Virus record (IMG/VR): IMGVR_UViG_3300017767_005578
Coordinates: 9-64,008 of that record
Length of the DNA stretch: 64,000 bases
Direction: 5' to 3' (one strand)
Origin: a virus
The position numbers and the translations under genes are program-made. This document shows positions 1-64,000 of the stretch, one piece after another; within the stretch, counting starts at the first letter, position 1; every line of letters begins with the position of its first letter. The notes below the pieces were generated by a model, which worked only from the letters and a program-made list of their open reading frames with translations, did no database searches and had not been told where the DNA came from.

Positions 1-125
1 TTTGTGAAAGTTCTTCAATAAAGTCTAAAAGAAGTATGTCTAGCATTACGTTTATTGGCATCAGTTGACTCCATGTAAGCTCTCCTTCTTCGTACCCCTC
101 TTCGACAGCTAAAGATCTTCCAATC

Positions 126-473
126 TTATATGTGTATTTTTCCATTACTAGCAGTTTTACCTCTCAATTTAATAAATTCAGATTTAATCTGTTTTATCTT
201 TTGGTAAAGCTTTTCATCCTTTTTTACAAGGTACTGCTCGCTTAGGTTTTTGTGTTCTTTTTCTAATTGTGCAATCTTCTCTCCTTTGGTTATTACACTG
301 TTGAGATAGTCCCTGACTGCTTTAATGGAGTCTATTGTTTCGATAGAGAACTGCTTAGAAGGAATGTGTAATCCTTTGATGTAATATTCACCTACCATAA
401 TAGTTATTTTGTCAAACTTATCATTGGTTGTGATAACCGCATTTCCTTCTTTATCTAAAATTAATGTTCTCAT
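126..473 (-). CDS. hypothetical protein (115 aa, coiled-coil C-terminus)
   Basis: ORF track; co-oriented with neighbours, plausible composition. Confidence 0.6.
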   Translation of the reverse strand: MRTLILDKEGNAVITTNDKFDKITIMVGEYYIKGLHIPSKQFSIETIDSIKAVRDYLNSVITKGEKIAQLEKEHKNLSEQYLVKKDEKLYQKIKQIKSEFIKLRGKTASNGKIHI

Positions 474-488
474 ATTTTTTATAAAAAT

Positions 489-551
489 TAACAGGTTGTA
501 AACGCAACCTCGTTCCTCGGTAGTCGCTCAAGCTCGTTTACAAGGGCGTTA
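489..551 (-). repeat. attC-like hairpin site A (63 bp)
   Basis: Minus strand reads TAAC-GCCC-TTGTAAACG...CGTTTACAA-CCT-GTTA; 50/63 identical to site at 6525-6587. Confidence 0.8.
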
Positions 552-560
552 GTGGTAATA

Positions 561-746
561 CTACTTACTACCAAAATATTTTTTAGGTATCATACATTTT
601 TCTATAAGTCTTTTATGAACTTCTTCTTGTGAAGGAATCAATTCAAGAAAGCTTTTTAAAGAATCAGACATACCTAAATCAATAGGTTTTATTTCCGTAC
701 TACCACTAACATTATTTAAATTCAATTTATCTTTCGCTTTGCTCAT
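561..746 (-). CDS. hypothetical protein (61 aa), fused across an attC-like junction
   Basis: ORF track; NV|SGS junction = AAT GTT AGT GGT AGT, complementary to ATTACCACTAAC after the stop. Confidence 0.6.
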   Translation of the reverse strand: MSKAKDKLNLNNVSGSTEIKPIDLGMSDSLKSFLELIPSQEEVHKRLIEKCMIPKKYFGSK

Positions 747-798
747 TCTAAACAGTATTTACATTTATCATTGTAATCACATTAAAACGTGTTACAAA

Positions 799-999
799 AA
801 CGTGTATAGGTAATTATTACCCTTGCTTTTCTGCGTTATCAAAGGCATTATCTATCCATTCTTGTATGGTTTGCCCTTGTGGTATAAATAATTGGTTGTT
901 TTTATAAAGTGCATACATAAGTATTTCAAATTGTTCTTTCTTCATAATTATATTTTTAAGTTATTAAATCGGGCAAAAACTACCCATACACAATGCGTT
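799..999 (-). repeat. long-loop attC-like site D
   Basis: AAC...TGTATGGGTAGTTTTTGCCC (990-971) pairs with GGGTAATAATTACCTATACA (822-803), then C-GTT; 3 G-T wobbles and 1 mismatch. Confidence 0.65.
817..945 (-). CDS. small hypothetical protein (42 aa, MKKEQFEILMYALYKNNQLFIPQGQTIQEWIDNAFDNAEKQG), absent from ORF track
   Basis: Translated by hand; A-rich leader; lies in the loop of site D. Confidence 0.55.
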   Translation of the reverse strand: MKKEQFEILMYALYKNNQLFIPQGQTIQEWIDNAFDNAEKQG

Positions 1000-1007
1000 G
1001 TACGCAA

Positions 1008-1226
1008 TTATTCGGGAAACCATTCAGTTATTGTTGTATCAACAAACTCTTGTCCACCAACTGCATTTATCATATCATTAGTATAAGCAACCGCTTCGTT
1101 GTACCTAATAAATACTTGGTCATCAGAAGTTGCATAAAAACTCAGAAGTTGTTGTCCAAGTTCTGTTTCAAAAATCTCATTAGCTTTTTCTTGTGTCATT
1201 GTCGTAAATTTAACTGCGTACAACAT
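1008..1226 (-). CDS. hypothetical cassette protein (likely start Met10, MTQEKAN)
   Basis: ORF track; flanked by GTTGTACGCA (997-1006) and TGCGTACAAC (1215-1224). Confidence 0.65.
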   Translation of the reverse strand: MLYAVKFTTMTQEKANEIFETELGQQLLSFYATSDDQVFIRYNEAVAYTNDMINAVGGQEFVDTTITEWFPE

Positions 1227-1308
1227 TGCATAAAGTTAATACGCTATGATGGTCAGTACTTTAATTTAAAAGTTTAGGTAAAGCGTACTAACCTTATACT
1301 TTACCGTT
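1222..1308 (-). repeat. long-loop attC-like site C
   Basis: AAC-GGTAAA-GTATAAGGTTAGTACGCT / AGCGTATTAACTTTATGC-AAT-GTT; 18-bp stem with 3 G-T wobbles, 36-nt loop. Confidence 0.75.
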
Positions 1309-1322
1309 AGTTAGCAATAACA

Positions 1323-1961
1323 CTAAGTCCATTGCTCTGCCATAGCTTTTGCAATTCCTGGATATGTCTTACTTCTTAATTTAGCCCTATCTTTTGTTGG
1401 GGGTAGTTTATTTTGTCCTGTGTCTGTTTGATTATCCCAATATTTTTTTCTTCCAAATATTCTAGGTTCAATATATTTTGTTCCATTAAGATTTGGAAGC
1501 CCTTTAAGCCACAAACACGTTCTTTTACTTGCGTTATCTCCAAATTCATAAGGCTGTATTGTTTGATTTGGTTTTTTAAACATTGTGCTTAATTTACCTA
1601 CTGGATTTTCTATTGCTATTTTTGGTATTCCTGAGTTCCATAGTTTTTTAACAAAATCAACAGCTTCTATCCTAGCTTTTTTTCTTTTTGTTCCAACAAG
1701 TGTTCCTTTTTTTACTTTTTGGTGATAAGGAGGTTCTTTGTAAGCCCATTCTGCACTACAAGTTAAATAAGTGCAATCAGGAAAAAATATTCCCATATCC
1801 CATTTTTTTAAATTTATTGCTTCAAAAACATCCATTTGTAAATGCCATTCAGGATGACCTCCGCTACAAGGAATTATGTCACAAGAAAAAGCCTCATGTC
1901 CTCGCTTTCTCAACTCTATTGTTACCGCTTGGCTCTCTTCGCAGCCTACTAATATTTTCAT
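1323..1961 (-). CDS. phage DNA cytosine methyltransferase-like protein (atypical)
   Basis: MKILVGCEESQ...SCDI..CSGGHPEWH N-terminus, FPDCTYL catalytic-like motif, IAIENPVG, KRTCLWLKGLP, RSKTYPGIAKAMAEQW typical of this phage family. Confidence 0.7.
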   Translation of the reverse strand: MKILVGCEESQAVTIELRKRGHEAFSCDIIPCSGGHPEWHLQMDVFEAINLKKWDMGIFFPDCTYLTCSAEWAYKEPPYHQKVKKGTLVGTKRKKARIEAVDFVKKLWNSGIPKIAIENPVGKLSTMFKKPNQTIQPYEFGDNASKRTCLWLKGLPNLNGTKYIEPRIFGRKKYWDNQTDTGQNKLPPTKDRAKLRSKTYPGIAKAMAEQWT

Positions 1962-1976
1962 AATTTAATTTACTAA

Positions 1977-2624
1977 TTAACAAGTCTGAACTCCAAAAAT
2001 ATCATCTTCATGGATAACCACATAATCTTCACCTTCTATCTTAAGATCAACAGCACCCAGAGGTTTAACAACAATCACATCACCTTTACTAACTTCATCA
2101 GCAATAAACCTTGAAGGAGCAACCACCTCTAATAAATCTTCTGTTTTTTTATTCTTAAGGTAGTCTGGAATTATTAAGGTTGTGGATTGGAATATGTTTT
2201 TATACTTCTTACAAATGGACCACTTGTGTATTGGGATTATCTCTCCGTCTACGATTTTACAATATGAGCTAGTAGCATACTTAGCAATCATATCTCTAAA
2301 GAACCGAAAGAAAAACTTACCGTCTTCTGTTCTTCTCTCAAAATTAACCACATGATGATGAAAGTAAACAACATCACCTTCATCTATTTCATCCAGAGTT
2401 ATTTGGTCTTTCTTAACTATACTACTAAGCCCTCTTGGTTTTCCTACTACCGTTCCTTTGTGAGGTATCAAAGAAGGATCTAAAGGAGCTGTGCCGTCTT
2501 CTTCCATTCTGGAGAATATTGTATCCATGTAAAGCTCTACTTCTTTTTCTCCTAATTTTATGGTTTTTTTCAAATGCTGTTTTAGGTCAATATCAACAAG
2601 CATAAAATCTTTTACGTATATCAT
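1977..2624 (-). CDS. co-chaperonin GroES-like protein with two tandem domains
   Basis: C-half IIPIH...LIIPD...EVVAPS...VSKGDVIV...LKIEGEDYVVIHEDDIFGV matches GroES; N-half GTVVGKP...IDEGDVVYFHHHV is also GroES-like. Confidence 0.7.
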   Translation of the reverse strand: MIYVKDFMLVDIDLKQHLKKTIKLGEKEVELYMDTIFSRMEEDGTAPLDPSLIPHKGTVVGKPRGLSSIVKKDQITLDEIDEGDVVYFHHHVVNFERRTEDGKFFFRFFRDMIAKYATSSYCKIVDGEIIPIHKWSICKKYKNIFQSTTLIIPDYLKNKKTEDLLEVVAPSRFIADEVSKGDVIVVKPLGAVDLKIEGEDYVVIHEDDIFGVQTC

Positions 2625-2824
2625 AGCTTCTCAAAAAAATAATCAAAAACTTCTTTAGTGTAAATCTCAAACTTACCGTCTGTATGTTTTACGACAAAAT
2701 CTGTCTTAAAAGGAAACATAAAGGTGTCTTTCTTTGTTCCAACGAAGTCTAGAATTTCTTTAGCATTTTTTCCGTTGTATTGCAATGCCTGAATTACTTC
2801 AGGTTTTTTTCTATAAAAATCCAT
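2621..2824 (-). CDS. conserved phage hypothetical protein (YRKKPEVIQALQY family)
   Basis: ORF track; N-terminal KKP.V.A.Q motif common in phages. Confidence 0.6.
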   Translation of the reverse strand: MDFYRKKPEVIQALQYNGKNAKEILDFVGTKKDTFMFPFKTDFVVKHTDGKFEIYTKEVFDYFFEKL

Positions 2825-2844
2825 GTTTTGTATAAAATTATTGT

Positions 2845-3102
2845 TTAATGTTCTTTATCGTACATGTCCTGCGCCCTTTCGTTTAGCTGCTCTAAAATAT
2901 CATCGTTATCTGTTAGTGACTCAAACATCTCAGTAACATCAACTGGTGGGCTTAAAGGTCTTAAACAGGTTAAAACTTTATTGTACCCTATCACACCACC
3001 TTCGTATGGAGGGGTGTAATAATCCCCAGGGCAGCCTTCTTCTATTTCCACATCTGTAAATGTGTACTCTATTCCTTTGAATGATAAATCTATATCCGTC
3101 AT
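2845..3102 (-). CDS. hypothetical acidic protein (GDYYTPP motif)
   Basis: ORF track. Confidence 0.55.
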   Translation of the reverse strand: MTDIDLSFKGIEYTFTDVEIEEGCPGDYYTPPYEGGVIGYNKVLTCLRPLSPPVDVTEMFESLTDNDDILEQLNERAQDMYDKEH

Positions 3103-3248
3103 TTTAATTTAATTTTCGTTATTGCTTTTTATTTTTTTATCTCTTTCGTTTAGCTTTTTTTGACACTCCACAGAGCAAACCGTAAAAATAGTGGTTATTT
3201 TACGGTTACATATTACGCAGTTACCAGGGAACAAACTTACTTGTAATT

Positions 3249-3944
3249 TCATATATGGTCTTTATAAAAATCCTTATCTCTAATGATTCTACTTACAATG
3301 TTGTAGCCTAATACTAGGTCGATTGATAACTTCCTCTTAGAGCGTGTCTGGTGCAACATAATAACCTTCCTAACCTTATCCAAATCCTTTTCAACAGGGA
3401 TAAGCTTTTTACCTCTTTTTTTAAATCCAAAAGGTGCTTTTCTGCTGTAGACTTCTAAGTTCTTTTTTTTGTTTTGAAGAATTGTAGACGTTCTCTCAGA
3501 GATAATACCTCTCTCCATTTCGTTAAGAGATAGCATTAATGATATGAAGAACTTTCCTGTTGCTGTATTGGTATCTATTGATTCACCATTTAAGTCTAGG
3601 ATTGACATTCCTATTCCTTCTTTATTAAGTGTGTCAATAAAAGTAAGACCGTCTATTACTTTTCTGGATATACGATCAAGCTTCCATGATACAACGTGGT
3701 TTATCTCTTTGTTGTCGATTCTTTCCTTAAGGATAGAACCTCCTGGTCTTTTGAATATTTTAGAACCTCCTGAGATGTCTTCGTCAATAATTATATCAAC
3801 TACCTCATAATCTTTTTCTTTGCAGAACAGGACACATTTATCCTTCTGCATCTCTAATGAGTTATCTTGTTTGTTTGTAGATACTCTAATGTAAATAATT
3901 GCTTGGGTTTTCATAATGACTAATTTAATTATTTGTAATGACAA
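3249..3944 (-). CDS. serine recombinase (resolvase/invertase catalytic domain plus short C-terminal extension)
   Basis: IYIRVSTNKQ (catalytic Ser), SLEMQ, DEDISGG, KLDRISR, E..IISERT, APFGF; likely start Met11. Confidence 0.9.
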   Translation of the reverse strand: MSLQIIKLVIMKTQAIIYIRVSTNKQDNSLEMQKDKCVLFCKEKDYEVVDIIIDEDISGGSKIFKRPGGSILKERIDNKEINHVVSWKLDRISRKVIDGLTFIDTLNKEGIGMSILDLNGESIDTNTATGKFFISLMLSLNEMERGIISERTSTILQNKKKNLEVYSRKAPFGFKKRGKKLIPVEKDLDKVRKVIMLHQTRSKRKLSIDLVLGYNIVSRIIRDKDFYKDHI

Positions 3945-4053
3945 AACATATTTAAAGTATGTTTTTTTTGAACAGGGTATAGAAGTAGTAGTTAGATTAA
4001 TTCATCTATTATTCGATTGGACAAAAATGGTACAAGTCTAGAACGAAGTGATA

Positions 4054-4845
4054 CTACGAACACTTAATCCCCAAACTAAACTTAGATAGATAAGAAGTAT
4101 ACATCATATCTAATTTAAAGAGAAACCTCGAATCGTAGTCATCACCTCCTTGGTAGAACTTTGAATCTGGAACGTATTGATGTTTTTCTACATCAACCTT
4201 TAAAAAAGTAATTAGATTATTTAACTTCTTATATATCTTCCCTTTTTTGTGAAAGATAGTGGGATCATCGTATGCTCTTCTCAAAGCAGCAGCCGTCCTC
4301 TCGTCGCCTTTATCAATCATTCCTGCCCTTTTCCTGTCAGAGATAACTTTTCTCCCAGCCAGAGCGTTTAATGACCTTGAAGCGTCAATAAGGGAGCAAC
4401 CCCAAATTTCTGCACATTTCTCTCTTGAGGCAGTTACCTCTAAGCTTCTAAAAAACTGCGAATGCTCTTGTAATTCTTCTGGAGAATTGAGTAACCAAGC
4501 TTTGAGACCTTTTATCCCAAAGCTTTTAAGGTACTTCGTTGACTTCTTGCTTGCTTTTCTTAATGCTTTTGTTTCTTGAGCAGAAATGTGTTCTCTTAGA
4601 GACTCAGCTCTAAGTAATTCTTTTATCGTATATATTTTACTTGATTGGTGTCTTTTTTTATTTGGTTTATTATCGTTATATCTGCAGTCTACTGACTTGC
4701 ATATTTTTTTCAGTGATCTAAGGTAGATGTTTGGACCTTTTATGTCTATCCATCCTAAACTTTGAAGAGCTTGTAGTCTTCTGTTGATAGTTTTAACAGA
4801 GAGTTGGGTATCCATTTCAAGGACAACCATTTCATAATCTTTCAC
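4054..4845 (-). CDS. winged-helix DNA-binding protein, possibly replication-related
   Basis: LSVKTINRRLQALQSLGWI and CAEIWGCSLIDASRSLNAL HTH-like segments; frame is open 51 codons further upstream. Confidence 0.45.
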   Translation of the reverse strand: MKDYEMVVLEMDTQLSVKTINRRLQALQSLGWIDIKGPNIYLRSLKKICKSVDCRYNDNKPNKKRHQSSKIYTIKELLRAESLREHISAQETKALRKASKKSTKYLKSFGIKGLKAWLLNSPEELQEHSQFFRSLEVTASREKCAEIWGCSLIDASRSLNALAGRKVISDRKRAGMIDKGDERTAAALRRAYDDPTIFHKKGKIYKKLNNLITFLKVDVEKHQYVPDSKFYQGGDDYDSRFLFKLDMMYTSYLSKFSLGIKCS

Positions 4846-5006
4846 ACAGCCGCTGTATTCTAGTGTTTTTAAATAGCAGTAGAACTCGAAATCTTTAACT
4901 TTTTTCTTGTTAAGAATAGCTTTTGCTAACCCAGGAACTAGGGTTATTTGCGTGAGTGATATATATTTATTACTTTTGATGAAGTTCTTTTTATTTATTC
5001 ACAAAG

Positions 5007-5035
5007 CAAATATAAGGATTGGAATCCAGATTCAA
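5007..5035 (-). promoter_or_regulatory. Bacteroidota sigma-A type promoter
   Basis: Minus strand TTG-18nt-TATATTTG matches the -33/-7 (TAnnTTTG) consensus. Confidence 0.5.
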
Positions 5036-5045
5036 GATATGATTT

Positions 5046-5915
5046 TCATTGATTGGTCTGGATTTTCTTTTTTCTGTTGCTTTCATTTTGTAATATAATG
5101 TCAAATATTATTCTTTCGTGTTTGTAGGCTACTTTTCTTAGTAGTTTAGAGTAGGGATATATGTCGAAATGGTCATTAATTTCTTCAAAAGTACACCCTT
5201 TTTCTATTTTTTTCTTAAAACTTTTTTTGTAGGTTTCTATTATTTTAGAAAGTCTAGTACGGTAGCCATTTCTTATAAATTTAGTATATTTTTTCTCTTC
5301 TAGCACAAAAAACTTTTTAACACTTCTATGGTCATTAAGTTGGAAGTATTTTTTATTAAGTTCGTTGTATGACATTATATTGTTGTTTATGTCGTATATG
5401 ATGTCTTTTTTATTTTGTTCAAATCTTTTTCGGGCTAAAGAATCTTTTTTTGCTTTTTCTTTAATGATTAGAAGATCATTTGAAACATCCTCGTTAAGGA
5501 TTTTACCTTTTAGTATCAGGAAGTGATTTGCTATATAATTTTTTTTACAGATTCTTCTATCAACTAGGTGTTGATTATCCTCAAACATTTTGGTGTAGTG
5601 ATAGAATGTGCATCTGGATTTGTCTGTTATTATTGAGAATGTTTCGTGAACATTTTTTGCTTTGTAGTCACCAAGAAGTTCGTGTATTAGGTATGTAAAC
5701 ACAGCCATTGGTCCAATATCTTCTGAGCTTCTGGATGGTGATACCAGGGTTTCTATTTCAAAGTATTCTTTAACTTTTTCAGCCAGTTCTATTATTTTAT
5801 TTCCTTGGTCTGTAAGTTTGTACTTTAGTTTTATAATGTTTTTGGCTTCTTCTAGGCTTTCACCACATTGGATTAGTAGAACTATTTCGTTTAGTTCTTT
5901 ATCGGTATATGTCAT
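5046..5915 (-). CDS. hypothetical protein with DnaA C-terminal-like HTH segment
   Basis: SPSRSSEDIGPMAVFTYLIHE...KSRCTFYHYTK resembles the DnaA domain IV pattern. Confidence 0.4.
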   Translation of the reverse strand: MTYTDKELNEIVLLIQCGESLEEAKNIIKLKYKLTDQGNKIIELAEKVKEYFEIETLVSPSRSSEDIGPMAVFTYLIHELLGDYKAKNVHETFSIITDKSRCTFYHYTKMFEDNQHLVDRRICKKNYIANHFLILKGKILNEDVSNDLLIIKEKAKKDSLARKRFEQNKKDIIYDINNNIMSYNELNKKYFQLNDHRSVKKFFVLEEKKYTKFIRNGYRTRLSKIIETYKKSFKKKIEKGCTFEEINDHFDIYPYSKLLRKVAYKHERIIFDIILQNESNRKKKIQTNQ

Positions 5916-5942
5916 ATTAATTTTAGTATAGGGTTTTTAGGG

Positions 5943-6185
5943 CTATCTTTTTTTTCCTTTGTGCAAACCATGTTTAGCGTGTTGCTTGCCTTGTTTTGTT
6001 GCTGCTCTTTTTTTTCTGTTTGCCGCTGCTAGTTTTTTTCTACCTGCGGCAGTAGATTTAAGCTTTGTGATTGTTTTTTTAGGAGCGTAAACTTCTCCTG
6101 TTTCAGAAGATTTTTTCCCTGAAGCTGTTGTCCATTTTTGTTTGGTCCACTTGTCTAGACTTTTCTGAGATTTAGCTTTAGCCAT
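5943..6185 (-). CDS. highly basic small phage protein
   Basis: SLDKWTKQKWTT..GKKS..TGEVY.PK family seen in aquatic phages; very Lys-rich. Confidence 0.7.
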   Translation of the reverse strand: MAKAKSQKSLDKWTKQKWTTASGKKSSETGEVYAPKKTITKLKSTAAGRKKLAAANRKKRAATKQGKQHAKHGLHKGKKR

Positions 6186-6189
6186 TTAA

Positions 6190-6378
6190 TTACTTTTTAG
6201 ATTTATAACCTCCTCCTGCTGCTTTATATTTCTTAGCAAGCATTTGGGCTTTTCTTGCAGACCACTGACCAGCGTTACCTCCTTTAGATCCTGCTTTTAT
6301 TTGATTAAAAAGCTTTTTCCTCATTGTTGGTTTTGTGTAGTTACCAGCTTTGTTGACTGTACTTTTCTTGGCTTTCAT
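6190..6378 (-). CDS. highly basic small phage protein (DUF5872-like)
   Basis: NYTKPTMRK...GGNAGQWSARKAQMLAKKYKAAGGGY motif. Confidence 0.7.
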   Translation of the reverse strand: MKAKKSTVNKAGNYTKPTMRKKLFNQIKAGSKGGNAGQWSARKAQMLAKKYKAAGGGYKSKK

Positions 6379-6486
6379 CTAATAGTATTTATTTGTTTTT
6401 TTTGGAGCAGGTTTTTTCTTACCTGTTGCTTTCTTTTTTGTTGTAATTTTCTTTACTAATTTTTTATTACCGCTTCCGTATTTCAT
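6379..6486 (-). CDS. 35-aa Lys-rich peptide MKYGSGNKKLVKKITTKKKATGKKKPAPKKTNKYY, absent from ORF track
   Basis: Translated by hand; its TAG abuts the ATG of the next gene; TATATTGA element upstream. Confidence 0.65.
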   Translation of the reverse strand: MKYGSGNKKLVKKITTKKKATGKKKPAPKKTNKYY

Positions 6487-6524
6487 TTTAATAATTTTTT
6501 TTCAATATACGAAAAAATAGTTAT

Positions 6525-6587
6525 TAACAAGTTGTAATTGCAAGCTCGTACCTCGCCAGTCGCACAAGCTCAATTACAAGTATGTTA
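6525..6587 (-). repeat. attC-like hairpin site B (63 bp)
   Basis: TAAC-ATAC-TTGTAATTG...CAATTACAA-CTT-GTTA; compensatory changes relative to site A. Confidence 0.8.
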
Positions 6588-6594
6588 GCAAACA

Positions 6595-6810
6595 TTACTT
6601 ACTTGCTTCATATCTTTCATTCCAACAAGGGAAACACAACCCATCATTTAAGTCTTGTACTTTATTTCCACACTTACACGTAAGCAACGATTTGCTAACA
6701 TTAGCTATACGTAATTGCTCTTCGTAAGCATCTATAATTCTTTGTGCTTCTAAATATTGTTCTTCTGTTATCATAAGTTTAGTTTTTAATACGCAACTAC
6801 GCATAGCCAC
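6595..6810 (-). CDS. small Cys-containing hypothetical protein (likely start MITEEQ), fused across an attC-like junction
   Basis: CKC...CFPC in C-terminal part; IANV|SKS junction. Confidence 0.55.
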   Translation of the reverse strand: MAMRSCVLKTKLMITEEQYLEAQRIIDAYEEQLRIANVSKSLLTCKCGNKVQDLNDGLCFPCWNERYEASK

Positions 6811-6818
6811 GTCCGTTA
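6697..6818 (-). repeat. long-loop attC-like site
   Basis: TAAC-GGACGTG-GCTATGCGTAGTTGC / GCAATTACGTATAGC-TAAT-GTT; 15-bp stem with 2 G-T wobbles, 74-nt loop. Confidence 0.75.
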
Positions 6819-6880
6819 TCTAGATCTTAATGCTAAACAAGCGATTAAGAATTTTAATATTAAGAATCCTATAAAGTAAA

Positions 6881-7369
6881 TCATGATTCTTTGATTTGAA
6901 TAATTCCTAAGTCACTTTCGTAATTAAATCTTTCGCATTCTGTTGGTATGTTGATTGGAGGTATATATCCTGCGTGTATTGTTATTACTTCTCCGTTGAA
7001 TACGTATGCTATACCCTTACCTTTTTTGTAACAGTCAGGAGTGTTTTCTGGCATCACAGCGTATCCTTCATTAATAAAACCGATAGGGTTTTGTTTGAAG
7101 AAGTGAACCATTTCTTCTCTAAAGTTTGTTTGTTGTTTTCTTTGATGGCTTAAATTTCCTAGCCATGTTTTAATTATTTTCTTGATAGTCATTTTTGCTG
7201 TTGTATAAGTTTTAGATCTTCTGACTAAAGGATTAATTTGTATTCCTTTGTCGTTTATTAACACACCTACGTTCATCATTTTGTCGATGTCTTTTTGTTG
7301 GTCCAGGTGTTCTTGTGAATTTTTTTTAATTGTGAGTCCTTGTTTGAACTCTTGAAATAAGTTTTCCAT
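6881..7369 (-). CDS. hypothetical protein
   Basis: ORF track. Confidence 0.55.
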   Translation of the reverse strand: MENLFQEFKQGLTIKKNSQEHLDQQKDIDKMMNVGVLINDKGIQINPLVRRSKTYTTAKMTIKKIIKTWLGNLSHQRKQQTNFREEMVHFFKQNPIGFINEGYAVMPENTPDCYKKGKGIAYVFNGEVITIHAGYIPPINIPTECERFNYESDLGIIQIKES

Positions 7370-7374
7370 GATAT

Positions 7375-7518
7375 TTATTTTAGGTATAATCGTTTGTATA
7401 ATTTGTAGCTTGATATGTAACTAATTGTGCAAGCTCCGAGGAACATCCATATATTAAATAAGAATGGAGCAGAGATTGTTGATATTAGCCATATTGCTAT
7501 TAGTATGTTGTTAACCAT
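7375..7518 (-). CDS. small membrane protein (47 aa), absent from ORF track
   Basis: MVNNILIAIWLISTISAPFLFNIWMFLGACTISYISSYKLYKRLYLK; hydrophobic; overlaps upstream stop. Confidence 0.45.
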   Translation of the reverse strand: MVNNILIAIWLISTISAPFLFNIWMFLGACTISYISSYKLYKRLYLK

Positions 7519-7684
7519 AAGCTTTCCAGTTTAGTACTCTTTTGACATCGTATCCTTCTATTTGAAGGAGGGTTTTAATGTCGTAATAAGATTGTTGTTT
7601 TTTTGTTTTAATCACTTCCCATTTCATCTGGAAGGAACTGTCTATAAATTTAATAACAAAGGTTTTCATATTGATTTTAAGCAT
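7511..7684 (-). CDS. small hypothetical protein (57 aa), absent from ORF track
   Basis: TAATG coupling with the methyltransferase stop; translated by hand. Confidence 0.45.
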   Translation of the reverse strand: MLKINMKTFVIKFIDSSFQMKWEVIKTKKQQSYYDIKTLLQIEGYDVKRVLNWKAYG

Positions 7685-8571
7685 TATGTTAGTGGTATAT
7701 TTTTAAAGATGTGTGCTATTACGTCAACTGTCCAACCGTTGCCTATCATTTTTTTTCTTTGATTGTCAGAAACACCTTTGGTATATCCTTCTGGTATTGT
7801 TTGTAACTTTTCTATTTCTGTTATGTTTAGCTTGTATATTTTAAAGTCTTTTACAAATCCGTAGTTACAAGCGGTATTTAAAGTGTTTATTTTTCCTTTA
7901 GAAACTCTACCTCTTCTAGTTTTAGATTTAGGAAAATCTAAGTTTACACCGTCTCCGTTTTCTGCTATTAAATATCCTTTTTTTGTAGCGTTTCTAACGT
8001 AAACACCTTTATCGTCTGTTTTTAATATTAAGTCTTTATCAACGTATTCTTTTCTATCAGAGTCAATTAAAACATCACTAAGTGTGATACCTTTGTCTAA
8101 GGGTTGTTCTATATTAGGTATGTTGGTCCAGTATAGCCTTTCTCTTTTTTGAGCAGACACTAGACTACTATTTATTAAAATACAGTCTACTCCTAATTCT
8201 TTTGTTATTATATGCTCCCATTCTTTTTTCATAAGCACATTTTCTAGAAGAAAGTATTTAGGTTTTGTTTCTTTTAATAATCTTAAAAATTCCCAAAACA
8301 ATTTACTTTTACCATCGAATCCGCTTCCGTCACCTGATCTACTAAAACTTTGGCAAGGGCTACCACCAAAAAGTAAATCAATCTTTGGCAAATCTTCTGC
8401 TTTTACATCAACTACATTACCAATTTGTTTAGTGTTAGGGTAGTTCTTCTGTGTTATTTGTATAGCGTATTTGTCAATCTCGCTTGCAAAGTAATTATCA
8501 TAATTAATCCCTAGCTTGTTGAGTGCTATCTGTCCACAGCTCATTCCGTCAAATAAACTTAATACATTCAT
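7684..8571 (-). CDS. dcm: C5 DNA cytosine methyltransferase
   Basis: Motif I LSLFDGMSCG, motif IV GGSPCQS, motif VI LLENV, QKRERLYW, KMIGNGW. Confidence 0.92.
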   Translation of the reverse strand: MNVLSLFDGMSCGQIALNKLGINYDNYFASEIDKYAIQITQKNYPNTKQIGNVVDVKAEDLPKIDLLFGGSPCQSFSRSGDGSGFDGKSKLFWEFLRLLKETKPKYFLLENVLMKKEWEHIITKELGVDCILINSSLVSAQKRERLYWTNIPNIEQPLDKGITLSDVLIDSDRKEYVDKDLILKTDDKGVYVRNATKKGYLIAENGDGVNLDFPKSKTRRGRVSKGKINTLNTACNYGFVKDFKIYKLNITEIEKLQTIPEGYTKGVSDNQRKKMIGNGWTVDVIAHIFKNIPLT

Positions 8572-8630
8572 TTTTTAAAAATTTAATTATACGTTTTTAT
8601 TGTTTTCTATACCAGGAGTGTTGGTTGTAA

Positions 8631-9407
8631 TTAATCCCATTGTTCTGTTATCTTTATCTGTTCGATTTTAAAATACACTCTTGATATGTGTCTGTAGTCA
8701 TTTAAAAAAACAGGAACTAATTTTTTCTTATTCCTTTCACCTATTTTTATAATTTCATCAACTATCTTTTTGCTTCTAAAATCTTCCAGTTTTTTAATTC
8801 CGTAATGTCTCCTGACAAAATCTAATCTTTTCCATCGTTTGTGTCCCATTTCTCCTAAAGTTATTATTAACCCTTTTTTAGCCATTTTTATACATAAATC
8901 AAAGCAATCAAAAGCAGAGCCAAATGGATCTATATCTATTAAATCAAACTTTGCGTTTTCGTAGTATAATTTGCACACTAGCTTTTCAGCTTTTTCAGAA
9001 TAGTATGTATTAAATCTTTCGTCTATATCGTTTGTGTAAAGTTCATCTACTTTACCTTCGTAATAAGATTTAGCACCAGAAAATAGGTCTAAAACTATTT
9101 TGGGTTTTATTTGTTCTAAAAACAAATCATTGTGTAAGTACTTATCTTCTCTATGAGGATCATTATAAGTAACACCATTTTTTTTAGATAGCCTTTTCAT
9201 TTTAATAGAAACGCTTACCAGTTCTCTGTATAAAAACTTAGCAATGTCTTTGTTTTTAAAGCCTTTATCCTTAAGATTTAACGCCCATTCAATTTCTTTT
9301 TCTGTCCATTTTCTTGGGTTGTTTTTAGTTAAGCCACTGTTTTTTGTTTCTTTACCCATATACTTTTTAGGTAAATAAAATTGCTCGTCTAGTTCAAATA
9401 GTTTCAT
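8631..9407 (-). CDS. Myb/GcrA-like HTH fused to a SAM-dependent methyltransferase
   Basis: RKWTEKEIEWA...IAKFLYR..VSV HTH; VLDLFSG motif I; DLIDIDPFGS motif IV. Confidence 0.6.
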   Translation of the reverse strand: MKLFELDEQFYLPKKYMGKETKNSGLTKNNPRKWTEKEIEWALNLKDKGFKNKDIAKFLYRELVSVSIKMKRLSKKNGVTYNDPHREDKYLHNDLFLEQIKPKIVLDLFSGAKSYYEGKVDELYTNDIDERFNTYYSEKAEKLVCKLYYENAKFDLIDIDPFGSAFDCFDLCIKMAKKGLIITLGEMGHKRWKRLDFVRRHYGIKKLEDFRSKKIVDEIIKIGERNKKKLVPVFLNDYRHISRVYFKIEQIKITEQWD

Positions 9408-9419
9408 GACTGTTTGTTT

Positions 9420-9686
9420 TTAAAGTTCTAATAATTCTGATTCCACTTCCTCCAGATTCCACTTTTCAATTAGCTTGTTTAATCGCTTTTCAAAAGAATT
9501 AAATGTTTTAGAAGTATGAACCATTTCACCATTAAATTCAATGCTAAATCCATTTGCCCATGAATGATTTTGCCTTTGAATTAATGTTGCCATTCTAATA
9601 TCATCATCCCCTGTAATTGCTTGAAAATTTTCATTAGATAATGTTATTACAAATCCCTTTTTTAATCTTGTTTTTAAATTTTCCAT
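9420..9686 (-). CDS. early hypothetical protein (true start likely MENLK; the track's MCD start comes from the repeat motif)
   Basis: A-rich leader aaaacaaacaatc-ATG. Confidence 0.6.
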   Translation of the reverse strand: MENLKTRLKKGFVITLSNENFQAITGDDDIRMATLIQRQNHSWANGFSIEFNGEMVHTSKTFNSFEKRLNKLIEKWNLEEVESELLEL

Positions 9687-9716
9687 GATTGTTTGTTTTT
9701 TAATGTCACACATTTA

Positions 9717-10259
9717 TTATATGGCTCTATAATATATAAAAGCTCTTATCCTATCACATATAGACTGTTCTAGTTCAGAAGCCAGGTCATAAAACTCATG
9801 ACCTAAGTTACCTAAACAACCGTCTGAGAATAAGCTAAAATGATATTGAGGAGTTATGGTTTCGTATAGTCCTTCGTTAATCTTATTTGAAATAATACAC
9901 ACATCTAACCTTTGTCTTATCTCCAATTGTTTTACGCTTTCAGTATCTATTGTTTTATACATTTCAAAACTAACTTTAACGTGGTTTTTTCCTTGTGTAA
10001 ATTCAGCAAATGGAATCCTGTGTTTATTGTCATCTATCCAATCAAAGTCACACCCTTCAATCTCAGCTTCTGTTATTTTAGAATATATTTTACTGATTGT
10101 TTCTCTTAGTATGTCTTCAAACTGGTTAAGAATAGTTTTATTGATCTTGTTAGCGTTTGCTTTTTCTTGTTCAATTTCTGAATGAGTTTTAGAAATTGTT
10201 GTGAAGATGTTGTCACTTGCAACATCCTGTTCTTTAAATTTTAAAATTATTGTTTTCAT
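9717..10259 (-). CDS. early hypothetical protein
   Basis: ORF track; A-rich leader. Confidence 0.6.
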   Translation of the reverse strand: MKTIILKFKEQDVASDNIFTTISKTHSEIEQEKANANKINKTILNQFEDILRETISKIYSKITEAEIEGCDFDWIDDNKHRIPFAEFTQGKNHVKVSFEMYKTIDTESVKQLEIRQRLDVCIISNKINEGLYETITPQYHFSLFSDGCLGNLGHEFYDLASELEQSICDRIRAFIYYRAI

Positions 10260-10723
10260 GATTGTTGTTTTTTAATTGTTTGAATTATATCTCGTTCCAT
10301 TATTTTTAAAACATCATCTACTGTTTTAACTCTAGAGCCATGTAGTTCAAGATAATAGTCTCCAGTGTATGTTGTGTATTTACTGTCTTTAAAATCTCTG
10401 TTATTTTCAGGTATTATTTTAAGATTATAAACATTACCATTAATAACAGCTTCAGCTTTGCTACCCATACACTCGTTTGAGTATTTAATAAACAGGCAAG
10501 GCTCTTTAAATCCGAATATATGTGCAACATTTAATTCTCTGTTTATGCTTTCCACAAAGTCACAAAGAATTTTATTGTAGATTTTTGTTGACTTTTTGTT
10601 GATAGCTTCGGTTATATTAATTTGATTCTGTTCATCATTAGCTGTGTTGATAAAGCTATTTATTAATGAATTTTCTTCTGCGTGGACACTTTCCACTTCT
10701 ACTGTAAAGTTGTAAGTTTTCAT
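10256..10723 (-). CDS. early hypothetical protein (N-terminus similar to that of 9717-10259)
   Basis: ORF track; A-rich leader. Confidence 0.6.
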   Translation of the reverse strand: MKTYNFTVEVESVHAEENSLINSFINTANDEQNQINITEAINKKSTKIYNKILCDFVESINRELNVAHIFGFKEPCLFIKYSNECMGSKAEAVINGNVYNLKIIPENNRDFKDSKYTTYTGDYYLELHGSRVKTVDDVLKIMERDIIQTIKKQQS

Positions 10724-10742
10724 GATTGATTGATTTTAATTG

Positions 10743-11039
10743 TTATCTACTTTTTATGTTGTCAATTTTTGATGTACCAGAGTTGATCATATCAAAAACT
10801 TTATTCCAGTTACTGTCATCAGCTTCCCATTCGATGTCATCTATATCAAATTCTATTTGAAAGTTTCTATAGGAATCTCTATGAGAGTTAAGTTTAAAAT
10901 CACCGTCATCATTTTTCTTGAGGGTAATTTTATGTCTGTTATCACACATACAAGATATAAGGTTAATAACTACTTCTCTTGCATTTTCTTTTACCTCCAG
11001 CTTCGGAGGGTTGTTTAGTAATTCTGTGTATTTGTCCAT
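10743..11039 (-). CDS. early hypothetical protein
   Basis: ORF track; motif and A-rich leader upstream. Confidence 0.6.
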   Translation of the reverse strand: MDKYTELLNNPPKLEVKENAREVVINLISCMCDNRHKITLKKNDDGDFKLNSHRDSYRNFQIEFDIDDIEWEADDSNWNKVFDMINSGTSKIDNIKSR

Positions 11040-11065
11040 GATTGTTTGTTTTTAAGGTCACACAT

Positions 11066-11674
11066 TTAGTAATATTGTTCTCCATCTTCTGTAAATTCAT
11101 ACTCATTAGCTATAATACTCTCCTCTATAGCTTCTCTAGAAGTATAGTACTCGTATCCTTGTTCTAGTGAATCGTATATCTTGTTACATATATCTTCGTA
11201 GTGTTCTCTTATTTCATATAAGATGTCTTCGCAGATGTCTTCTATATTGGAATAGTTTTTATATTGCCAATCGTTAGTAAATTCAGTTTCTAAGTTATCT
11301 GAATAACTTTTTGAATGGTAGTAATGTCCACTTTGTTTGAAGCTACCGTATATGTTTATATCACCGTTTTTAATTAGCTTGATAACTCTGGACCAATTTT
11401 TTTGATATTGCTGGTTGTTATATCCTGGAGTTATGAAGTTTAGTATATCTTCGTTTGGTGATCCTTCAAACATAGCACCGTCACCTTGTGACCAGAATCC
11501 TCTGAAATATATTTTATCAATATCGAATCCTGTTTCATCTTCCTTGTACATTTCGTATACGTGTTCCCACCAATCATAATGTGTATTAATGTCGTGAAAT
11601 TTTTCAATTACTTTTTCTTGTGCTTCTTCACTAAGTTCCTTGAACTTGTAAATTTCAATTGTTTCTTTTCTCAT
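11066..11674 (-). CDS. conserved phage/MGE hypothetical protein (YKFKELSEEAQEK...DWWE...FWSQGDGA family)
   Basis: Family motif recognised; function not established. Confidence 0.6.
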   Translation of the reverse strand: MRKETIEIYKFKELSEEAQEKVIEKFHDINTHYDWWEHVYEMYKEDETGFDIDKIYFRGFWSQGDGAMFEGSPNEDILNFITPGYNNQQYQKNWSRVIKLIKNGDINIYGSFKQSGHYYHSKSYSDNLETEFTNDWQYKNYSNIEDICEDILYEIREHYEDICNKIYDSLEQGYEYYTSREAIEESIIANEYEFTEDGEQYY

Positions 11675-11754
11675 GATATTTATATTTTATCCTCATTAGA
11701 TTAAGTGTGTAACCTTGAGCGAGGATATTACTCAAGGTCACACATTTATTATTA
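11672..11754 (-). promoter_or_regulatory. structured intergenic leader, copy 1 (14-bp hairpin plus possible pseudoknot)
   Basis: TGTGTGACCTTGAG-11nt-CTCAAGGTTACACA; loop ATCCTC is complementary to downstream GAGGAT. Confidence 0.6.
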
Positions 11755-12723
11755 AGCCCAACCCAACTTAGTAGCTAGATTAAGCATTTCACTGTATTCT
11801 ATCTTATGGCATCCTACTACCATATCTCCTGAACTATGTATAAGGTCAACACTATATACACCTATCTCAAAAGTTACACCGTTACGCTTCCATTGTTGTC
11901 CCGTTTCAACAACGTGTTGAACTAGCTTCCAAAGTTTCTTAGCGTTATCCATAGGTACTTCTGCTCTCCTACTGGTTTCAATGGTTTCACTGTCTTTTAC
12001 TCTTAACAAGTACCCTGCTACGTATGGACAGTAGCTTGTTTCGTGGTTTCTCCACTTCTCAATACCTTCTTTTGCTTCAGCTAATTCCCTAGCTTTTTTA
12101 CGCTTTTCAGCTTCTATAGCTTTACGCTTATTTTCTTTTATCTTTTTTATAGCATCTTCAGATAAAAGTATTTCTAAGGGATTGTCAGAATATATTAATT
12201 CTTTTTCTGACTTTTTGAGTTTAGATTTTAGCTTGAATATATTGGTTAAGTTAACAGCGTGTTCTATATGAGAATTTATTTCTCTAGTATAGTCATATTT
12301 TCTAGCTCTTAACTGTTTTTTAGCTAGTTCTTCAACGCTTTTAATGTGTTCACGTACATTGTTAACAAATGTTTCTTTTTCTTTAGAATAATCATTGTCT
12401 CTATGCGTGTAGCCGTAGGGCATTTTATTAACATTTATACGTGTATAGTGACTAGGAATAGCATAACTAACGGCATTCTGTTGTTTTGCTGTTGTGTTAC
12501 TATAAGAGTGATCATACCAAAGGACCAAAGTTCCGTAATCTTTGTTTTTGTGTTCTTCTGGTGTTACTATTCTAGCAATTTCAAAGTGACTACCGTATGA
12601 GTAGATACTTTTATTGTTAAAATAGAAGCTGTTTCCGCTGTTTCTAGCGTGTTCTTGTGATTGATGCGCCCAAAGGTGAGCGATTTCATCTTTGCTTGAA
12701 AATACTTGTTTTATTCGTGCCAT
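11752..12723 (-). CDS. conserved early phage protein (YSYGSHF / YSNTTAKQQ family)
   Basis: Family motifs recognised; function unknown. Confidence 0.6.
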   Translation of the reverse strand: MARIKQVFSSKDEIAHLWAHQSQEHARNSGNSFYFNNKSIYSYGSHFEIARIVTPEEHKNKDYGTLVLWYDHSYSNTTAKQQNAVSYAIPSHYTRINVNKMPYGYTHRDNDYSKEKETFVNNVREHIKSVEELAKKQLRARKYDYTREINSHIEHAVNLTNIFKLKSKLKKSEKELIYSDNPLEILLSEDAIKKIKENKRKAIEAEKRKKARELAEAKEGIEKWRNHETSYCPYVAGYLLRVKDSETIETSRRAEVPMDNAKKLWKLVQHVVETGQQWKRNGVTFEIGVYSVDLIHSSGDMVVGCHKIEYSEMLNLATKLGWA

Positions 12724-12803
12724 AACTTTTATATTTTATCCTCTTAATTTTTTGTGTGTAACCTTAAGTGAGGATGTTACTCAAGGTTGCACATTTATTA
12801 TTA
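12721..12803 (-). promoter_or_regulatory. structured intergenic leader, copy 2
   Basis: TGTGCAACCTTGAG-11nt-CTTAAGGTTACACA, same loop/GAGGAT arrangement as copy 1. Confidence 0.6.
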
Positions 12804-13166
12804 GTAAATTGTTTTAAGATAGTTTCTTAGTTCTCTCATTTCCCATGTAGCATCTTGACCAGCACAATAAGATATTCTAGCATTGCTTTTATTATACTTA
12901 GATAAGAAGAATCTACCCAAAGCCCAATGCTGAGGAGATCTAAACAGTAAACACCGTTCTATTATTTCTTTTGTTCTATGTATACCACCTATTTGCTGTG
13001 TTAACATATCACAAAGCTGTCTTTTAAATTCGTCTGTTAATTGAACTTTGGACCATCCTGTTGTCTTTAGATACATCCTACCGTTTAATAATTCTTGTGC
13101 AGATGTTTGTGAACCTGCTACTTTCCATGCTTTTTCTAAACTGTCAATTTTTGTAATTCGTCCCAT
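12801..13166 (-). CDS. early hypothetical protein
   Basis: ORF track. Confidence 0.6.
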   Translation of the reverse strand: MGRITKIDSLEKAWKVAGSQTSAQELLNGRMYLKTTGWSKVQLTDEFKRQLCDMLTQQIGGIHRTKEIIERCLLFRSPQHWALGRFFLSKYNKSNARISYCAGQDATWEMRELRNYLKTIY

Positions 13167-13228
13167 TGTAATAGAGTTTTATATTATTGGCTCACTTTAT
13201 AGGCTGAGCTAATTACCTTTTTACTAAG

Positions 13229-13441
13229 TTAGTGATTTTCTTTTGTACTGACAATCTTAAATTCACTAAAGTTTGTTTTTATTATTAAATCTGTTCTTTT
13301 TTCTTCTATCCATTTTTGAAACCATGATTGTAGAAATTTAGGTGCAGGTTGCATGTCGCTACCTTGTTCAATATAGAATGTATCGTTTACTTTGTAAATC
13401 GGATTGTTTCTAAGATCTTTGTATACTTCAAAATTTTTCAT
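13229..13441 (-). CDS. early hypothetical protein
   Basis: ORF track. Confidence 0.55.
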   Translation of the reverse strand: MKNFEVYKDLRNNPIYKVNDTFYIEQGSDMQPAPKFLQSWFQKWIEEKRTDLIIKTNFSEFKIVSTKENH

Positions 13442-13448
13442 AATTGAT

Positions 13449-13682
13449 TTAGTTTATTTCTATTATTTCTAATATGTTGTGATCTGTTTCGTGGTCATAT
13501 TCCATTGGGTGAATCTCACTTTCAAAAAATTCATCTTCGTTTGGTGTTCCTAGTTCGCCCATTGTAATTTCGTCACCTGTTTTTACTTTTTTTGCTTCTG
13601 GGTATTTTTTTTCGTCAACATCTACAGAAAAGAATGTTTTGTAGTTTGTTGCGTCCCTGTATCTAAATTCTATTGTTTTCAT
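13449..13682 (-). CDS. early hypothetical protein (true start likely MKTIEF)
   Basis: ORF track; YRDATNYK motif; upstream MCN start comes from the repeat motif. Confidence 0.55.
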   Translation of the reverse strand: MKTIEFRYRDATNYKTFFSVDVDEKKYPEAKKVKTGDEITMGELGTPNEDEFFESEIHPMEYDHETDHNILEIIEIN

Positions 13683-13698
13683 GTTTTCAAATTTAAGG

Positions 13699-13962
13699 TT
13701 ACACATTTACTCTAATTACCATATTAAGAGGTATGTCATATCCATCAGGATCAATAACGGGCTCAGATTCCTTGTATCCTTCTTCATCAGGCTCTGAGTC
13801 TTCGTCTATTACATATTCAATTTCTAGCCATTCACTAATTATTGGGTTATCGCTTCCGTAGCTATCTTTTACTCTTGCCATTGTTCCGCAATCGCTTAAT
13901 TGAATTTCGTATCCTCCCCAATTCGACACTGTGTAGTGTCCATGTGTTATAAAGTCTTCCAT
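13699..13962 (-). CDS. early hypothetical acidic protein (SNWGGYEI family)
   Basis: ORF track. Confidence 0.55.
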   Translation of the reverse strand: MEDFITHGHYTVSNWGGYEIQLSDCGTMARVKDSYGSDNPIISEWLEIEYVIDEDSEPDEEGYKESEPVIDPDGYDIPLNMVIRVNV

Positions 13963-13973
13963 TTTGTTTGTTT

Positions 13974-14225
13974 TTAGTTAGTAAATATTTTTAATAGTTT
14001 TTTGTAGTGTTTTTTAGCGTCTGTCAGGTTTTCGTATGTTTCCCATATCTTACAGTCGTTTCTAGTTATTAGAATTTTTTTGTCGTTTCTAAATGCCTGG
14101 ACATGATAAACGCCATGTTCACGATACATAGTTATTTTAGTTGTTTTTGTTTGGATGTTTTCTATGTATCCGCACATAAAACCGTATTCGCTAGTAAATC
14201 CGTCTTTGTTTTTGATCTTTTTCAT
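13974..14225 (-). CDS. early hypothetical protein (SEYGFMCGY motif)
   Basis: ORF track. Confidence 0.55.
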   Translation of the reverse strand: MKKIKNKDGFTSEYGFMCGYIENIQTKTTKITMYREHGVYHVQAFRNDKKILITRNDCKIWETYENLTDAKKHYKKLLKIFTN

Positions 14226-14236
14226 GGTTCTTTTTT

Positions 14237-14461
14237 TTAGTTGTTATACATATAAGGTTTTCCTATTAAATCACCGTTTTTGTCTATTTCTATAATTCCT
14301 TTGTCTGTTGATACTTCAAACGTGCTACTAATAGGGTTTAAAGATACCCAAGGATTTAAAGAAATTTCTATTTCTGTGACTGCTTCAGCTAATGGTGTTT
14401 TTAGCCCTGATATAGACAAATTTATTAATTGGTCTAATATTTTTTGTTCTATTTCGTTCAT
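14237..14461 (-). CDS. early hypothetical protein (true start likely MNEIEQK)
   Basis: The upstream part of the tracked ORF overlaps the lipoprotein ORF in another frame. Confidence 0.5.
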   Translation of the reverse strand: MNEIEQKILDQLINLSISGLKTPLAEAVTEIEISLNPWVSLNPISSTFEVSTDKGIIEIDKNGDLIGKPYMYNN

Positions 14462-14483
14462 GGTTCTTGTTTTTAAATTGTGT

Positions 14484-14612
14484 TTATTCATAAGCGGAAC
14501 AGTGCTTGTAATTATCCCAAATTTTAAAATGAGTTTTTTCTGAACTTGCACAGCTTGTTAAAATTAAAATTAGTGTTATAATGGCTATTGGTTTAAAAAT
14601 TGTTTGTTTCAT
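14484..14612 (-). CDS. 42-aa lipoprotein, absent from ORF track
   Basis: MKQTIFKPIAIITLILILTS-CASSEK...: basic N-terminus, hydrophobic core, LTSC lipobox; A-rich leader. Confidence 0.65.
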   Translation of the reverse strand: MKQTIFKPIAIITLILILTSCASSEKTHFKIWDNYKHCSAYE

Positions 14613-14624
14613 TTTTGTTTGTTT

Positions 14625-14780
14625 TTAAAGTTCAAATGTTTTGTAAATTCCTGTATTGAAAGGAAGCCAGATATAAAAAGTTTTATCTTTTTTGTTGTTA
14701 AAAATAGTTACCGCAAAAACTGTTTTTTGCTTCATTTTTTTTGTTATGCCCGTATGCATGAAGATTCTGATCTTTTTCAT
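14625..14780 (-). CDS. early hypothetical protein (true start likely MKKIRIF)
   Basis: ORF track; A-rich leader. Confidence 0.45.
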   Translation of the reverse strand: MKKIRIFMHTGITKKMKQKTVFAVTIFNNKKDKTFYIWLPFNTGIYKTFEL

Positions 14781-15488
14781 TTTGTTTGTTTTATTTTGTG
14801 CGACATTGCACATTTATAATAGAAACCCTCTAAAGATTTGAACTTTACTAAAGACACAATATAAAATTTGTCTAAGGGTTTTAGCTTTTTTATTTATCAC
14901 CGCTTGCAAGCTGTTAAACAATACGATTGCAATTTTTAGTTGATTGCTAACTATATAAAGGCAAGGTGACACATTTAATATATGCCACCTTGCAAGTATA
15001 CCATATAAGAATACAGTATATAACATGTAGATCTTTTTTATCTTACATTTATTGATTCATTTGTTTACACTTTCGGTTTGTTCCGAACTGTTTTTTTAAA
15101 CTGTAGTAACTGAAGACTACGTGTAAAAATTCAATTTAGCTTTTTACTTGCTAGTTGTAAATAGGCTTTTTTATCGCATAGCAACTAAACTATGAGTTTA
15201 CAACATAGGTTATATTTCAAACCGCCTTAATACTAGGTTTTTTAATTGCGCTACTAATTAAAAAACTTTTTTTAATATCAATACTTCAAAGAAAATTCAA
15301 ATCCGTTTAAAAGTGTTAACACGTCAATTCAACACTACCCAATTAAGGGCTAATTATCCCGCTATAATTTAAACGCTTTAAAATGAACGAATAATATAGT
15401 TTTAGTTTAAAAGCCCCTTTGCTACGTCAAAGCACTATATTTTAAAAGGGGTACACGTTTTTAAAAGGAACGTGCAAACCGTTATTAA

Positions 15489-15887
15489 TTAGCCTAGTTT
15501 CTCGTTTAACGTCTCAAAATCTTGAGTAGTAAATTGTTTTATTTGGTATCTCGATGCCTCAATACAGATTGAAACGTTATTTTTGAAACGTGTTCTACCT
15601 TTTTTGTTCCATTGCAATTTGCATTTTTGTTGTAATTGCGTGAAGGCTAGGCCAGTATTTAATATTGTTTCGTGTTCGTTTTCGTCGTTAACGTTTTCAA
15701 CACGTACTAAAACAGGTAAAGAGAAATTAAACAATTTTGCATTTGAGTTTTTAAAAAAACTTAACATTTCATAGAAATTGCCTACTAAAGTGTTAACGTT
15801 TGTTTCGTCCGTTAATTCATAGGTTAAATTATTCGTTAAATCAACCGTTTGATTTTTGTCTAATTGGTAAAAAGTTACTTTTTTCAT
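15489..15887 (-). CDS. hypothetical protein, first gene of the leftward early block
   Basis: ORF track. Confidence 0.55.
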   Translation of the reverse strand: MKKVTFYQLDKNQTVDLTNNLTYELTDETNVNTLVGNFYEMLSFFKNSNAKLFNFSLPVLVRVENVNDENEHETILNTGLAFTQLQQKCKLQWNKKGRTRFKNNVSICIEASRYQIKQFTTQDFETLNEKLG

Positions 15888-16430
15888 TTTAATAAAGTTT
15901 AAATTGTGGTTAACCTTAAAACGGTGTTAACCTTAACCGTCTGAGACAAAGTACGTTTAAATTATTCGTTAAATCAAATTTTAAGACTAAAAAAATTAAA
16001 CTTTTTTTTCAATTATCTTGTAACTCATTGATTATCAACTAAATAAATTTTATTAATAGTATTGTACAACACCAGGAAAATTAAAAAAAAAGGGCCTCAA
16101 GGTGACACAATTACAAAAAAGAAACAATAAGAATAATACTACTATAATAGAGAAGACATACAGGAACTATGAAAAAAAATTGTGTGTATTTAGTTTTGAT
16201 CTCTCAAGGTGGGGAAATAAAAAAAAGTATCTGATGTATTAAACAAACGATTTAAACAGATACAAAATTTTTTAAAACTATATACGCTTTGAATTTTTCC
16301 CCAAACAGAAACAAAAACAAAGTTTTCTCAACCGTTCGATAGGGTAAACACAAGGTATTGAACGGCAAATAGTTAAGGCCATAAGACTAAAAACAAAAAC
16401 AGTTAATTGTGACGGGAGGAAACGAAAAAC

Positions 16431-16513
16431 GCGCCCACCCCCCAAAAGTTTTGCGCCTCCCCCAGGAACGATCACCCCCGACGCACACCCCTATAACCCC
16501 ACTCCTTTAACCC
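16431..16513 (-). other. C-run cluster (G-tracts on minus strand) at the transcription divergence point; candidate pac/terminus/origin
   Basis: Seven runs of 3-6 C in about 80 nt of an AT-rich genome; strand skew flips here. Confidence 0.5.
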
Positions 16514-16762
16514 TGTAGATTTCAGGCGGTTACGTGGTCTATACTGGAGCATTCTAAACATATCTGTAACTTTTTATTGTTGTAGGTGTATGTTTTGTTA
16601 CCTAACCGTAATGATTTACGGTTTGTATAAGAGTGGTTAATTATTCATGTGTAGGAATTGGTATTTTGTGGGATAAAGTTGTTATATTAGTAATTCAATT
16701 ACCTCATGGCTGTGCAAATATTATCGTGTTTTCTCGGGTCAAGAGGTTCAAAGTAGTGTAAA

Positions 16763-17056
16763 ATGGCATATAAGGGATATAAGAAAGAACCAGAGCGAAG
16801 GAAGAAGTATGATCCTTTGTATTTGGATTGGTTGGACAGGTATCGTCAGTTGCGTTGTTTACGGAATGTAAGCAGGAAGTATATGGCGAGGGAGTTGGGT
16901 TTAACGGACAGGACTTATTATAAGAAGGAGGTTTGTATATCCAGTTTTACTTTTTATGAGTTGGTAAAGGCTTTTCGTATTTTGGGTTATGATTTGCGAG
17001 TTGTGGTTGATGATGTTTTCAGTCATGACAAGAGGGGAAGGCGAATAGATTATTAG
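16763..17056 (+). CDS. XRE/Cro-like HTH transcriptional regulator
   Basis: LRCLRNVSRKYMARELGLTDRTYYKKE...FTFYELVKAFRILG HTH_3 pattern. Confidence 0.7.
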   Translation: MAYKGYKKEPERRKKYDPLYLDWLDRYRQLRCLRNVSRKYMARELGLTDRTYYKKEVCISSFTFYELVKAFRILGYDLRVVVDDVFSHDKRGRRIDY

Positions 17057-17073
17057 GATTAAGTTATTGTGTT

Positions 17074-17283
17074 ATGTCGGGAGTTAGGCATTTGGATGTT
17101 AATGGAGATAGGATAGTTTGGCGTAGTCGTCATCATTTGGATCTTCATTTGGAGGATTTGCATGACAATCATTTGTTGGCTATATATCGGAATCAGATAA
17201 GGAGTAAGCCTGACAATCCTGTTTTGGATTATGTATGGTCTGAGATAGAGTTTAGGGGTTTGGAGGATTCGGTAGAGTTGTAA
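17074..17283 (+). CDS. hypothetical protein
   Basis: ORF track; W..R...L.LEDLHDNHL motif. Confidence 0.5.
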   Translation: MSGVRHLDVNGDRIVWRSRHHLDLHLEDLHDNHLLAIYRNQIRSKPDNPVLDYVWSEIEFRGLEDSVEL

Positions 17284-17324
17284 CAAAGGGGTTAAAAAAG
17301 GAGTTAATAGGGGGTTAGTATATT

Positions 17325-17525
17325 TTGGTAGGAAAGATTTTAGATAGGGATAAGTTTTTGGAGTCTCATAGGCAGGCGATTTTGTTTAGTGTTGGGAGGG
17401 TTCGTGATGCTTATTTGGATAGGTTGAAGGGGTATGCTTTTGATAATGGGTTAAAGATATGTCGAAACTGTTATAGGGTTTATGAGAAAGATTGTGCCGA
17501 GTGTGGCAAAGGAGTTGAATATTAA
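17325..17525 (+). CDS. small zinc-ribbon protein
   Basis: CRNC...CAEC. Confidence 0.5.
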   Translation: MVGKILDRDKFLESHRQAILFSVGRVRDAYLDRLKGYAFDNGLKICRNCYRVYEKDCAECGKGVEY

Positions 17526-18084
17526 TTTCCCAGAGATAGAGTTGGGTGATTTACGTTCTGATGAGGAGTTTTTTTATTTGTGTTGGTTGAGTGAGTTGTG
17601 TAATGCTGGTTATGTTGATAATGTTTGGTATGAGTATACTACGTTTGAGTTGTATGGTGGTTATGAGAAGTTGTATGAGGAGCGTTTAAAGACTAAGGTT
17701 AATCATAAGTGTGAGAGGTTGATAAAGCCTACTGTTTATACTCCTGATTTCAAGGTTGAGTGGACGCAGAAGGCTGAGGGTGTTTTTTATTATGATTATG
17801 TGGATAAGGCGAGGTTGACGAGTAATAATAAGCCTTTGTATCATTTGGGTAGTAGGTTGGTGAGTCATGTAGAGATAAAGCCTGTTCATAATCAGAATAA
17901 TATGACGAGTTATGCACAGTTGAAGATTAATTGGTTGTTTGCCACTCAGGGTGTTTATATTAATATGTTTAAGATACCGACTATGTTTGGGTTAAATTTT
18001 TATCCAGGAGAGTATTTGGTTACGGATGTAAAGCGTTCACCTCGGAATGTTGGTTTTCCTGTTATTGGTGATTATTTAAAATAA
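17482..18084 (+). CDS. PD-(D/E)xK endonuclease (DUF1064/TnsA-like)
   Basis: RSDEE, YTPDF, VEIKP motifs. Confidence 0.65.
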   Translation: MRKIVPSVAKELNINFPEIELGDLRSDEEFFYLCWLSELCNAGYVDNVWYEYTTFELYGGYEKLYEERLKTKVNHKCERLIKPTVYTPDFKVEWTQKAEGVFYYDYVDKARLTSNNKPLYHLGSRLVSHVEIKPVHNQNNMTSYAQLKINWLFATQGVYINMFKIPTMFGLNFYPGEYLVTDVKRSPRNVGFPVIGDYLK

Positions 18085-18120
18085 AAATGTTTATATTGGT
18101 CTAGGGTTTATTGATTGATT

Positions 18121-18159
18121 GGGGGGGGTGTTTCTTGTTTGTCGCTCCCCTTTTTTTTT
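18121..18159 (+). terminator. intrinsic terminator
   Basis: G-rich/C-rich stem followed by T9. Confidence 0.55.
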
Positions 18160-18191
18160 GTTGTAGGTATCACATTTAGGGTAAAAAATAA

Positions 18192-18494
18192 TTGTTATAT
18201 ATTTACAATATGGACAGGGATGTTATTGACAATGTTTATCAGTTGATAGTTTTGAATAAGACGTTGGGTGATACTCCTGGATTTGTTTGGCAGATTGGTA
18301 AGAGTTATCGGGTAGCTGGACAGAGGTTTGAGTGTTCTAGGATATTGCATGATGACACAGCGTATCATTTTAATGGTCAGAGTCGTTGGGTAGTTTTTTT
18401 GAAGGCTTCTAATGGAGAGGAGTTCAAGCATGCTTATTATGAGAATGCTAGTTTAGAGGTTAAGAGGGGAGTTCCAGAGCATTTATTGGTTTAG
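18192..18494 (+). CDS. hypothetical protein
   Basis: ORF track. Confidence 0.55.
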   Translation: MLYIYNMDRDVIDNVYQLIVLNKTLGDTPGFVWQIGKSYRVAGQRFECSRILHDDTAYHFNGQSRWVVFLKASNGEEFKHAYYENASLEVKRGVPEHLLV

Positions 18495-18523
18495 TATAAG
18501 TATAAATTTAAAAATAAGAAATA

Positions 18524-19546
18524 ATGGCAATTACATTAAGTACGTTAAATATTGTTGGTAAGGATGGTAATACTACTACTGTTTTATCGGACAAGGTAAA
18601 GGCGGTAAACTCTTTTCAGGGTGACGTTGATGTGGAGATTGATGTTTATGGTCAAGATCCTCAGATTATTAAGACAGAAAATACGGCATCTACGGGTAGT
18701 GTTACTTTGAACTCAGGTTCGGGAACTATCACAGATTTGACTGTAAACTCTGTAAGTATTTTTGATACTACTACAGCGGTATCGGGTTCTTCGTTGGCAG
18801 AGCTTGCTGCTAATTTGGTTATAGCGGTAAATTCGTTTACGAGTGTTCCTAATTATACGGCTAGTGCGGCAGGTGCGGTTGTGACTATCTCTGCTGATAA
18901 GGCTGCTGCTGATGGTCCTAATACTTATGCGGTTGCTTCTACGGTTACTGGTACATTGGCTAAGACGGATGTGAATTTGTCTGGAGGTACTAATCAGAAG
19001 AGTATTATAGATGCTTTGTTGTCATCTTATAATATAACAGTTAATGTTCCAGGTTATAATACTTCGGCAACTTCTTCTGTTAAGTTTACTAACGCAGGTG
19101 GTAATCTTACAAATTTAGTTTACAATTCTGTTTCTGTTTTTGATACAGGTACTCCTGTTACTGGAGCTACGGTTCAGGCTAAGGCTACAGCTTTGGCTGC
19201 TGCTGTTAATTCACACACTAGCACACCTAATTACTCTGCTAAGGTTGATCCTGATAATGATGATACTGTTATTATTTCGTTAGCTTCGTCTTCTGGTTCA
19301 ACTTTAAATGGTCAAGCAGGAACTCCTACTTTCACTTCTACAGGGGCTGCTACTGTTACAAATTTAGCAGGTGGTGCATTTCCAACAAGGTCTTTAAATG
19401 TTTTAAGAATTAGATCTGTAAACGAGCAGCCTGATGGTCAGAGTGTTATTTACTACAATGAAGCTGGTAATACTTTTCAAAAAGTTGAGGAGGTTCTTTG
19501 TACTCAGTCATTCTCTGCTGTTAAGACTTTGATAGACGCATTATAA
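18524..19546 (+). CDS. virion structural protein with two internal ~110-aa repeats
   Basis: T/S/A/V-rich; repeat shared with the protein at 30484-32349. Confidence 0.6.
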   Translation: MAITLSTLNIVGKDGNTTTVLSDKVKAVNSFQGDVDVEIDVYGQDPQIIKTENTASTGSVTLNSGSGTITDLTVNSVSIFDTTTAVSGSSLAELAANLVIAVNSFTSVPNYTASAAGAVVTISADKAAADGPNTYAVASTVTGTLAKTDVNLSGGTNQKSIIDALLSSYNITVNVPGYNTSATSSVKFTNAGGNLTNLVYNSVSVFDTGTPVTGATVQAKATALAAAVNSHTSTPNYSAKVDPDNDDTVIISLASSSGSTLNGQAGTPTFTSTGAATVTNLAGGAFPTRSLNVLRIRSVNEQPDGQSVIYYNEAGNTFQKVEEVLCTQSFSAVKTLIDAL

Positions 19547-19587
19547 GATTTTCCATTTTGTATTGATATATATTTTTAATTGTTATG

Positions 19588-19615
19588 ACCCTAACTTTCA
19601 TAGTTAGGGTTTTTT
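19588..19615 (+). terminator. intrinsic terminator
   Basis: ACCCTAACT-TTCAT-AGTTAGGGT followed by a T-run. Confidence 0.75.
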
Positions 19616-19621
19616 ATTATA

Positions 19622-20008
19622 TTGTGTTTAAATAAAATTAAAATTAAAATGAAACTAGAGGATATTAAGGACGTAAAGGTTCGCAGGTATGTGCGTGGTC
19701 TTCAGCTAAAGCTTGAGGAGTTTGAGGCAAATACCACTAAGGTTAAATCTTTTTTAGCTTTAAAAAACTTTATTACGCAGAACAATAAGCTGCTGACTAA
19801 TTATCGTGTATCGGATTCAGCGGATGAGCTTTCAGACAAGGAGGATAAAGCGTTGGAAAGGGGTTTAAAATTTTCGGAGAAGCTTGATTATCTACAGACG
19901 TTGTTGGATAAGATGTATGGAGAGATAGGAGAGATTCCTGAAGAGCAAGGGAAACAAAAAGCTGCTTCAGCGTATGAGCAGGTAATGAGGGATTTGAAAA
20001 ATGGGTAA
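19622..20008 (+). CDS. probable terminase small subunit
   Basis: Helical 128 aa, overlapping the start of terL; positional inference. Confidence 0.45.
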   Translation: MCLNKIKIKMKLEDIKDVKVRRYVRGLQLKLEEFEANTTKVKSFLALKNFITQNNKLLTNYRVSDSADELSDKEDKALERGLKFSEKLDYLQTLLDKMYGEIGEIPEEQGKQKAASAYEQVMRDLKNG

Positions 20009-22088
20009 GTTGTCTACAAGGGCGATGAGGTCCGTTAATTTTAAAAGAGTTAGAGAGATAACGTTAAATGGGAATATTGAGTTTACTGTTGATCTTCCTA
20101 ATCCTCCTGCATATTATAAGATTGCTAATTGGGATAAAAAAATAAAAGACCAGAGGTGGATGATTCCTGATTGGATTTTATCTCAACGGGATTTTGACAT
20201 GCTTGACATGGATAATCAGATTGATTATTTAAAGCAGGTCACTCACCACAGGATAAATGGGTATTGGTTTTACAACAAGGGTACGATAGAGTATTTAACT
20301 GGCGACCATTTTTTTTATTTAGCATTTTGGAGGATTGATGGGATTGTTCCTTATTGGAAGGATAGCGATGCTACGTTTTTTTATATCGAGCGTCATTGTC
20401 AGATGTTGGATTCTTGTTTGGGTTGGATGCAGGTTACTAATCGTAGGGATGGTAAGACTGGTAAGGCTACTTCTATTATTTACAATCGGATTACGTTAAG
20501 TTATGATGCCAATGGAGGTATTCAGAGTAAGACGAATAAGGATGCCAGTATGATCTTCAAGAAGATGGTCAAGAGTTGGCAGAAGTTGCCTGATTATTTA
20601 AAGCCTGAAGATTCGGGTGACACTAATCCAAGTTCAGCGTTAAAGTTTGAAGAACCAGCCAAGAGGAGTACTAAGGGTGGTAAGAAGATTTACAAGGAGG
20701 TTTTGAACTCAATGATTGATTACAAGCCTTCTGTTGAGAATGCTTATGATGGTAATAAGTTGAAGTATTACTATGATGATGAGTATGGAAAAACTACTGA
20801 GGTGGATGTTAATGACCGTTGGCAGGTTGTCAAGGAGTGTTTGGTCCAGGGTAAGAATATTGTAGGAAAGAGTTTGCATACTACTACTGCCGAGGAGATG
20901 GAGGAAAAGGGTGGAGCTGCTGCTAAGGATATGTGGGATGACTCTAACATTTTGGAGTCTGAGGTTCAGGGCAGGGAGTTTACTGTTTCGGGATTGTTAA
21001 GGTGGTTTAAGCCTGCCACTCATGGTTTGGAGGGGTTTATAGATAAGTATGGATATAGTGTTGTTGAAGACCCTGCGAAGCCTGTTGTTGGCATTGACGG
21101 AAAGAAGATAGAGATAGGTAGTCTTACTTACATTAATCGTAGGAGAAAGGGGTTAACGGGAAATAAGTTAGCAGGAGAGAAGAGGAAGTATCCTTTGACT
21201 GTTGATGAAGCTTTTATTGAGGAGGGGAAGTTGAGTCCTTTTGATATTATTAAGTTGAATGATCAAATATCTTATAATGGCACACTTAATAATAAGGTCA
21301 TACAAGGAAACTTCGTATGGATAGACAGACATAATTTAGAGGTCGGTTGGCAGCCTTCGGTACATGGAAGGTGGAAGGTGTTATGGATGCCAGTTGTTGA
21401 TGACAGGAATAAGACGATACAAACTTCCAGGGGTTTAAAGCCTCGTAACTTTGATAAGTTTGTAGCAGGGTGTGACCCTTTTGACCATAAGGTAACTACG
21501 GATAATAAGAAGTCCAATGGAGCTAGTTATGTGTATAGGAAGTTAGACCCTTTTGACCAGGAGCAGAGTGATACTTTTGTTTGTGAGTATGTTAATCGTC
21601 CTGCCACTCCTGATATGTTTTATGAGGACATGATAAAGCAGTGTATTTTTTATGGTTGTGAGTTGTTGTGTGAGAACAATAAGATTGGTTTAATAAATTG
21701 GTTTGAGAACAATGGTTATGGTGGTTACTTAATGGACAGACCAGATTTCACTCATACTGATTATAGTAGGAAGCGTCAGAAGGAGAAGGGGATACCTATG
21801 AACTCGGAGGCTGTTCGTCAGAGGGCTATAGAAGTTACTGAAAGTTTTGTGTATGCTAATACTGGTTATGACTTCGAGAACAACATTTATGGGAAGGTTT
21901 TTTTTAATGATTTATTAAAGTGTTGGATAAAATTCAATCCTCAGAAGTGGACAGATTACGATGAGTTTGTTGCGGCTGCTTTGTGTCTTTTTGGTAAGGA
22001 AAGGTATGTAAGAAAAAAGACTCGAAAAAGCACTCGTTCTGTGGGTAGATTCATCAAAACATATAAGAGGCATGGGGGTTTCAAGTGA
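20001..22088 (+). CDS. terL: terminase large subunit
   Basis: Walker A NRRDGKT, Walker B YYYDDEYGK, nuclease AGCDPFD, terminal D-x-x-D-x-F/V-A-A motif (DYDEFVAA). Confidence 0.88.
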   Translation: MGKLSTRAMRSVNFKRVREITLNGNIEFTVDLPNPPAYYKIANWDKKIKDQRWMIPDWILSQRDFDMLDMDNQIDYLKQVTHHRINGYWFYNKGTIEYLTGDHFFYLAFWRIDGIVPYWKDSDATFFYIERHCQMLDSCLGWMQVTNRRDGKTGKATSIIYNRITLSYDANGGIQSKTNKDASMIFKKMVKSWQKLPDYLKPEDSGDTNPSSALKFEEPAKRSTKGGKKIYKEVLNSMIDYKPSVENAYDGNKLKYYYDDEYGKTTEVDVNDRWQVVKECLVQGKNIVGKSLHTTTAEEMEEKGGAAAKDMWDDSNILESEVQGREFTVSGLLRWFKPATHGLEGFIDKYGYSVVEDPAKPVVGIDGKKIEIGSLTYINRRRKGLTGNKLAGEKRKYPLTVDEAFIEEGKLSPFDIIKLNDQISYNGTLNNKVIQGNFVWIDRHNLEVGWQPSVHGRWKVLWMPVVDDRNKTIQTSRGLKPRNFDKFVAGCDPFDHKVTTDNKKSNGASYVYRKLDPFDQEQSDTFVCEYVNRPATPDMFYEDMIKQCIFYGCELLCENNKIGLINWFENNGYGGYLMDRPDFTHTDYSRKRQKEKGIPMNSEAVRQRAIEVTESFVYANTGYDFENNIYGKVFFNDLLKCWIKFNPQKWTDYDEFVAAALCLFGKERYVRKKTRKSTRSVGRFIKTYKRHGGFK

Positions 22089-22103
22089 GTTAAAATAATT
22101 GCT

Positions 22104-22111
22104 TACATTTG
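22104..22111 (+). promoter_or_regulatory. -7 element TACATTTG upstream of portal
   Basis: Matches Bacteroidota TAnnTTTG; related TATATTTA/TATATTAG at 16683, 18198, 24536, 28651, 48666. Confidence 0.4.
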
Positions 22112-22138
22112 TTAGTATAACTATTTTTTAGTAAGAGA

Positions 22139-24523
22139 ATGACAAAATCAAATACTAAGCTTCCTAATTTTCCGAATCCCACCTTATCTAAAGAGGAGAA
22201 ATCAACTAAAAAATACGGATTAGGTTGTGCGAAAGCGATATACGGAAAACACAGGGGTACTGATTGGTCGGTTTACAATAAAATCGCAAAGTTCGTAGAA
22301 AACAGAAAAGCAGCAGAGGGTTTAGCTAGTATTGACAAGTTCAAGGACTTGTTGGATTTGAATGGAGATTCTTCTTACTTAAATTTAGATTGGCAGTCGG
22401 TTTCTGTAGTTCCTAAGTTTGTTCAGTTGGTAGTTGGTGAAATGATTAACCAAGAGTTTAAGGTTAATGCGGTTGCTATGGATGAATCCTCAATGGAAAA
22501 ATTTGAGGAGGAGAAGAACAAGATATATGCCAATATGTTGATGGCTGAATTTTCTCAGAAGATGGAGGCTGAGACTGGTTTTTCTATGGTTGATAAATCT
22601 ATTCCAGTTCCGAAAGATTTGGAGGAGGCAGATGTTTTAATAGAGACAACTTTAAAGCAGGCTGTAGAAATAGCTATGGAGGTTTGTGTGTCTTTTGTTT
22701 TGCGTTCTAACAATTTTGACAAGGAGGTAAAGGAAAGGTTAATTAGAGATTTGGTGGTTATAAAGATATGTGCTACTAGAACTTATTTTGATGACAACAA
22801 CGACATTAAGTTAAGGTATGTAGATCCTGCTAATTTAGTTTTACCATATTCAAAAGACCCTTACTTTAGGGATACTCCTTATACGGGTGAGGTGTTAAAG
22901 ATGAGCTTTCATGATTTTGTTGCTTTGGTTGGTGATGAGATGACTGAGGAGCAGTATTATGATATTGCTAAAAGAGTTGGAAAGCAAAACATTAGTGTAG
23001 ATGGATTAACGCAAGAGAATGGTAGGTACTATCAGTCACCTTATTACGGTAGGGGTCAGGTTGATGATTTTTACATTGAGGTTTTAGATTTTGAGATTAG
23101 GTCCACTAATTACGAGTTGACTTATGAGCAAAAATACATTAGCAAAGGAAATTTTTTCTTAAACAAAAAGAAAACAGGTTACGAGCCTAAGAAGTATAGT
23201 AAGAAAAAAAGGGATGTAACCAGAAAGAAGGTAGAGGTTTTTTATGAGGGGTTATATGTTATAGGTTCTGATTATATCTATAAGTATGGTCTTCAGGAAA
23301 ACATGAATAGACCTAAGAAGAGTGGTGCTTACTGCTCTGAGGTTAAGAGTAGATATAGCATTATTGCTCCAGGCATGTATGACATGGAGAATAAGTCTAT
23401 GGTTGAGCAGATGTTACCTTTTGATAATCAGATGACTTTAGCTTATTTAAAGCTTCAGCAACAGATGATTAAGGCTAGACCAGCAGGTTTGGCTGTTGAT
23501 TCTTCTTCTTTGGAGGATGTGTTAAAAGGTAGAGGTGAGGATTTCCTAGACCCAACTGATATTGTAGAGATCTTTGATCAGACGGGTAACTTATATTACA
23601 GAAGTGAGGATTCGGAGTTTGGTGGGATGATTAATCAGAAGCCTATTCAGGAACTTGCTAATGGTCTTAGTCCAAGTGCTTTGTATTTCGTTGAGGTTTG
23701 GAATCACAACTTGAATATGATTAGGACAATTACGGGGTTGAATGAAGCTAGGGATGGTTCTACTCCTTCTTCTAAAGCTTTGGTTGGCGTTCAGAAAATG
23801 GCTGTAAATATGAGCCGTAATGCCACCAGGTCTTTAAACGATGCTTATATCCACAGTTTTAAATCATTGGCTGACAATATAGCTATGATGGTCCAGAATA
23901 AGGCTATTGCAGATGGGTTGAGAGGTTATGAATTGTCTTTAGGTAAAGAGGTTGTTGATGTTGTTAAAATAATAAAAGAGCTAAGTCTAGCGGAACTAGG
24001 CATAGAGATTGAAATACTTCCTAGTGCCGAAGAGATGCAAGAGTTAAATATTTTAATTGAGAAAGCTATAACGGCTCAATCTATAGAGCTGGAAGACGCT
24101 ATGGAGGTTAAGGATGTTGCTAAGGTTAATATCAAGAAGGCGACACACTTATTAAAGAAAAGAAGAAAAGAAAAGCAGGAGTCAGATATGGCTATAGCTA
24201 ATAACGCTTCACAACAGAACGCTCAAGCACAGATGCAGTCACAACAATCTGCTGCTCAGTCTCAGATGCAACTAAAACAAATGGAGCATCAAATGGACAT
24301 GGAGAAACTTCAAATGGAGTATCAGTTAAAGATGCAGTTAGAGCAGATGAAAGCCAGAACAAAAGGTATGGCAGACGCAGAGGTTGCTATGATTAATAAT
24401 GATGAAAAGTTAAAGCAGATAGATGCTGCTAAAAAGAATAATATTGATGATACTTCCATAGGTAATTCGGTGAGAGAGCCTCAAGTATTTAAGGGAGTGG
24501 GAGATAGCAGAAAATTAGATTAA
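22139..24523 (+). CDS. portal protein
   Basis: 794 aa directly after terL; LRYVDPANL, ITGLNEARDG, Gln-rich coiled-coil C-terminus as in crAss-like portals. Confidence 0.82.
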   Translation: MTKSNTKLPNFPNPTLSKEEKSTKKYGLGCAKAIYGKHRGTDWSVYNKIAKFVENRKAAEGLASIDKFKDLLDLNGDSSYLNLDWQSVSVVPKFVQLVVGEMINQEFKVNAVAMDESSMEKFEEEKNKIYANMLMAEFSQKMEAETGFSMVDKSIPVPKDLEEADVLIETTLKQAVEIAMEVCVSFVLRSNNFDKEVKERLIRDLVVIKICATRTYFDDNNDIKLRYVDPANLVLPYSKDPYFRDTPYTGEVLKMSFHDFVALVGDEMTEEQYYDIAKRVGKQNISVDGLTQENGRYYQSPYYGRGQVDDFYIEVLDFEIRSTNYELTYEQKYISKGNFFLNKKKTGYEPKKYSKKKRDVTRKKVEVFYEGLYVIGSDYIYKYGLQENMNRPKKSGAYCSEVKSRYSIIAPGMYDMENKSMVEQMLPFDNQMTLAYLKLQQQMIKARPAGLAVDSSSLEDVLKGRGEDFLDPTDIVEIFDQTGNLYYRSEDSEFGGMINQKPIQELANGLSPSALYFVEVWNHNLNMIRTITGLNEARDGSTPSSKALVGVQKMAVNMSRNATRSLNDAYIHSFKSLADNIAMMVQNKAIADGLRGYELSLGKEVVDVVKIIKELSLAELGIEIEILPSAEEMQELNILIEKAITAQSIELEDAMEVKDVAKVNIKKATHLLKKRRKEKQESDMAIANNASQQNAQAQMQSQQSAAQSQMQLKQMEHQMDMEKLQMEYQLKMQLEQMKARTKGMADAEVAMINNDEKLKQIDAAKKNNIDDTSIGNSVREPQVFKGVGDSRKLD

Positions 24524-24566
24524 AAATTTTTATTATATATTAGTTAAACCGTAAATTAAAATTAAA

Positions 24567-25649
24567 ATGAGTTTTGAAGATTTATTAAAAGCCCAAGGGC
24601 TTAAAGTTGTTGGTTCTGGAGATGCGTCAAGAGAAGAGCAACCAAAACAAGAAGCTGAACCTCAACAGGAGGTTAAAGATACAGAGGAAACCCCTCAACC
24701 AGAAGCTAAGGAGGAATCTGAGGCTGAGGTTAAAGAGATTAGTTTTGAGGATTCTTTTAAAGAGAAATACGGTTCTTTAGAAGACCTAGAAGCTAAATTA
24801 AGTTCTTTGGAAGAAAAGGCAAGTGCTTCAAAATTTGAAGACAAGTACGAGTCTGATAGTATAGATAGACTAGAAAAGGTGTTAGGTTCTGGGTTCTCTT
24901 GGGATAAGATAAAAGAGATTGCAGACGTTAAGACGCTAAATGTTGATTCATTAGATGGTCGTCAAGCATTATCTAAAATGTTAGAAATGAAAGACGGCTT
25001 ATCCACAGCAGAGATAAACGCTAAGTTAAGGGAGTATGACAAACTTAATGATGCAGATTTAGATTTGATGGATGACGATGAGAAAATCGAACATAAAGCA
25101 GCTTTAGCACGTTATGATAGGCTACAAAAGGAAAGTAAAGATTTCTTAAATTCTGTAAAGAATGATGAGAAGTATTCTTTGCCAGACTTGAAAAAACCTA
25201 CAGATGACAAAGAACTAATAGAGAAGCAACAAAAAGAATTTGAAGAATTGAAGAATCGTTATGAGTCTTCTGTTTCAGAATCATTAAAAGAATTTAACTC
25301 AGTAAGTCTTAAACTCGGAGAGGATAATGAATTTACGTTTGAGTTGAATGATGAGATGAAGCAAAAGGTTCAGGAAAGGATGAATGGTATCAATGAGTAT
25401 TATAGCAACTTCGTTAGTGCTAACGGTGTAGATTATAATAATATGAAGGAGACTATCGCCAAAGAACTTTTTTTCGATCAAATATTGAAGTCGGCAGTTG
25501 AGGCTAACATTAACAAAGGCGAGATAAATGCTGTGAAGGAGATTAACAACGTAGTTGATAAATCTAAGAAATCACAAGCACCATCTTCTAATGCTAGTGT
25601 TCAGGATCAGATAATTGACGGTTTCTTAAAAGGTCAAGGAATTAGATAA
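24567..25649 (+). CDS. probable capsid scaffolding/assembly protein
   Basis: Very acidic coiled-coil protein between portal and MCP. Confidence 0.55.
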   Translation: MSFEDLLKAQGLKVVGSGDASREEQPKQEAEPQQEVKDTEETPQPEAKEESEAEVKEISFEDSFKEKYGSLEDLEAKLSSLEEKASASKFEDKYESDSIDRLEKVLGSGFSWDKIKEIADVKTLNVDSLDGRQALSKMLEMKDGLSTAEINAKLREYDKLNDADLDLMDDDEKIEHKAALARYDRLQKESKDFLNSVKNDEKYSLPDLKKPTDDKELIEKQQKEFEELKNRYESSVSESLKEFNSVSLKLGEDNEFTFELNDEMKQKVQERMNGINEYYSNFVSANGVDYNNMKETIAKELFFDQILKSAVEANINKGEINAVKEINNVVDKSKKSQAPSSNASVQDQIIDGFLKGQGIR

Positions 25650-25667
25650 TTTTAAAAACTAAAAAAA

Positions 25668-27095
25668 ATGGCATTACCATATCAAGGAGGTAGTTTTAAC
25701 AGAGTTGGAGATTATAACTTTGTAACTACAATGGATTTACACAAGCCAGAGATTGAGTCAGAATTAACTCAAACTTTTGGTAATCAAATGTTAACAGGAA
25801 TGTTATCAATGATTGGAGCAGAAAAAGGTGTTTCTGCTTTGGAATATACTCACTACGAGGAAGAAAGAATTTACCCTAAGCTTTACGCTACTTCAGCAGG
25901 AGCAGCAGCAGGAGCGCAAGCAACTTTCACTATGGCTGCATCATCTAAATATGATGTTCCAGAATTTGCTTCTCCTTATGATGGAAGTACTACTTCTTCT
26001 ATCACTATTCCAAGAAGAGGTGAATTAATCTTAATTAAGCCTGCATCAGGAATTGTTTCTGCTGACAGATACATTAAGGCTATTATAGACGAGGTTACTG
26101 CAACAACTTTCAAGGCTTCGCCTTTGGATTCTGGTGACAGTGTTCCAGCTATAGGTTCAGCTCAAGAAATCGTTATCTACGGTAACGCTTACGGAGAAGG
26201 TTCTATGCAGCCAGGAGCTAGACAGACTAAAGTTAAAAAAGAGATTAACCAAATTCAGACTGTAAAAGGAACTTATGAAGTTACTTCAACAGAAAGAGAT
26301 ATGTTATCTTGGGTTGACTTTGTAGGTAAAGACGGTAAGGCAGGTAAGATGTACTACCTAAAAGGAGAGGCTGATGAGTATAAAAACTTCATGTCTCAAA
26401 AGGAATTGACTTTACTTTTGGGTGAGAAGCTTAACAACGATACTGTAGCTAATGCTTGGGTTGCTAACGCTAATAACGATAACAACTTTGGTCCACTTTC
26501 TCTAACAGAGGGTCTTATACCAGGTATCCTATCAAAAGGAAACACTTCTGCTTACGCTCAAAACACAGGTTGGGATAAGCAAGATGCTGAGTCTTTAGTT
26601 AAGGTTTTGGATAAGCAAAAAGGTTCTAAGAGCAATCTATTAGCTCCAGGAATTGACTTGTCTATTGCGATTGACAACACTCTAGCTTCTTACAAGACTG
26701 CAGGTGCTATTACTTATGGTAACTACACTTTCTCTGAAGAGGCGAGCGTAAACTTCCAGTTTGACAAGTTCAAGATTGATGACTACATCTTCTCTAAGAA
26801 GAAGTTTGATTCTTTCAATGACCTTCAGACTTTAGGTGCTGATGGTTTTGGTTTCACAAACGAAGGTCTTGTTATCCCAATGGATCAGACTAGAGATGCT
26901 GGAACAGGAGAGAAGACTAATCACTTAAGACTTCGTTACTTGGTTAATCCTGCTACAGGAGAAAGAAACCAAAGATCGGAGATTATTGATAACTACAAAA
27001 TCACTGGTAAGGATACTTATAGCGTATTCTACAAGGACAACGTAGGTCTAGAGTCTTTCTGTTTGAACAAGTTCGCTTACATCAAGCAAGGATAA
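25668..27095 (+). CDS. major capsid protein
   Basis: 475 aa after scaffold; optimised codon usage; followed by a strong terminator; crAss-like position. Confidence 0.8.
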   Translation: MALPYQGGSFNRVGDYNFVTTMDLHKPEIESELTQTFGNQMLTGMLSMIGAEKGVSALEYTHYEEERIYPKLYATSAGAAAGAQATFTMAASSKYDVPEFASPYDGSTTSSITIPRRGELILIKPASGIVSADRYIKAIIDEVTATTFKASPLDSGDSVPAIGSAQEIVIYGNAYGEGSMQPGARQTKVKKEINQIQTVKGTYEVTSTERDMLSWVDFVGKDGKAGKMYYLKGEADEYKNFMSQKELTLLLGEKLNNDTVANAWVANANNDNNFGPLSLTEGLIPGILSKGNTSAYAQNTGWDKQDAESLVKVLDKQKGSKSNLLAPGIDLSIAIDNTLASYKTAGAITYGNYTFSEEASVNFQFDKFKIDDYIFSKKKFDSFNDLQTLGADGFGFTNEGLVIPMDQTRDAGTGEKTNHLRLRYLVNPATGERNQRSEIIDNYKITGKDTYSVFYKDNVGLESFCLNKFAYIKQG

Positions 27096-27110
27096 TTCTA
27101 CAAGGATTAA

Positions 27111-27141
27111 AAAAAGAGGGGTGTTAGTTCATCCCTCTTTT
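27111..27141 (+). terminator. intrinsic terminator after MCP
   Basis: AAAGAGGG...CCCTCTTT hairpin with T-run. Confidence 0.7.
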
Positions 27142-27166
27142 AATATTAACACTAAGCTTAATTAAT

Positions 27167-27436
27167 ATGGCAGCTAAAACTCCAGCAAAAGGTAAAAGAT
27201 TTGTAAAAGTTGTAAAAAACAGTAAAACTGGAAGAACTAAAAAAGTTTCTTATGGTCAAGCAGGAAAAGCTAAAGGAGGAGGAGACAGAATACGTCCTGG
27301 TACTAAAAAAGGTGATGCGTACTGCGCTAGAAGTGCAGGTATTGCTAAGAAACACCCTTCAGCACGTAAGGCTAACTCTCCTAACGCTTTATCAAGAAAA
27401 AAGTGGAAGTGTAAAGGTAAAAAATCAATGAAGTAA
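27167..27436 (+). CDS. highly basic small phage protein (DUF6321-like)
   Basis: VSYGQAG...RPGTKKGDAYCARS...SPNALSRKKWKC motif. Confidence 0.65.
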   Translation: MAAKTPAKGKRFVKVVKNSKTGRTKKVSYGQAGKAKGGGDRIRPGTKKGDAYCARSAGIAKKHPSARKANSPNALSRKKWKCKGKKSMK

Positions 27437-27473
27437 GTCTTAGGACTTTAAATTAATTAAAACTAAAATTAAA

Positions 27474-28592
27474 ATGGCACAATTAGCAAAGCAGCCAAAA
27501 CAGGCTGTAAATTCAGGAATGCGTAATGTCGTATATACGCTAGTTAAATCAAAAAACGGAAAGTACCCTCCTTTCTATCAGATTCCTGCAGAGGACGAAG
27601 TTTATATGGAGTGGGAAGATGATTTCGGGAATCAACAATCAGGGTTAAGAAGAATTAGGTATTCAATTGGTGAGACATCTATATTTGTAGATGAGCAATC
27701 AGAAACTGCCGAAAAAAGAAGAGGTGTTTTACTCTTTAATGACGGTAATTTAATTTCTCATCCAATGGAGGTTACAAAGCAAAAGTACTTAGAGTATACT
27801 AATCACAATATTGCTAATCACGAAGAGGGAACTGCTGCACCTAATAAGTCAGCTATCTTTAGGTCTAACTCTAGTCAGTATAAGACAAATGTAAAATTAC
27901 AAAGACAGGAGAAGATTTTATCTTTATCTCAGATTGTAAACGACTTGTCTGCTGAAGAGATTGAAGGACTGGCAATTACTTTAAATGTAGCTTTTGACAA
28001 TACTAATAATGACACAATTATTGCTAGTATAAAAAGTGCAAGAAGCATATTCTTTGACATGATAAACTATGACCCTTACAGATTTGAGAAGGAGTTAGAA
28101 TCAGAAACAAGAAGATTTAAAGAGGTGTTGTCTTTAGCATTAAGAGATAATGTTATTTCTTACGACAAAGCAGGTAGGTCTTTCTATAATAATATAGGTG
28201 GTAAAACAAGAATACTTGATGTCCCTTCTTATGCAGATCCTTTAGATTTCTTTGTAGACTTAGCTACAACAAGAACAGAAATAAAAGAGGCTTATAAGTC
28301 AATTAAGGACGCTGTAGAAAACAACAAGAAGCCAGCTAAAGAGAAGTTTGAAGGAACTAAGGAGTATAAGATGCTTAAGAAAGCTTTAAGATTCAAAGTT
28401 TGTAAGAATGCTTTTGGTAGTATTTCAGCCAACAATATTGGTATGTTGGGAGAAAGAGGCACAGGAATAAAAGGAGCTACTCAGCACTTAGAGTTTAATC
28501 CTGATGTTTATAAACAGATAGAGGAAATGGTAGTTGAGTGTGAGAACGAAAAACTGCTAGAAGAAGAGAAAAAGGAAGCTGCTAAAAAGTAA
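27474..28592 (+). CDS. conserved virion-region protein following MCP
   Basis: 372-aa ORF in the position of conserved crAss-like post-MCP genes. Confidence 0.55.
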   Translation: MAQLAKQPKQAVNSGMRNVVYTLVKSKNGKYPPFYQIPAEDEVYMEWEDDFGNQQSGLRRIRYSIGETSIFVDEQSETAEKRRGVLLFNDGNLISHPMEVTKQKYLEYTNHNIANHEEGTAAPNKSAIFRSNSSQYKTNVKLQRQEKILSLSQIVNDLSAEEIEGLAITLNVAFDNTNNDTIIASIKSARSIFFDMINYDPYRFEKELESETRRFKEVLSLALRDNVISYDKAGRSFYNNIGGKTRILDVPSYADPLDFFVDLATTRTEIKEAYKSIKDAVENNKKPAKEKFEGTKEYKMLKKALRFKVCKNAFGSISANNIGMLGERGTGIKGATQHLEFNPDVYKQIEEMVVECENEKLLEEEKKEAAKK

Positions 28593-28613
28593 GTTTTTTA
28601 TGTATTAAAAGCT

Positions 28614-28647
28614 AAAGAGAGGTCAAAAAAGCCTCTCTTTTTTTTTT
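28614..28647 (+). terminator. intrinsic terminator
   Basis: AAAGAGAGG...CCTCTCTTT plus T-run. Confidence 0.75.
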
Positions 28648-28684
28648 ATGTATATTTACTAATCAATAATGTTATTATAAAAAG

Positions 28685-30484
28685 ATGGCTTTAACAACAA
28701 CAGATTTTAACGTATCGTTTTTATTGGGTGGAAGCGATAAAGTCTTTAAGTTTACCGATATAACAGACTATCCTTCTCAAAGTGTAGCTTTAGCTGATGT
28801 AACAGGTAGGATTAAAATTACAGCTCCAAGTGGAGTTGTTTACAATAATTTAGCAGGTTCGGCAGATATAACAGGCTCAACTTCAACAGTTAATACAACT
28901 TCAATAAATGTACCTCTGTTATCAGGAGGAACGCCAGAGGTCGGTCTTTATACTTTTGAGTACAGGGCTACAGTAGGTAGTGACACCGTTTCTAAAATTA
29001 AGACTTTTACTTACTCATACGCAAAACCGAAAGCAACTAATCAGCTAACAGCGGATTGTTTATCACCTGAGCTAAAGGGTGCTGACACTACTAATTATTT
29101 GGTTAATGCTGTCACACCTAATGATAGGTTTAATATTTCAGCGGCAAGTTCTTCAGCAAATACTTTTAGTGTTTCGGGAGAAAAGGTTGGTTTTTTTACT
29201 GTTGGCAATAAGTTTGATGTAATAAGCTCAACTGGAAATAATGGTCAATACACTATAACAGGTGTTAATTATGTCCAAAGTTCGGATACTACGGTTGTAA
29301 GTGTTGCTAGTGTTACCGATAATACGGCAGACGGAACAATAGTTCAAAGAAGAACTACATTATACTTTACTTCAGTTCCAGGTATAGCTCCTTTAGTGGG
29401 TTATAGCACTATTTTATCAACTAATTCTTTTTACAGTCAACTACAATCTTTCTCTTTTGAGGCTCATGTTTTATACGATTTTGGAGGTGGGATAACTTTG
29501 TCAGATTCTTTCTCTTCTTCGGATTCAATAAATGTAGATTGTGACAACAACCTTTGTGATGTATTCTGTTGTATTAATACTGTTTTTGGGGAATACATGA
29601 AGTATAAGTGTACTAATAAAACTTTAGCAGACTTAGCTTTAGAAAGATACACTATAATAACTTCTCATTTAGCTTCTTTAAGAACTGCTTATGAATGTGG
29701 AGACTCAGCCGCTATCACGAGCTTAACTGCTCAAATAAAAGAAGTTTCTCAATGTGATGACGATTGCGGTTGTACATCAGGAGATCCTATTCCAATTACA
29801 GGAACAGGCTCTTCAGCAGGGTCTACTTCTGTTGTTGCTGACGGAGGAACTGGTGTTAATGTTACAACAAGTGTTAATGGAAATGAGACTACCTATACCC
29901 TTAACCTTAGTCCTTCTGTTCTTCAAGATATACAAAACGGTGCAGCTACATCAAGCGTCACTGGTGGAACAGGTATAACAGTAACTCCTTCATCTACTGG
30001 TGTTAATAACACTCAATACGCTGTCTCTTTAACAACCCCTTCGGTTGCTCCAAAGGAGACTTTAGTAATGAAGTTAGAGTGTGCTAAAACCCTTCCTACG
30101 GCTAGAATTTTCACTCCTAAAGATGTTACAATACAAAACCCAACAAACCTACAGCAACCAGCTACTATTACAGAGGTTGCCGTTTCTAGTGATTGGGATT
30201 TGTATACGGTTAGAGTTACAGGTTTTCAATCTACTCCAAACTCTACATACAAAGTAGATGTTAGCAGCTATTTTCAAGAATATGCACAAAACTCTGTTAC
30301 AACAGTAGATTCATCAGCAATAGGCTATCAAGCATATTATTTAGAGGCAAAAGTTGTTAAACTTGAATCCAATTCTTTTGATTTAGTTTTTATAAATAAA
30401 TTTTTAAATATTTATATGACATCAGGGGGAAGTGGTCTTTATAAATATTTAAAAATTTATTTAAACATTAAAATATACGAATAA
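28685..30484 (+). CDS. virion structural protein (Ig-like segments and Cys-rich helical middle)
   Basis: S/T/V-rich beta segments; CDVFCC...CDDDCGC region. Confidence 0.55.
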   Translation: MALTTTDFNVSFLLGGSDKVFKFTDITDYPSQSVALADVTGRIKITAPSGVVYNNLAGSADITGSTSTVNTTSINVPLLSGGTPEVGLYTFEYRATVGSDTVSKIKTFTYSYAKPKATNQLTADCLSPELKGADTTNYLVNAVTPNDRFNISAASSSANTFSVSGEKVGFFTVGNKFDVISSTGNNGQYTITGVNYVQSSDTTVVSVASVTDNTADGTIVQRRTTLYFTSVPGIAPLVGYSTILSTNSFYSQLQSFSFEAHVLYDFGGGITLSDSFSSSDSINVDCDNNLCDVFCCINTVFGEYMKYKCTNKTLADLALERYTIITSHLASLRTAYECGDSAAITSLTAQIKEVSQCDDDCGCTSGDPIPITGTGSSAGSTSVVADGGTGVNVTTSVNGNETTYTLNLSPSVLQDIQNGAATSSVTGGTGITVTPSSTGVNNTQYAVSLTTPSVAPKETLVMKLECAKTLPTARIFTPKDVTIQNPTNLQQPATITEVAVSSDWDLYTVRVTGFQSTPNSTYKVDVSSYFQEYAQNSVTTVDSSAIGYQAYYLEAKVVKLESNSFDLVFINKFLNIYMTSGGSGLYKYLKIYLNIKIYE

Positions 30485-32349
30485 TGTCAGTTAGTTCAGA
30501 ATTATCAAAATTAGGTTCAGGAGTAGGTAGGATTTATCTTACAGACTCCAGTGGAACATTAACAGGCTTAGAGTTCTTTAATGACAAGATAGGAAGAGAG
30601 GCTGCCGAGAAAGCTATGGTTGTTTCAGCTACTTTAAGCTCTAATATCTCAGCAACTTCAAGTGTAACTATAACTTCAGCAGGTGGTACTATTACAAATT
30701 TATCATACAATGGAGTTTCTGTTTTTAATACAGCTTCTCCTATAACAGGAGGGACAACAACAGAGTTGGCAACTGCTCTGGCTTTGGCTATAAACGCAAA
30801 TGTAAGCACCCCTTCTTACACCGCTATTTCAGCAGGAAGTGATGTAATTATTTATTTAGACCCAGACAACGGAAGTTCATTAAATGGTACGGTAGCTGCT
30901 TTTGCTACAACAGGAACAGCAGCAATGACTGCTACAAATTTAGATGGAGGTGCTTATCCTACAGAACTTGTTGATGCTCAGATAGGTTATAGAGTTTACA
31001 TAAATAACTCCCTTACAGCTCCATCAGCTAGTTTAGTTGGAGCAACAGATATAACTACAGGTGTTTTAAGAAAGGCTGCTAGTTCTCCTTATTCTGTAAA
31101 AGATGTTCAAATATCTTCTGGAGCTTTATCTATAGATAGAGACGGAGCTTTTACTATTGTAAGTGTGCAGACTGAAGGTGCAACAGCATCGGATGATTTA
31201 ACATCCATAAATGCAGGTATATTTAATGACGGAGACGTAGTTGTATTAAGGGGTAAAGAATCAGGAAAGGTTACAACGGTAAAAGAAGGTGGTAATATAG
31301 AGTTAGCCAATAATGCTGATTTTCTTACAGCTACCAAAGATTACGCAATAATACTTCAGTATAGCACTTCAGATAACAAGTGGTATGAAATATCTAGAAG
31401 CCCAGGAAACAACTTATCGGTTGCCTCATTGAGGTCTGCTAGTATTGCAGCTCCTGTACAGGGTGTTCAAGCAACAACGCTAACCACAGGAGGAGGTTCT
31501 GTTACTGTTCAGCCAGGTGTTGATAAAGGACACATAGTCCTTACAGGAACAGGAACATTAACGGGTTCTTGGAGTTATAATTTAGGTGGAACTCCTATAG
31601 ATGGTGACACATTTATTGTTGACTACAAAGGAACATTTACACCAAGCGGAAACAATGTAACTATATTTGGGGTTTCCTTAACGGATTCTCAAATAGCAGG
31701 AGAAAAGGTTACCGTAAAAGCCACGTATATTTTATCTTCTACATCATGGTCTGTTGTTACTGTTAGGGACACAGCAGGAGTAGATTTAGTAGATACAACA
31801 GATTTAGCAACAAAAGAAACAGGGTTAGGTAATCCTGCTGCGAATGGATATATTCTTTCTTCCACTACTGGTGGAGTTAGATCTTGGGTTCCAAGTGCGA
31901 CAGACATAGCGTATGACTCAGATTATACCACTACTGGAAACTCAGCAGGGGTTGTAACAACTTTAAGAAGTGTGTCTTTACCAGGAAACACCCTGTCTTC
32001 TGATGGGAGTTGTATAGTTTTTAAGTTTACAGGGCAGTTTGGTTCAAACGCTGGAGCTAAAACTTTTAAAGTTGTTTTTGCAGGGACAGATGTTTTGCAA
32101 AACTTGAACAGCACATCACCTAATGGTTCTGATTTTACAGGAGAGGTTGTAGTTGTAAGGTCTGGGTCTACTGTTGCAAAAGTAAGCGGTAGTCTTCAGA
32201 TAAATGGACTTCCTAATGAGGTTAATTTTTCTCAAGTAACTTCACTAAACTTTACAACAACTTCTTATAATTTAGATATAACAGGAACAGGTGCAGTTAG
32301 TAGTGACGTAAATATTTACACCACTATTGCTACTAAAATTATATTTTAA
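30484..32349 (+). CDS. tail fibre/hub-like structural protein
   Basis: T/G/S-rich; TEG..ASDDL..I..G...GD.V.LR motif; shares a domain with 18524-19546. Confidence 0.55.
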   Translation: MSVSSELSKLGSGVGRIYLTDSSGTLTGLEFFNDKIGREAAEKAMVVSATLSSNISATSSVTITSAGGTITNLSYNGVSVFNTASPITGGTTTELATALALAINANVSTPSYTAISAGSDVIIYLDPDNGSSLNGTVAAFATTGTAAMTATNLDGGAYPTELVDAQIGYRVYINNSLTAPSASLVGATDITTGVLRKAASSPYSVKDVQISSGALSIDRDGAFTIVSVQTEGATASDDLTSINAGIFNDGDVVVLRGKESGKVTTVKEGGNIELANNADFLTATKDYAIILQYSTSDNKWYEISRSPGNNLSVASLRSASIAAPVQGVQATTLTTGGGSVTVQPGVDKGHIVLTGTGTLTGSWSYNLGGTPIDGDTFIVDYKGTFTPSGNNVTIFGVSLTDSQIAGEKVTVKATYILSSTSWSVVTVRDTAGVDLVDTTDLATKETGLGNPAANGYILSSTTGGVRSWVPSATDIAYDSDYTTTGNSAGVVTTLRSVSLPGNTLSSDGSCIVFKFTGQFGSNAGAKTFKVVFAGTDVLQNLNSTSPNGSDFTGEVVVVRSGSTVAKVSGSLQINGLPNEVNFSQVTSLNFTTTSYNLDITGTGAVSSDVNIYTTIATKIIF

Positions 32350-33047
32350 TGGATATAAATAAGGTATACGATTTTTTAAAATATTTAGCTGATAAGGACC
32401 AATCTGGTAACATCACCCCTAAAGAATTTAATTTGTCTATAGACCGAGCTTTTTCTGAGTGGACTATGAAGCGTTATAATAATCTAAAAGATAACACTCA
32501 AAATAAAACTGGTTGGCAAAAGAATCAAAAAGTAACGGACGATTTAAAATTTCTATTAGTCAGGAATGATGTTTCTACTATTGGTAGTGATGGTAAGCTT
32601 GCTTTGCCGACAGACTATTTGCATTTATCAAGTTTGGTATATAATTATAAGTTTGAAGAAAATGGAGAAACAGTTGTTGTGCCTAGTCAGGTTGATATTG
32701 TCAACGATAACGAGATTTCTTCCTTTTTAGGTTCTAGTATTTACGCAAAGCGTATTAAGGCTAAAAAATATGTCATAGCAGCTTTTTATAAAGACCATAT
32801 ACAGATATATCCAAAAAACATAGGTGTAGTAGACTTTACTTACTTAAGGCAGCCTGTAAGTCCTTATTGGGCTTTTACAGTAGTAAACGGTAGACCTGTT
32901 TACGATGCTGCAAACTCTGTTGATTTAGAAGCTCCTGACGAGGTTGTAAATGAAATAATAATGATGTGTGCTTCATACTTAGGAATTAACTTGAGAGAGC
33001 CTCAGTTGATTCAGTATGCCGAACAAATGAAACAACAGGGAGTATAA
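32349..33047 (+). CDS. tail tubular/ring (adaptor) protein
   Basis: FNLSIDRA, LALPTDYLHLSS, FTYLRQP, YLGINLRE typical of podovirus ring proteins. Confidence 0.65.
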   Translation: MDINKVYDFLKYLADKDQSGNITPKEFNLSIDRAFSEWTMKRYNNLKDNTQNKTGWQKNQKVTDDLKFLLVRNDVSTIGSDGKLALPTDYLHLSSLVYNYKFEENGETVVVPSQVDIVNDNEISSFLGSSIYAKRIKAKKYVIAAFYKDHIQIYPKNIGVVDFTYLRQPVSPYWAFTVVNGRPVYDAANSVDLEAPDEVVNEIIMMCASYLGINLREPQLIQYAEQMKQQGV

Positions 33048-33059
33048 CACATTTAAGAA

Positions 33060-33689
33060 ATGACAAGGGATACTAGAGAAATAATAGCGGAACAGGCACA
33101 AAGGATTATAGAGGGTGGTACTCCTACTCCAGACTCTGAGGTTAGAAAAGATGAGTTAATGATCTATGTGGACCAAGCTTTTGGTCAAATGATAAAACAA
33201 AGTTTTTATCAGAACAAGGCGGAGGGTGTTAGTTGGCTAGATGGTGGTTTTGTTTACACATTTATAGAAGAAGTAAAAGAAGATAAGATAAGGGGAATGA
33301 AGTATGTTAAAATACCTTCTACTTATGTTGGTCTCCCATTAGGAATGGGTATAGTCCATGTTTCAAACGTTACTTCAGAGATGGATACTTTCGTTCCTTC
33401 AAACCCAAACTTTTTAGGATTGTCTAGAGGTTTGTTGGTTGCTAACTTAGGAGGTAGAAGAGGTTATTTTGTTGAGAACACAAAGATGTATTTTATTAAT
33501 TTAAAACCTTCTGATTGTGTTGATAATGTTTTAATAAAATTAGCAGGTGGTATCCAATCAGAGGAGATAGATCCTGAAGTTGATATTCCTTTAGATATGC
33601 AGCAAGCTTTAGTAGGGTTTACAGTAGAACTTTACAGACAGCAAAGACAGATGCCTAAAGACGATATAAACGATAACAGCAAAGACTAA
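33060..33689 (+). CDS. tail ring/connector protein
   Basis: Size and position among ring genes; VDIPLDMQQAL. Confidence 0.5.
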   Translation: MTRDTREIIAEQAQRIIEGGTPTPDSEVRKDELMIYVDQAFGQMIKQSFYQNKAEGVSWLDGGFVYTFIEEVKEDKIRGMKYVKIPSTYVGLPLGMGIVHVSNVTSEMDTFVPSNPNFLGLSRGLLVANLGGRRGYFVENTKMYFINLKPSDCVDNVLIKLAGGIQSEEIDPEVDIPLDMQQALVGFTVELYRQQRQMPKDDINDNSKD

Positions 33690-34447
33690 TGGAATTAGAA
33701 AAAGTAGTTAGAGAGTTTTTAATAGAAACAGGAAGAACAGAACATAGGTTTGTTCAGGCACTTCAATTGGGTATAGCGTGCTTAAGAGAGCTTCATTATG
33801 ACATCATGGGAGTTCCTGTAATAAAAGAGCTTACTGTTTCTGAAATAGACACTGTTGACTTACCTAATGACTACTTAAATTATATACGTATAGGTTTTAC
33901 AGATTCACATGGTTTCTTTAGAGAAATTGGTGTAAATGACGGTATAGCCTTAAACAGGACTTTAAACGACTGCGGAAAAAGAATTTCAAGAAAAAAAAGC
34001 ACAGATGACTCTTCTTCTAGTGACTATAACATTGGTAACGTTGAGTACTCTTCAGTTCATTATACAAACGGTGAAAACGTTGGTAGGTATTTTGGTCTAG
34101 GAGGGGGAAACAATATTAACGGTGGATTTAAAATAGATAAGAATTATCAGCAAATTCAATTAGACAGGTATCAAGGAGGTGCTACTATCACCTTAGAGTA
34201 TCTGGCAGACCCTAATAAAACAGATGGTGAATTTACGGTTCATCCATTTGCCATAGAAACTATTAAAGCTTGGATAGACTGGAAGTTGACAGAGAACAAT
34301 GCTAACATTGGAGCTGGTGTTTCGGAAAGAAAAAGACAGCTTTATGGTGGTAACAAAAAACTTTTAAGGTCTAGGATGTCATCTAAAAGTGTTCAAGACC
34401 TTTTACAAGCGTTTAGAAAAGGTAATAAAGCATCACCTAAATTTTAA
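33689..34447 (+). CDS. tail ring/connector protein
   Basis: VDLPNDYLNYIRIG, ITLEYLAD, VHPFAIETIKAWI. Confidence 0.55.
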   Translation: MELEKVVREFLIETGRTEHRFVQALQLGIACLRELHYDIMGVPVIKELTVSEIDTVDLPNDYLNYIRIGFTDSHGFFREIGVNDGIALNRTLNDCGKRISRKKSTDDSSSSDYNIGNVEYSSVHYTNGENVGRYFGLGGGNNINGGFKIDKNYQQIQLDRYQGGATITLEYLADPNKTDGEFTVHPFAIETIKAWIDWKLTENNANIGAGVSERKRQLYGGNKKLLRSRMSSKSVQDLLQAFRKGNKASPKF

Positions 34448-34450
34448 AAA

Positions 34451-37400
34451 ATGGGTTACGAGAAAAGACAGTTTTTATACGGTATGGATTTAGATACCGA
34501 AGAGAGGTTAATAGAGCCTGGTTTTTCACGAAAGAATGTTAATGTACGAATAGGTTCTTCTACTGATAACGGTGTTTATTCTGCTGAAAATATTCAAGGT
34601 AACACATTTATACCAAATACAGAACTACCTTCAGGAACTAATAAGGTTATAGGCTCATGCTGGGATAAGCTAAGAGACTTAAGTTATTACTTTGTATATA
34701 ACTCAGAGGGTAATCATGGTATATTCGAGTACAACCATGTAGAGAGTAAGATAGACAAGGTTATGATTGCAAGTGTTTTAAACTTTCAATCTGAAGAATT
34801 AATAACAGGTCATAATGTTGTAGAGTTTGATGAAAGCAACCACTTGCTTTACTTTACTGATGGATTTAACCCTCCTCGTAAAATAAACATACAAAAGGCA
34901 AAGGCAGGCTCTTACATAGAGCCAATAAAAGAAGAGGTGATAGATGCTATTAAGTATCCTCCTTTAAAGCCGCCAACTTTTAAGTTTGAATTAGACGAAA
35001 ATCAGCTTGTTAATCATTTAACAGATAAAATAGTTCAATTCAAAGCGGCTTATGTTTATGATGATCAAGAAGAAAGTGCTTATTCACCTATATCTATTCA
35101 GGCTATTCCTGGTGATAATAATGTTATCGAGGTTACTATACCTAAAGGAGGAGAGCTTGTAAAAAGAGTTATAGTCGCTTTTAGGGTTGGCAATATAGGA
35201 GATTTTTTGGAGGCAGAGGATAAAGATGCTTCTGATTATGATACAGACGCAGACGGGAATTATTTGTATAAATTCAAAAATGAAAAAAACTACAATAATA
35301 TTTCTTTACCTAGGTCCAATAAACTTTTTGATTCTCTTCCTCAGTTAGCACAAGCACAAGAGTACATAGAGGGAAATAGACTAGCTTATGGAAACATAAC
35401 AGAAGGTTATGATAATGTAGATGTGAATTTAGATTTAGAAGTAGATTATGAACCTGAGTTTTCAACTAGCGAAAATACAATAAAGGGTTTTTTAAGGATT
35501 TCAAATGCGAGACAACCTTCGAATAAAGCTTACAGCAGGTATCAACCTATAACTAGGACTGGAGACTCCTCTACTTATGCTTTTGGAGGTTTCGGAAAAA
35601 ACACCACAGTACCTAATACAGGTTTAAGGTCAAGCTATCAGCAGCAAATTCCTTTAGGTGGTTTTGTTATATATCTAGCAGGAACAGACTATTATTGTGT
35701 TTCTACTCAGATTCCAGAGGGAGGCTCAGGTTCAAGTTCGGCTGCTCCTCTTCAAGACGGAAGAGGTGTATATCTTGCTACAAGTACAAACCAAAATAAT
35801 AGAATTAGAAATGCTATAGAAGGACCAAGTGGGGGTAATACACCTTACCCAGAATCAAGGGTTTTTTCAACGTGGGAGATGAATAACGTTCCAGATGGAA
35901 CATATATAATGAGGGTAGCTTCTCATTGGACTACGGAGGCAGATTTGCAAGACCCAGAAAGGAGTTATCAAAAAACATCTACTTTTTTAAATAGAATAGG
36001 TTTTGGTGTCATTGATATTCCAACAGGCGAAGTTCAACAACCTGTTAAAGAGTTACAAGTAACTGTTTCTAACGGTCAAATATTAGATAATATAGAGGTT
36101 ATTATAGCAGATTTGTCCGACACTGTTATTTTTGCAGGTAATCTACCTTTTAATAACGCAGGTTATGTTTGTGATTTCGTGCAAGATGATTACACTCAGT
36201 TTGTCAACCCTGCTTCTGTGGCAGAAGCTTTGGGTCAAAAAAGAATAGAGTTGTGCTTAGTGAATTATACTGGTCCTGACGGTTCATTTTCTAATTTTAC
36301 TGACCACAATGGGTTCTTTTTTAGTTCGCCAAAAGACTCTACTTCTATTCAAAAAATAACTTCAGGCGTAGAACAATATTCTTTCAACACTGATGCGTAT
36401 AATTTGTTAGACACTTCTACAAATCCAACAGCTTCGTTTCCTAGTAATCAAACACCTGGATCTACTAAGTTTTGGGTGTTGCCAAATAAAAATACAGGCT
36501 TAACTAAAAAATCAAGAACGAAGTTTACGGTTATAGTTAAGGATGCTTTAGGTATTCCCCAAAGTGATGTTAGTATCGTCAGTAGTCAGGGAGATGTTCA
36601 GGAAACAAATACAAATGGAGAAGCGCCATTTATCGCTTACTCTCCTGGAAACTCAGTCGGTTTCCTTTTTGAAAGAACTCTTAATTTTATTCCTACTTTA
36701 AATTATGGTGTTATTGGGAATTACAACCCTGTTCTTTTAACGGATACAGTAACTATAGGGAGTGTTGGTAATCAAAATGATGACACTAAAGACCTTGAGG
36801 ATATAATCTTAACTATTCAAACAACCTCAGACGCTTCTAAGTTGAAAAATGGCGGTGTTTATAGTTTTGGTATAGTTTATTACGACAGGGCAAATAGAAG
36901 TGGAACTACAAATTTTGGTTACAACTTAGATTTACCTTTTTACGATACTCAGATAACAACAGCTCCTGTAGTTGGCTGGGAAATCACAAACGCAGCTCCT
37001 AGTTGGGCTACTCATTATCAGATTGTTAGGACGTTAAATACAGAACTAAGTAAATACATTCAATGGTTTACCTCAGATGTTTCTTATTCTGTTGGTGGAA
37101 CTAACTTTAATGACGCTTCAATTATAGATTTTGATATTACTAATTTAACTGATGAGTATAAGACAACTAATCCAGATTCTGTTTTAGTTTATGATTTTAC
37201 CACAGGAGATAGAATGCGTCTTATTAAAGACGCTAATAATAATTACTACGAAGATTATATAGATTTAAAGGTTGTTTCTTTTGAGGCTGGTATATTAAAG
37301 GTTAAAAACGACATTCAAGATAAAGATTTGACTGGCGGTGCTTTTTTTGAGATATACACTCCAAAGCTTGATGTGGACCAAGAAATATATTATGAAATAG

Positions 37401-38974
37401 GAGAGTGTTACGATGTCTTAAAAGCTGTTGACCCTGTAAGTGGTGACACAATTAGTTACCACCAAGGTCGTACTCAAGACCAAGACCCATTTAACTTGTT
37501 GGATGGAGCTAAGGGTATATTTACAGGAGGTGATACTTATTATAGAACAAGAAACATAACAACTGCTCCTAGTGGTTTTTATAAAACAAATATAGATAGT
37601 CAGTTAGTTTCTGATTTTTTCCAATCTAAAGTATCAGATATAGGAAGACCTAACATTGTTGATAAAGATGCTCAAAGAGTAAACAGGATAACATCTATTT
37701 ATTATTCTGATAGATTCATACCAGAAACAAATATAAACGGCTTAAACAGCTTCTTTGATACGGCATTTGAAACTTATGACAGAAAGTATGGCTCTATCCA
37801 AAAGTTATTTTCTCAGGATAAGCGTTTAGACTGTTACCAAGAAACAAAAACAGGAAAGATATTAGTAGAGGAGAATGTTATTTTTGACCAATTTGACCAA
37901 GGTACTGTCGCTTCTTCAGCAAAAGTTTTATCAAAAATAATATATTACAGCGGTGACTATGGTACTTTAAATCCAGAAAGCTTTGTAGAAAACGAGGGTA
38001 GAAGATATTGGTTTGATGTTAGAAACGGTAAGGTATTAAGGTTGTCTAATGATGGTATTACTCCTTTATCTGACAAAAAAATGCACGCTTATTTTGAGAG
38101 CAAGAGTAATTTCTACTCAGCTTTTAATTTAATGCCTGAAGTTTGGGGTGTTTTTGATGAGAACTTTGATGAGTATATAATCGCTTTTGGAAGTGTAAGT
38201 AGAGAAGAAGGGTTTACTCCTGATGAACTAGCTTTAGTTTCCTCACAAGCAGATCAGATTACAGAAACTAGGGATGGTCTCACATTTACCTTTGACATCT
38301 TATATACAGCTAACGAACAGGGAGTACCCACAGAGTTTGAGGTTGTAAGAGATTTATCTAACGGAACTTTTATTATAAACAGTGTTGCAGGAGATATATC
38401 TCTGGACAGACAAAGGCTTTTAACAATACCTGCTGAAACATTGGCTTTTTCTGAAAAGACAGGTCATTGGACATCTTTCTATTCTTACGCTCCTGAGTGT
38501 ATGGTTAGAATAGGTATTGATTTCTTAAGCTTTAGAAATGGTCAAGCATATTTGCACAACACCTCTGGAGCGAAAAGAAATAGCTTTTACGGAGAAGAAA
38601 GAGGTAGTGAGGTTTGGGCGGTATTTAATCAAAACCCAAGTAATGTAAAAGTATTCCAAGCGTTAAGCGAGGAGTCTGATTCTGTGTGGCAGGTTAGGGA
38701 TATATTTACTCAAGGAGGTCAGAGAAGTAATTTAACTAAAGACGATTTCTCTGTAGCTTATGGTCAAGGTCACACACTTTATAGTAAAGAAAACATCCAT
38801 TACGCACCTATATGGAAAGACGAGAACACACCTAATGTAGAAAACCCATTAATAGAAGGAGACTCTATGAGAGATGTGAGCATATTGTTTAAGTTAATTA
38901 ACGATTCAACTAATGAAGAGAGGTTGTTTGCGGTTAGCATGAACTACTCACTTTCGGAGCGAAGTAATAGATAA
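34451..38974 (+). CDS. tail stabilisation/muzzle protein (P22 gp10-like / crAss muzzle)
   Basis: 1507 aa; beta-propeller-like N-term (LYFTDGFNPPRKINI, AQAQEYIEGNRLAYGN), C-term YGTLNPES, WTSFYSY.PE. Confidence 0.7.
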   Translation: MGYEKRQFLYGMDLDTEERLIEPGFSRKNVNVRIGSSTDNGVYSAENIQGNTFIPNTELPSGTNKVIGSCWDKLRDLSYYFVYNSEGNHGIFEYNHVESKIDKVMIASVLNFQSEELITGHNVVEFDESNHLLYFTDGFNPPRKINIQKAKAGSYIEPIKEEVIDAIKYPPLKPPTFKFELDENQLVNHLTDKIVQFKAAYVYDDQEESAYSPISIQAIPGDNNVIEVTIPKGGELVKRVIVAFRVGNIGDFLEAEDKDASDYDTDADGNYLYKFKNEKNYNNISLPRSNKLFDSLPQLAQAQEYIEGNRLAYGNITEGYDNVDVNLDLEVDYEPEFSTSENTIKGFLRISNARQPSNKAYSRYQPITRTGDSSTYAFGGFGKNTTVPNTGLRSSYQQQIPLGGFVIYLAGTDYYCVSTQIPEGGSGSSSAAPLQDGRGVYLATSTNQNNRIRNAIEGPSGGNTPYPESRVFSTWEMNNVPDGTYIMRVASHWTTEADLQDPERSYQKTSTFLNRIGFGVIDIPTGEVQQPVKELQVTVSNGQILDNIEVIIADLSDTVIFAGNLPFNNAGYVCDFVQDDYTQFVNPASVAEALGQKRIELCLVNYTGPDGSFSNFTDHNGFFFSSPKDSTSIQKITSGVEQYSFNTDAYNLLDTSTNPTASFPSNQTPGSTKFWVLPNKNTGLTKKSRTKFTVIVKDALGIPQSDVSIVSSQGDVQETNTNGEAPFIAYSPGNSVGFLFERTLNFIPTLNYGVIGNYNPVLLTDTVTIGSVGNQNDDTKDLEDIILTIQTTSDASKLKNGGVYSFGIVYYDRANRSGTTNFGYNLDLPFYDTQITTAPVVGWEITNAAPSWATHYQIVRTLNTELSKYIQWFTSDVSYSVGGTNFNDASIIDFDITNLTDEYKTTNPDSVLVYDFTTGDRMRLIKDANNNYYEDYIDLKVVSFEAGILKVKNDIQDKDLTGGAFFEIYTPKLDVDQEIYYEIGECYDVLKAVDPVSGDTISYHQGRTQDQDPFNLLDGAKGIFTGGDTYYRTRNITTAPSGFYKTNIDSQLVSDFFQSKVSDIGRPNIVDKDAQRVNRITSIYYSDRFIPETNINGLNSFFDTAFETYDRKYGSIQKLFSQDKRLDCYQETKTGKILVEENVIFDQFDQGTVASSAKVLSKIIYYSGDYGTLNPESFVENEGRRYWFDVRNGKVLRLSNDGITPLSDKKMHAYFESKSNFYSAFNLMPEVWGVFDENFDEYIIAFGSVSREEGFTPDELALVSSQADQITETRDGLTFTFDILYTANEQGVPTEFEVVRDLSNGTFIINSVAGDISLDRQRLLTIPAETLAFSEKTGHWTSFYSYAPECMVRIGIDFLSFRNGQAYLHNTSGAKRNSFYGEERGSEVWAVFNQNPSNVKVFQALSEESDSVWQVRDIFTQGGQRSNLTKDDFSVAYGQGHTLYSKENIHYAPIWKDENTPNVENPLIEGDSMRDVSILFKLINDSTNEERLFAVSMNYSLSERSNR

Positions 38975-39008
38975 TATATATTTCATAAATTAGTAAAAAG
39001 AAAAAGAT

Positions 39009-39776
39009 ATGCCAATACCATTAGCACTAGCACTAGCACCAGCAGTAATCCAAGCAGGAACAGGTATCTACCAGGCTGTAAGAGGTAATCAGTTGAGAAG
39101 CTCTATGGATAGACCAACTTATGAAATCCCTCAAGAGATTTTAGATAGCTTAACAGATGCTCAAATCCAAGCTCTAAGAGGTATGCCTGCTGAACAGAAA
39201 GAACAATATTTAAGCAATATAATGAGAGCGCAACAGGCTTCTTTTGATGCTATGGGTGATAGAAAAGCAGGATTGGCAGGATTGCCTGGGGTTCAGCAAA
39301 CAGCTTTGGATGCTTATAGAAATATGTTGTCAATGGATGCTCAACAAAGGCAAGCGAATGAGCAGGCTTTACAGAACACTAGAGGCGTTGTTGCAGGTTT
39401 TAAGGATAAAGAATTTGAGTACAATCAAGCTTTGCCTTATCAACAAACTATGGCAGCGGCAGAAGGAATGACAGGAGCAGGAATGCAAAACATTATGGGT
39501 GGTGTTCAGGCAGGTTCTCAAATGGGATTAGACGCTATGCAGTTTAATCAGTATATGAATGCTTTAGGTGGTTCAGGATCTACTGTTCCAACTACAGTTG
39601 CTTCAACAACAGCTACTGTTCCAACTAATCCAACTTTTCCTCCACCTAACAACATGGGTATATATAACCAAGGTCAAGCATCTCCTTTTAATAATGATTA
39701 CTCGTTTGGGAATATTTATAACAACAGTAGTCTTCGTTATAATCCTGATAACAAATTTAAAATACCAGGGCAATGA
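39009..39776 (+). CDS. probable ejection/internal virion protein
   Basis: Hydrophobic Ala/Gly N-terminus, Gln/Ala-rich helices, located after the muzzle gene. Confidence 0.55.
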   Translation: MPIPLALALAPAVIQAGTGIYQAVRGNQLRSSMDRPTYEIPQEILDSLTDAQIQALRGMPAEQKEQYLSNIMRAQQASFDAMGDRKAGLAGLPGVQQTALDAYRNMLSMDAQQRQANEQALQNTRGVVAGFKDKEFEYNQALPYQQTMAAAEGMTGAGMQNIMGGVQAGSQMGLDAMQFNQYMNALGGSGSTVPTTVASTTATVPTNPTFPPPNNMGIYNQGQASPFNNDYSFGNIYNNSSLRYNPDNKFKIPGQ

Positions 39777-39973
39777 TTTCAGATAACTTAGGAATATATA
39801 ATTCGTATAAAAGGGCAAAAGCTATGGATGAGGTAAGGTCTACACCTTTTTCTCCTCCGCAGGCTGAAAGTTCACCAGAGATGGGAGGTGATGATAAAAC
39901 TAAAAAATTTACTCCAGAGGATCATAAAAGATACAATGAGTTAAGAAGGCGTATGTCTATAAAAAGAAGGTAA
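39773..39973 (+). CDS. small hypothetical protein
   Basis: ORF track; coupled to neighbours. Confidence 0.45.
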   Translation: MISDNLGIYNSYKRAKAMDEVRSTPFSPPQAESSPEMGGDDKTKKFTPEDHKRYNELRRRMSIKRR

Positions 39974-39978
39974 CTATA

Positions 39979-41580
39979 ATGGCAAAGAAAAACAACCCTA
40001 CAGGTTTATCTACAGGACAAGGAAAAGGTGCGGCTCAAGTTTTTGGGAACACTTATAATCCTTATTTTAAGGAAAGGCTAACAGAGGCAAAAAAGAAAGA
40101 CGAAGAGGTTACTGATGCTATAGCTAAGGCTTCTGATATGAGTCAGTTATGGTCTAGGGATGTTGGTACTTTTAAGCCAATGGTTAATGATTTGCAGCAG
40201 TTTTATAGAGACAATGCTAGAGCAATAATTAAAGGTGATTTTGATGCCACACTTAAGCTTAGGCAGAAGCAGAATGAAATGGCTCAACATGTTGCCTCAT
40301 CAAAAGATACTCAAAAGTATGCTAACGAGTTGTTAAAGTTGATAAACAAGCCAGGTTCTAATTATACAGAAGAGTCTAGACAGAAGGTTTTTGACTTTGT
40401 TAGTGAAGCCCAAGCTGGAAATTTTGATACTTCAGGATTGATATTAAGTGAAAAATATGATGCGGCAGATACCTTGAAGGCTATGACCGATGAGATTAGT
40501 AAAATAAAATATGATTATGACACGCCTGTAGTAAAAACAATAGGAGGTAAGAAAGTTATGATAAACAAAGGTGTTCAGTCTACTGAAGGGATTGAATTTA
40601 TTGTGGATTCATACATAGATAAAGATATTAAATTTTACGGTGAAGAAGCTAGGAAATATTACACTCCAGAAAGAAGGCAAGAGCTTATAGACAAAGGGGT
40701 AGCAGCAGCAGGATCAACTCAGCAAGCTTATGGATTTACGGATTATACTCAACCTAGACCAACACAAAGAGGTCAAGAAAAAATAGAGGCTGCTAATAGA
40801 AGAAATATTTTATTAGGAACAGTTCATTATGATAAAGACACTGATAAGGCTAACGTAGAGCTTTCTAACTTAGTGAATCAAATAAACAAGTCTTATGGTA
40901 AACAGCAAATTATTAAAGCTGTAAGAGAAACTCCTAAAGAAAACCCAAGATTAGCAACAACTTCTGTGGTTATAACTATGTCTAATGGGGATAAAAAGGT
41001 AATACCTTTAGGTGTAGGTTTTGAGGAGCAGTTAAACTCGTTTATAAACAACACAGGGGTAGAAAATGTTATTACTAATGAAGAAAGGGTTAGTGGTAGT
41101 CCATACACCAAGCCTAAAGATTATTTAGAGGTTCAAGAAGGCGATCAAGGTGTTCATGATTGGAAATTTGCATTCAAGAAAATGGCAGCTTTTTCTAAGG
41201 GTATTAAAAATATATTTACAGACTTAGACGGCTCTGCAACGAGTCAGTGGATAGGAGGTTTTGCCTCAAGCGAAAACCAAGCGAAAATGAAAGAAGTAAA
41301 AGGTTCTCTTTCGAGTTCAAATGAAAAAACAAGAGAGGGAGCTTGGTCTGATTTATTGACTGAATCTTGGTCGGGAGCAAATCATGACGGCAAGTCTATA
41401 TCTTCGGTAAAAGCAGAAAGTGCTTCTGGTTCTTCAGATTATATTACAATAACTTATAGCGATGGCACTACATCAGCAGAGATAAAAACAAACTCTGATG
41501 GCTTCACTAACCTTTTAAAAGGTTTAGGAAGTAAAACCTCAAAGCTATTACCTCCATTAAAATTCCCACCAAAACCATAA
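39979..41580 (+). CDS. probable ejection/internal virion protein
   Basis: 533 aa helical; position. Confidence 0.5.
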   Translation: MAKKNNPTGLSTGQGKGAAQVFGNTYNPYFKERLTEAKKKDEEVTDAIAKASDMSQLWSRDVGTFKPMVNDLQQFYRDNARAIIKGDFDATLKLRQKQNEMAQHVASSKDTQKYANELLKLINKPGSNYTEESRQKVFDFVSEAQAGNFDTSGLILSEKYDAADTLKAMTDEISKIKYDYDTPVVKTIGGKKVMINKGVQSTEGIEFIVDSYIDKDIKFYGEEARKYYTPERRQELIDKGVAAAGSTQQAYGFTDYTQPRPTQRGQEKIEAANRRNILLGTVHYDKDTDKANVELSNLVNQINKSYGKQQIIKAVRETPKENPRLATTSVVITMSNGDKKVIPLGVGFEEQLNSFINNTGVENVITNEERVSGSPYTKPKDYLEVQEGDQGVHDWKFAFKKMAAFSKGIKNIFTDLDGSATSQWIGGFASSENQAKMKEVKGSLSSSNEKTREGAWSDLLTESWSGANHDGKSISSVKAESASGSSDYITITYSDGTTSAEIKTNSDGFTNLLKGLGSKTSKLLPPLKFPPKP

Positions 41581-41583
41581 AAA

Positions 41584-44500
41584 ATGCCAGACAGTATAAG
41601 TATAAATATCCCAGAATACGGTAGTTTCACTAAAGAGCAACTTCAAGAAGAGTATGGTGAAAATTGGTTACAAGCGATAGATCAGCTCAATGGAACTGTT
41701 GATGTTCCTGATTATGGTAGTTATAGCTACTCAGAATTAAAAGAATCTTATGGCGAGAACATTGAGGATGCTTTAGACCAACTTTCGGGTAAAAAAAAAG
41801 ACCAAGAAGAGCCTCAAGAAGAAGTTCAAGAAGTGGTTCAGGAAGAACCTCAAGAGGTGGTTCAAGAAGATACGGAATCTGTATCGGAAGATGGTTCTTT
41901 GGAATCTCAAGATTGGAGGGGTGAGCAAAAGAAGTCAGTAACTCCTGTTGTAACTTCTGACGAAGAGACTTTTAAATCTTTACAACAACAAGGAAGATTA
42001 GAAGAAGAGAAAAAGGAAGAGTTTTTAGAGGCTTCAGAACAAAAAGCAGAGTCTGATTTTAGACCTAAAGAAGAAAAAGGAGGTCAAGAGGCTGTTTCTA
42101 AATTTTTAACAGAAAACAATTTTAGCTCTTTAGACGCACTGCCTACTGAGTTTTTAGAAACAATAAAAGAGCAAAATCCTACTGTGTTTAACACAGATAT
42201 AGAAAGAAATTTATACTCTGCTAGAAACGAAGAATTAACAAGCATTTCAAAATCTTATTTAGAAAACAGAAAAAATGCTATTCAATCAGAAGAAGTTTCG
42301 GCTGGAAAGACAGAAGAAGAGGCTAAGAAAATAGCAGATTTAGAGATACAAGATGAAACTGGTAGAATTGGTATTTCTAGTCTAGGGTATGATGAAGATG
42401 AAATAAACCAATACAAAGGTGCGATAAAAAATAGGTCAAATGCTTTATTAAAAATAAGCAAGATAAAAAGAGACCCTAGTAAAAAAGCAGAGTTAGAAAA
42501 GCTACAGGAAATAGTTAAAGTTTCTGATAAAAAAATATCAGAATTAAGAGAAAACTCAGACAAGGCTTTTATAGATGAAAACGGTGATGTAAACAAAGAC
42601 CTTAAGGAGGATGTAAAGCAAAGAGAAATAGGTTTTGAAAAAGAGTATAAATCAGATTACGTTAAGCTCCATGATAGACTAAAGTTAGAGATAGCCAAGA
42701 GAGATGCTCTTAGAGAAAACTTTGTTAAAACATTAACTCCTGAGCAGTATCAAAATTTTGGTGGAGATAAGTTTATAATAAACAAAGGAACAGATAACGA
42801 GCAAGAAAAAGGTGCTTATGCTACTGTTGATAATATACTAGGAGGTAAGGATGCTGATTATTCTGAATATTTCATGGGAGATATTTATGATGCTAAATTA
42901 AAAGCAAAATCAGAATCTTATGTAGAGGCTTACGACGATGCTGATAGAAACATCACAGCACTATCAAGGTTATTATTACTCAACGAAGACCCTGCTGCTG
43001 TAGAAAGAGGTTGGGGTACTGTTTTTAGTGCAGAGGATAGTGAGTTTTATTTACCAGGTTTAGACAAGTTTGGTGAGGTTGTTACGTCTTTTGGTGAATC
43101 TATTTATGAGGAAATAACAGGAGTGGACTACAGCTCTAATCTTGATTTTAGGCAAAATGCAGTTAATATCCTTCAAGACGAAGGAATGAAACTGACCGAA
43201 GAGCAAATAGAAGCAGGGGAAAAGAATTTTTCAGAAAAACTAGGAGAAACTTTAGGGGTTTCAGGGGCGATAGGTTTAGAGATTCTAGCAACTAGAAATG
43301 TTATAGGTGGCGGTTACAAGCTTTTAAACATACCTAAATATTTGTCTAAAATTTCTTACTTAAGAAAAAGCCCTAAGCTTGTTAAGTTTTTAGACAACAC
43401 AGCAGAAATAGTAACAGAAGGTTTAGCTTTTGAACTTGCTGATGATAGAACAGATTTCTTCATGGGTGCGGCAGAGTCTACTTCAGCAAAAGGTTTTGAT
43501 GCTTTAATAAGTAAGCTTTCCAAGTCTAAGTATGGTAAGTTCCTAAAGTACTTAGATAATTACGCAGGTAGATTTGCAAAAGAGGTTACATCAAGAACGG
43601 TTGGTGGTGTTACAGAGGAGTATGTTGGTGATTTTGTTTCTGAAGGTGTTAAGAATGGATTCTTCACAGAGGAGCAATATAAAAATGTTTTTGGAGAGGG
43701 CGAAGAAGGTGTAGAGAAGTTTTTACTTACTCTAGGGTCTGTTGGGTTTATGACCTTCCCTACAGGATTTGTAGAAGCTGCTAAGAAGAGAGCTGAAGGA
43801 GACCCTACGGGTTCTTTAGCACAAGCTATAGAGGCTTATGAGTCAGCTCAGAACCCAGAGGTTACTACTGAAAAAGTTAAAAAATCAATAGAAAATCTTA
43901 CTAACACACTAAAAGGAGAAGATGTTGATTTAGAAGGTTTAACAGATGAGAAAAAATTAGAGATTATTGGTTTAGATGTTTTTGATAAGAACCAAAGAGC
44001 AGTAGACGCTAAAGAGAAAGATGCTGAGATTGAGAAAATAGTAGGAGAAGAAGTGGAGTCAGAACCTCAAAGACTAGATGATATGTCTGAAGAGGAACTA
44101 GAGGCATACGCTAAGGAGAATGATATAGATGTATCAGAGTTAAAGAAAAAAGCGAAGGCTAAAGAACCTCAAAGACTAGATGATATGTCTGAAGAGGAGT
44201 TAGAGGTATACGCTAAAGAGAATGATATAGATGTATCAGAGCTAAAGAAAAAAGCGAAGGCTACAGAAGCTAAAACAGAAGAAGTTACAACTGAAGAAAC
44301 TACTGAAGATGCTTTAACTTCTGAAACTGTAACAGATAAAAAGGGAAGAACACTTACTTATTTTGAAAATACAGAAACTAAAGACGGTATAACAAAAACC
44401 ACTTATACATTTAACAGAAGTGACAAAGATTCTTCTCAAAGAAATACAACTGGGGTTAAACCAGAAGTAGCTTTAGATAATAAAGGATATGAGGTAACAG

Positions 44501-47500
44501 AAGACTCTGCTCCAGTTGGTGCAAAAATAAATAAAGTTTTTGAAGTTAGAGTTGATAAAAACAATCCCAATAAAGCAGCTGCTACTGTAGAATTTATATC
44601 AGAAGATGGAAAAATTTTTAGAGGTGAAGTAAAGTTAAAGCAAACACAACAAGCTACAACTGATACAACTACTGAAGAGGTTGTTGAGGAAGGTGACACA
44701 TTTACTCAAGAAGAATTAGACCAAGAGATAACCAAAGATAACTTACAATCAACAATAGATAAAATAGACTCTTTACAGAAAAAGATAAGAAGTACTACAA
44801 AATCTGATCTAGGTTTTTCTGCTGCTTTGGATGCTGTTCTTACTCTTACAAAAGCAGCTTTAAAAACAACTAAAACTTTTAGAGATGCTTACAATATTGC
44901 TGTCTCTAAATTTAGAGACCAAGACGGTTATAAAAAACTAACTGATGAGCAAAAAAACAAATTAGATTCTTTTTCTGAAAAAGAATTTAAAGACGCTTTA
45001 AAAGAAGAGTCAGAGAAAGCAGTTGAGCGAGGTGGCACATTTAATAAAGCAAAAGAAGCGTATAAGAAGGCTGGGGAATCAGGTTTAGATACAAAAGAAT
45101 CAATTTCAGAATCTTTTAAAACAGTAGAAAGAGCAGACTGGTATAAGTCTTTAAGCAAAGAAGACCAACAAGAAATAAAGGCAGACTATGTAAATAGGCT
45201 TGTTCCGAACTTTGAATCAGAGGGTAAGCCTCCTAAAAAGAACAGAAAAGGAATACCTAAGCTTGATGAGTCTAAAAAGATTATAACCACCGAAAAGCAA
45301 CAGTTAAAAAAGAGATTAATAGAGCAGAGAAAAGGTGCTAACAACTTAAGAAAATCACAACAAAAAATGATTGATGATTTGTTTGAGTCTATAGAAACCA
45401 ATTCAAAAAGCTTAACGAAAGCACAGCTAAAAGCAGCCTTAAAAAGAGCAGCAAAAGCAGACCCTGCTAAGATTAATGATTTCTTAGAATTAAGAGATAG
45501 CATAAACAAACAACTAAAAAAAGGAGAGCTAAAAGAAAAGAAAGCTGAGGCAAAAAGAATACAGTCAAGATTAAAAAGAAAAGCTAAAAAAACTACAGGT
45601 TTTAGAAAGTCTTTAGCGTTGGATTTATCCAGGTTAAACATAAACAGAGTAGATGACATAGACGCTTTCCTAGATGCTGCTAATGGACTTATTAAGTCTT
45701 TAGATGGTAAGGCTAGTATGAAAGATGTTAAAGATCAAACACAAGACATAATAGCTAAAGCATTAGATGCAGAAACTAAGTTTAGAGAAAAAAAACAAGA
45801 ACTTATTGAAGAAGCTTTAAAAGAAGAGTATGATGCAGCAAACCTTAGCATGTCTTTTGAAGAGTATAGAAAATTAAAAGAAGAGCAATCTAAACAGGAT
45901 GCCAAAGATAAAAAGTTAGAAGCAGCAGCCGAAGCTAGAGAGGATATGGTTAATTGGCTTAACTCTAGAATTGATAAGTTAAGAACTGATTTTAATGACC
46001 TAACAGACGGAATGACTGAGAGGCAAAAGGCAATCGTAAAAGATTTAATTAATGCTAAAAATCTTCTTAATAAAAAAGACGGTAAGGGAGAATACTTGTT
46101 ATTGGATAGTGAGTCTTTAATGGATTTGCATTCTGCAATAGATGAGGTTTTCACTTTTAATTCAACAGCAGGTGTTAATAAAATTGCAACAGCTTTAAAG
46201 TCAATTAAAAAAGCAGAAACATTTAGGATTAAGCTAAACAATATGATTGATGCTGGATTATTTACTAAAGGAATATTTGGTAAAAACACAGGTAACTTAT
46301 CAGCTTATGCTAAAGCAGCTACAATATCAGAAAGGGCTGCTAAAGATTTTGCATCTATTCTTTTTGGAGAATATAACAAAAGCTGGAATAAAACTCAAGA
46401 AGAAACAGAAGCATTCCTAAAAAGAAGAGCAAAAAAAAGAGATGAGCTAAAGATAAAAGAAAGACAGTCTAATAAAATTGGCGTTATATCTTGGTTAACA
46501 CAAGAAGATGAAGGATTGACTGTCGAGGAGTCTAACAAAAACTTAAAAGAGAAAATTGAATCTTTAAAGAATCAGATAAAAAAATTAAAAGAAGTTGGTA
46601 GAACAAAAGGTAAGAGTTATAGGATAACTAAAAGAGCAGAAACAAGAAAGGCTGAATTATTAGAAAAAATAGTAAAAGACTTAAATTTAGATAGTATAGA
46701 AACTAAGGTAGACCCTGTAACAGGAGAAAGTAATTTAGAAAATCTTTTAACACCTAACGAAAAGGAGTTTTTAAACTTTTTAAAAGACGAATTTGAGCAG
46801 TTGAAAGAGCCTTTAGCAGAATCTTATCTAAACGCTAAGGGGGAAGAAATTACTTTTGTAAAAAACTACCTACCTACTTTTGCTAAAAAATTAGGTGCAA
46901 AATCTGATGTAGAACTTGATAGTGATTTTTCATCTACAGGTATGTCGGCAGATCCTTCTGGTAGAACTATTCAAAGAACAGAAGTAGATACAACAGGAAA
47001 CACTTCTTATAATTTTGATGTGTTAGGAACTACAGAAGCTGGTTATGGTCAAATATCAAATGACATTAATTCGCTTTTTGAAAAACAAGTTTTAATTAAT
47101 GTTGTTAAATCTAAGCCTGTAAAAAAACTATATATACAAGAAGGTCAAGATCTAGCTGACCAGTATAATGTTTTACAAGAAAGGGTTAAAACATTAATTA
47201 ATAAGAGAAACCCCAACTTCGCAAGAGATATTGGTCTTGCTAACGAGTATTATAGATTTGCTGAAAATGCTGTTAGAAACACTATTGCTCTACCTCTAAG
47301 GAATACTTTTCAGTTAGCTAAACAGTTAGCTCCTATTGTTTTAAATACCGCAATAAAGAACCCTGTATTTTTTGCTCAAGGGTTTACTTTAACAACTCTT
47401 TCAATGGGGAAAAACAGACAGTTTGTTGATGCTTTGTTAAAAAAAGCGTCAAATACATCTTTAAGGGTTTTGGAAGGAGACGAGAGTTTAGCAAAAACAA

Positions 47501-48639
47501 AATCATTAGCTGAATACATTCAAGGTAAGGTAATGAGGGGTGAAACTCTAAGTAAAATAGAAAAAAAGTTTTTATCTAAAATAGGGGGAGGTGCTTTAAC
47601 TTTTGCGGATAGGTTAGCCAGTCAAGGCTCTTGGCTTTCTTTCTACATGGCAGAGAGAGCAAAACAAGAAAAAGGAAATAAAGACTGGTCTTTTGACATA
47701 GAGGAGGAGTCTAAAAACCCAAACACAGCAGCGGCAGAGAAGGCTAATGTAGAATCGGATTGGGTCAACAACAAATCAGATGTTACTACAGCTCCTGAAG
47801 AATGGTCGAAGCCAGGTGTTCATTCAAATATAAAACGAATATTTTTCTTATTTAAAAGTTTTGCTATTAACCAAACTTATAATGCAGTTTTAGATATTAG
47901 AAACATAGCTTACGGTGTAGGTGGTAAAGGTGAAATGACTACTAAACAAAGACAGCAAGCAGTCAAAGCATCAACATCAGGTCTTGTGGGTGCTTTAGCT
48001 TCTATGTGGATGTTTGAGATGATTAAGTCTAGCTTGGTGAATCCTATGTTGGATGAAATAGTAGAGTCTTTGTTCGATATAGATGATCCAGATGAAGATA
48101 AAGAAGTTTTTGACGAAGACGCTTTAGCAGAAAACAGTAAGGATGCTTTATTAAAAGCCTCTTTAGATTTAGCTATTGGTGGCTGGCCCGATATTGCAGG
48201 TCCAACATATCTAAAACAACAGCTTAATAAACACTTTTTTATTAATCCTGCTAAAGAGAAATATGAAAAAATGAAGGCTGATAACGAAGCGTTAAATTTA
48301 GATGAAAAATTAGAGCCGTTTAAAGAGTGGGACAATAAGGTTTTTTATGATAAATATGAAGTTCCTGGTTCTATTGGTTTGTTTAAATCGTATACAGAGC
48401 AAACGCTTAAAAATGCACAAATAATTTCAGGCGAAAAGTATATACCTTCTTATGATGATGTTTATGACGAAGAAACCCTTGTTGATTTAGGAAGCGAAGG
48501 CGAAACATTGGCTATGTTAAATTTCCTTGCGTTAGTAATGCAACATGGAGATTTAAAACTTCTTACAGACAGGGCTATTAAAAACAAAGAAAAACAAATA
48601 AAAAGAGAGTCAGAGCTGAGAAAGAAAGAAAATAAATAG
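41584..48639 (+). CDS. giant internal virion/ejection protein (2351 aa)
   Basis: Acidic N-terminus, Lys-rich coiled coils, hydrophobic C-terminal helices; position. Confidence 0.6.
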   Translation: MPDSISINIPEYGSFTKEQLQEEYGENWLQAIDQLNGTVDVPDYGSYSYSELKESYGENIEDALDQLSGKKKDQEEPQEEVQEVVQEEPQEVVQEDTESVSEDGSLESQDWRGEQKKSVTPVVTSDEETFKSLQQQGRLEEEKKEEFLEASEQKAESDFRPKEEKGGQEAVSKFLTENNFSSLDALPTEFLETIKEQNPTVFNTDIERNLYSARNEELTSISKSYLENRKNAIQSEEVSAGKTEEEAKKIADLEIQDETGRIGISSLGYDEDEINQYKGAIKNRSNALLKISKIKRDPSKKAELEKLQEIVKVSDKKISELRENSDKAFIDENGDVNKDLKEDVKQREIGFEKEYKSDYVKLHDRLKLEIAKRDALRENFVKTLTPEQYQNFGGDKFIINKGTDNEQEKGAYATVDNILGGKDADYSEYFMGDIYDAKLKAKSESYVEAYDDADRNITALSRLLLLNEDPAAVERGWGTVFSAEDSEFYLPGLDKFGEVVTSFGESIYEEITGVDYSSNLDFRQNAVNILQDEGMKLTEEQIEAGEKNFSEKLGETLGVSGAIGLEILATRNVIGGGYKLLNIPKYLSKISYLRKSPKLVKFLDNTAEIVTEGLAFELADDRTDFFMGAAESTSAKGFDALISKLSKSKYGKFLKYLDNYAGRFAKEVTSRTVGGVTEEYVGDFVSEGVKNGFFTEEQYKNVFGEGEEGVEKFLLTLGSVGFMTFPTGFVEAAKKRAEGDPTGSLAQAIEAYESAQNPEVTTEKVKKSIENLTNTLKGEDVDLEGLTDEKKLEIIGLDVFDKNQRAVDAKEKDAEIEKIVGEEVESEPQRLDDMSEEELEAYAKENDIDVSELKKKAKAKEPQRLDDMSEEELEVYAKENDIDVSELKKKAKATEAKTEEVTTEETTEDALTSETVTDKKGRTLTYFENTETKDGITKTTYTFNRSDKDSSQRNTTGVKPEVALDNKGYEVTEDSAPVGAKINKVFEVRVDKNNPNKAAATVEFISEDGKIFRGEVKLKQTQQATTDTTTEEVVEEGDTFTQEELDQEITKDNLQSTIDKIDSLQKKIRSTTKSDLGFSAALDAVLTLTKAALKTTKTFRDAYNIAVSKFRDQDGYKKLTDEQKNKLDSFSEKEFKDALKEESEKAVERGGTFNKAKEAYKKAGESGLDTKESISESFKTVERADWYKSLSKEDQQEIKADYVNRLVPNFESEGKPPKKNRKGIPKLDESKKIITTEKQQLKKRLIEQRKGANNLRKSQQKMIDDLFESIETNSKSLTKAQLKAALKRAAKADPAKINDFLELRDSINKQLKKGELKEKKAEAKRIQSRLKRKAKKTTGFRKSLALDLSRLNINRVDDIDAFLDAANGLIKSLDGKASMKDVKDQTQDIIAKALDAETKFREKKQELIEEALKEEYDAANLSMSFEEYRKLKEEQSKQDAKDKKLEAAAEAREDMVNWLNSRIDKLRTDFNDLTDGMTERQKAIVKDLINAKNLLNKKDGKGEYLLLDSESLMDLHSAIDEVFTFNSTAGVNKIATALKSIKKAETFRIKLNNMIDAGLFTKGIFGKNTGNLSAYAKAATISERAAKDFASILFGEYNKSWNKTQEETEAFLKRRAKKRDELKIKERQSNKIGVISWLTQEDEGLTVEESNKNLKEKIESLKNQIKKLKEVGRTKGKSYRITKRAETRKAELLEKIVKDLNLDSIETKVDPVTGESNLENLLTPNEKEFLNFLKDEFEQLKEPLAESYLNAKGEEITFVKNYLPTFAKKLGAKSDVELDSDFSSTGMSADPSGRTIQRTEVDTTGNTSYNFDVLGTTEAGYGQISNDINSLFEKQVLINVVKSKPVKKLYIQEGQDLADQYNVLQERVKTLINKRNPNFARDIGLANEYYRFAENAVRNTIALPLRNTFQLAKQLAPIVLNTAIKNPVFFAQGFTLTTLSMGKNRQFVDALLKKASNTSLRVLEGDESLAKTKSLAEYIQGKVMRGETLSKIEKKFLSKIGGGALTFADRLASQGSWLSFYMAERAKQEKGNKDWSFDIEEESKNPNTAAAEKANVESDWVNNKSDVTTAPEEWSKPGVHSNIKRIFFLFKSFAINQTYNAVLDIRNIAYGVGGKGEMTTKQRQQAVKASTSGLVGALASMWMFEMIKSSLVNPMLDEIVESLFDIDDPDEDKEVFDEDALAENSKDALLKASLDLAIGGWPDIAGPTYLKQQLNKHFFINPAKEKYEKMKADNEALNLDEKLEPFKEWDNKVFYDKYEVPGSIGLFKSYTEQTLKNAQIISGEKYIPSYDDVYDEETLVDLGSEGETLAMLNFLALVMQHGDLKLLTDRAIKNKEKQIKRESELRKKENK
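44062..44262 (+). repeat. tandem 102-bp (34-aa) in-frame duplication
   Basis: EPQRLDDMSEEELE(A/V)YAKENDIDVSELKKKAKA twice. Confidence 0.9.
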
Positions 48640-48688
48640 CCAAAAACTCAAAAATAAAAATTAACTATATTTATAAAAAATAATTAAG

Positions 48689-49345
48689 ATGATTCAAAGT
48701 AAACAATATCAAGCTCCTAAATCAGATGATGCGAGTGGAATGAGAGATATTAATAACGTAATTGTAGATTCGGGTTATAGATTCGGTCAGCAAGTGTATC
48801 AATTAATTCTAAGACAAGAGGGAAATGCTACTCCTGATAATATAGACTTAGACACTTACTCCAATGGTTTAACGGTCAAGGTAGGGTCTAGTACTATATC
48901 AACTTCGTTCTCAACTGATACGGCAACTACTATTGCTGCTTTTGCTACAGCTATTGCTTCTAACGCTAATATAGAGTCAGCAGTTGTTGTAGGTCACACG
49001 ATTAATATAAAGGTCGTAGAAAACACAGAAGTAGCATTAACAGACTCAGGAGTAACAGGAGGTACTATAAGAACATCTTTAACAGTAAATCTAGTAGCTG
49101 ACTTAAGAATAGTTCCTGCTATTGTTACAATAAACCAAGAGCCTGAACCATTAAGAATAGATACTAACAACCCTTCAGGAACTAATTACGTAGGCTTTGC
49201 AGAAATAGGTACTGCTAATGCTGATGCTAAATGGAGAATTAAAAAGACTGTAACGGCTGGAACTGTAACTACAGTTACTTATGCAGACGGTAACAAGCTT
49301 TTTGACAATGTTTGGGACAACAGAACATCTTTAAGTTACTCTTAA
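48689..49345 (+). CDS. tail-associated structural protein
   Basis: C-terminal YVGFAEIG...AKWRIKK...FDNVWDNR domain common in phage tail regions. Confidence 0.55.
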   Translation: MIQSKQYQAPKSDDASGMRDINNVIVDSGYRFGQQVYQLILRQEGNATPDNIDLDTYSNGLTVKVGSSTISTSFSTDTATTIAAFATAIASNANIESAVVVGHTINIKVVENTEVALTDSGVTGGTIRTSLTVNLVADLRIVPAIVTINQEPEPLRIDTNNPSGTNYVGFAEIGTANADAKWRIKKTVTAGTVTTVTYADGNKLFDNVWDNRTSLSYS

Positions 49346-49356
49346 AAAAATAGATT

Positions 49357-50046
49357 ATGGGAATTAAGTATGATTACGTATTAGGAAAATTAAGAGAATC
49401 TGACGCTGGTGGCGGAGGTGGTGGAAGCACTGACTCAGATGCGGTACACGTTAACGCAGCAGGGGAGATAAATGGTGTATCTGCAAAAGCTACTCCAACA
49501 ACCAGTGATATTCTATTAATAGAGGATGCTGCTGATAGTAACAATAAGAAGAAAATTACTATTGGAAATTTACCAGCTACGAGTGATGCTAATGCTGTTC
49601 ATGTAAATGCTGCTAATGAGATTACGGCAATAACTGAAAAAACAACAGTAGATAATCAAGATGAGTTTATTATTGAGGATAGTGCAGATTCTGGTAATAA
49701 AAAGAGCATTAAGAGAAAAAATATTGTAAGACCTATTGTAAACAGTACAACAACAGCAACTACACTAACTCCTAATATTGATGAGTATGAGCAAGAGGAT
49801 GTAACAGATTTAGCCAGTGCTATGACCATAGCAGCTCCAACGGGTACACCATCAACGGGTATGAAGTTAGTTATTAGAATAACAGATGATGGTACAGCAA
49901 GAGCGTTAACATGGAATGTTATTTATAGGGCTATTGGGGTTACAACACCTAGTACAACAACGGCAAATAAAATTTTGTATGTTGGATGTATTTATAATGA
50001 AGCTGGTAGTAAATGGGATGTAGTAGCAGTTAAAGAAGAAGCTTAA
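49357..50046 (+). CDS. tail fibre-associated protein with ~50-aa internal duplication
   Basis: AVHVNAA...IED.ADS.NKK twice; C-terminal QD.TG.R.LTW-like domain. Confidence 0.55.
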   Translation: MGIKYDYVLGKLRESDAGGGGGGSTDSDAVHVNAAGEINGVSAKATPTTSDILLIEDAADSNNKKKITIGNLPATSDANAVHVNAANEITAITEKTTVDNQDEFIIEDSADSGNKKSIKRKNIVRPIVNSTTTATTLTPNIDEYEQEDVTDLASAMTIAAPTGTPSTGMKLVIRITDDGTARALTWNVIYRAIGVTTPSTTTANKILYVGCIYNEAGSKWDVVAVKEEA

Positions 50047-50048
50047 TT

Positions 50049-50330
50049 ATGATAACAATTATTTCAAAAATAGAATTAGAAGGTACAGACAGTTTAAAGT
50101 ATACTGATATTGGTCATACTGAAGATGACGCTATTGTTAATCAGATAAACGAGAATTATGATTATACACTAGGGAAGTTCTTAGGAGAGAACAGGACTAA
50201 ATTAGAAATAGGAGAGGTGTCAATAAGTGCTTTTTTCAATGGTATTGATTCTGTTAATGAAGCTAGAACTCAAGTAGAAATTGTTGAAGATTCAAGTTTA
50301 ATTAAAATTACTGATATAAGTCAATTATAA
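50049..50330 (+). CDS. hypothetical tail-region protein
   Basis: ORF track. Confidence 0.5.
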   Translation: MITIISKIELEGTDSLKYTDIGHTEDDAIVNQINENYDYTLGKFLGENRTKLEIGEVSISAFFNGIDSVNEARTQVEIVEDSSLIKITDISQL

Positions 50331-50995
50331 TGGCAGTACCTACTAAAGGAAATACTACAAGTGCAAATCCTACTCCAGGAGCTAATTTTAAAACTCAAAA
50401 CCATACCCAAAATACAGGTAGTGATGGTTTAATTATTGCTCAGTTTACTATGAGTAACACTAGAACTTATTCAAGTTGTACTTATGGAGGTGTAGCAATG
50501 ACACAACTATATCAAATTAATAGGAGTGGCCTTTCTCAAAGAATGGCTTTTTTTTATTTAGAAAACCCACCAACAGGAAATAACACATTAAGAGTTAATT
50601 TTAGTGGTTCACAATGGAATCCCATTAGTATGCATATTAGAAGCTTTACTAATTCAGGAGGCATAGGAGCTAGTTTAAGAACTGGTGGGCAATCAACACC
50701 AAATACTCAGAGTTTAACAGTTGAAGATGATTCGTTAATAATGATTACTTCGTGTAGTATTAACGCTATTACAAGCCAACAAATACCACAGGGTACTAAT
50801 AGAACTTATATTCAACATAACACTAATAGACAGGTAGCAACAGGTGCCATTAGTGCTGATGGTGGACATAGTGCTGGTAGTATTTCTTTAAGGTCTACAT
50901 CTACCTTTGGAAGTATAACATTAGATAGGACAGAGATAAAAGGGTTGTCAAGTTCAGTAGATACTAGCGGTGGTGACTTCTTTAGTTTATTTTAA
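50330..50995 (+). CDS. tail-region beta-sandwich protein
   Basis: S/T/G-rich; TYGGVAMTQ motif. Confidence 0.5.
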   Translation: MAVPTKGNTTSANPTPGANFKTQNHTQNTGSDGLIIAQFTMSNTRTYSSCTYGGVAMTQLYQINRSGLSQRMAFFYLENPPTGNNTLRVNFSGSQWNPISMHIRSFTNSGGIGASLRTGGQSTPNTQSLTVEDDSLIMITSCSINAITSQQIPQGTNRTYIQHNTNRQVATGAISADGGHSAGSISLRSTSTFGSITLDRTEIKGLSSSVDTSGGDFFSLF

Positions 50996-51009
50996 ATTAA
51001 ATTTATAAA

Positions 51010-53910
51010 ATGCCAAATCAAAAAATTGAACTAATAGATGCTATAGCAATAGCAAGAGGAACGGAAGAACCAACTAATAGAGATGTTTTTTGGTTGGATA
51101 AAAGTTTAACGGGAGGTTTTTATGATAGGCTTAAATCTTACAACTACGACACTGAAAAGTGGGAATTGGTATCTAGATCCAATCAAGAAATTTTATCAGA
51201 CTTAAGGACTGTTGACGGTGCAGGCTCAGGGTTAGATTCTGACACCTTACAAGGTTATACTCCTGACCAGTTAATATCGCAAGGAGCTTCGGGATTACCT
51301 GCTATGTCTACTGGAAAGATAATAGTTGGACAAGGTGACACAATTGGACAAGCAAAAACATTAGGGGGGATAGCAACAATAGACGCTAATGGCTCTATGG
51401 CTTATGTAACTAATAGTATTAGCCACACAGGTCTAACTGATGTAGGAACAAACACCCATGTTCAAATAGATTCCCATATAGCAGATAGTGCAATACATTT
51501 AAGTGCTGCTCAATCTACTAAGCTAGGTCACATAAGTGTTACTCAAGCTGTAGACCTGGACCAAATGGAAACGGATATTACAGCTAATAATGCTAAACCT
51601 ACTAACAATCTAGCAACAGGGAATTTAACTCAAGCTGCTGCTGCTAGAACGTACAATATGAATAGCCAAGACCTTTTGTTTACAGATGGCTTTTTAAAAG
51701 TAACTGAAGCAGGAACTGGTGACATGTTTTATTTAGAACAAGGAGGAGGGGATATAACATTTGGTGGTGCAAGCGGTGTGGGTACAGGAGGATCTAACTG
51801 GATACATCAAACAAATTTTAACACCGCATCTTCTACAGTGTGGGAGCATAGAGATTTTGGAAACAACACAGGATTAAAGTTTGTAAACTGGACTACAACA
51901 GGCGGATTAAATCATTATGCTACATTAGAATACGGAGGCTCTGGAATTATGTATATCCTTCAAAACGGAGGAGGAGCAATACAGATGGGTTCTTCAACTA
52001 CTATAAATGTTGGTTATGGAACAGGAGCGCAACGCCCTGAGACTGTAAGGTTAATAGCAGGCGCAGGACAATTTGAAGTGTCTGGAACAAGTGGAGGGAC
52101 GGGTGCTACGACCTTTACGGATAACTCTAGCACAACAGCAGGGATTGAATATGCTGCTGATTATAGTTCAGACTTTACAGCAAGGAGTTTAGTGGACAAA
52201 GCTTATGTTGATGCTAATGCTGGGGGGAGTAATTTCGCCAATGCAGATTTGCAATTGACAGGGGATAGAAACCATGAGCTAAACAGTAATAAATTAATTT
52301 TTAGATGCAAATTAACCGCAAATGCAGATAGGATAGAGAGTTTTTACGACAATAATCCAGTAGGGGGTATGGTCGTTGATCACTACGATAAATTTGGAAC
52401 AAAAATGCACTCTATAAACAGGGATAGTTTTGAAAATTTAGCCTATGCGGTTGGTTATTTTCGTGCTGGTATGGATGTTGGTCCTAAGAGTGCAATTAAG
52501 ATGAGAGGCTTTTCTGGGACTGGTTCATATATTAAGTTCTCTAACCAGTTTGGTGACCCTTATTCTCAGATAGGTGCTAATATGCCTCATTACTTTTTAG
52601 CTGCTTCTGGAGCTTTGGCGACTAATAAATTTATTGTAGGTGAAAATTCTGCTGTAGGTAGTGAAAGTATTAGTTTACAAGGTTCGACATTAATAAAGGG
52701 AGAAGGAACTTCCACAGGTTCAACCTTAGCTTTATACGATAATGACACAACACCTTACAAAAGGTTTGAAATTTTAGACAATGGACAGTTTAGATTAGAT
52801 TCAAGTAATGCGGTTGTAGCAACACCTTTTAAAATTGAAATGCGACCATTAGGAGGAACGGGGACACCTCCTTACTTTATGATAAAAAACTATGGTGAAG
52901 TTGAGATTTATGGAGGGCTTTCAAATTTATTTAATGTCCAAAACACTTTAGGAGCAAAGCAATTTGAGGTGTTAAATGGCACAACAAAAATAAATGGTGC
53001 AAGTCAAATAAATTCAACATGGTTTCAAGTTTTAACAGACACTCAAAAAATGTCTTTTAATGCTGGAAGTGGAGGTGCGTTACACCACGAAATTAGAACA
53101 AATGGTGGTGGAGGTCCAATAACCACAAAATTTAATATACCAGGAGGTGGGTATCAATTTATCGTTGGTGCTTCTGCTATAATTGGTACTGAAAAAATAA
53201 GTTTACAAGGTTCGACATTAATAAAAGGAACTGATACGCTTTCAACATCATCAGCTTTACAGGTTTATGATGGGGATAGTACACCAAATTTATTAGTAGA
53301 TTTTAAAAATAGCGGAAATGTAGATATTAACGCAAATTGGAGAGCGAATGAAGGTACTTTAAAAATAAACAGTAATAATCAATCTTTTGTTGGAATGGGA
53401 TTGACTGATACAACAAATGGGTATTATGGTGGTTTCTTTTGGAGACCAACAACACAATATTTAACCATTGGTAGTAATACATCAGGTTTTGCTATTGAGC
53501 CAACAGCAAACAATCAAGACTTTGTTTTTACATCTTCGAGTTTTACAAGTGAAAATGAATTAATAGTAAATGATGATTTTACGTTAAACGGTAATCAAGA
53601 AGTAAATGCTAATTGGGTTGCAAGTAAAGGAACTATCAATATTAATTCAAGTAATCAATCTTTTAATGGTTTTGGGTTAACAGATACGGCTACTGGTTAT
53701 ATGGGGTTTTTTGGCTATCGACCTACTAATGATTATTTTGTAATAGAATCAACAAGTGCAATTAGTGGAATATCATTTAATACCAATGGAAATAATAGAA
53801 GAATGACCATTACTGATAACGGTTTAAATATTTCAAACTTACCTACTAGCTCTGCTGGTTTATCTAGTGGTGATGTTTACAACGATTCAGGAACTTTAAA
53901 AATAGTTTAA
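51010..53910 (+). CDS. tail fibre / receptor-binding protein
   Basis: 966 aa Gly/Thr-rich; SGLDSDTLQG, SLVDKAYVD, C-terminal LPTSSAGLSSGDVYNDSGTLKIV; internal repeats. Confidence 0.75.
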   Translation: MPNQKIELIDAIAIARGTEEPTNRDVFWLDKSLTGGFYDRLKSYNYDTEKWELVSRSNQEILSDLRTVDGAGSGLDSDTLQGYTPDQLISQGASGLPAMSTGKIIVGQGDTIGQAKTLGGIATIDANGSMAYVTNSISHTGLTDVGTNTHVQIDSHIADSAIHLSAAQSTKLGHISVTQAVDLDQMETDITANNAKPTNNLATGNLTQAAAARTYNMNSQDLLFTDGFLKVTEAGTGDMFYLEQGGGDITFGGASGVGTGGSNWIHQTNFNTASSTVWEHRDFGNNTGLKFVNWTTTGGLNHYATLEYGGSGIMYILQNGGGAIQMGSSTTINVGYGTGAQRPETVRLIAGAGQFEVSGTSGGTGATTFTDNSSTTAGIEYAADYSSDFTARSLVDKAYVDANAGGSNFANADLQLTGDRNHELNSNKLIFRCKLTANADRIESFYDNNPVGGMVVDHYDKFGTKMHSINRDSFENLAYAVGYFRAGMDVGPKSAIKMRGFSGTGSYIKFSNQFGDPYSQIGANMPHYFLAASGALATNKFIVGENSAVGSESISLQGSTLIKGEGTSTGSTLALYDNDTTPYKRFEILDNGQFRLDSSNAVVATPFKIEMRPLGGTGTPPYFMIKNYGEVEIYGGLSNLFNVQNTLGAKQFEVLNGTTKINGASQINSTWFQVLTDTQKMSFNAGSGGALHHEIRTNGGGGPITTKFNIPGGGYQFIVGASAIIGTEKISLQGSTLIKGTDTLSTSSALQVYDGDSTPNLLVDFKNSGNVDINANWRANEGTLKINSNNQSFVGMGLTDTTNGYYGGFFWRPTTQYLTIGSNTSGFAIEPTANNQDFVFTSSSFTSENELIVNDDFTLNGNQEVNANWVASKGTININSSNQSFNGFGLTDTATGYMGFFGYRPTNDYFVIESTSAISGISFNTNGNNRRMTITDNGLNISNLPTSSAGLSSGDVYNDSGTLKIV

Positions 53911-53919
53911 TAAATAAAT

Positions 53920-54267
53920 ATGATGATTAATAACAAAGAATATTACAAAATTACAGGAGAGGTTAATGCTGATTTCGGAATAACGGTAACAGACCCAATT
54001 ATTAAAGTATTTGTTACTGCTAAAGGCGTTGAAGATACAGGTCTTTTGCAATGTGAGTATAATGTATATTATTCTGAAGATAACTACTTAAATGGTGCTT
54101 ATTTTTTTAAAGCTTCCAAAGATGGTGAGAGAATGATTAATTTTACTTATCCAATTGCTGATGTTCCTAATTGGGGTTGGCAAACTTATAAGGATGACCA
54201 AAAGAAAATTATTGCAGATACTTTTGGAATTGATGTAGTAAATATAGAACTTGTACAAGAAGATTAA
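53920..54267 (+). CDS. tail fibre assembly-like protein
   Basis: 115 aa directly after the fibre gene; positional. Confidence 0.4.
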   Translation: MMINNKEYYKITGEVNADFGITVTDPIIKVFVTAKGVEDTGLLQCEYNVYYSEDNYLNGAYFFKASKDGERMINFTYPIADVPNWGWQTYKDDQKKIIADTFGIDVVNIELVQED

Positions 54268-54690
54268 ATGTATTTCGGAAACATATACCCATACTTCACA
54301 GAGGAAGAGATAAGAACTGCTTTAATAAGGCAAATTAAGCAATACAATCTTAATTATGTTATGCCTGCTTTTGAGGAGGCTTGGCAGAGTAAATTCTGGA
54401 GGGAAAAAGGCTATGATGGTGCTACGTTTATCCAAGATAAGACGCACCCTAGCGTAGATGCTTTTTTGCACGATTGGGGTTATAGGATATACGGTGGAAA
54501 CAAGTACGATGACTATGTGTTTTACAAGCTTCAGAAAATACTAAAAGATAAAGCTAAACGTAACTATATAGGTGTTAGGTTAGGTGGATTCTTTTTAAGA
54601 ATGAAAAACAAATATATACAGAAGAAGCCAGGAACTTCTACGGAAAACCTTATAAGGCTTTATGAAATACTAAAAAAAATTAAAATATAA
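54268..54690 (+). CDS. DUF1353-like protein
   Basis: DGAT...AFLHDWGYR...DDYVFY motif. Confidence 0.55.
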   Translation: MYFGNIYPYFTEEEIRTALIRQIKQYNLNYVMPAFEEAWQSKFWREKGYDGATFIQDKTHPSVDAFLHDWGYRIYGGNKYDDYVFYKLQKILKDKAKRNYIGVRLGGFFLRMKNKYIQKKPGTSTENLIRLYEILKKIKI

Positions 54691-54694
54691 TAAA

Positions 54695-54862
54695 ATGGAA
54701 CAATTAACAGAAGAACAGAAGGCTTACATTCAATTAATACAACTTTTAGATGCCGCTACTCAAAGAGGAGCTTTTTCTAGACACGAAGTATTATCTTATA
54801 ATAAATCATTAGGAATATTAGACAAACTTTTCGTAGAGAAAAATAAACAGCCTGAAGATTAA
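54695..54862 (+). CDS. small hypothetical protein (55 aa), absent from ORF track
   Basis: MEQLTEEQKAYIQLIQLLDAATQRGAF...; translated by hand. Confidence 0.55.
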   Translation: MEQLTEEQKAYIQLIQLLDAATQRGAFSRHEVLSYNKSLGILDKLFVEKNKQPED

Positions 54863-54877
54863 ATCAAACTTTAGGGT

Positions 54878-55201
54878 GTGTCTTTCGTTGTAAAAAGCAA
54901 AAGATTTTATTTTTCTATCTTTATGAGAAATGAGGGTGTAATGGATAATACTAATTTGGGTATTTTTATAAATACTGTTTTTTCTTTTTTCGGTTGGGGA
55001 TGTTTGAATCAGAATGTAGAAACGATAAAAGATAGTATTCCTTCATTAGATTATCTAAAAATCATAGTCACTCCAGCAGCCGAATCAGGCATAGATGTGA
55101 CAAGTAAAATATCTGTATTAGTACTAACTTTCCTTTCTATAATCACTTCTTCAATCACAATAGGTCAATTTATTTATAAGTTTTATAAGAAAAAAAAATA
55201 A
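54878..55201 (+). CDS. small membrane protein (holin/antiholin-like)
   Basis: Hydrophobic helices, basic C-terminal KKKK; precedes endolysin. Confidence 0.45.
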   Translation: MSFVVKSKRFYFSIFMRNEGVMDNTNLGIFINTVFSFFGWGCLNQNVETIKDSIPSLDYLKIIVTPAAESGIDVTSKISVLVLTFLSIITSSITIGQFIYKFYKKKK

Positions 55202-55210
55202 CCTAGTCAG

Positions 55211-55708
55211 ATGAAATATGAATGGAGTAAAAGAAGTAGGGGTGTTTTAGAAACACTTCATCCAGATTTACAATTAATAATAAACTTAGCAATACAGAGG
55301 ACATCTGTGGATATTGTGTTAGTGGAAGGGTCTAGGGATGTGTCTACTCAAAGAAGGTATTTCAAAGATGGTTTGAGCAAGATAGACCCAGATAAGTACA
55401 GGTCAGACGAGGACTTGTGTAAGGCTGCTAAACATATAACCATTGAAGATCATTCTTTGTATCATTATTCAAGAGCTGTAGATTTCTGTGCGTATGCTTT
55501 TCATAATGGCAAAAACTTAACCTACGACATGACACACTTAGTATACATATCCACTGTAATAGAGCAGAGTGGAAAAGACCTGTATTCAAGAGGTGTTACA
55601 TCTCATATAATAAGGACAGGAGTGAATTGGGATATGGATGGTATATTAAAGTTTGACCAATCGTTTTTAGATGCTCCTCATGTTGAAATAATAAAACCAA
55701 AGTTATGA
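55211..55708 (+). CDS. endolysin, M15 family L-Ala-D-Glu peptidase
   Basis: SKRS...LHPDL...EGSR...Q...GLSK, H...AVD, W..D....DAPHVE. Confidence 0.82.
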   Translation: MKYEWSKRSRGVLETLHPDLQLIINLAIQRTSVDIVLVEGSRDVSTQRRYFKDGLSKIDPDKYRSDEDLCKAAKHITIEDHSLYHYSRAVDFCAYAFHNGKNLTYDMTHLVYISTVIEQSGKDLYSRGVTSHIIRTGVNWDMDGILKFDQSFLDAPHVEIIKPKL

Positions 55709-56181
55709 AGAAGTTTACTGGATTTTTAAAGAAAGCTAAGGGGTTTTTAGCCACTAAAGGTAAAGATGTAGGTCAGTTAGCTATTAATGCTGCTACAGGT
55801 AACTTTAAGGGTGTTATAAAAGAGATTGGAGATGTATTAGGAACTGACTTATCAGAAGAAGGTAAAGCTTTATCAGAAGAGTTCCAGTTAAAGATAAAAG
55901 AGTTTGAGGTAGAGCATGATAGATTAATGATGGAAGATAGGAAGTCTGCTAGAGATATGCAGAAAGAATCTTTAAAACAAGGTGGAAAGCTTTCTAAAAA
56001 TTTTATTTATTATTTAGCTGCTTTTTGGAGTGTTGTTGGAGCTACCTTCATGATATTTTCTTTCTTCATAGTTGTTCCAGAGGGTAACACACACTTAGTA
56101 GATACTTTAGAAGGGTTTATACTTGGTAATATAGTGGCTTCTATTATAGCGTTCTTTTACGGAGGGATGAACAAGAATTAA
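55705..56181 (+). CDS. holin
   Basis: DRKSARDMQ motif followed by two TM helices ending FFYGG. Confidence 0.65.
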   Translation: MKKFTGFLKKAKGFLATKGKDVGQLAINAATGNFKGVIKEIGDVLGTDLSEEGKALSEEFQLKIKEFEVEHDRLMMEDRKSARDMQKESLKQGGKLSKNFIYYLAAFWSVVGATFMIFSFFIVVPEGNTHLVDTLEGFILGNIVASIIAFFYGGMNKN

Positions 56182-56495
56182 TCGTCACCAAATAATTTAC
56201 AGTAAAGCAAGTAGTTATGTTCTCTGACTATTTGCTTTTTTGTTTTGGACCAAGTAAAGTTTCTTTTAGTTTCTAGATCTCCTGTTTCCCATTCCATGTG
56301 GTGTTCTGCACATAGAAGTTCTATGTTGTCTTTGTTTAACCTAAGCTCAGGTGTTCTTCCTTTGGTTAGTATATGAGAAAAGAATATTGGTTGAGGTTTG
56401 TTTCCTAGCTTTTTACCACAGTTAGCACATACATGTTTTCGTTCTTTCCATATCTCCATAAACATTTCCCATTCTCCTGTTTTTTTTCTACTCAT
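56178..56495 (-). CDS. HNH/NinG-like endonuclease
   Basis: CANC...SHIL.KG..PELRLNKDNIELLCAEHH. Confidence 0.75.
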   Translation of the reverse strand: MSRKKTGEWEMFMEIWKERKHVCANCGKKLGNKPQPIFFSHILTKGRTPELRLNKDNIELLCAEHHMEWETGDLETKRNFTWSKTKKQIVREHNYLLYCKLFGDD

Positions 56496-56695
56496 TAAAA
56501 CATGTTCTTTTTATGGTCAGGATTGGATTTAAAATACTCGTCTTTTATCTCTACTGATTTATGTATATAAAATGTGTAACCATCAGGAGAGGTGTTTTTA
56601 CAAGTAACAAATGTTTCATCAATCTTACACACTTCGTATTCTTCTCCTTTGTAGGTAAAGACATCTCCTTTTTTTAAATGTAAAATTTTACTCAT
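56495..56695 (-). CDS. small hypothetical protein
   Basis: ORF track. Confidence 0.5.
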   Translation of the reverse strand: MSKILHLKKGDVFTYKGEEYEVCKIDETFVTCKNTSPDGYTFYIHKSVEIKDEYFKSNPDHKKNMF

Positions 56696-56709
56696 GCTAA
56701 AATGTTTAT

Positions 56710-56734
56710 AAAAAAAAGAGGGTTTTACCCCTCC
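56710..56734 (-). terminator. intrinsic terminator
   Basis: GAGGG/CCCTC stem followed by T-run on the minus strand. Confidence 0.5.
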
Positions 56735-57870
56735 TTATAATTTTTAATGTTCACTCTAAAAGTAGCTCTTTTTCCTTCAGGGCGTTTATTAAGTATTCTA
56801 CCATTGTCTCCAAAAGAGATAACCTCATCATACTTAGAGAAAGCCATAATCTTTTGCTTTAGCTTGTCCTTGGTTTTTTCAAGCAAAGCTATATCATCTG
56901 TACAAGTTTTATACTGTACAGCTATATCCCATTCTTCCTCTTCTCCTTTTCTAGATGTGTCTTCGTAAGATACTTTATACTTGTCTTTATAAAACTCTAA
57001 ATAAGCTTCGTTTCCTGACGGCTCTGGTTCTATGTCTGTTATTTGCCTATCTATCTCCAGCTCATCACCTTCAGAGTTGTATATGTCTCTAGCCATAGTC
57101 ACACGATTCCAGAACTCATAAGACTTTACGATAATCTCTTGACATAATTCTAGGTCCATGTCTAAAGGCAATACATTAAAGTCCACACCTGCTACTAGGT
57201 ATGCAAGTTCAGAGTATGTAATACCTAACACTATCATTTGAAGGTTTGTTTGAACTACGTACCTGTGTGGTATTCCTAGTTCATACTTCTCTGCTGCGAA
57301 CTGAGAAACCATCTTTATTTCTAGAGAAGCGTCTGACTCGATTACCTCACCTGTAAAGGGTGAAACCTGTCCTCCTGGGATAAAGAAGTCTAAGGAAGCT
57401 GATAAATGCGGATAGTTGATGTTTACAGCGTAACAAGGGATAGGAACTTTAGTTCTAATCTTTTTAGCTTGCGTCCAGTTATCTACCCAACCTGTTTCAG
57501 TTCCATCGTAGAACTCCCATAGGTCTGATATTTTCTCCTCAAAGTGCAAACCGTTTACAGTAAACTTTGTTGCAAAGGGAGGTATGTCGTAATCTATCTT
57601 ACTTCTGAAAAGTTTTACAGAATCACCATACTCATCCATTTCTATAATTGTAGCTATCTCTGATGATCCTATTGTATTTTTTCTAAACGAATACCAATCT
57701 TCATTTCTTTTACCTTCAATAAACTGAGGGATAAAAAAACCGTATACATCTTCTTTTATTTGTTTAGCGTACTTAGCGTATTCTCCTAAGTGTGCGATTT
57801 CCTCTGGTAGGTTACACCCAAGATTATCTAATGATAAATCTATTTTATTCATTTCCAATGTTGTTGACAT
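56725..57870 (-). CDS. YqaJ-like (lambda-Exo family) exonuclease
   Basis: WYSFRKNTIGSSEIATI, G..FE, LSASLD, LEIK, YVVQTNLQM. Confidence 0.85.
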   Translation of the reverse strand: MSTTLEMNKIDLSLDNLGCNLPEEIAHLGEYAKYAKQIKEDVYGFFIPQFIEGKRNEDWYSFRKNTIGSSEIATIIEMDEYGDSVKLFRSKIDYDIPPFATKFTVNGLHFEEKISDLWEFYDGTETGWVDNWTQAKKIRTKVPIPCYAVNINYPHLSASLDFFIPGGQVSPFTGEVIESDASLEIKMVSQFAAEKYELGIPHRYVVQTNLQMIVLGITYSELAYLVAGVDFNVLPLDMDLELCQEIIVKSYEFWNRVTMARDIYNSEGDELEIDRQITDIEPEPSGNEAYLEFYKDKYKVSYEDTSRKGEEEEWDIAVQYKTCTDDIALLEKTKDKLKQKIMAFSKYDEVISFGDNGRILNKRPEGKRATFRVNIKNYKEG

Positions 57871-57950
57871 ATTAATTGTAGATTAAAGAAACGGGCTTCA
57901 CCTACTCCCGTTTTGAATTAAGGCTTCTTTATAACTGCTACGTGTAATAT

Positions 57951-58610
57951 TTAAAAAGGTAAATCGTCATCCTCCTCATACGAAGGCTCTTCTTTTTTTG
58001 TTTCTAATGGCTTTGATTTTAAAAAGTTATCTACTTCTTCCGCTGCTTGTTTTAGTTCAGGAGAAACGGTGTTTAGTATGTTGTCCTCAGCAGGTTTTAA
58101 TTGAGAACACATTTCTTTAAGCTTTTCATGAAGCTCGAAACGGTCATAGTCTGTTCTATCTCTAAGCTTTGTTACCTTAGTCAATTCCATTTGCTCTTCG
58201 ATACTAAGTTTCCACTTAGGTCTGTCATCTCCGTTTATCGTTAGATAAGCTGTTGGAAATGATTTACCGTCTTTAGATCTTGTTGCTAATGAAATCTTAA
58301 TCAATCCTAACTCTGGGTAAGAGGAAAGTGTATTAAGAATACCTCTACCCACCATGCTTAGTGATGATTCAATAACATAGTCCATACCGTCATCGGTAAT
58401 GGTAAGATTAAAAACTTCTGTTTTGTCGCCTTTATATTCATTAACCTGAAAGTTAATAGATTTAAAATAGCCACTAACAAATGTTTCGCTTTGTGTGTGC
58501 TGATACTTTCCTGTTTCAGCGTTCTTCTGATAAACCTTAAACACTGGTTTTTCTTCTTTAGTGTTTAGTTTTAAATAAGTCTTCGGAGCATTATCTCTTC
58601 CTAGTCCCAT
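57951..58610 (-). CDS. probable single-stranded DNA-binding protein
   Basis: Acidic C-terminal tail EEDDDLPF; beta-rich; located between exonuclease and primase-helicase. Confidence 0.6.
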   Translation of the reverse strand: MGLGRDNAPKTYLKLNTKEEKPVFKVYQKNAETGKYQHTQSETFVSGYFKSINFQVNEYKGDKTEVFNLTITDDGMDYVIESSLSMVGRGILNTLSSYPELGLIKISLATRSKDGKSFPTAYLTINGDDRPKWKLSIEEQMELTKVTKLRDRTDYDRFELHEKLKEMCSQLKPAEDNILNTVSPELKQAAEEVDNFLKSKPLETKKEEPSYEEDDDLPF

Positions 58611-58638
58611 AATATATAAAATTTAATTGTTTACTAAT

Positions 58639-60684
58639 TTAATAAGGAGGTTCTTCTGGTCTACTGTCCTTGAAAACCGTTCCCTTGTTGTAATTGTTAA
58701 TACCTTCTGCTTCAGAGGGTTGTTGCTGTTCAAATACGTAATCATCAAAGTTTGGTCTTTCATCTTTCGTACTGACAAATTCTTCCCCTAAGATAGTCTT
58801 TTTAAACCATCCTCGCAAAGGACTTTCGTTGTCAGAATCATAAAAACTGAAAAAATCTCTATGCTTACCTCTACCCATATTCAGGAGTACAGGGCTATCC
58901 ATTGGAGTTTCTAAACCGCCAGTATGTTTTGACTTTACTTTTTTAACAGCTATCTGTGTTTGGTTTCTTAATTCCTCAACAAACTTGTATCTATGAACTA
59001 ATAACATGTGGGTGCATTTGTTTTCCCATACTACACCATCAGCAAGGTCAGCAGCATTCAACGGAGCAGGATTACCTTTTAAATCTCCTGATTGATGAAC
59101 TCTTCGTGCTGACTCTGTATTGGAGTGCATACCTATGTATAAAGACATATTCTTATGCTTACACCACTTCTGTAGCTTGGTGGCCACTTGAAGTGTGTAT
59201 TGATAAGTATTAAGCTTTCTGTCAACCTCTGTATAATCCACAGTTAAAGCGTTCCAAGGGTCTATAAACAGATAATCAAACTTACCCTTTTTAGCCTCTA
59301 TCTTTTCAACCATACTAAGAATATCCAAGTAGCTTAACATATCTTCTGTTTCTATAAAAGCAAAGTTTTTGTCAAGGTATTTCAATCCTTTGTCTATATG
59401 TTGTTTGGGTATGTCTTTAACTTTTTCACCATACAAAAACTCAAGCACAAATACCTTAAGTTCCCATGCAGGATTCTCGGTGCTGTATATGATGACACGC
59501 TTACCATGAAGGGCATTAGCTAGAGCAAAAAGAAAACAAGCGATAGTGGTTTTACCTAAACCTGCCGTACCTCCTATAATATCAAAAGCTTGGTCCTTAA
59601 ACCTATAATGCCTATCTAAGTCTTTATACCCTGTTGATAGTCCCATTGGTATCTTACCACTAGCAAAGTCATGTATATAAGAGTTAGCCTCATCACCTAC
59701 AATAAACTCATGGGTGTTATCAACCTCAACAGGCTCATCTTTGGTTTTATACTTAGACTCTGGATTAGTTCCATAGCCCATATCTCTAAGCTCCCTAGCA
59801 GCTTGTTTAGGGTCTCCTCCGCATTGTAGTACTGTGTATATTCCAAAAGGACTATATGATCTAGTGCTATCAAATATTGAAGATGTGCTAAACACTCTAA
59901 GCAAGTTGTGTGCTATTGAAAAGTTACCCGATGTAGGGCTGTTGCTTCCTGGTCTTACAACTGGTATTTTCTCATTCTTCACTTCTTTTAATTCCCAACC
60001 ATGACTTTCCATAACCATTTTCCAATGGTGGTTGTCATCGTTATAAGCATCCCAAGGCGGTATCCCTACGCTGTTATATACAACTTGTGGCTTCTCTTGA
60101 AATACGGGAGGTAGAATCTCATCAAAAGTTCTACAACAAGCAAAAAGAGTATCTCTTTCTTTTTGGGTAATTAACTTTAAATTAAGAAGTTTACCTTGCT
60201 CTATCTCGTAACCTTCAGAAGGGTGGCAAACAACATAAGCGTTGGCTGACCTAGTTTCTAAAAGCACTAACCTTTTTTGTCCTTCTTTAGCTTCCTTTTC
60301 TGTAGGTTCTCTTTGAGCAAGTTTAACACTTCCCTCTTGTTTTCCTTCCACTTTGTATAAAAGGTGAAAGCCTTTGTTTTTTGTTGTCGATATAGTTAGC
60401 TTTTTCCAAAGTCCAGGACAGAAGAGTTCTACTCTGTCTTCTAAAAGCTCCATAAAGTCACCCTCTCCTATCCAGTATTTAGCGTCTACATCTACAACTT
60501 GAACACCTGCTATCTCACCTGTTACAAGTCCTACAGATTGAAACTCAGATATGTCGTCACCTAGTTTGTAAAGTTCTTTGGTGTATTTCTGCCAAGAACT
60601 TATGTTGGGTATTTTATTTTTTTTAAGCGGTATTATGCTATACCCTCTACCTAAGAGGGATTCAAGTTTGTCTCTAGTAATCAT
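58639..60684 (-). CDS. primase (Prim-Pol type)-DnaB-like helicase fusion
   Basis: GYSIIPL..KIP...W, VGLVTG..VVDVD, LLETR; Walker A GGTAGLGKTT, Walker B FIDPWN. Confidence 0.85.
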   Translation of the reverse strand: MITRDKLESLLGRGYSIIPLKKNKIPNISSWQKYTKELYKLGDDISEFQSVGLVTGEIAGVQVVDVDAKYWIGEGDFMELLEDRVELFCPGLWKKLTISTTKNKGFHLLYKVEGKQEGSVKLAQREPTEKEAKEGQKRLVLLETRSANAYVVCHPSEGYEIEQGKLLNLKLITQKERDTLFACCRTFDEILPPVFQEKPQVVYNSVGIPPWDAYNDDNHHWKMVMESHGWELKEVKNEKIPVVRPGSNSPTSGNFSIAHNLLRVFSTSSIFDSTRSYSPFGIYTVLQCGGDPKQAARELRDMGYGTNPESKYKTKDEPVEVDNTHEFIVGDEANSYIHDFASGKIPMGLSTGYKDLDRHYRFKDQAFDIIGGTAGLGKTTIACFLFALANALHGKRVIIYSTENPAWELKVFVLEFLYGEKVKDIPKQHIDKGLKYLDKNFAFIETEDMLSYLDILSMVEKIEAKKGKFDYLFIDPWNALTVDYTEVDRKLNTYQYTLQVATKLQKWCKHKNMSLYIGMHSNTESARRVHQSGDLKGNPAPLNAADLADGVVWENKCTHMLLVHRYKFVEELRNQTQIAVKKVKSKHTGGLETPMDSPVLLNMGRGKHRDFFSFYDSDNESPLRGWFKKTILGEEFVSTKDERPNFDDYVFEQQQPSEAEGINNYNKGTVFKDSRPEEPPY

Positions 60685-60989
60685 TATTTATATTTTTCAG
60701 CAAACTTTCTTAAACCATTAATCTCCTCTTCTTCTATATTACCCTCGTTATCTATTTTATTAATAAACTCTAGCAGCCCTTCTGATAGTAGTACATGTTG
60801 TTTAAGCAGTTCTGATACGGCTTCTACGTACCTTAATCTAAACTCTGCTTCTTTTTTATATCTATTGTAGGCTTTAGGGTCTTTCGGGGTAAAATTTCCT
60901 TTCTCTAACGCTCCTAATGAGTTAAGCTTTGCTTCACATTGGTCAATTAAGTAATCGTTACCTTTTTGGATTTTATCTATTAAGTTCAC
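60684..60989 (-). CDS. hypothetical protein
   Basis: ORF track; coupled to neighbours. Confidence 0.55.
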   Translation of the reverse strand: MNLIDKIQKGNDYLIDQCEAKLNSLGALEKGNFTPKDPKAYNRYKKEAEFRLRYVEAVSELLKQHVLLSEGLLEFINKIDNEGNIEEEEINGLRKFAEKYK

Positions 60990-60992
60990 TGT

Positions 60993-61634
60993 CTATTCTT
61001 TTTTATCAAACTCATAAAAATAACCATCTTCTACAGCCCATTTGTGAGCATTCTCACAGAAGAACTCATGGGTGCTTACCTTGAAGTCTGGCGGAGTTAG
61101 TTTATTTGATGTCAAAGACTGATCATAGAATAAAACCCTGTTGTTTGGTTGAGCAGCAAACTGACCGTTATCCATCTTTATAATATTAAAAGACTTGTGT
61201 TCGTTAGGTGTTTGCGAAAGGCTCACATTTAATTCATTAGGCTCTGAATGACAGCTATCAATAGTAAATAGATAATAACCCTTGTGGAACTTTTTATCTT
61301 TCATATACACTTGACAGTCTATATTCTTTAATATTGTTTTTTCAATGACAGTTATATTATACGAAAAACAATCCCATATTTGCAAGTAATCTAATGGAAC
61401 AAATGTATCAACATCAACGTCTTTTTTCCAGACAAAAGCTGATATAGGTAGTTTATCATATAAAGCTCCGTATTCAGTTAGGTAGGCTTCAATGTAAAGT
61501 GCTTTTCCTAATATGGACTTTACACTTACCCAATAACATGGTTCATAATCTCCATGTCCTTCGTCAAAATCATACAGGTATTCTCTTCTGACATAACACT
61601 GTATCTGTGGTAGGTTGGCTACTAGATAACTCAT
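60993..61634 (-). CDS. conserved aquatic-phage protein (YLVANLP..CYVRREYLYD family)
   Basis: Family motifs incl. QIWDCFSY, HK..NIIKMDNGQFAAQPNNR; function unknown. Confidence 0.65.
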   Translation of the reverse strand: MSYLVANLPQIQCYVRREYLYDFDEGHGDYEPCYWVSVKSILGKALYIEAYLTEYGALYDKLPISAFVWKKDVDVDTFVPLDYLQIWDCFSYNITVIEKTILKNIDCQVYMKDKKFHKGYYLFTIDSCHSEPNELNVSLSQTPNEHKSFNIIKMDNGQFAAQPNNRVLFYDQSLTSNKLTPPDFKVSTHEFFCENAHKWAVEDGYFYEFDKKE

Positions 61635-62263
61635 TTTTTATTATTGACAACATATTCAGTAATAAAAGTCTTAAGTTCTTCGGTAGGCATGGTAACCATA
61701 AACTCTGCTAGGTCTTTGTATTTACCCTCATGGTCGTATCTTTTAAAAGCAGGAGTTAATTGTAGTCTGGTAATACCGAACATCTTTAATCCGTCAGCTA
61801 TTTTTTTCAAGTCAGATACTTTTCTATCGTCTGTAATAAAACTAAGGTCTAACTTCTTGGTGTTTTTCTTAGCTTTCTCCGTAAGGAATTTTCCTTTGGA
61901 AACTTTTTCTTTCTTCTCAACAGTGCCTAACTTTTCTTTAGCGTTACTAACTTCTTCTTTAGAGGCGTAGTTCTCGTTATCACCAATACCTAATGCTCTG
62001 AATGCCCTTCCTATTGCAGAGGTCTCGGCATTCTCTACCCAGCTTGTTTTGTTGATGTTGTTAGTACCTTCTCTTTCAGAAGCTATTCCTGTTGCTACAA
62101 CCTTACCTGAGCCGTTGAGTATCTCACACTTAATAATAACCTGATGCTTACCGTCAATAACACAGGTGTCTAGTAAGTGTGTGGTGATTTTATGGGTTGA
62201 AAATTCTTTTTTAAATATAGCTTGTCGTTCAGCTACTTTCTGATAGTCTTCGTTATAAGTCAT
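61631..62263 (-). CDS. single-strand annealing protein (Sak/Rad52/ERF-like)
   Basis: VATGIASE...SWVENAETSAIGRAF..LGIG motif; same module as the YqaJ exonuclease. Confidence 0.65.
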   Translation of the reverse strand: MTYNEDYQKVAERQAIFKKEFSTHKITTHLLDTCVIDGKHQVIIKCEILNGSGKVVATGIASEREGTNNINKTSWVENAETSAIGRAFRALGIGDNENYASKEEVSNAKEKLGTVEKKEKVSKGKFLTEKAKKNTKKLDLSFITDDRKVSDLKKIADGLKMFGITRLQLTPAFKRYDHEGKYKDLAEFMVTMPTEELKTFITEYVVNNKK

Positions 62264-62387
62264 AAGTCTTCTTGATTGATTTTCGTATTAATTTAGCAAC
62301 AGATACCTTCTTTTGTTTTGCTAGTTCTTTTAGCTTAACAATTACGTCACCCTCTACCCTTATCTGGAACTTTCTATCTTTATTCAT
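62253..62387 (-). CDS. ribbon-helix-helix (CopG-like) protein, 44 aa, absent from ORF track
   Basis: KFQIRV strand, KLKELAKQKKVSVAKLIRKSI helices; ATGA coupling with upstream gene. Confidence 0.65.
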   Translation of the reverse strand: MNKDRKFQIRVEGDVIVKLKELAKQKKVSVAKLIRKSIKKTYDL

Positions 62388-62770
62388 TTTGTTTTTGGAT
62401 TAGCTTTACTTTTTAATTTCTTAGCTTGTTCTTTTGTTACTTTCAAAACCTCACCAGATATTAAGTCTTTAATAAAGTACTTAAGATCTATAAGTTGTTC
62501 AATATTAATATCAGCCATATCCTTAAATATCTCTTCGTATATTTTCTGAATATCCTGAACAAGCTTAACTTCTTTTTCGTTTTTGTGCATAGCACGTTCT
62601 ACGGGGAGTGTTTTCTTTTCAAGTTCTGAAAGAAATTTATTCCCATAATATTTTAATTCTTTAGACCATATTGGGGTTTCTTTAAGGTCTTCAATGTTTT
62701 CCAACATTATAATAGCGTTGGACATAAAAGAGGTGCATAGCCTCTTGTGTTTATTAATAGCTGCTTCCAT
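62384..62770 (-). CDS. hypothetical helical protein
   Basis: ORF track. Confidence 0.55.
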   Translation of the reverse strand: MEAAINKHKRLCTSFMSNAIIMLENIEDLKETPIWSKELKYYGNKFLSELEKKTLPVERAMHKNEKEVKLVQDIQKIYEEIFKDMADINIEQLIDLKYFIKDLISGEVLKVTKEQAKKLKSKANPKTK

Positions 62771-62921
62771 ATTTGTTCATGTTTCCAAGATTGGGTTTAC
62801 TTATTTTTTTTATCATAAATGTGTCACATTTAGGACACTTAACTTTTGTTTTATAAGACTGTACTAGCTTGTCTTTAACTTCGGTTTTGCAATTTTCGCA
62901 AATGTAATCGAATATAGGCAT
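62754..62921 (-). CDS. FmdB-like zinc-ribbon protein (55 aa), absent from ORF track
   Basis: MPIFDYICENC...VKCPKC pattern. Confidence 0.65.
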   Translation of the reverse strand: MPIFDYICENCKTEVKDKLVQSYKTKVKCPKCDTFMIKKISKPNLGNMNKYGSSY

Positions 62922-63100
62922 ACTTAATTGTTTGTTGCTTGATACGTATATATTATTTCAATAGTGACATCTTTATTGCACTTTTCGCATATAAATTTTG
63001 AATCCTCTACGTACCAGTCTGAGTCACAGCATTCTGTTTTAATTTGTTTTAAAGCTTTTTCTGCGTCCACTATACTAAATATTAAATTCTGTTAGTTTTT

Positions 63101-63388
63101 TCATAATCCTGTTTCTTCTATTATTACTATTAATTCCTCTAGTAGTTGCTTTTGAGCCTCTTCGTATCCTTTGCAGTATGGATACCTTGTGCCTATTGTG
63201 TTTTTTGGTCTGTGGTAAGTACCCCTTGCATATATTTTGTAGCAATATTCACTGCCTGTTTTTTCTATCCAAGAAACATACCCCCATCTTCTTCTGAACC
63301 AATCAAAGACCTTGCAGTATGTTACATTATCATCGTATCCTAACTGTCTAACAGCAGATAATTCTTTAGTAGTTATTACATCACTCAT
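63101..63388 (-). CDS. hypothetical protein (start likely MSDV)
   Basis: ORF track; VFDWFR..WG...YEEAQ motif. Confidence 0.55.
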   Translation of the reverse strand: MSDVITTKELSAVRQLGYDDNVTYCKVFDWFRRRWGYVSWIEKTGSEYCYKIYARGTYHRPKNTIGTRYPYCKGYEEAQKQLLEELIVIIEETGL

Positions 63389-63609
63389 ATAAAACAGTTT
63401 AAAACTCTTCAGGTTTTCCAAGGAAAATACTCATAATTCACTTATACTTAAAGCTCCGTAAACGTATAGCACCCAATCTCCAAACTAACACTCTTGGTCG
63501 TGCATTCGCTTCTTAATTAGCCTGAAGAGTTTTGTTAAATTAATCTAATTCACTATCAATGATTGATTCTGTTGCTAAATCATTAACATACTCCTCTAAA
63601 AAGCACATG

Positions 63610-64000
63610 TTAAAAGGAATATACCGCTGCCAGAACTATGCTAGACAGGTTGTCCTTTTGCTCAAATACTTGCTCACTTGCTTTGTCTAATCTATACTCT
63701 AACTTTAGATTCATATTCTCTATTGCATAATCCAAAGTAGTAGTAAAGTTTATAACATTAGCGTCTGCTCCAATTGCTCCAACTCCACTTCCAACTTCAG
63801 CGAAGTACTCACCTCTCAACCCTGCGGTTAATTTACCAAAAGAATATTGAGGATACAAAGCTGCTCCATAAAAACCGTTGCCATCAGTGTCATTATATGT
63901 AGAATTTATTCCTAAATAAAATTTCTCTGACAAGTCATAACCACCTGTTAAGTCAATCTGGAACGTAGCTTCAGAGCTAGGATCTTGCTTTCCTAATAAA
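63610..64000 (-). CDS. outer-membrane beta-barrel porin (BBP2/OmpL-like), 5' part outside the window
   Basis: Frame open to the window edge; amphipathic strands, LRGEYF, KLEYRLD, terminal AAVYSF. Confidence 0.7.
   Translation of the reverse strand, partial: LLGKQDPSSEATFQIDLTGGYDLSEKFYLGINSTYNDTDGNGFYGAALYPQYSFGKLTAGLRGEYFAEVGSGVGAIGADANVINFTTTLDYAIENMNLKLEYRLDKASEQVFEQKDNLSSIVLAAVYSF

Follow-up and report, generated by a model that had tools for sequence, protein, structure and literature searches.

Probable integrase-less, integron-type cassette arrays in a marine phage genome, and the same site family in chromosomal arrays of Flavobacteriaceae

Introduction

Integrons are regarded as mostly proteobacterial and as rare in Bacteroidota. 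To our knowledge, integrons of phages are known only as a handful of predicted attC clusters. Surveys with IntegronFinder recovered almost no integrons from Bacteroidetes (PMC9024848). The term CALIN denotes at least two attC sites, recognised by the IntegronFinder/HattCI models, with no intI nearby. Phage CALINs were reported by Qi et al. 2023 (PMC9892861), and a site of Polaribacter phage P12002L that is related to the sites described below was published there as a predicted attC, found independently by HattCI. The attC1 site of this phage, which is the most similar to our sites, gave no recombinants with IntI1 (PMC9892861). In T4-type phages, PeSL (promoter plus stem-loop) elements are conserved promoter-terminator sequences that are thought to work via homologous recombination (PMC2839356, PMC4122927).

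Here we describe two cassette loci in the window, i.e. the whole 64-kb stretch of viral DNA that was analysed. Their cassettes resemble those of integrons and CALINs in that they are promoterless, lie in a single orientation and carry an imperfect palindrome bounded by ..AAC and GTT.., with spacers of unequal length and a loop that varies. A cassette begins with bases complementary to the box before its own site, which is the mark of a circular intermediate. Strand-biased folding, fast turnover of the array and a cargo rich in DNA methyltransferases are further points of likeness, and the attC predicted by HattCI in P12002L has the same CGTTTTAATG loop. We consider it likely that positions 489-1961 and 6525-6818 are integrase-less arrays of the integron type (CALIN-like), probably served by a recombinase of the host. 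A covariance model of the sites, used below, is termed R1.

Results

Layout of the locus

On the minus strand between 489 and 1323, small ORFs alternate with hairpin sites whose borders are AAC...GTT (Table 1). This alternation had been noticed in a preliminary description of the window, and the relatives of the phage strengthen it. Each of these ORFs is flanked by its own complementary GTT.../...AAC boxes of 10-14 nt. Upstream lies a Cpn10-like gene that is present in all relatives (57-100% amino acid identity); its stop codon falls within ..TTAAC, the source of the AAC at the first junction. Transcription appears to read into the array from the upstream early genes. The 115-aa gene downstream had no family match in Pfam or PHROG.

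Table 1. Positions of the features of the two cassette loci and of neighbouring genes in the window.
Feature	Position	Strand	Remark
115-aa gene, conserved downstream flank	126..473	-	conserved in relatives
Site A, conserved anchor site closing the array; cassettes inserted at its 5' TAAC	489..551	-	
Cassette 3 payload	548..710	-	start box GTTAGTGGTAGT (710-699), end box ATTACCACTAAC (559-548)
Weak site, loop contains first ATG (746) of next ORF	707..773	-	R1 19.6 bits
ORF-less start-box/end-box stem-loop, completes cassette D	770..801	-	GTT...AAT; homologous to GTTGTATGTC..GCATACAAC in L008 and L054
Site D, stem 991-971 / 822-802; 42-aa ORF 945-817 entirely in loop	802..996	-	
Cassette 1 payload	997..1224	-	start box GTTGTACGCA (1224-1215), end box TGCGTACAAC (1006-997)
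Site C: AAC, spacer, 18-bp imperfect stem (1297-1282 / 1245-1230), 36-nt loop, spacer, GTT	1221..1309	-	
3' end box of methyltransferase cassette (..TTATTGCTAAC), then duplicated TAAC	1310..1321	-	aligns with TAATGCTAAC of L007 and L008
Methyltransferase-like cassette ORF, 212 aa	1323..1961	-	homologous to annotated DNA methyltransferases of Cellulophaga and Flavobacterium phages
Cpn10-like (double GroES-like) gene, conserved upstream flank	1977..2624	-	Pfam Cpn10
Small serine recombinase, resolvase type	3249..3944	-	Pfam Resolvase 1e-34
Second array, one cassette, ends in site B (6587-6525)	6525..6818	-	site B is a covarying copy of site A

In this genome, the methyltransferase cassette no longer has a 5' site or a start box of its own. 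In the relative L007, the same methyltransferase forms a full cassette consisting of a site, GTTAGCATTA, the ORF and TAATGCTAAC|. The short unit at 1321-1310, previously taken for the scar of a near-empty cassette, is more likely the 3' end box of this cassette, of which the 5' site is intact in L007. Likewise, what had been described as a single degenerate hairpin at 793-708 consists of two parts, an empty stem-loop at 801-770 and a weak site at 773-707. The ORF of cassette 1 encodes 63 aa (1199-1008), or 72 aa with a start at 1226, and all 40 clusters of its homologues come from phages or metagenomes. The ORF of cassette 3 ends at 561 and encodes 61 aa if started at 746, or 36 aa if started at 672.

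Folding and covariation of the sites

The stems reported earlier for sites C, D and A were all recovered. The arms of site C are 16 nt long and 88% Watson-Crick paired, with a stem of 18 bp if G-U pairs are counted; the minimum free energy was -26.9 kcal/mol, compared to -19.8 +/- 3.1 for shuffled sequences and -18.6 for the opposite strand. In site D, 20 nt of the 21-nt arms are paired, including three G-U pairs (z = -3.96). Site A (551-489) is kept by all relatives with the system, and its stem carries compensatory changes, from G-C to T-A in L008 and from AC/GT to TT/AA in site B.

An initial hairpin regular expression and a permissive hairpin finder produced many false positives within genes, and a covariance model was used instead. 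AAC and GTT were invariant in 16 of 16 sites, with spacers of 5-6 nt on one side versus 3 nt on the other and loops from 8 nt to more than 150 nt. Stem positions were paired in 90.5% of cases, against 77.4% in shuffles, and double changes in the stems numbered 37 against 12.6, a value reached by none of 500 shuffles. Some stems carry single mismatches and bulges, among which we established no conserved extrahelical base of the kind that sets strand choice in attC sites. The sense strand was the better-folding strand in nine of 12 sites, and G-U pairs recurred at two stem positions (9/16 and 14/16 sites), in line with the wobble bias towards one strand that had been described. Hence, the sites display boxes, an inner stem, spacers, a variable loop and a preferred strand, as attC sites do.

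Complementarity of the cassette ends had been claimed for 1224..997 and 710..548. Both pairs, GTTGTACGCA / TGCGTACAAC and GTTAGTGGTAGT / ATTACCACTAAC, are indeed complementary over 14 nt at 93%. Genome-wide, perfect 10-nt GTT..AAC pairs at most 3 kb apart were about as frequent as in shuffles, so that two pairs of end boxes by themselves are weak proof. The arrays of the relatives contained 11 perfect pairs, each exactly at a cassette end before a site, and 30 pairs with at most one mismatch, compared to 7.4 in shuffles. A partner of at least 9/10 for a cassette's own box was present in 12 of 29 independent phage contexts, and in none of the 29 controls. In L030, the boxes GTTAGGGGTAGT / ATTACCCCTAAC surround an unrelated PAPS-reductase-like ORF and differ from the boxes of cassette 3 by a compensatory T>G and A>C.

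Cassette turnover among close relatives

Relatives with about 97% nucleotide identity in the flanks hold zero to five different cassettes at this locus, with 10 array states over 11 lineages. L001 and L002, for example, have flanks of 97% nucleotide identity, and their cargo is wholly different. Homology to the window stops at 1977 in L001, L002, L006 and L007, and homology with L001-L006 always restarts at 551, the start of site A. The locus is empty in L006, L031, L032 and L034, where site A directly follows the stop codon of the Cpn10-like gene. L027 matches the window throughout from about 795 onward and has another upstream neighbour. In public sequencing runs, stored as contigs, breakpoints in other samples fell near 545-564, 1312-1329 and 1977, at cassette borders; neither excised circles nor recombination events as such were seen in these contigs. 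The second locus behaves alike: homology to the relatives is lost at 6814 and regained at 6587, with a gap of 0 nt in L034, 364 nt in L004 and 1074 nt in L001/L002.

The junctions lie within the shared (T)AAC, as (T)AAC|G, and their resolution equals the 3-4 shared bases. Thus, cassettes with complementary ends of their own are gained, lost and reordered at a conserved triplet, as is typical of integron cassettes. The hairpins of L004 and L008 are near-identical, yet their neighbours differ on both sides. Breaks at both sides of some sites imply that a single crossover point is insufficient to explain these modules.

The preliminary description had proposed a phage-borne system of cassette capture and shuffling, with an integrase supplied from elsewhere or by the host, and had named findings that would speak against it, such as fixed synteny in relatives, no junctions at GTT and no end complementarity at homologous sites. 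None of these findings emerged. Synteny was not fixed, the array states including empty sites; junctions at the triplet were found, at (T)AAC|G; and other cassettes showed the end complementarity as well, with compensatory changes. The proposal is thereby supported. One correction is that, read on the sense strand, the crossover falls in the AAC 5' of each site, which places the site ahead of its ORF in the moving unit.

Shared cassettes in unrelated phages

Some of these cassettes are also found in unrelated phages, where homology terminates at AAC|G. In L148, a site homologous to site C lies upstream of the same ORF as in cassette 1; homology spans AAC|GGT to GCGTACAAC|G and ends at both sides. 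In L054, another phage, of 34.5 kb, cassette D has about 97% identity and starts exactly at AAC|GCATTG; in L008, the arms of cassette D are identical and its loop ORF is divergent. In P12002L, the box pair GTTGTATGTC..GCATACAAC surrounds the methyltransferase gp38, and the methyltransferase of L008 is 88% identical at the nucleotide level to gp36 of this phage. None of the window ORFs of at least 50 aa had a tblastn match in P12002L.

Two hairpin types are near-identical over dozens of phage contigs and occur with many unrelated cargo genes. The methyltransferase homologues of Pelagibacter phage HTVC111P and Acaryochloris phage A-HIS1 lie close against their neighbours, with no space for sites, which implies that the cassette system is not tied to the methyltransferase everywhere.

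Chromosomal arrays of Flavobacteriaceae

The covariance model R1 was trained on sites of other phages, with the window's own sites excluded. Four window sites were among its top five matches in the 128 kb searched. Site C scored 24.2 bits (E = 0.0045), the best in the window, followed by 773-707; site A scored 15.7 bits and the second array 15.1 bits at 6818-6696. R1 also matched 58 of 151 Flavobacteriaceae genomes. In L168, L169 and L170, it revealed alternating ORFs and sites in arrays of 8-12 units, with the same chain of complementarity. The better-folding strand of these host arrays is antisense to the genes, which argues that the strand asymmetry is a property of the DNA site and not of an mRNA. 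A search with the exact hairpin pattern in bacterial genomes gave only seven matches, single copies on short MAG contigs that resemble binned phage DNA, and was discarded as uninformative on hosts.

In at least 13 genomes, an Xer/IntI-like tyrosine recombinase was encoded 1-25 kb from R1 matches on the same contig; the array-linked gene of L169, for example, lies at 2285-3352. The covariance-model search of phages and hosts that had been suggested at the outset led to the same site family in arrays beside such an enzyme. Its best NCBIfam models were XerA/integron integrase and TIGR02249. It scored 179-195 bits against the integron-integrase cut-off of 265 (TIGR02249 / PRK15417 test), and 195-216 bits against the XerA_Arch cut-off of 220. 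The integron-integrase profile was matched in two stretches, the best at positions 4-180 of 315; a truncated copy matched positions 240-314. The middle of the profile was skipped, and the IntI-specific insertion was not matched. At the level of whole genomes, co-occurrence was weak, with the recombinase in 45 of 58 genomes with R1 matches and in 60 of 93 without, and only the linkage of recombinase and sites on the same contig is informative. We found no paper on this flavobacterial site-recombinase system in the literature searched.

Recombinase genes in the phages

A search of all six frames of the 64-kb genome gave no Phage_integrase match at E<=1, which agrees with the earlier statement that no tyrosine recombinase is encoded here. 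The array is thus not accompanied by an adjacent IntI, as it would be in a complete integron. Across 31 site-bearing phage records, none had a Phage_integrase match above the cut-off. The six frames of the genome contained no Y1_Tnp match, a reverse transcriptase was not found in the genome, and PHROGs and Pfam assigned no recombinase-like family to the early proteins without known function. The only site-specific recombinase in the genome is the serine recombinase at 3249-3944, which the preliminary description had overlooked.

Discussion

The results reveal conserved, covarying and strand-biased sites, at which cassettes turn over with precise junctions. One might ask whether the stems act in early mRNA instead, by closing cistrons or by stabilising, processing or terminating transcripts, while gene content varies by homologous recombination between co-infecting phages in conserved flanks or hairpins, as for the PeSL of T4-type phages. 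There, too, small early genes in hyperplastic regions are flanked by stem-loops, and near-identical phages differ by whole modules. In the phages studied here, the mRNA-sense strand folds better and carries the G-U wobbles, stems enclose whole ORFs or ORF starts, and part of site A scores as terminator-like. The two near-identical hairpin types in dozens of phage contigs could serve as homology, and the YqaJ-type exonuclease of the phage fits Red-like recombination using short homologies. However, the same sites in host arrays fold best antisense to the genes and are physically linked to a tyrosine recombinase. Promoter-like and terminator-like matches were at chance level (terminator-like 3 vs 1.3 +/- 1.2), and Rfam gave no match in the whole window at gathering thresholds or in positions 1-2700 at E<=5. 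Moreover, the conserved early promoter and terminator stem-loop that provide homology in PeSL were not found. Junction homology is limited to 3-4 nt, (T)AAC, and beyond it the boxes of neighbouring cassettes differ, each cassette having its own complementary pair. Cassettes are also found in unrelated phages that have no protein-coding homology beyond them. We regard an explanation by RNA function and homologous recombination as unlikely.

Movement of the cassettes by a serine recombinase or an HUH transposase appears less probable still. The phage's own serine recombinase would be a candidate, as the genome's only site-specific recombinase; its gene starts some 600 nt upstream of the one for the Cpn10-like protein, and all close relatives retain it. 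Yet it is equally conserved in the relatives L035 and L038-L040, which are without site A and cassettes, and a resolvase was present in none of 28 other site-bearing phage records, including eight that are at least 90% complete as well as P12002L. Strand-biased hairpins are not the substrate of serine recombinases, which recombine double-stranded sites by a 2-bp crossover. We rejected this enzyme as the driver, since it does not track the sites; it probably has no part in the array. Equally improbable is that the units are hairpin-end elements, like IS200/IS605, PATE or REP-RAYT, moved single-stranded by an HUH (Y1) transposase that cuts beside the hairpin after a TAAC-like target. Such elements share with our units strand-specific hairpin DNA, a hairpin at the 5' end of the unit and insertion 3' of a fixed tetranucleotide without target duplication. 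Apart from the missing Y1_Tnp match in the phage genome, in which alone HUH enzymes were searched for, our units are organised in arrays and have one hairpin plus complementary end boxes instead of two subterminal hairpins, and in the host arrays the linked enzyme is a tyrosine recombinase.

We therefore favour integron-type arrays that use a host recombinase, with the following mechanism. On the sense strand, a cassette consists of a folded site, a start box GTT-N7-10, the payload and a complementary end box N7-10-AAC, the site itself being built of a spacer, an imperfect stem, a variable loop and a spacer. The payload lies mostly between the boxes and at times within the loop of the site. 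In an excised circle, the two boxes would pair and lengthen the stem of the site, like R'' and R' of attC. Folding would involve single-stranded DNA, and exchange would take place in the (T)AAC that lies 5' of the site, or at the border of this motif. With the exchange at this position, a circle would integrate ahead of the resident site, and a site would travel ahead of its ORF. Sites A and B are probably fixed anchors that receive the first cassette. The site family is common to many phages of marine Flavobacteriaceae and to the chromosomal arrays of these bacteria. Since the flavobacterial arrays adjoin an integrase-like enzyme, the phage probably borrows the enzyme of its host: most likely, the Xer/IntI-like recombinase acts for it in trans while infection proceeds, so that cargo is gained, lost and swapped. 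This cargo includes DNA methyltransferases, PAPS-reductase-like genes and small proteins without known function, and probably has anti-defence functions.

The arrays differ from described integrons in several respects. The phage lacks IntI, and the recombinase beside the host arrays stays below the integron-integrase cut-offs and lacks a match to the IntI-specific insertion. The end boxes measure 10-14 nt, compared to 7 in attC, and the payload can occupy the loop of the site. The array ends in a conserved attC-like anchor site instead of a recognised attI. Furthermore, the cargo of the phage lies on the folding strand: in the phage sites the folding strand is the sense strand, opposite to host arrays and classical integrons. 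Given this inversion, direct exchange of cassettes between phage and host is hypothetical. Sedentary chromosomal integrons, such as those with the Vibrio cholerae repeats, are similar in that a few near-identical site types serve many unrelated cargo genes and in the 8-12 or more cassettes of the host arrays. They differ in phylum, site sequence and recombinase clade, and the site types studied here are spread over many unrelated phage genomes.

Taken together, we lean towards the view that an integron-like exchange system, undescribed in the literature searched, is common to marine Flavobacteriaceae and to many phages of these bacteria, and that it has its own site family and an Xer-like recombinase without the IntI hallmark. 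The phage arrays would be recombinase-less, with cargo inverted relative to the host such that the sense strand folds, and the host enzyme would swap anti-defence genes, leaving cassette content wholly different at about 97% flank identity.

The phage locus displays gain, loss and exchange of cassettes at the population level, with junctions at the level of bases. Dozens of unrelated phage contigs contain the same sites, as do about four in 10 of the sampled Flavobacteriaceae genomes, beside a distinct recombinase clade. The inverted cargo of the phages leads to a testable prediction on the strand exposed in phage replication, and the Polaribacter phage P12002L, in culture with Polaribacter sp. 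IMCC12002, is a possible test system. If our interpretation is true, these arrays would offer a second, independently tractable model for single-strand, structure-specific recombination. If the host enzyme acts on phage DNA, the system would provide abundant marine phages with a general route for the uptake and exchange of methyltransferases and other counter-defence genes.

Cassette array in the phage genome

The window covers almost all of a virus record of 64,031 bp, which IMG/VR classes as a provirus with a completeness of 92%. Its GC content is ~33%. The plus strand carries the structural genes; early genes occupy the minus strand, at 1-15.9 kb and 56-64 kb. The sole long non-coding gap (15026-16763) lies where early and late transcription diverge. 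A YqaJ-type exonuclease adjoins a 219-aa protein without family match (56725-58610, minus strand), possibly its single-strand annealing partner in a Red-like recombination module. Relatives of the window come from marine metagenomes, and few isolated phages, of Cellulophaga, Flavobacterium and Tenacibaculum, have DNA matches to it.

The preliminary description reported hairpin sites, bounded by AAC and GTT, that alternate with small ORFs. This was confirmed (see table), and re-examination bore out the stems of the sites and their energies. The complements reported between the GTT start box and the AAC end box around a payload (1224-1215 with 1006-997, and 710-699 with 559-548) were also present. 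However, 10-nt GTT..AAC pairs within 3 kb occur genome-wide at the same frequency as in shuffled sequences. Hence, two end complements in one genome are not significant alone, and the evidence comes from relatives. The three small ORFs of the window belong to no recognised family; known cargo includes methyltransferases of N6/N4 and other types as well as PAPS-reductase-like proteins.

Features of the cassette array and its flanking genes
Feature	Position	Strand
Cpn10-like gene, upstream flank	2624-1977	minus
Methyltransferase-like ORF	1961-1323	minus
Site C	1309-1221	minus
63-aa ORF	1199-1008	minus
Site D, 21-bp stem enclosing 42-aa ORF	996-802	minus
Short empty stem-loop	801-770	minus
Weak site	773-707	minus
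36-61-aa ORF	ends 561	minus
Site A	551-489	minus
115-aa gene, downstream flank	473-126	minus

Cassette turnover among relatives

Both flanking genes are kept in at least 15 contigs (57-100% amino-acid identity), and the spacing between them varies from ~80 nt to 2.5 kb among relatives. Empty sites were found in L006, L031, L032 and L034: there, site A comes immediately after the Cpn10-like stop codon (..TCTTAAC). Other relatives carry one cassette (L001), two (L002 and L003) or five ORFs (L004); the cargo of L007 is the methyltransferase alone, and that of L030 is a PAPS-reductase-like gene. In L001 and L002 both flanks match those of the window at 97% identity, yet none of the window's cargo is present, and in L001-L006 homology to the window picks up again at 551.

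All inserted units are built alike, AAC/G, spacer, hairpin, spacer, GTT-N7, ORF, N7-AAC/ (slashes mark the ends of the unit), in which the complementarity of GTT-N7 and N7-AAC spans 10-14 nt. The arrays of relatives contain 11 perfect box pairs, each immediately ahead of a site. Around unrelated ORFs the box families change compensatorily (e.g. GTTAG[T/G]GGTAGT with ATTACC[A/C]CTAAC, and GTTGTA[C/T]GC with GC[G/A]TACAAC). Turnover at a second locus (6525-6818, minus strand) is as at the first: homology is lost at 6814 and regained at 6587, and the gap between conserved flanks measures 0 nt (L034), 227 nt (window), 364 nt (L004) or 1074 nt (L001 and L002). This locus ends with site B, a covarying copy of site A. 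The cassette capture and shuffling proposed in the preliminary description is thus supported by relatives, which show cassette turnover with exact junctions.

Two more distant relatives have ~280 nt of non-coding DNA, for which folding looks feasible, in the place of site A, ahead of the gene homologous to the 115-aa one (L016:4125-4405, L017:4090-4370). In L004 (6640-9190), two paralogous ORFs have their first 30 codons in common and diverge exactly at an in-frame GTT start box; cassette exchange can therefore fuse an ORF in frame to a leader that the loop of the site encodes.

The mobile unit

Cassettes of the window recur in other phages. Site C, the 63-aa ORF and its end box are found in phage contig L148, which also bears RecA-like and UvdE genes; there, the alignment runs from AAC/GGT to GCGTACAAC/G and the sequence beyond either end is unrelated. 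Site D, its loop ORF and an empty box pair recur in the complete 34.5-kb phage L054, starting at AAC/G and with ~97% identity; the site D unit of L008 has a diverged loop ORF. The unit therefore consists of site, start box, payload and end box, and the aligned ends would place its cut inside the shared (T)AAC or at its edge. Read on the bottom strand, it has the same geometry as an integron cassette. One counter-case does not fit a single crossover point: a hairpin nearly identical in L004 and L008 has different neighbouring modules at each of its ends.

Many start boxes are followed by a conserved leader of GTACGG and an AT-rich stretch ending in ..AAATAGA, and then ATG (e.g. window 699-690, L007:2809-2850 and L125). 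Many end boxes are preceded by a TAATTG context containing the ORF stop codon, of which the AATTG part also occurs in host arrays, whose genes lie on the other strand.

Site family in other phages

A 16-nt piece from the 5' end of site D was found in 86 IMG/VR stretches, of which ~45 are true sites. These belong to two nearly invariant hairpin types, and the end and start boxes around each differ. The own-partner box (at least 9/10) was present downstream in 12 of 29 distinct phage contexts and in none of 29 controls.

A covariance model, R1, was built from 16 sites, all from other phages, leaving out the window's own sites. In this alignment AAC and GTT are invariant and the inner stem covaries, with 90.5% paired positions (77.4% in shuffles), 37 double changes (12.6 in shuffles) and a covariation score of 0.358 (0.150 in shuffles), which was reached by none of 500 shuffles; slid controls scored at most 0.142. 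Two stem positions are G-U in 9 and 14 of the 16 sites, and hence the folding strand is fixed. When the full length of the window was searched with filters off, the five best hits included sites C and A, the weak site and 6818-6696. Elsewhere, R1 detected six sites in Polaribacter phage P12002L and two in the cultured Cellulophaga phage phi18:1. The latter, at 2093-2138 and 2487-2541, score 41-44 bits and are located between small early genes.

A tblastn comparison of the window ORFs (those of at least 50 aa) with P12002L gave no match. The methyltransferase genes of this phage nonetheless sit in full cassette architecture, including one site with an ORF in the loop and box pairs identical to those of L008 and L009. 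Qi et al. (2023; PMC9892861) predicted two attC sites in P12002L with HattCI; attC1 (loop CGTTTTAATG), which is homologous to the present site family, gave no recombinants with IntI1, whereas the second site, located on the opposite strand, was recombined. A second P12002L array has two more R1 sites (38035-38090 and 38879-38936) on either side of the gp54 methyltransferase; the text consulted of the 2023 paper does not mention this array.

Host arrays and recombinases

Of 151 sampled Flavobacteriaceae genomes, 58 had R1 matches, which were often clustered. Three clusters (L168, L169 and L170) are arrays of 8-12 units, in which a site lies 8-20 nt past an ORF and the box following a site complements the one preceding the next site, the same chaining as in phages. 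The CGTTTTAATG loop is also found on short host sites, and a GGCGAG..AC.AGCAAT motif is common to long host sites (~125 nt) and to sites A and B.

Each of these arrays has a tyrosine recombinase at 2-6 kb; two of the three enzymes are 42% identical. Their best NCBIfam models, XerA/integron integrase and TIGR02249, both scored under cut-off, and the integron-integrase profile matched in two stretches, skipping the middle with the IntI-specific insertion. Homologues (E ≤ 1e-40) occur in 105 of the 151 genomes, often at contig ends. Positions compared by hand placed a recombinase and R1 matches on one contig, 1-25 kb apart, in at least 13 genomes, against an estimated two or so under random placement. 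The recombinase is either divergent from the array or upstream and co-oriented with the cassettes. Enzymes at least 53% identical to that of genome G136 (L169) are divergent; the upstream class (L168 and L170, of genomes G068 and G176) is ~45% identical to the G136 enzyme, and the G068 copy is truncated.

In agreement with the preliminary description, which found no tyrosine recombinase in the window, Phage_integrase had no match in six frames of this genome, nor had Y1_Tnp or RVT_1. Despite the provirus classification of the record, its sequence yielded no integrase. A tyrosine recombinase scoring above the Pfam cut-off was absent from all 31 phage records with sites, of which nine are at least 90% complete. 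A small serine recombinase of resolvase type (231 aa; 3249-3944, minus strand) is confined, among these records, to the window's own relatives and absent from the other 28; it is conserved in all window relatives, including those without cassette sites.

Discussion

The folding strand in the phages is the sense strand, as would suit sites that act as mRNA structure. Against this explanation, in each of the three host arrays examined the genes are encoded antisense to this same model-sense strand, and the other linked cases agree in orientation pattern. The strand asymmetry is therefore a property of the DNA site, and the phage cargo is inverted relative to host cassettes. We speculate that, were phage genes co-oriented with the replication fork, their sense strand would serve as the lagging-strand template, exposing the folding strand.

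As a DNA recombination system, the array could operate as follows. A cassette would leave as a circle with its two boxes paired, and the circle would enter ahead of a resident site by exchange in AAC. Sites A and B would be fixed entry points, and a Xer/IntI-like recombinase of the host would act in trans.

The phage system works like an integron or a CALIN, a cluster of attC sites lacking integrase. It is not a complete integron, because IntI is absent and the host enzyme falls under IntI cut-offs. The nearest phage analogy is the PeSL motifs of T4-type phages, but these depend on conserved promoter-terminator homology (PMC2839356, PMC4122927), which is absent at the window locus. IntegronFinder surveys reported nothing in Bacteroidetes beyond In0 elements and a single complete integron (PMC9024848), and our literature search returned no paper joining 'integron-like', Flavobacteria and cassettes. 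The locus is likely a recombinase-less array of the integron type that is served by an enzyme of the host.

Follow-up and report, generated by a model that had tools for sequence, protein, structure and literature searches.

Genes and sites at the locus

The window, by which we mean the whole 64,000-nucleotide stretch of viral DNA that was analysed, contains two copies of a long terminal element, both of which are read functionally on the minus (gene-sense) strand. Site A lies at 551-489 (covariance model score of 98.7 bits) and the second copy, site B, lies at 6587-6525 (99.1 bits); an earlier note on this sequence had placed both sites here with an identity of 50/63, and these values were confirmed. 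With a 32-nt core pattern allowing at most 3 mismatches, A and B were the sole matches in the window, with 0 matches in 100 shuffles, and a covariance model run over the window returned only A and B as strong hits, the next best being a 23-bit hit on the opposite strand of B. A looser structural scan of the whole window (YAAC, a stem of at least 7 bp, GTTR) was left unused because its background was as high as its signal, with 28-35 matches versus 26 in shuffles.

On the gene-sense strand, TAAC opens each site 7-10 nt past a stop codon, and each site ends in TGTTA-AT. The fold consists of P1, formed by TAAC(A/G) and TGTTA, above which come an internal loop with sides of unequal length, then P2, which is 9 bp long and free in sequence, and finally an apical part that contains a 3-bp P3 and a GAGGNACGA loop. 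In site A, P1 and its spacers correspond to TAACG (551-547), a 5' spacer (546-544), a 3' spacer (495-494) and TGTTA (493-489), while the P2 arms occupy 543-535 and 504-496 and the apical 30 nt (534-505) include P3 (521-519 with 509-507) and the loop (518-510). The corresponding parts of site B are TAACA (6587-6583), the 5' spacer (6582-6580), P2 (6579-6571 with 6540-6532), the apical part (6570-6541) and TGTTA (6529-6525), all on the minus strand as in site A.

Array A (552-1976, minus strand) occupies the interval between the stop codon of a GroES-like gene (1977-1979) and site A, and its cargo comprises a methyltransferase gene (1323-1961) and small-ORF units at 1008-1226, 817-945 and 561-746, all on the minus strand. 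Within the array, an internal hairpin site, site C (1221-1309, minus), runs from TAAC to GTTG and encloses an 18-bp stem (3 of its pairs being G.T) and a 35-nt loop, and its 3' box and flank (1224-1215) form a perfect 10-nt complement of the unit end at 1006-997. The last unit of the array (548-710, minus) adjoins site A, and its 3' box and flank GTTAGTGGT (710-702) perfectly complement ACCACTAAC (556-548), which abuts the site. No RNA data set was listed as containing the 7-kb stretch; in RNA-library contigs, considered as contigs alone, this last unit is joined elsewhere to other sequence right after TAACG. A conserved gene of 115 amino acids (126-473, minus) keeps its place downstream of site A in every A-type relative and is non-cassette platform DNA.

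At site B, a single 231-nt cassette, B1 (6584-6814, minus), is inserted at the 5' TAAC box. Its ORF (6595-6810), Cys-rich and 60-71 aa long, starts within the 74-nt loop of the internal hairpin site of the cassette (6696-6818, minus; TAAC, 17-bp stem with 3 G.T pairs, 74-nt loop, GTTA), and the 3' box and flank of this internal site (6699-6691) are a perfect 9-nt complement of the cassette end (6592-6584). Between A and B lies a gene for a small serine recombinase (3249-3944, minus; PF00239, E 1e-34), and a YqaJ-like exonuclease gene is located at 56725-57870.

Conservation and covariation of the long element

Approximately 40 distinct homologues of the long element were recovered from marine viromes and metagenomes. 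A blastn search of isolate phages in GenBank using site A as the query yielded no true match, and a search of 185,579 prokaryote genomes with the core pattern yielded three matches, all of them chance matches in high-GC sequence without the stems. Rfam covariance models gave no match in the window at gathering scores and none in five loci at E up to 1, and scans for tRNA and tmRNA found nothing.

Pairing was scored on MAFFT alignments with no structure fitted. P1, P2 and P3 were all supported, with 97.9% of cells paired versus 89.6% in shuffled alignments and 25-46% when partners were slid by 1-3 columns; for the 40 distinct homologues, 97.7% of cells were paired and the slid controls gave 27-51%. 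The covariation score was 0.286 versus 0.138, and 0 of 500 shuffles scored higher. In P1, TAAC(A/G) was paired with TGTTA in 97.9% of cells, and both AAC and GTT were invariant. Six of the 9 pairs of P2 covary, changed on both sides, and in A, B and almost every homologue this stem pairs throughout, with no bulge. In P3, 1-2 pairs change on both sides (counts for the covarying pair are CG 27, GC 6 and UA 4). The earlier note had described two sets of compensatory differences between A and B, and both are real: AC/GT becomes TT/AA in the 9-bp stem, and the apical ACC..GGT becomes GGC..GCT, which is part of a covarying pair in the 40 distinct homologues. This larger alignment, together with its shuffled and slid controls, strongly supports the proposal that the structure of the long element is under selection.

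An unpaired spacer between the R and L boxes was present in 40/40 rows, measuring 3-4 nt in the 5' arm and 2-4 nt in the 3' arm, confirming the unequal spacer that had been proposed from A and B. The apical 30 nt are almost invariant among unrelated phages. One-sided changes always lead to G.U on the gene-sense strand, as seen at P1 18-79 (GU 13), P1 17-80 (UG 3) and P3 48-62, where GU is found in 34/40 and is the consensus pair of P3. The homologues also include hybrid sites whose arms no longer pair (L030/L036/L065 versus L068; L051/L058).

Array ends, cassette ends and the proposed point of exchange

Sites A and B each form the end of an array, with non-cassette genes coming next, as had been described, and the long element was the last array site in every context where this could be tested. 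At each of 17 sites, the two ends of the unit next to the long element complement each other perfectly. Downstream of the element, a complement of the A/B 3' box and flank was absent in 21/24 contexts; the three 9-mer complements found there (L026, L049, L071) are AT-rich, lie inside coding-like sequence and have no hairpin after them, and were judged to be chance matches.

Cassette ends in the arrays are perfectly complementary over 9-10 nt. Perfect 9-mer complements of the form GTTR+5 ... 5+YAAC, spaced 60-1600 nt apart, numbered 54, compared with 5.0 in shuffles (maximum 12) and 14 in the reverse order. Among 22 internal sites, the stems contain 43 G.T versus 6 A.C pairs, and the sense strand folds better in 22/22, which, like the G.U wobbles of the long element, points to the gene-sense strand as the one that folds.

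The insertions that distinguish relatives fall exactly at the 5' TAA|C box of the element, with the 3' flank remaining fixed. In four relatives (L007, L067, L054 and L073) the GroES stop is joined straight to the A element, and L060 and L073 have an empty site where the window has the additional 231 nt of cassette B1. The TAAC at the GroES stop is followed by the A body in L007 and by four other bodies plus cassettes in L031, L056, L037 and L020. The 5' flank of the long element takes 24 forms, and its 3' flank hardly varies among elements of one body type, although between distant phages the flanks also differ right after TGTTA. The comparative evidence of terminal position, empty and filled sites and flank forms supports the suggestion that A and B represent a distinct terminal or primary-site class.

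Candidate functions of the element

Sites A and B probably belong to a family of folded recombination sites resembling attC, of which they would be two copies of one conserved member, the array-terminal (docking-type) one. Sites of this family would delimit cassette arrays that mirror those of integrons, in marine phages of the Flavobacteriia type, with units inserted or lost by strand exchange at the 5' TAA|C. A gene unit would then consist of a hairpin body, at least one ORF and a half-box ending in TAA. As units would be gained or lost through strand exchange at the 5' TAA|C box, the element body and its 3' flank would remain with the downstream core genes, and the place of the element would be that of attI in an integron read on the bottom strand. 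The junctions suggest site-specific single-strand recombination, and the host may supply the enzyme, an IntI/Xer-type tyrosine recombinase that phages of this lineage do not encode, with the invariant apical part possibly serving as an extra binding or regulatory module.

A search for tyrosine recombinases (PF00589), with controls positive, detected none in 16 virus records (G000 and 15 others) or in Polaribacter phage P12002L, and this counts against the favoured reading; three of these 16 virus records are 92-100% complete. A complete intI-bearing integron was likewise not found, with no intI gene beside the array in the 16 virus records or P12002L. In relatives, the approximately 2.9 kb missing between the ends of the window codes for P-II, an ammonium transporter and a porin, and for no recombinase. 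No partner protein was common to the carriers, and there is hardly any overlap in protein content between the window, G001 and P12002L.

P12002L carries the same site family, including internal site types with CGTTTTAATG and GAGGTACGA loops, and its array has been described as a CALIN, a cluster of attC sites lacking an integrase (Qi et al. 2023, PMC9892861). IntI1 recombined the unit at the end of this array, accepting the gene-sense strand alone, at the same box that we take to be the crossover point, and did not recombine an internal-type site, "attC1" (PMC9892861); the latter result counts against the favoured reading. The terminal unit is present in P12002L in two identical copies. The likeness of the arrays studied here to attC sites and CALINs extends to AAC/GTT boxes at the hairpin base, an unpaired spacer, a free-sequence stem kept by covariation, complementary cassette ends, methyltransferases as frequent cargo and a phage without an integrase. 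The bottom-strand geometry of attC is matched with the genes facing the opposite way, on the folding strand; the crossover box is here 5' in the gene-sense reading and the hairpin travels with the downstream gene. Classical attC sites need extrahelical bases for strand choice; A and B have none, their strand bias coming from G.U pairs alone, and their apical 30 nt are invariant in contrast to the variable terminal loop of attC, both of which count against the favoured reading. In addition, the A/B class never has a cassette after it, whereas internal array sites do have a complementary far half-box. The comparison with the attC spacer made in the earlier note holds for the geometry (AAC/GTT, unpaired spacer, variable stem) and fails for extrahelical bases, a variable loop and an integrase.

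The long element resembles attI in marking a fixed array end, with the newest unit adjoining it and a body that is never exchanged. In contrast, attI is a duplex site by intI with integrase-binding direct repeats, whereas A and B are covarying hairpins with no adjacent recombinase gene, and transcription runs towards A and B and not away from them.

Recombination at A and B is putative, and the same sequences might function as RNA. The element would then be a structured intercistronic or 3' element of early transcripts, acting in processing, stability, attenuation or protein binding, and the breakpoints at its edges would merely mark a conserved module shared by otherwise unrelated sequence. 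We regard this as unlikely to be the main explanation, and it is compatible with the favoured one. The element is always co-oriented with the sense gene, 7-10 nt behind it, its wobbles are all G.U on the sense strand, including the consensus pair of P3, and its apical loop is invariant; the 17% of G.T pairs and the strict co-orientation with genes, which weigh against the recombination-site reading, would also suit RNA. Four loci (L032, L039, L043, L041) have a canonical terminator hairpin just after the element, at the operon end, yet most copies lack a U-tract after it, and Rfam gave no match even at E 1. In a test for intrinsic terminators the sole hairpin flagged was an alternative 6-bp hairpin in A that is conserved neither in B nor in the other types, and a terminator and promoter scan gave no consistent signal. 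A role as RNA leaves unexplained both the 9-10 nt complementarity of cassette ends across an ORF and the joining of one fixed TAAC to five unrelated hairpin bodies.

It is less probable still that the element is a conserved regulatory stem-loop comparable to the PeSLs of T4-like phages, with modules shuffled only by homologous recombination within it, aided by a phage exonuclease/annealase. PeSLs are repeated intergenic stem-loops that border small variable genes in plasticity regions and shuffle modules in this way (PMC2839356, PMC4122927). The YqaJ-like exonuclease gene at 56725-57870 would fit such a process, and the hybrid sites with non-pairing arms (L030/L036/L065 versus L068; L051/L058) point to exchange inside the 30-nt core, so that ordinary homologous exchange within the conserved core also has to be set against the recombination-site reading (L030 versus L068; L051). 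PeSLs, however, rely on sequence homology and combine promoter and terminator (PMC2839356, PMC4122927), whereas here 4-5 nt are shared and neither a promoter consensus nor a T-run is conserved. Most junctions share only TAAC with their partner, the bodies to the right being unrelated in sequence, and complementary cassette ends would not be expected from homologous shuffling.

Finally, it is very improbable that the small serine recombinase whose gene lies between A and B uses them for crossover, which would make the 6-kb replication module excisable or resolvable: although A and B are direct repeats about 3 kb either side of the PF00239 gene, and this gene is kept in the lineage of the window and in L025/L033, it is absent from other carriers and was rejected as the acting enzyme because the complete 70.7-kb phage G001 carries the element but no PF00239 gene, while P12002L has the related site family with no recombinase annotated, the A-B interval is stable in all relatives, and hairpin covariation with a free stem sequence is unlike a dimer-binding duplex site.

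Returning to the recombination-site reading, a more specific and more tentative version of it is that these phages carry a gene-capture system that has no integrase of its own and for which the long element is a dedicated place of docking. Units headed by a hairpin would be inserted at the 5' TAA|C on the transcribed strand by an Xer/IntI-like enzyme of the host, with the invariant apical module as its guide, and unrelated marine phages sharing a host would draw on a common pool of anti-defence and accessory genes. To our knowledge, published integron-like arrays in phages consist of only a few predicted attC clusters (CALINs), and the present addition is a conserved docking-type site at the array terminus. 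The element provides a concrete handle on how units enter arrays without an integrase, being a short site of defined strand that is common to unrelated phages, has had its insertion point mapped and occurs naturally in both empty and filled forms, and it is usable as a search key for arrays in viromes. The arrays have polarity, with a fixed docking end and an open end, which is relevant to the acquisition of methyltransferases and further counter-defence genes by marine phages.

The folded attP of CTX-phi (host XerCD, IMEX) offers a further likeness, in that A and B too would be single-stranded, folded phage sites acted on by a tyrosine recombinase of the host, the phage having no integrase, with the difference that there a whole genome integrates at dif, whereas here it would be small units that change place inside phage genomes. 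Some of the boxes, for example GCGCATAAC and ATGTTAAAT, may resemble the arms of dif.

Covariation and folding strand of the long element

The long element, a hairpin site at the downstream end of cassette arrays, is present in the window as site A (489-551, minus strand) and site B (6525-6587, minus strand), and no third copy was detected in pattern and covariance-model scans of the window. Read on the gene-sense strand, each site opens with TAAC plus A or G, 7-10 nt past a stop codon, followed by a 3-nt spacer, a 9-bp stem arm (P2), a 30-nt apical part containing a 3-bp stem (P3), the second arm, a 2-nt spacer, TGTTA and AT, with the terminal TAAC(A/G) and TGTTA forming the basal helix (P1). 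Pattern scans of public collections yielded ~40 distinct homologues, every one of marine virome or metagenome origin. No homologue was found among GenBank phage isolates, 185,579 prokaryote genomes scanned with the pattern gave no true match, and Rfam contained no match to the element.

A and B are 50/63 identical. The earlier note reported that their differences preserve pairing, and alignment of the ~40 homologues bears this out. In plain MAFFT alignments, P2 carries compensatory changes at four pairs (GC/AU, AU/UA, UA/CG/AU and GC/UA/AU). Covariation across the homologues is also reflected in the proportion of paired cells in these alignments (97.9%; shuffles reach 89.6% and slid partners 25-46%), although the homologues are often related and such counts overstate independent events; counting pair types is safer. 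With every match aligned to the covariance model, both sides change at six of the nine P2 pairs; the MAFFT alignments show the same picture as the homologue alignment fitted to the model. The compensatory change proposed for the apical stem likewise holds, with the middle P3 pair being CG (27 rows), GC (6) or UA (4) and the outer pair G.U (34) or A-U (5). Changes in P1 are one-sided only, and each yields G.U on the gene-sense strand and an A.C mismatch on the opposite strand; the folding strand is therefore the gene-sense one.

Cassette arrays and internal hairpins

A signature of cassette ends was defined in which the 3′ box of the hairpin preceding an ORF (GTTR), together with the next five bases, is perfectly complementary to a half-box past that ORF made up of five bases and YAAC. 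Across all loci, the regions upstream contain 54 such 9-mer pairs, 60-1600 nt apart, compared to 5.0 in shuffles (maximum 12) and 14 in reverse order. At 17 sites, the half-box abutting the long element has a complementary partner. In the window, complementary pairs are located at 6699-6691 with 6592-6584, 1224-1215 with 1006-997, and 710-702 with 556-548. The internal hairpins follow the same plan as A and B (TAAC, spacer, stem of 8-18 bp, loop, second arm, spacer, GTTR), and their loops belong to a small number of recurrent types, GAGGWACGA-like and CGTTTTAATG. Their stems contain 43 G.T and 6 A.C oppositions on the gene-sense strand, which is the better fold in 22/22 internal sites by a mean of 7.5 kcal/mol.

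In their sequence organization the arrays are integron-like, and they are of a known kind, phage CALINs (clusters of attC sites lacking an integrase). What is new is the conserved three-helix docking-type element, together with the strand it folds on and the mapped point of insertion. Inside arrays sit short-form relatives of the element (L020:803-878, minus; L019:4509-4585, plus; L061:2148-2205), in which a 17-20 nt apical part retains the GAGGWACGA core alone; the long form resembles this core with ~10 bases added. In L061, a 42-aa ribbon-helix-helix-like ORF and its half-box TAATTGCATATAAC are both present twice in one array (1068-1208 and 2726-2867), one copy preceding an internal hairpin and the other the long element, and a third copy is found in L077.

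Junctions at TAAC and the terminal position

Gene order is kept among close relatives, which differ in the sequence directly 5′ of each element. Six different upstream flanks occur in B-type elements that share one downstream flank, and eleven in A-type elements, which fall into three subtypes; in total the 5′ flanks take 24 forms, with 3′ flanks nearly constant within each body type. Homology among relatives stops exactly at TAAC. In L060 and L073, the sequence preceding window position 6815 runs straight into the B element, whereas the window has 231 additional bases (6814-6584) that themselves end in TAAC. Similarly, the stop codon of a GroES-like gene adjoins the A element directly in four loci (L007, L067, L054 and L073). 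In L031, L056, L037 and L020 it leads instead into hairpins of four other, unrelated kinds with extra genes behind them, and in the window and L015 a methyltransferase gene comes next. In three metatranscriptome libraries, contigs identical to the last unit of array A (547-772) diverge exactly after TAACG, so this unit also occurs beside a different site; these data are contigs only and give no evidence of transcription.

The last cassette varies but the long element keeps the flank downstream of it, and the first hairpin past the fixed GroES stop varies along with its cassette; the crossover would therefore have to lie within the 5′ box as read in gene sense (TAA|C or TAAC|). Each hairpin body would then belong to the gene downstream of it. 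The attC bottom strand of integrons folds as a single strand and is cleaved at its 5′ AA|C box. The geometry here is the same, but the genes lie on the folding strand, a mirror image of the classical layout, and in that frame the long element would occupy the place of attI. No complement to its own 3′ box lies downstream in 21/24 contexts, and the complements in the other three are AT-rich words inside coding-like sequence, comparative evidence that supports the distinct terminal site class suggested in the earlier note.

A role of the element as RNA fits the strand bias in wobble pairs, an orientation that always matches that of the genes, the invariant loop and the placement before true terminators in four contexts, but it accounts neither for the cassette-end complementarity nor for junctions at TAAC to unrelated partners. 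The conserved core does undergo homologous exchange, as L030, L036 and L065 combine the left arm of one type with the right arm of another (L068 is unmixed), yet such exchange cannot produce junctions with only four common bases. The element does not qualify as a standard terminator in a terminator scan.

Carriers and the candidate enzyme

Neither the window's record nor 15 other element-carrying virus records (three of them 92-100% complete) nor Polaribacter phage P12002L yielded a tyrosine recombinase, with positive controls. A 231-aa serine recombinase is encoded between A and B, but it was rejected as the acting enzyme, being absent from the complete 70.7-kb carrier phage G001. Carriers have almost no common proteins except a tail-fibre block, which suggests that their hosts are related. 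From these observations we infer a host-encoded enzyme, most likely a tyrosine recombinase of the IntI/Xer type.

P12002L (NC_028924) has no proteins in common with the window, and the same internal site types lie between its methyltransferase genes; one is 'attC1' of Qi et al. 2023, which was not recombined by IntI1 (PMC9892861). Two separate arrays in this phage are closed by identical 65-nt units on the minus strand (37262-37198 and 29236-29172), each immediately past a half-box with TAAC at its end, so a pair of arrays with the same special cap is seen again, though with a different sequence, in a second phage. IntI1 recombined this unit, published as 'attC2', at the box inferred here, and only with the gene-sense strand delivered (PMC9892861).

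The IMG/VR virus record comprises 64,031 bases, nearly all covered by the window, and represents a low-GC phage whose closest isolate relatives, by single genes, infect Flavobacterium and Cellulophaga. Minus-strand genes occupy 1-15 kb and 56-64 kb, and late genes lie on the plus strand at 16-56 kb. A phage-borne porin fragment (BBP2, E 4e-20) is located at the right end (63610-63999). In relatives, ~2.9 kb bridges the window's two ends (L037:4117-6721) and encodes a P-II protein, a 409-aa ammonium transporter and the full 329-aa porin; the record is therefore a permuted, slightly incomplete phage genome rather than a provirus flanked by host DNA, and it carries a gene set for ammonium uptake. 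In addition, the GroES-like protein (1977-2624, 215 aa) matches GroES (Cpn10, E 6e-8) in its C-terminal 70-90 residues, with no assignment for the N-terminal half. An 83-nt repeat family unrelated to A and B, 83% identical and with a 14-bp hairpin, precedes two early genes (11672-11754 and 12721-12803). Within late structural genes lie a tandem duplication of 102 nt (94% identical; 44061-44264) and a series of 12-nt repeats (41791-41869). Finally, the covariance model weakly matches (19.8 bits) a TAAAA...TTTTA hairpin at 56685-56755 on the plus strand, probably an ordinary terminator at the meeting point of converging late and early genes.

What the first reader, a model, noticed from the sequence alone, without database searches (positions are those of the whole stretch)
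561..945. Hairpin loops encode ORFs and N-termini, giving in-frame protein fusion across the crossover point
The 148-nt loop of site D holds a complete 42-aa ORF (945-817) whose stop codon lies in the stem arm. The site at 793-708 supplies the ATG and first 13 codons (MSKAKDKLNLNNV), and its GTT is the in-frame Val fused to the cassette-encoded SGSTEIK. The same happens at 6699 (MITEEQ...IANV|SKSLLTC). The sites therefore act as translation-start or N-terminal modules, and recombination at G|TT would build chimeric proteins combinatorially. Classical attC sites are not known to me to work this way.
Basis: partly seen in the sequence, partly recalled or inferred. Interest (0 to 1): 0.7.

Follow-up and report, generated by a model that had tools for sequence, protein, structure and literature searches.

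The report
Phage cassette junctions that splice proteins
In this marine phage, small early genes are built from hairpin-bounded DNA pieces: one piece carries the start codon and protein front end, and a start-less piece is read on in one fixed reading frame, and related phages carry many front/back pairings, though the gene at the reported spot always keeps the same front end among its close relatives.

Summary
The sequence facts hold. A 42-aa ORF (945-817) fills the 148-nt loop of a significant stem (802-822/971-991), and its stop lies in the arm. ORF 746-561 starts 36 nt upstream of an in-frame GTT (710-708), which opens a 14-nt inverted-repeat-bounded, start-less unit.

The stretch 793-708 does not fold. 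The whole 61-aa gene (776-549) moves as one piece in at least 9 contexts. The only different front end is on one distant homologue (P0055).

The general idea is supported elsewhere:
- At 6699 the front end MITEEQ..IANV is joined to at least 5 different back ends.
- The window's Cys-rich back end is joined to at least 4 front ends.
- The closing stem keeps pairing through compensatory changes.
- The ORF42 family has at least 5 different tails.
- All 8 start-less cassette families surveyed read GTT as a codon.
- Non-Watson-Crick pairs are 20 G-T against 2 A-C on the sense strand.

Best reading: integron-like cassettes (CALIN type, no integrase) with reversed gene polarity. The usual swap point lies between genes (AA|C). 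A second, phase-locked swap point lies at GTT inside genes. The recombinase and any translation are not shown.

This is a new variant of a known kind. The scan has noted the same phenomenon on several other phage genomes.

The parts
488..554 (-). Site A. An attC-like hairpin (stems 496-504/535-543) flanked by TAAC and GTTAA. It is anchored to the downstream gene 473-126.
   Evidence: It is homologous to site B (6525-6587) with compensatory stem changes. In 7 related loci everything upstream of TAAC (551) varies, and L005 has the empty site.
561..746 (-). ORF61, a 61-aa early protein. Its ATG (746-744) and 12 codons lie upstream of the in-frame GTT.
   Evidence: Five protein clusters are all full length. 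The internal Met26 is not conserved, so 746 is the start.
548..561 (.). 3' arm of the inverted repeat that bounds the start-less body of ORF61. It begins with the G of the TAG stop and ends in AAC on the sense strand.
   Evidence: 14/14 pairs with one G-T; 0/500 shuffles. It is invariant in loci whose gene interior differs by 14-19%.
697..710 (.). 5' arm of the same inverted repeat. It starts with GTT (710-708) = Val13.
708..793 (-). It occupies the position of an attC part but is not folded.
   Evidence: z -0.07. Codons 1-17 show 0-1 nucleotide change across 7 loci, while the leader and the gene body diverge.
549..776 (-). The ORF61 unit as it actually occurs elsewhere (leader + whole ORF + 3' arm).
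   Evidence: The same 224-228 nt lie in different surroundings in L010-L016, L012, L017, L018, L021, L022 and L024. Independent contigs cover 549-776 and 547-772.
793..1003 (-). Site D unit. Closing stem 971-991/802-822, with a loop that holds the leader and ORF42. GTT at 801-799 is in ORF42's frame but lies behind two stops.
   Evidence: L042 keeps the unit with both flanks replaced exactly at AAC| and G|TT. Contigs cover 793-1002 and 793-950.
817..945 (-). ORF42, a conserved N-terminal module (MKKEQFEILMYALY..EWIDNAF). In this window it ends on its own.
   Evidence: There are 23 clusters, and 5 of them carry different longer tails. L041 has it fused to a Cys-rich cassette that has its own inverted-repeat ends.
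997..1224 (-). ORF72 cassette bounded by 14-nt inverted repeats (997-1010/1211-1224). The likely true start is the ATG at 1199-1197.
   Evidence: L025 shares exactly this unit. The MLYAVKFTT extension is not conserved in L026, L028 or L031.
1222..1310 (-). Site E hairpin unit (stems 1230-1245/1282-1297).
   Evidence: Contigs cover 1222-1310 and 1197-1308 in other surroundings.
6697..6820 (-). Site F. TAAC (6818-6815), stem 6793-6809/6702-6718, loop with the leader, the ATG (6774) and the N-part, then GTT 6699-6697 = Val26.
   Evidence: The stem is kept with compensatory changes in L039 and L010b, and the loops hold unrelated N-parts.
6582..6701 (-). Start-less Cys-rich back-end cassette (a), with inverted-repeat ends 6691-6701/6582-6592.
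   Evidence: It is found behind 4 different front ends. Codon changes are 9 synonymous to 2 non-synonymous (L040) and 9 to 6 (L039).

Best explanation
The early region of this 64-kb Flavobacteriia-type phage is a chain of small exchangeable units punctuated by AAC and GTT. The units follow the grammar of integron cassettes, but there is no integrase in the genome (a CALIN-like state) and the genes face the opposite way.

Read on the sense strand, one cassette is: AA|C, spacer, closing stem or its decayed remnant, leader, ATG, N-terminal peptide, second stem arm, GTT, body, stop, ..AA|C. The site part therefore carries the translation start and the front end of the protein. The body often has no start of its own. 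GTT is always read as a Val codon, so any front end fits any body.

Shown here:
- The units and their breakpoints.
- Pairing of each body's two ends and of the closing stems, with compensatory changes.
- The sense-strand bias of G-T pairs.
- The fixed phase.
- Many natural front/back combinations.

Inferred:
- The usual exchange is at AA|C between genes, so whole genes such as ORF61 travel intact.
- GTT (the R''-like box) is a second, rarer swap point that reshuffles halves.
- Exchange is done on folded single-stranded sense DNA by a host integron-type recombinase, or by short-homology recombination at the conserved ends.

At 561-945 itself, ORF42 is a front-end module that stops inside its own stem. 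ORF61 is a front+body pair that is fixed among close relatives, and its site part has lost its fold.
For: Modules and breakpoints:
- Related loci replace everything between the GroES-like stop (1977) and TAAC of site A (551), and L005 is empty.
- 6814-6588 is replaced as a unit in L001 and L002.
- Independent metagenome contigs break at 549/776, 793/1002, 991, 960, 1197/1308 and 1222/1310.

Combinations: alignment A4, A5, P0055 with L045-L047, and L004, which uses one front-end family twice with different bodies.

Pairing:
- Anchored shuffles gave 0/500 for the ORF61 body ends, the ORF72 ends, the site D stem and the site F stem.
- The arms in L039 and L010b compensate.
- Body ends covary at positions 5-10 of the arms in cassettes a, c, d, L046 and L047.

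Strand: 20 G-T against 2 A-C pairs on the sense strand.

Phase: 10 of 10 read-through units (8 families) have GTT as a codon, and 18 other units carry their own ATG.

Translation frame: cassette (a) shows 9 synonymous to 2 non-synonymous changes, and Met26 of ORF61 is not conserved.

Precedent: attC clusters without an integrase occur in virulent phages, including a Polaribacter phage, and are recombined by IntI1 (PMC9892861).
Against: - No recombination was observed. No tyrosine recombinase is encoded, and no host is known.
- 793-708 does not fold.
- The R boxes share only AAC/GTT(A) with the RYYYAAC/GTTRRRY consensus.
- No attC covariance model could be run.
- Cassettes a, c and d share about 15 nt at each end, so plain homologous recombination could give the same mosaics.
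- Breakpoints are only resolved to a few bases.
- The protein sets come from gene callers, so out-of-frame joins would escape a protein search.
- ORF61 shows no N/C reassortment among relatives of 80-100% identity.
- P0055 is a marginal hit (E 7.6e-4).
- The sense-strand bias fits an mRNA structure as well as single-stranded DNA.
Confidence: 0.6

Rival explanations
1. Botstein-type modular exchange by ordinary homologous recombination. The conserved ends of units (stem arms, the ..AATGTTAGC linker, leader motifs) are short homology patches, as with PeSL motifs in T4-type phages. The stems and inverted repeats work in the mRNA (stability, processing, or insulating each cistron's fold). They have nothing to do with site-specific recombination, and the AAC/GTT look is convergent.
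For: - The G-T bias is on the transcribed sense strand.
- Cassettes a, c and d share about 15-nt ends around unrelated interiors, and WIN, L033 and L040 share both stem arms around unrelated loops.
- ORF61 units in other phages are joined through a TAA(T/C)G + TAAATACTGT leader with no hairpin at all.
- No integrase is present.
- PeSL precedent: PMC2839356 and PMC4122927.
Against: - Unit ends with unrelated sequences still start with GTT, end with AAC and pair with each other through compensatory changes. Homology-driven exchange does not require this.
- The empty-site and filled-site junctions fall within 3 bases of TAAC in 7 loci.
- Sigma-70-type promoter-like sites are not enriched, and the terminator scan picks up only 3 weak local stems (two within sites A and D), not the closing stems.
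- The leader motif occurs only once in this genome.
Confidence: 0.3
2. At 561-945 nothing modular is happening. ORF61 and ORF42 are ordinary small phage genes. The GTT at codon 13 and the 14-nt inverted repeat are relics or coincidence, and the loop-with-ORF picture is just two repeats that happen to flank a gene.
For: - ORF61 is full length with the same N-part in 5 clusters and at least 9 contexts.
- 36 unanchored inverted repeats of this size occur in the window.
- 793-708 does not fold.
- The site D stem is absent around the ORF42 homologues in L041, L043 and L044.
Against: - Anchored tests gave 0/500.
- Both arms and codons 1-17 are invariant beside a gene interior that differs by 14-19%.
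- The same architecture recurs in 8 families with one phase.
- The site D unit moves with exact AAC| and G|TT borders.
- The ORF42 and ORF61-body families do occur with other partners.
Confidence: 0.1

Closest known systems
Integron gene cassettes and attC sites, and integrase-less attC clusters (CALINs) in virulent phages (Qi et al. 2023, PMC9892861)
   Same: Hairpin sites sit between AAC and GTT boxes. Each unit's first bases are complementary to its own inverse-core box. Units are present, absent or replaced at a fixed spot, and no integrase is next to the array. A Polaribacter phage attC is recombined by IntI1 through its bottom strand.
   Different: Genes face the opposite way, so the folded strand is the sense strand. 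The site part holds the leader, the ATG and a peptide of 13-50 codons. Many bodies have no start codon. A second swap point lies inside the coding sequence in a fixed phase. The R boxes match the consensus only at AAC/GTT(A).
ORF-11/ORF-18 in attI1, short ORFs inside attC, and N-terminal fusions of aac(6')-Ib and gcuF1-blaOXA-28 (review PMC8876359)
   Same: Reading frames cross the G|TT crossover. A site supplies the ribosome start for a start-deficient cassette. Occasional chimeric N-termini result.
   Different: Those cases are translational-coupling leaders that end at the TAG in GTTAG, or they are accidental fusions. Here the frame is GTT-AGY, so it is open, and the front ends are conserved folded helices shared among many unrelated bodies.
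PeSL mobile regulatory cassettes in T4-type phages (PMC2839356, PMC4122927)
   Same: Stem-loop motifs punctuate arrays of small early ORFs and mark the borders of insertions, deletions and replacements between related phages.
   Different: PeSLs are promoter-terminator composites that lie between whole genes and exchange by homology. Here the borders are AAC/GTT, unit ends pair with each other, and one border lies inside genes.
Shufflons (Rci/sfx) and Gin/Cin/Min invertible tail-fibre segments (from my own knowledge, not tested here)
   Same: Site-specific recombination sites inside a coding sequence join one constant N-terminal part in frame to alternative C-terminal parts.
   Different: Those systems work by inversion within one genome, use a dedicated adjacent recombinase and offer few alternatives. 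Here both halves vary, the variation is seen between genomes, and no dedicated recombinase is identified. A small serine recombinase gene at 3249-3944 is unlinked to the sites.
C-terminal toxin swapping in CdiA/Rhs at VENN/PxxxxDPxGL motifs (from my own knowledge)
   Same: A short conserved in-frame linker demarcates exchangeable C-terminal modules.
   Different: Those are large toxins exchanged by homologous recombination with orphan modules, and no hairpins are involved.

Membership tests
Integron attC site / gene cassette | R'' (RYYYAAC) and R' (GTTRRRY) boxes at the ends of the site | tested here: inconclusive
   AAC and GTT are always present, often as CTAAC/GTTAG. The flanking consensus is frequently not met (for example GTTGTAC and GTTTTTG).
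Integron attC site / gene cassette | Imperfect L''/L' stem that folds as single-stranded DNA, recognised by structure rather than sequence | tested here: met
   This holds for sites A, B, D, E and F: the stems differ in sequence, are compensated, and gave 0/500 shuffles for D and F. It does not hold for 793-708.
Integron attC site / gene cassette | The cassette's first bases are complementary to its own inverse core (the mark of a circular intermediate) | tested here: met
   Seen at 548-561/697-710, 997-1010/1211-1224 and 6582-6592/6691-6701, and in L032, L037, L041, L046 and L047 with covarying arms.
Integron attC site / gene cassette | The ORF reads toward its attC (site downstream of the gene), and the antisense strand folds | tested here: not met
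   The site parts sit upstream of, and inside, the gene they travel with. The G-T bias shows that the sense strand folds.
Integron attC site / gene cassette | Recombination by an IntI tyrosine recombinase with the crossover at G|TT | not testable with these tools
   No PF00589 match in the genome. Only population breakpoints were seen.
Integron attC site / gene cassette | Match to the attC covariance/HMM models (IntegronFinder, HattCI) | not tested
   These models are not available here. Rfam gave no match in the window.
CALIN (attC cluster lacking an integrase) | Two or more attC sites within a few kb and no intI nearby | tested here: inconclusive
   Sites A, D and E lie within 830 nt, B and F within 300 nt, and there is no integrase. 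However, attC identity rests on my own criteria, not on the published detectors.
PeSL (promoter-early stem-loop) | Composite of a sigma-70 early promoter and a terminator stem-loop, repeated with conserved sequence | tested here: not met
   Promoter-like sites number 8 against 7.3 expected. Only 3 weak terminator-like hits were found. The site sequences differ from each other except A and B.

The most novel reading that the evidence does not exclude
Phages of marine Flavobacteriia run a phase-locked protein-domain shuffling system. attC-like hairpins work as exon-like 'heads' that carry the promoter-proximal leader, the start codon and a helical N-terminal module. Start-less 'bodies' bounded by self-pairing GTT..AAC ends are joined to the heads by structure-specific recombination on the folded sense strand. 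This produces combinatorial libraries of small early (perhaps host-takeover or anti-defence) proteins.
Probability: 0.35. Interest if true: 0.9.

Novelty: new variant of a known kind. Interest (0 to 1): 0.75.

Why it matters
Integron-type cassettes are thought of as whole promoterless genes. Here the recombination site itself encodes the start and the front domain of the protein. A second junction inside the gene keeps one codon phase, so front ends and back ends can be recombined without breaking the frame. If a recombinase acts there, this would be a natural, site-specific domain-shuffling device in viruses. It would offer a mechanism for the rapid turnover of small early phage proteins. It would also matter for annotation, because start-less cassette ORFs and attC detectors tuned to the canonical polarity would miss such arrays. 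It gives concrete, testable junction peptides and sites.

Tried and rejected
- Megablast of 1-8000 against phage records found nothing. Distant blastn hit only the methyltransferase.
- Rfam (gathering thresholds) and the tRNA scan found nothing.
- Pfam and PHROGs gave no family for ORF61, ORF42, ORF72, the 59-aa protein or gene 126-473.
- An unanchored inverted-repeat count showed such repeats are common in this AT-rich DNA (36 in the window). I replaced it with anchored shuffle tests. The anchored tests for cassette (a) (34/500) and the methyltransferase unit (37/500) are weak on their own.
- An exact search for the ORF61 N-part DNA in viral and JGI metagenome contigs found only the same gene.
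- A search for the site A/B core in 185,579 prokaryote genomes found nothing, so there is no host lead.
- The leader motif is not repeated in the window.
- The simple minus-strand integron model (site belongs to the gene in front of it) is rejected: sites A and B stay with the gene behind them.
- ORF72's ATG across the crossover (1226-1224) is rejected as a real start, because homologues share the ATG at 1199.
- AlphaFold models are low confidence (pLDDT 74 and 71). I used them only for the N-terminal helix and ran no fold search.
- RNA-library contigs cover 547-772 and other units, but contigs cannot show transcription.
- I opened Polaribacter phage P12002L but did not analyse it further.

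Full report
**Setting.** The window is almost the whole of a 64,031-bp virus record, which IMG/VR labels a provirus, 92% complete. GC content is about 32% on the left, and early genes lie on the minus strand from 1 to about 16,000. The nearest database phages are Flavobacterium and Cellulophaga phages, and only through a methyltransferase. Related uncultured contigs are marine.

**Checking the observation.** An inverted repeat, 802-822 with 971-991, is 148 nt apart and encloses ORF 945-817 (42 aa). The stop codon, and a second one, lie in the arm. Counting G-T, the stem pairs 20/21, and none of 500 anchored dinucleotide shuffles reached that.

ORF 746-561 reads MSKAKDKLNLNNV|SGSTEIK. The GTT at 710-708 is codon 13 and the first triplet of a 14-nt arm (697-710). 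That arm pairs with 548-561 directly behind the stop (0/500). Met26 is not conserved in homologues, so the ATG at 746 is the start and the repeat-bounded body has no start of its own.

The stretch 793-708, however, is not a hairpin. As single-stranded DNA it folds no better than shuffles (z -0.07 and -0.6). Only a local 27-nt hairpin at 771-797 stands out.

At 6699 the description holds. GTT (6699-6697) is Val26 of a 59-aa ORF. A 17-bp stem (6793-6809 with 6702-6718) encloses the leader, the ATG and 19 codons (0/500).

**What moves at 561-945.**
- Seven related loci share the GroES-like gene (stop at 1977) and everything from TAAC of site A (551) leftwards. They carry other DNA in between, and L005 has nothing in between.
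- The 61-aa protein has five clusters of homologues, all 61 aa and collinear.
- Its DNA unit, 776-549 (leader, whole ORF and 3' arm), sits in different surroundings in L010-L016, L012, L017, L018, L021, L022 and L024.
- Two further independent contigs cover 549-776 and 547-772.
- An exact search for the N-part DNA found only this gene.

Two facts keep the question open:
- Codons 1-17 and both arms show 0-1 change in loci whose gene interior differs by 14-19% and whose leader differs by 8-19%.
- An exhaustive HMMER search found a distant homologue of the body (P0055, E 7.6e-4) behind a different 30-aa front end, joined at the same Val.

**ORF42.** It is a real family of 23 clusters. The first ~36 residues are conserved. 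After ..DNAF the tails differ. Most stop as in the window, but five clusters continue into unrelated tails of 15-35 residues. In L041 the tail is a Cys-rich unit with its own GTT..AA(T) inverted-repeat ends, read in frame.

The site D unit is kept in L042 with both flanks replaced exactly at AAC| and G|TT. It also occurs as 793-1002 in other contigs. One contig keeps the 5' arm and continues into another front end from position 960. The closing stem is not found around the ORF42 homologues in L041, L043 and L044.

**The test at 6699.**
- The front end MITEEQ..EQLRIANVS is joined to at least five unrelated back ends, none with a Met near its beginning.
- The window's Cys-rich back end follows at least three other front ends (P0014, P0015, P0016), always through ..(I/P)(A/I)(N)V-S.
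- The closing stem is kept in L032, L033, L036 and L040. In L039 and L010b both arms have changed in a compensating way, and the loops (74-147 nt) hold unrelated front ends.
- Back end (a) shows 9 synonymous against 2 non-synonymous codon changes (L040), and 9 against 6 (L039), in the frame set by the upstream ATG.
- An AlphaFold model makes residues 4-29 one helix that runs through the junction (modest confidence).

**Generality.**
- The front-end family of P0055 is joined in L045, L046 and L047 to three further bodies.
- Each body begins with GTT and ends with AAC, and its two ends pair. The arms differ between bodies in a compensating way: GCAAA/TTTGC, GCATT/AATGC, GCGGT/ACCGC, ACCAAAC/GTTTGGT.
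- L004 uses one front-end family twice with different bodies.
- I surveyed all fetched loci plus the window and found 76 distinct GTT..AAC inverted-repeat units with arms of 10 or more. Of these, 18 hold their own ATG 17-50 nt inside (ORF72, with its conserved ATG at 1199, is of this kind). Ten units (eight families) are read through from an upstream ATG, and all ten have GTT as a codon. Even allowing for the TAG that closes one phase in GTTAG, this is unlikely by chance (about 1e-3).

**Which strand folds.** In 15 stems there are 173 Watson-Crick pairs, 20 G-T pairs on the sense strand, 2 A-C pairs and 3 other mismatches. Some stems are related by descent, but about 14 to 2 remains among independent ones. 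The folded strand is therefore the sense strand, either as mRNA or as single-stranded DNA.

**Model.** A canonical integron orientation, with the site belonging to the gene in front of it, fails. Sites A and B stay with the gene behind them. With the window's + strand as top strand, everything fits an integron cassette with reversed gene polarity:
- The bottom strand that folds is the sense strand.
- The crossover G|TT on the + strand appears as AA|C between genes.
- A cassette is the site part (leader, ATG, front end) plus the body.
- The body's first bases pair with its own inverse core, as in integron cassettes.

This explains three things: why ORF61 travels whole, why 6814-6588 is replaced as one unit in L001 and L002, and why 793-708 sits where a site should be although it no longer folds. 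The front/back reassortments need a second swap point at GTT, the R''-like box. This could be recombination of the other box, or homologous recombination in the conserved arms. I cannot separate these.

No tyrosine recombinase is encoded. A small serine recombinase gene lies at 3249-3944. No host chromosome copy of site A/B was found.

**Known relatives.**
- attC clusters without an integrase are described in virulent phages, and IntI1 recombines them (PMC9892861).
- Frames that cross the attI1 crossover (ORF-11, ORF-18), short ORFs in attC, and N-terminal fusions of aac(6')-Ib are known, but as coupling devices or accidents (PMC8876359).
- PeSL motifs in T4-type phages are the homology-based alternative.

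I found no paper that describes phase-locked head/body exchange. Earlier notes of this scan report the same phenomenon on several other phage genomes. I treat them as agreeing leads, not as evidence.

**Verdict.** It is strong for the general mechanism-by-anatomy and for 6699. It is weak for the ORF61 junction and wrong about a fold at 793-708. Translation of the chimeras and the recombination itself remain untested.

Noticed in passing
window 1008-1226: The longest-ORF start at 1226 (whose G is the G of GTT) is probably not used. All homologues share the ATG at 1199-1197 (MTQEKAN..), and the upstream 9 codons are not conserved.
   Followed up: yes
window 695-746 and loci L017, L018, L021: Codons 1-17 of ORF61 are nearly invariant at the nucleotide level (0-1 change in 51 nt). 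The leader just upstream differs by 8-19% and the gene interior by 14-19%. This island could be a nucleic-acid signal or a separately exchanged mini-module.
   Followed up: partly
window 1977-1981 and 548-551; L005 2018-2020: Empty site: in L005 the GroES-like stop codon runs straight into TAAC of site A. In the window, about 1.43 kb (552-1976) of cassettes lies between these points.
   Followed up: yes
L025 1178-3044: Six consecutive whole-gene units are each bounded by a GTT..AAC inverted repeat, with the ATG 18-31 nt inside. This is a clean array of the self-starting cassette type.
   Followed up: partly
L004 4090-4331 and 5309-5561: One contig carries the same front-end family (MEEKIVEILFKTILTNTE..) twice, joined at Val to two different start-less bodies.
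   Followed up: partly
window 3249-3944: A small serine recombinase (Resolvase N-terminal domain, E 1e-34) lies in the early region, 2.3 kb from the array. It is the only recombinase gene I found. No tyrosine recombinase is present.
   Followed up: partly
L001 9076-, L003 about 4549-, L022 722-1147; window right end: Genes for an outer-membrane porin-like protein, an ammonium transporter and a P-II-like protein lie just beyond gene 126-473 in related contigs. IMG/VR calls the record a provirus. These may be host flank or auxiliary genes.
   Followed up: no
window 1977-2624: The 215-aa protein upstream of the array matches Cpn10/GroES only in residues 146-212. The N-terminal half has no Pfam match.
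   Followed up: no
L010, L012, L017, L021, L022 around the ORF61 unit: In other phages, small early genes are joined through TAA(T/C)G followed by a leader with TAAATACTGT about 6 nt before the ATG, without any hairpin. In the window this leader occurs only once (752-772).
   Followed up: partly
window 771-797: A 27-nt mini-hairpin (TTGTAA..TTACAA, the same stem ends as sites A and B) straddles the border between the site D unit and the ORF61 unit. Similar short stems followed by TTTTAATG follow the GroES-like stop in L002 and L006.
   Followed up: no
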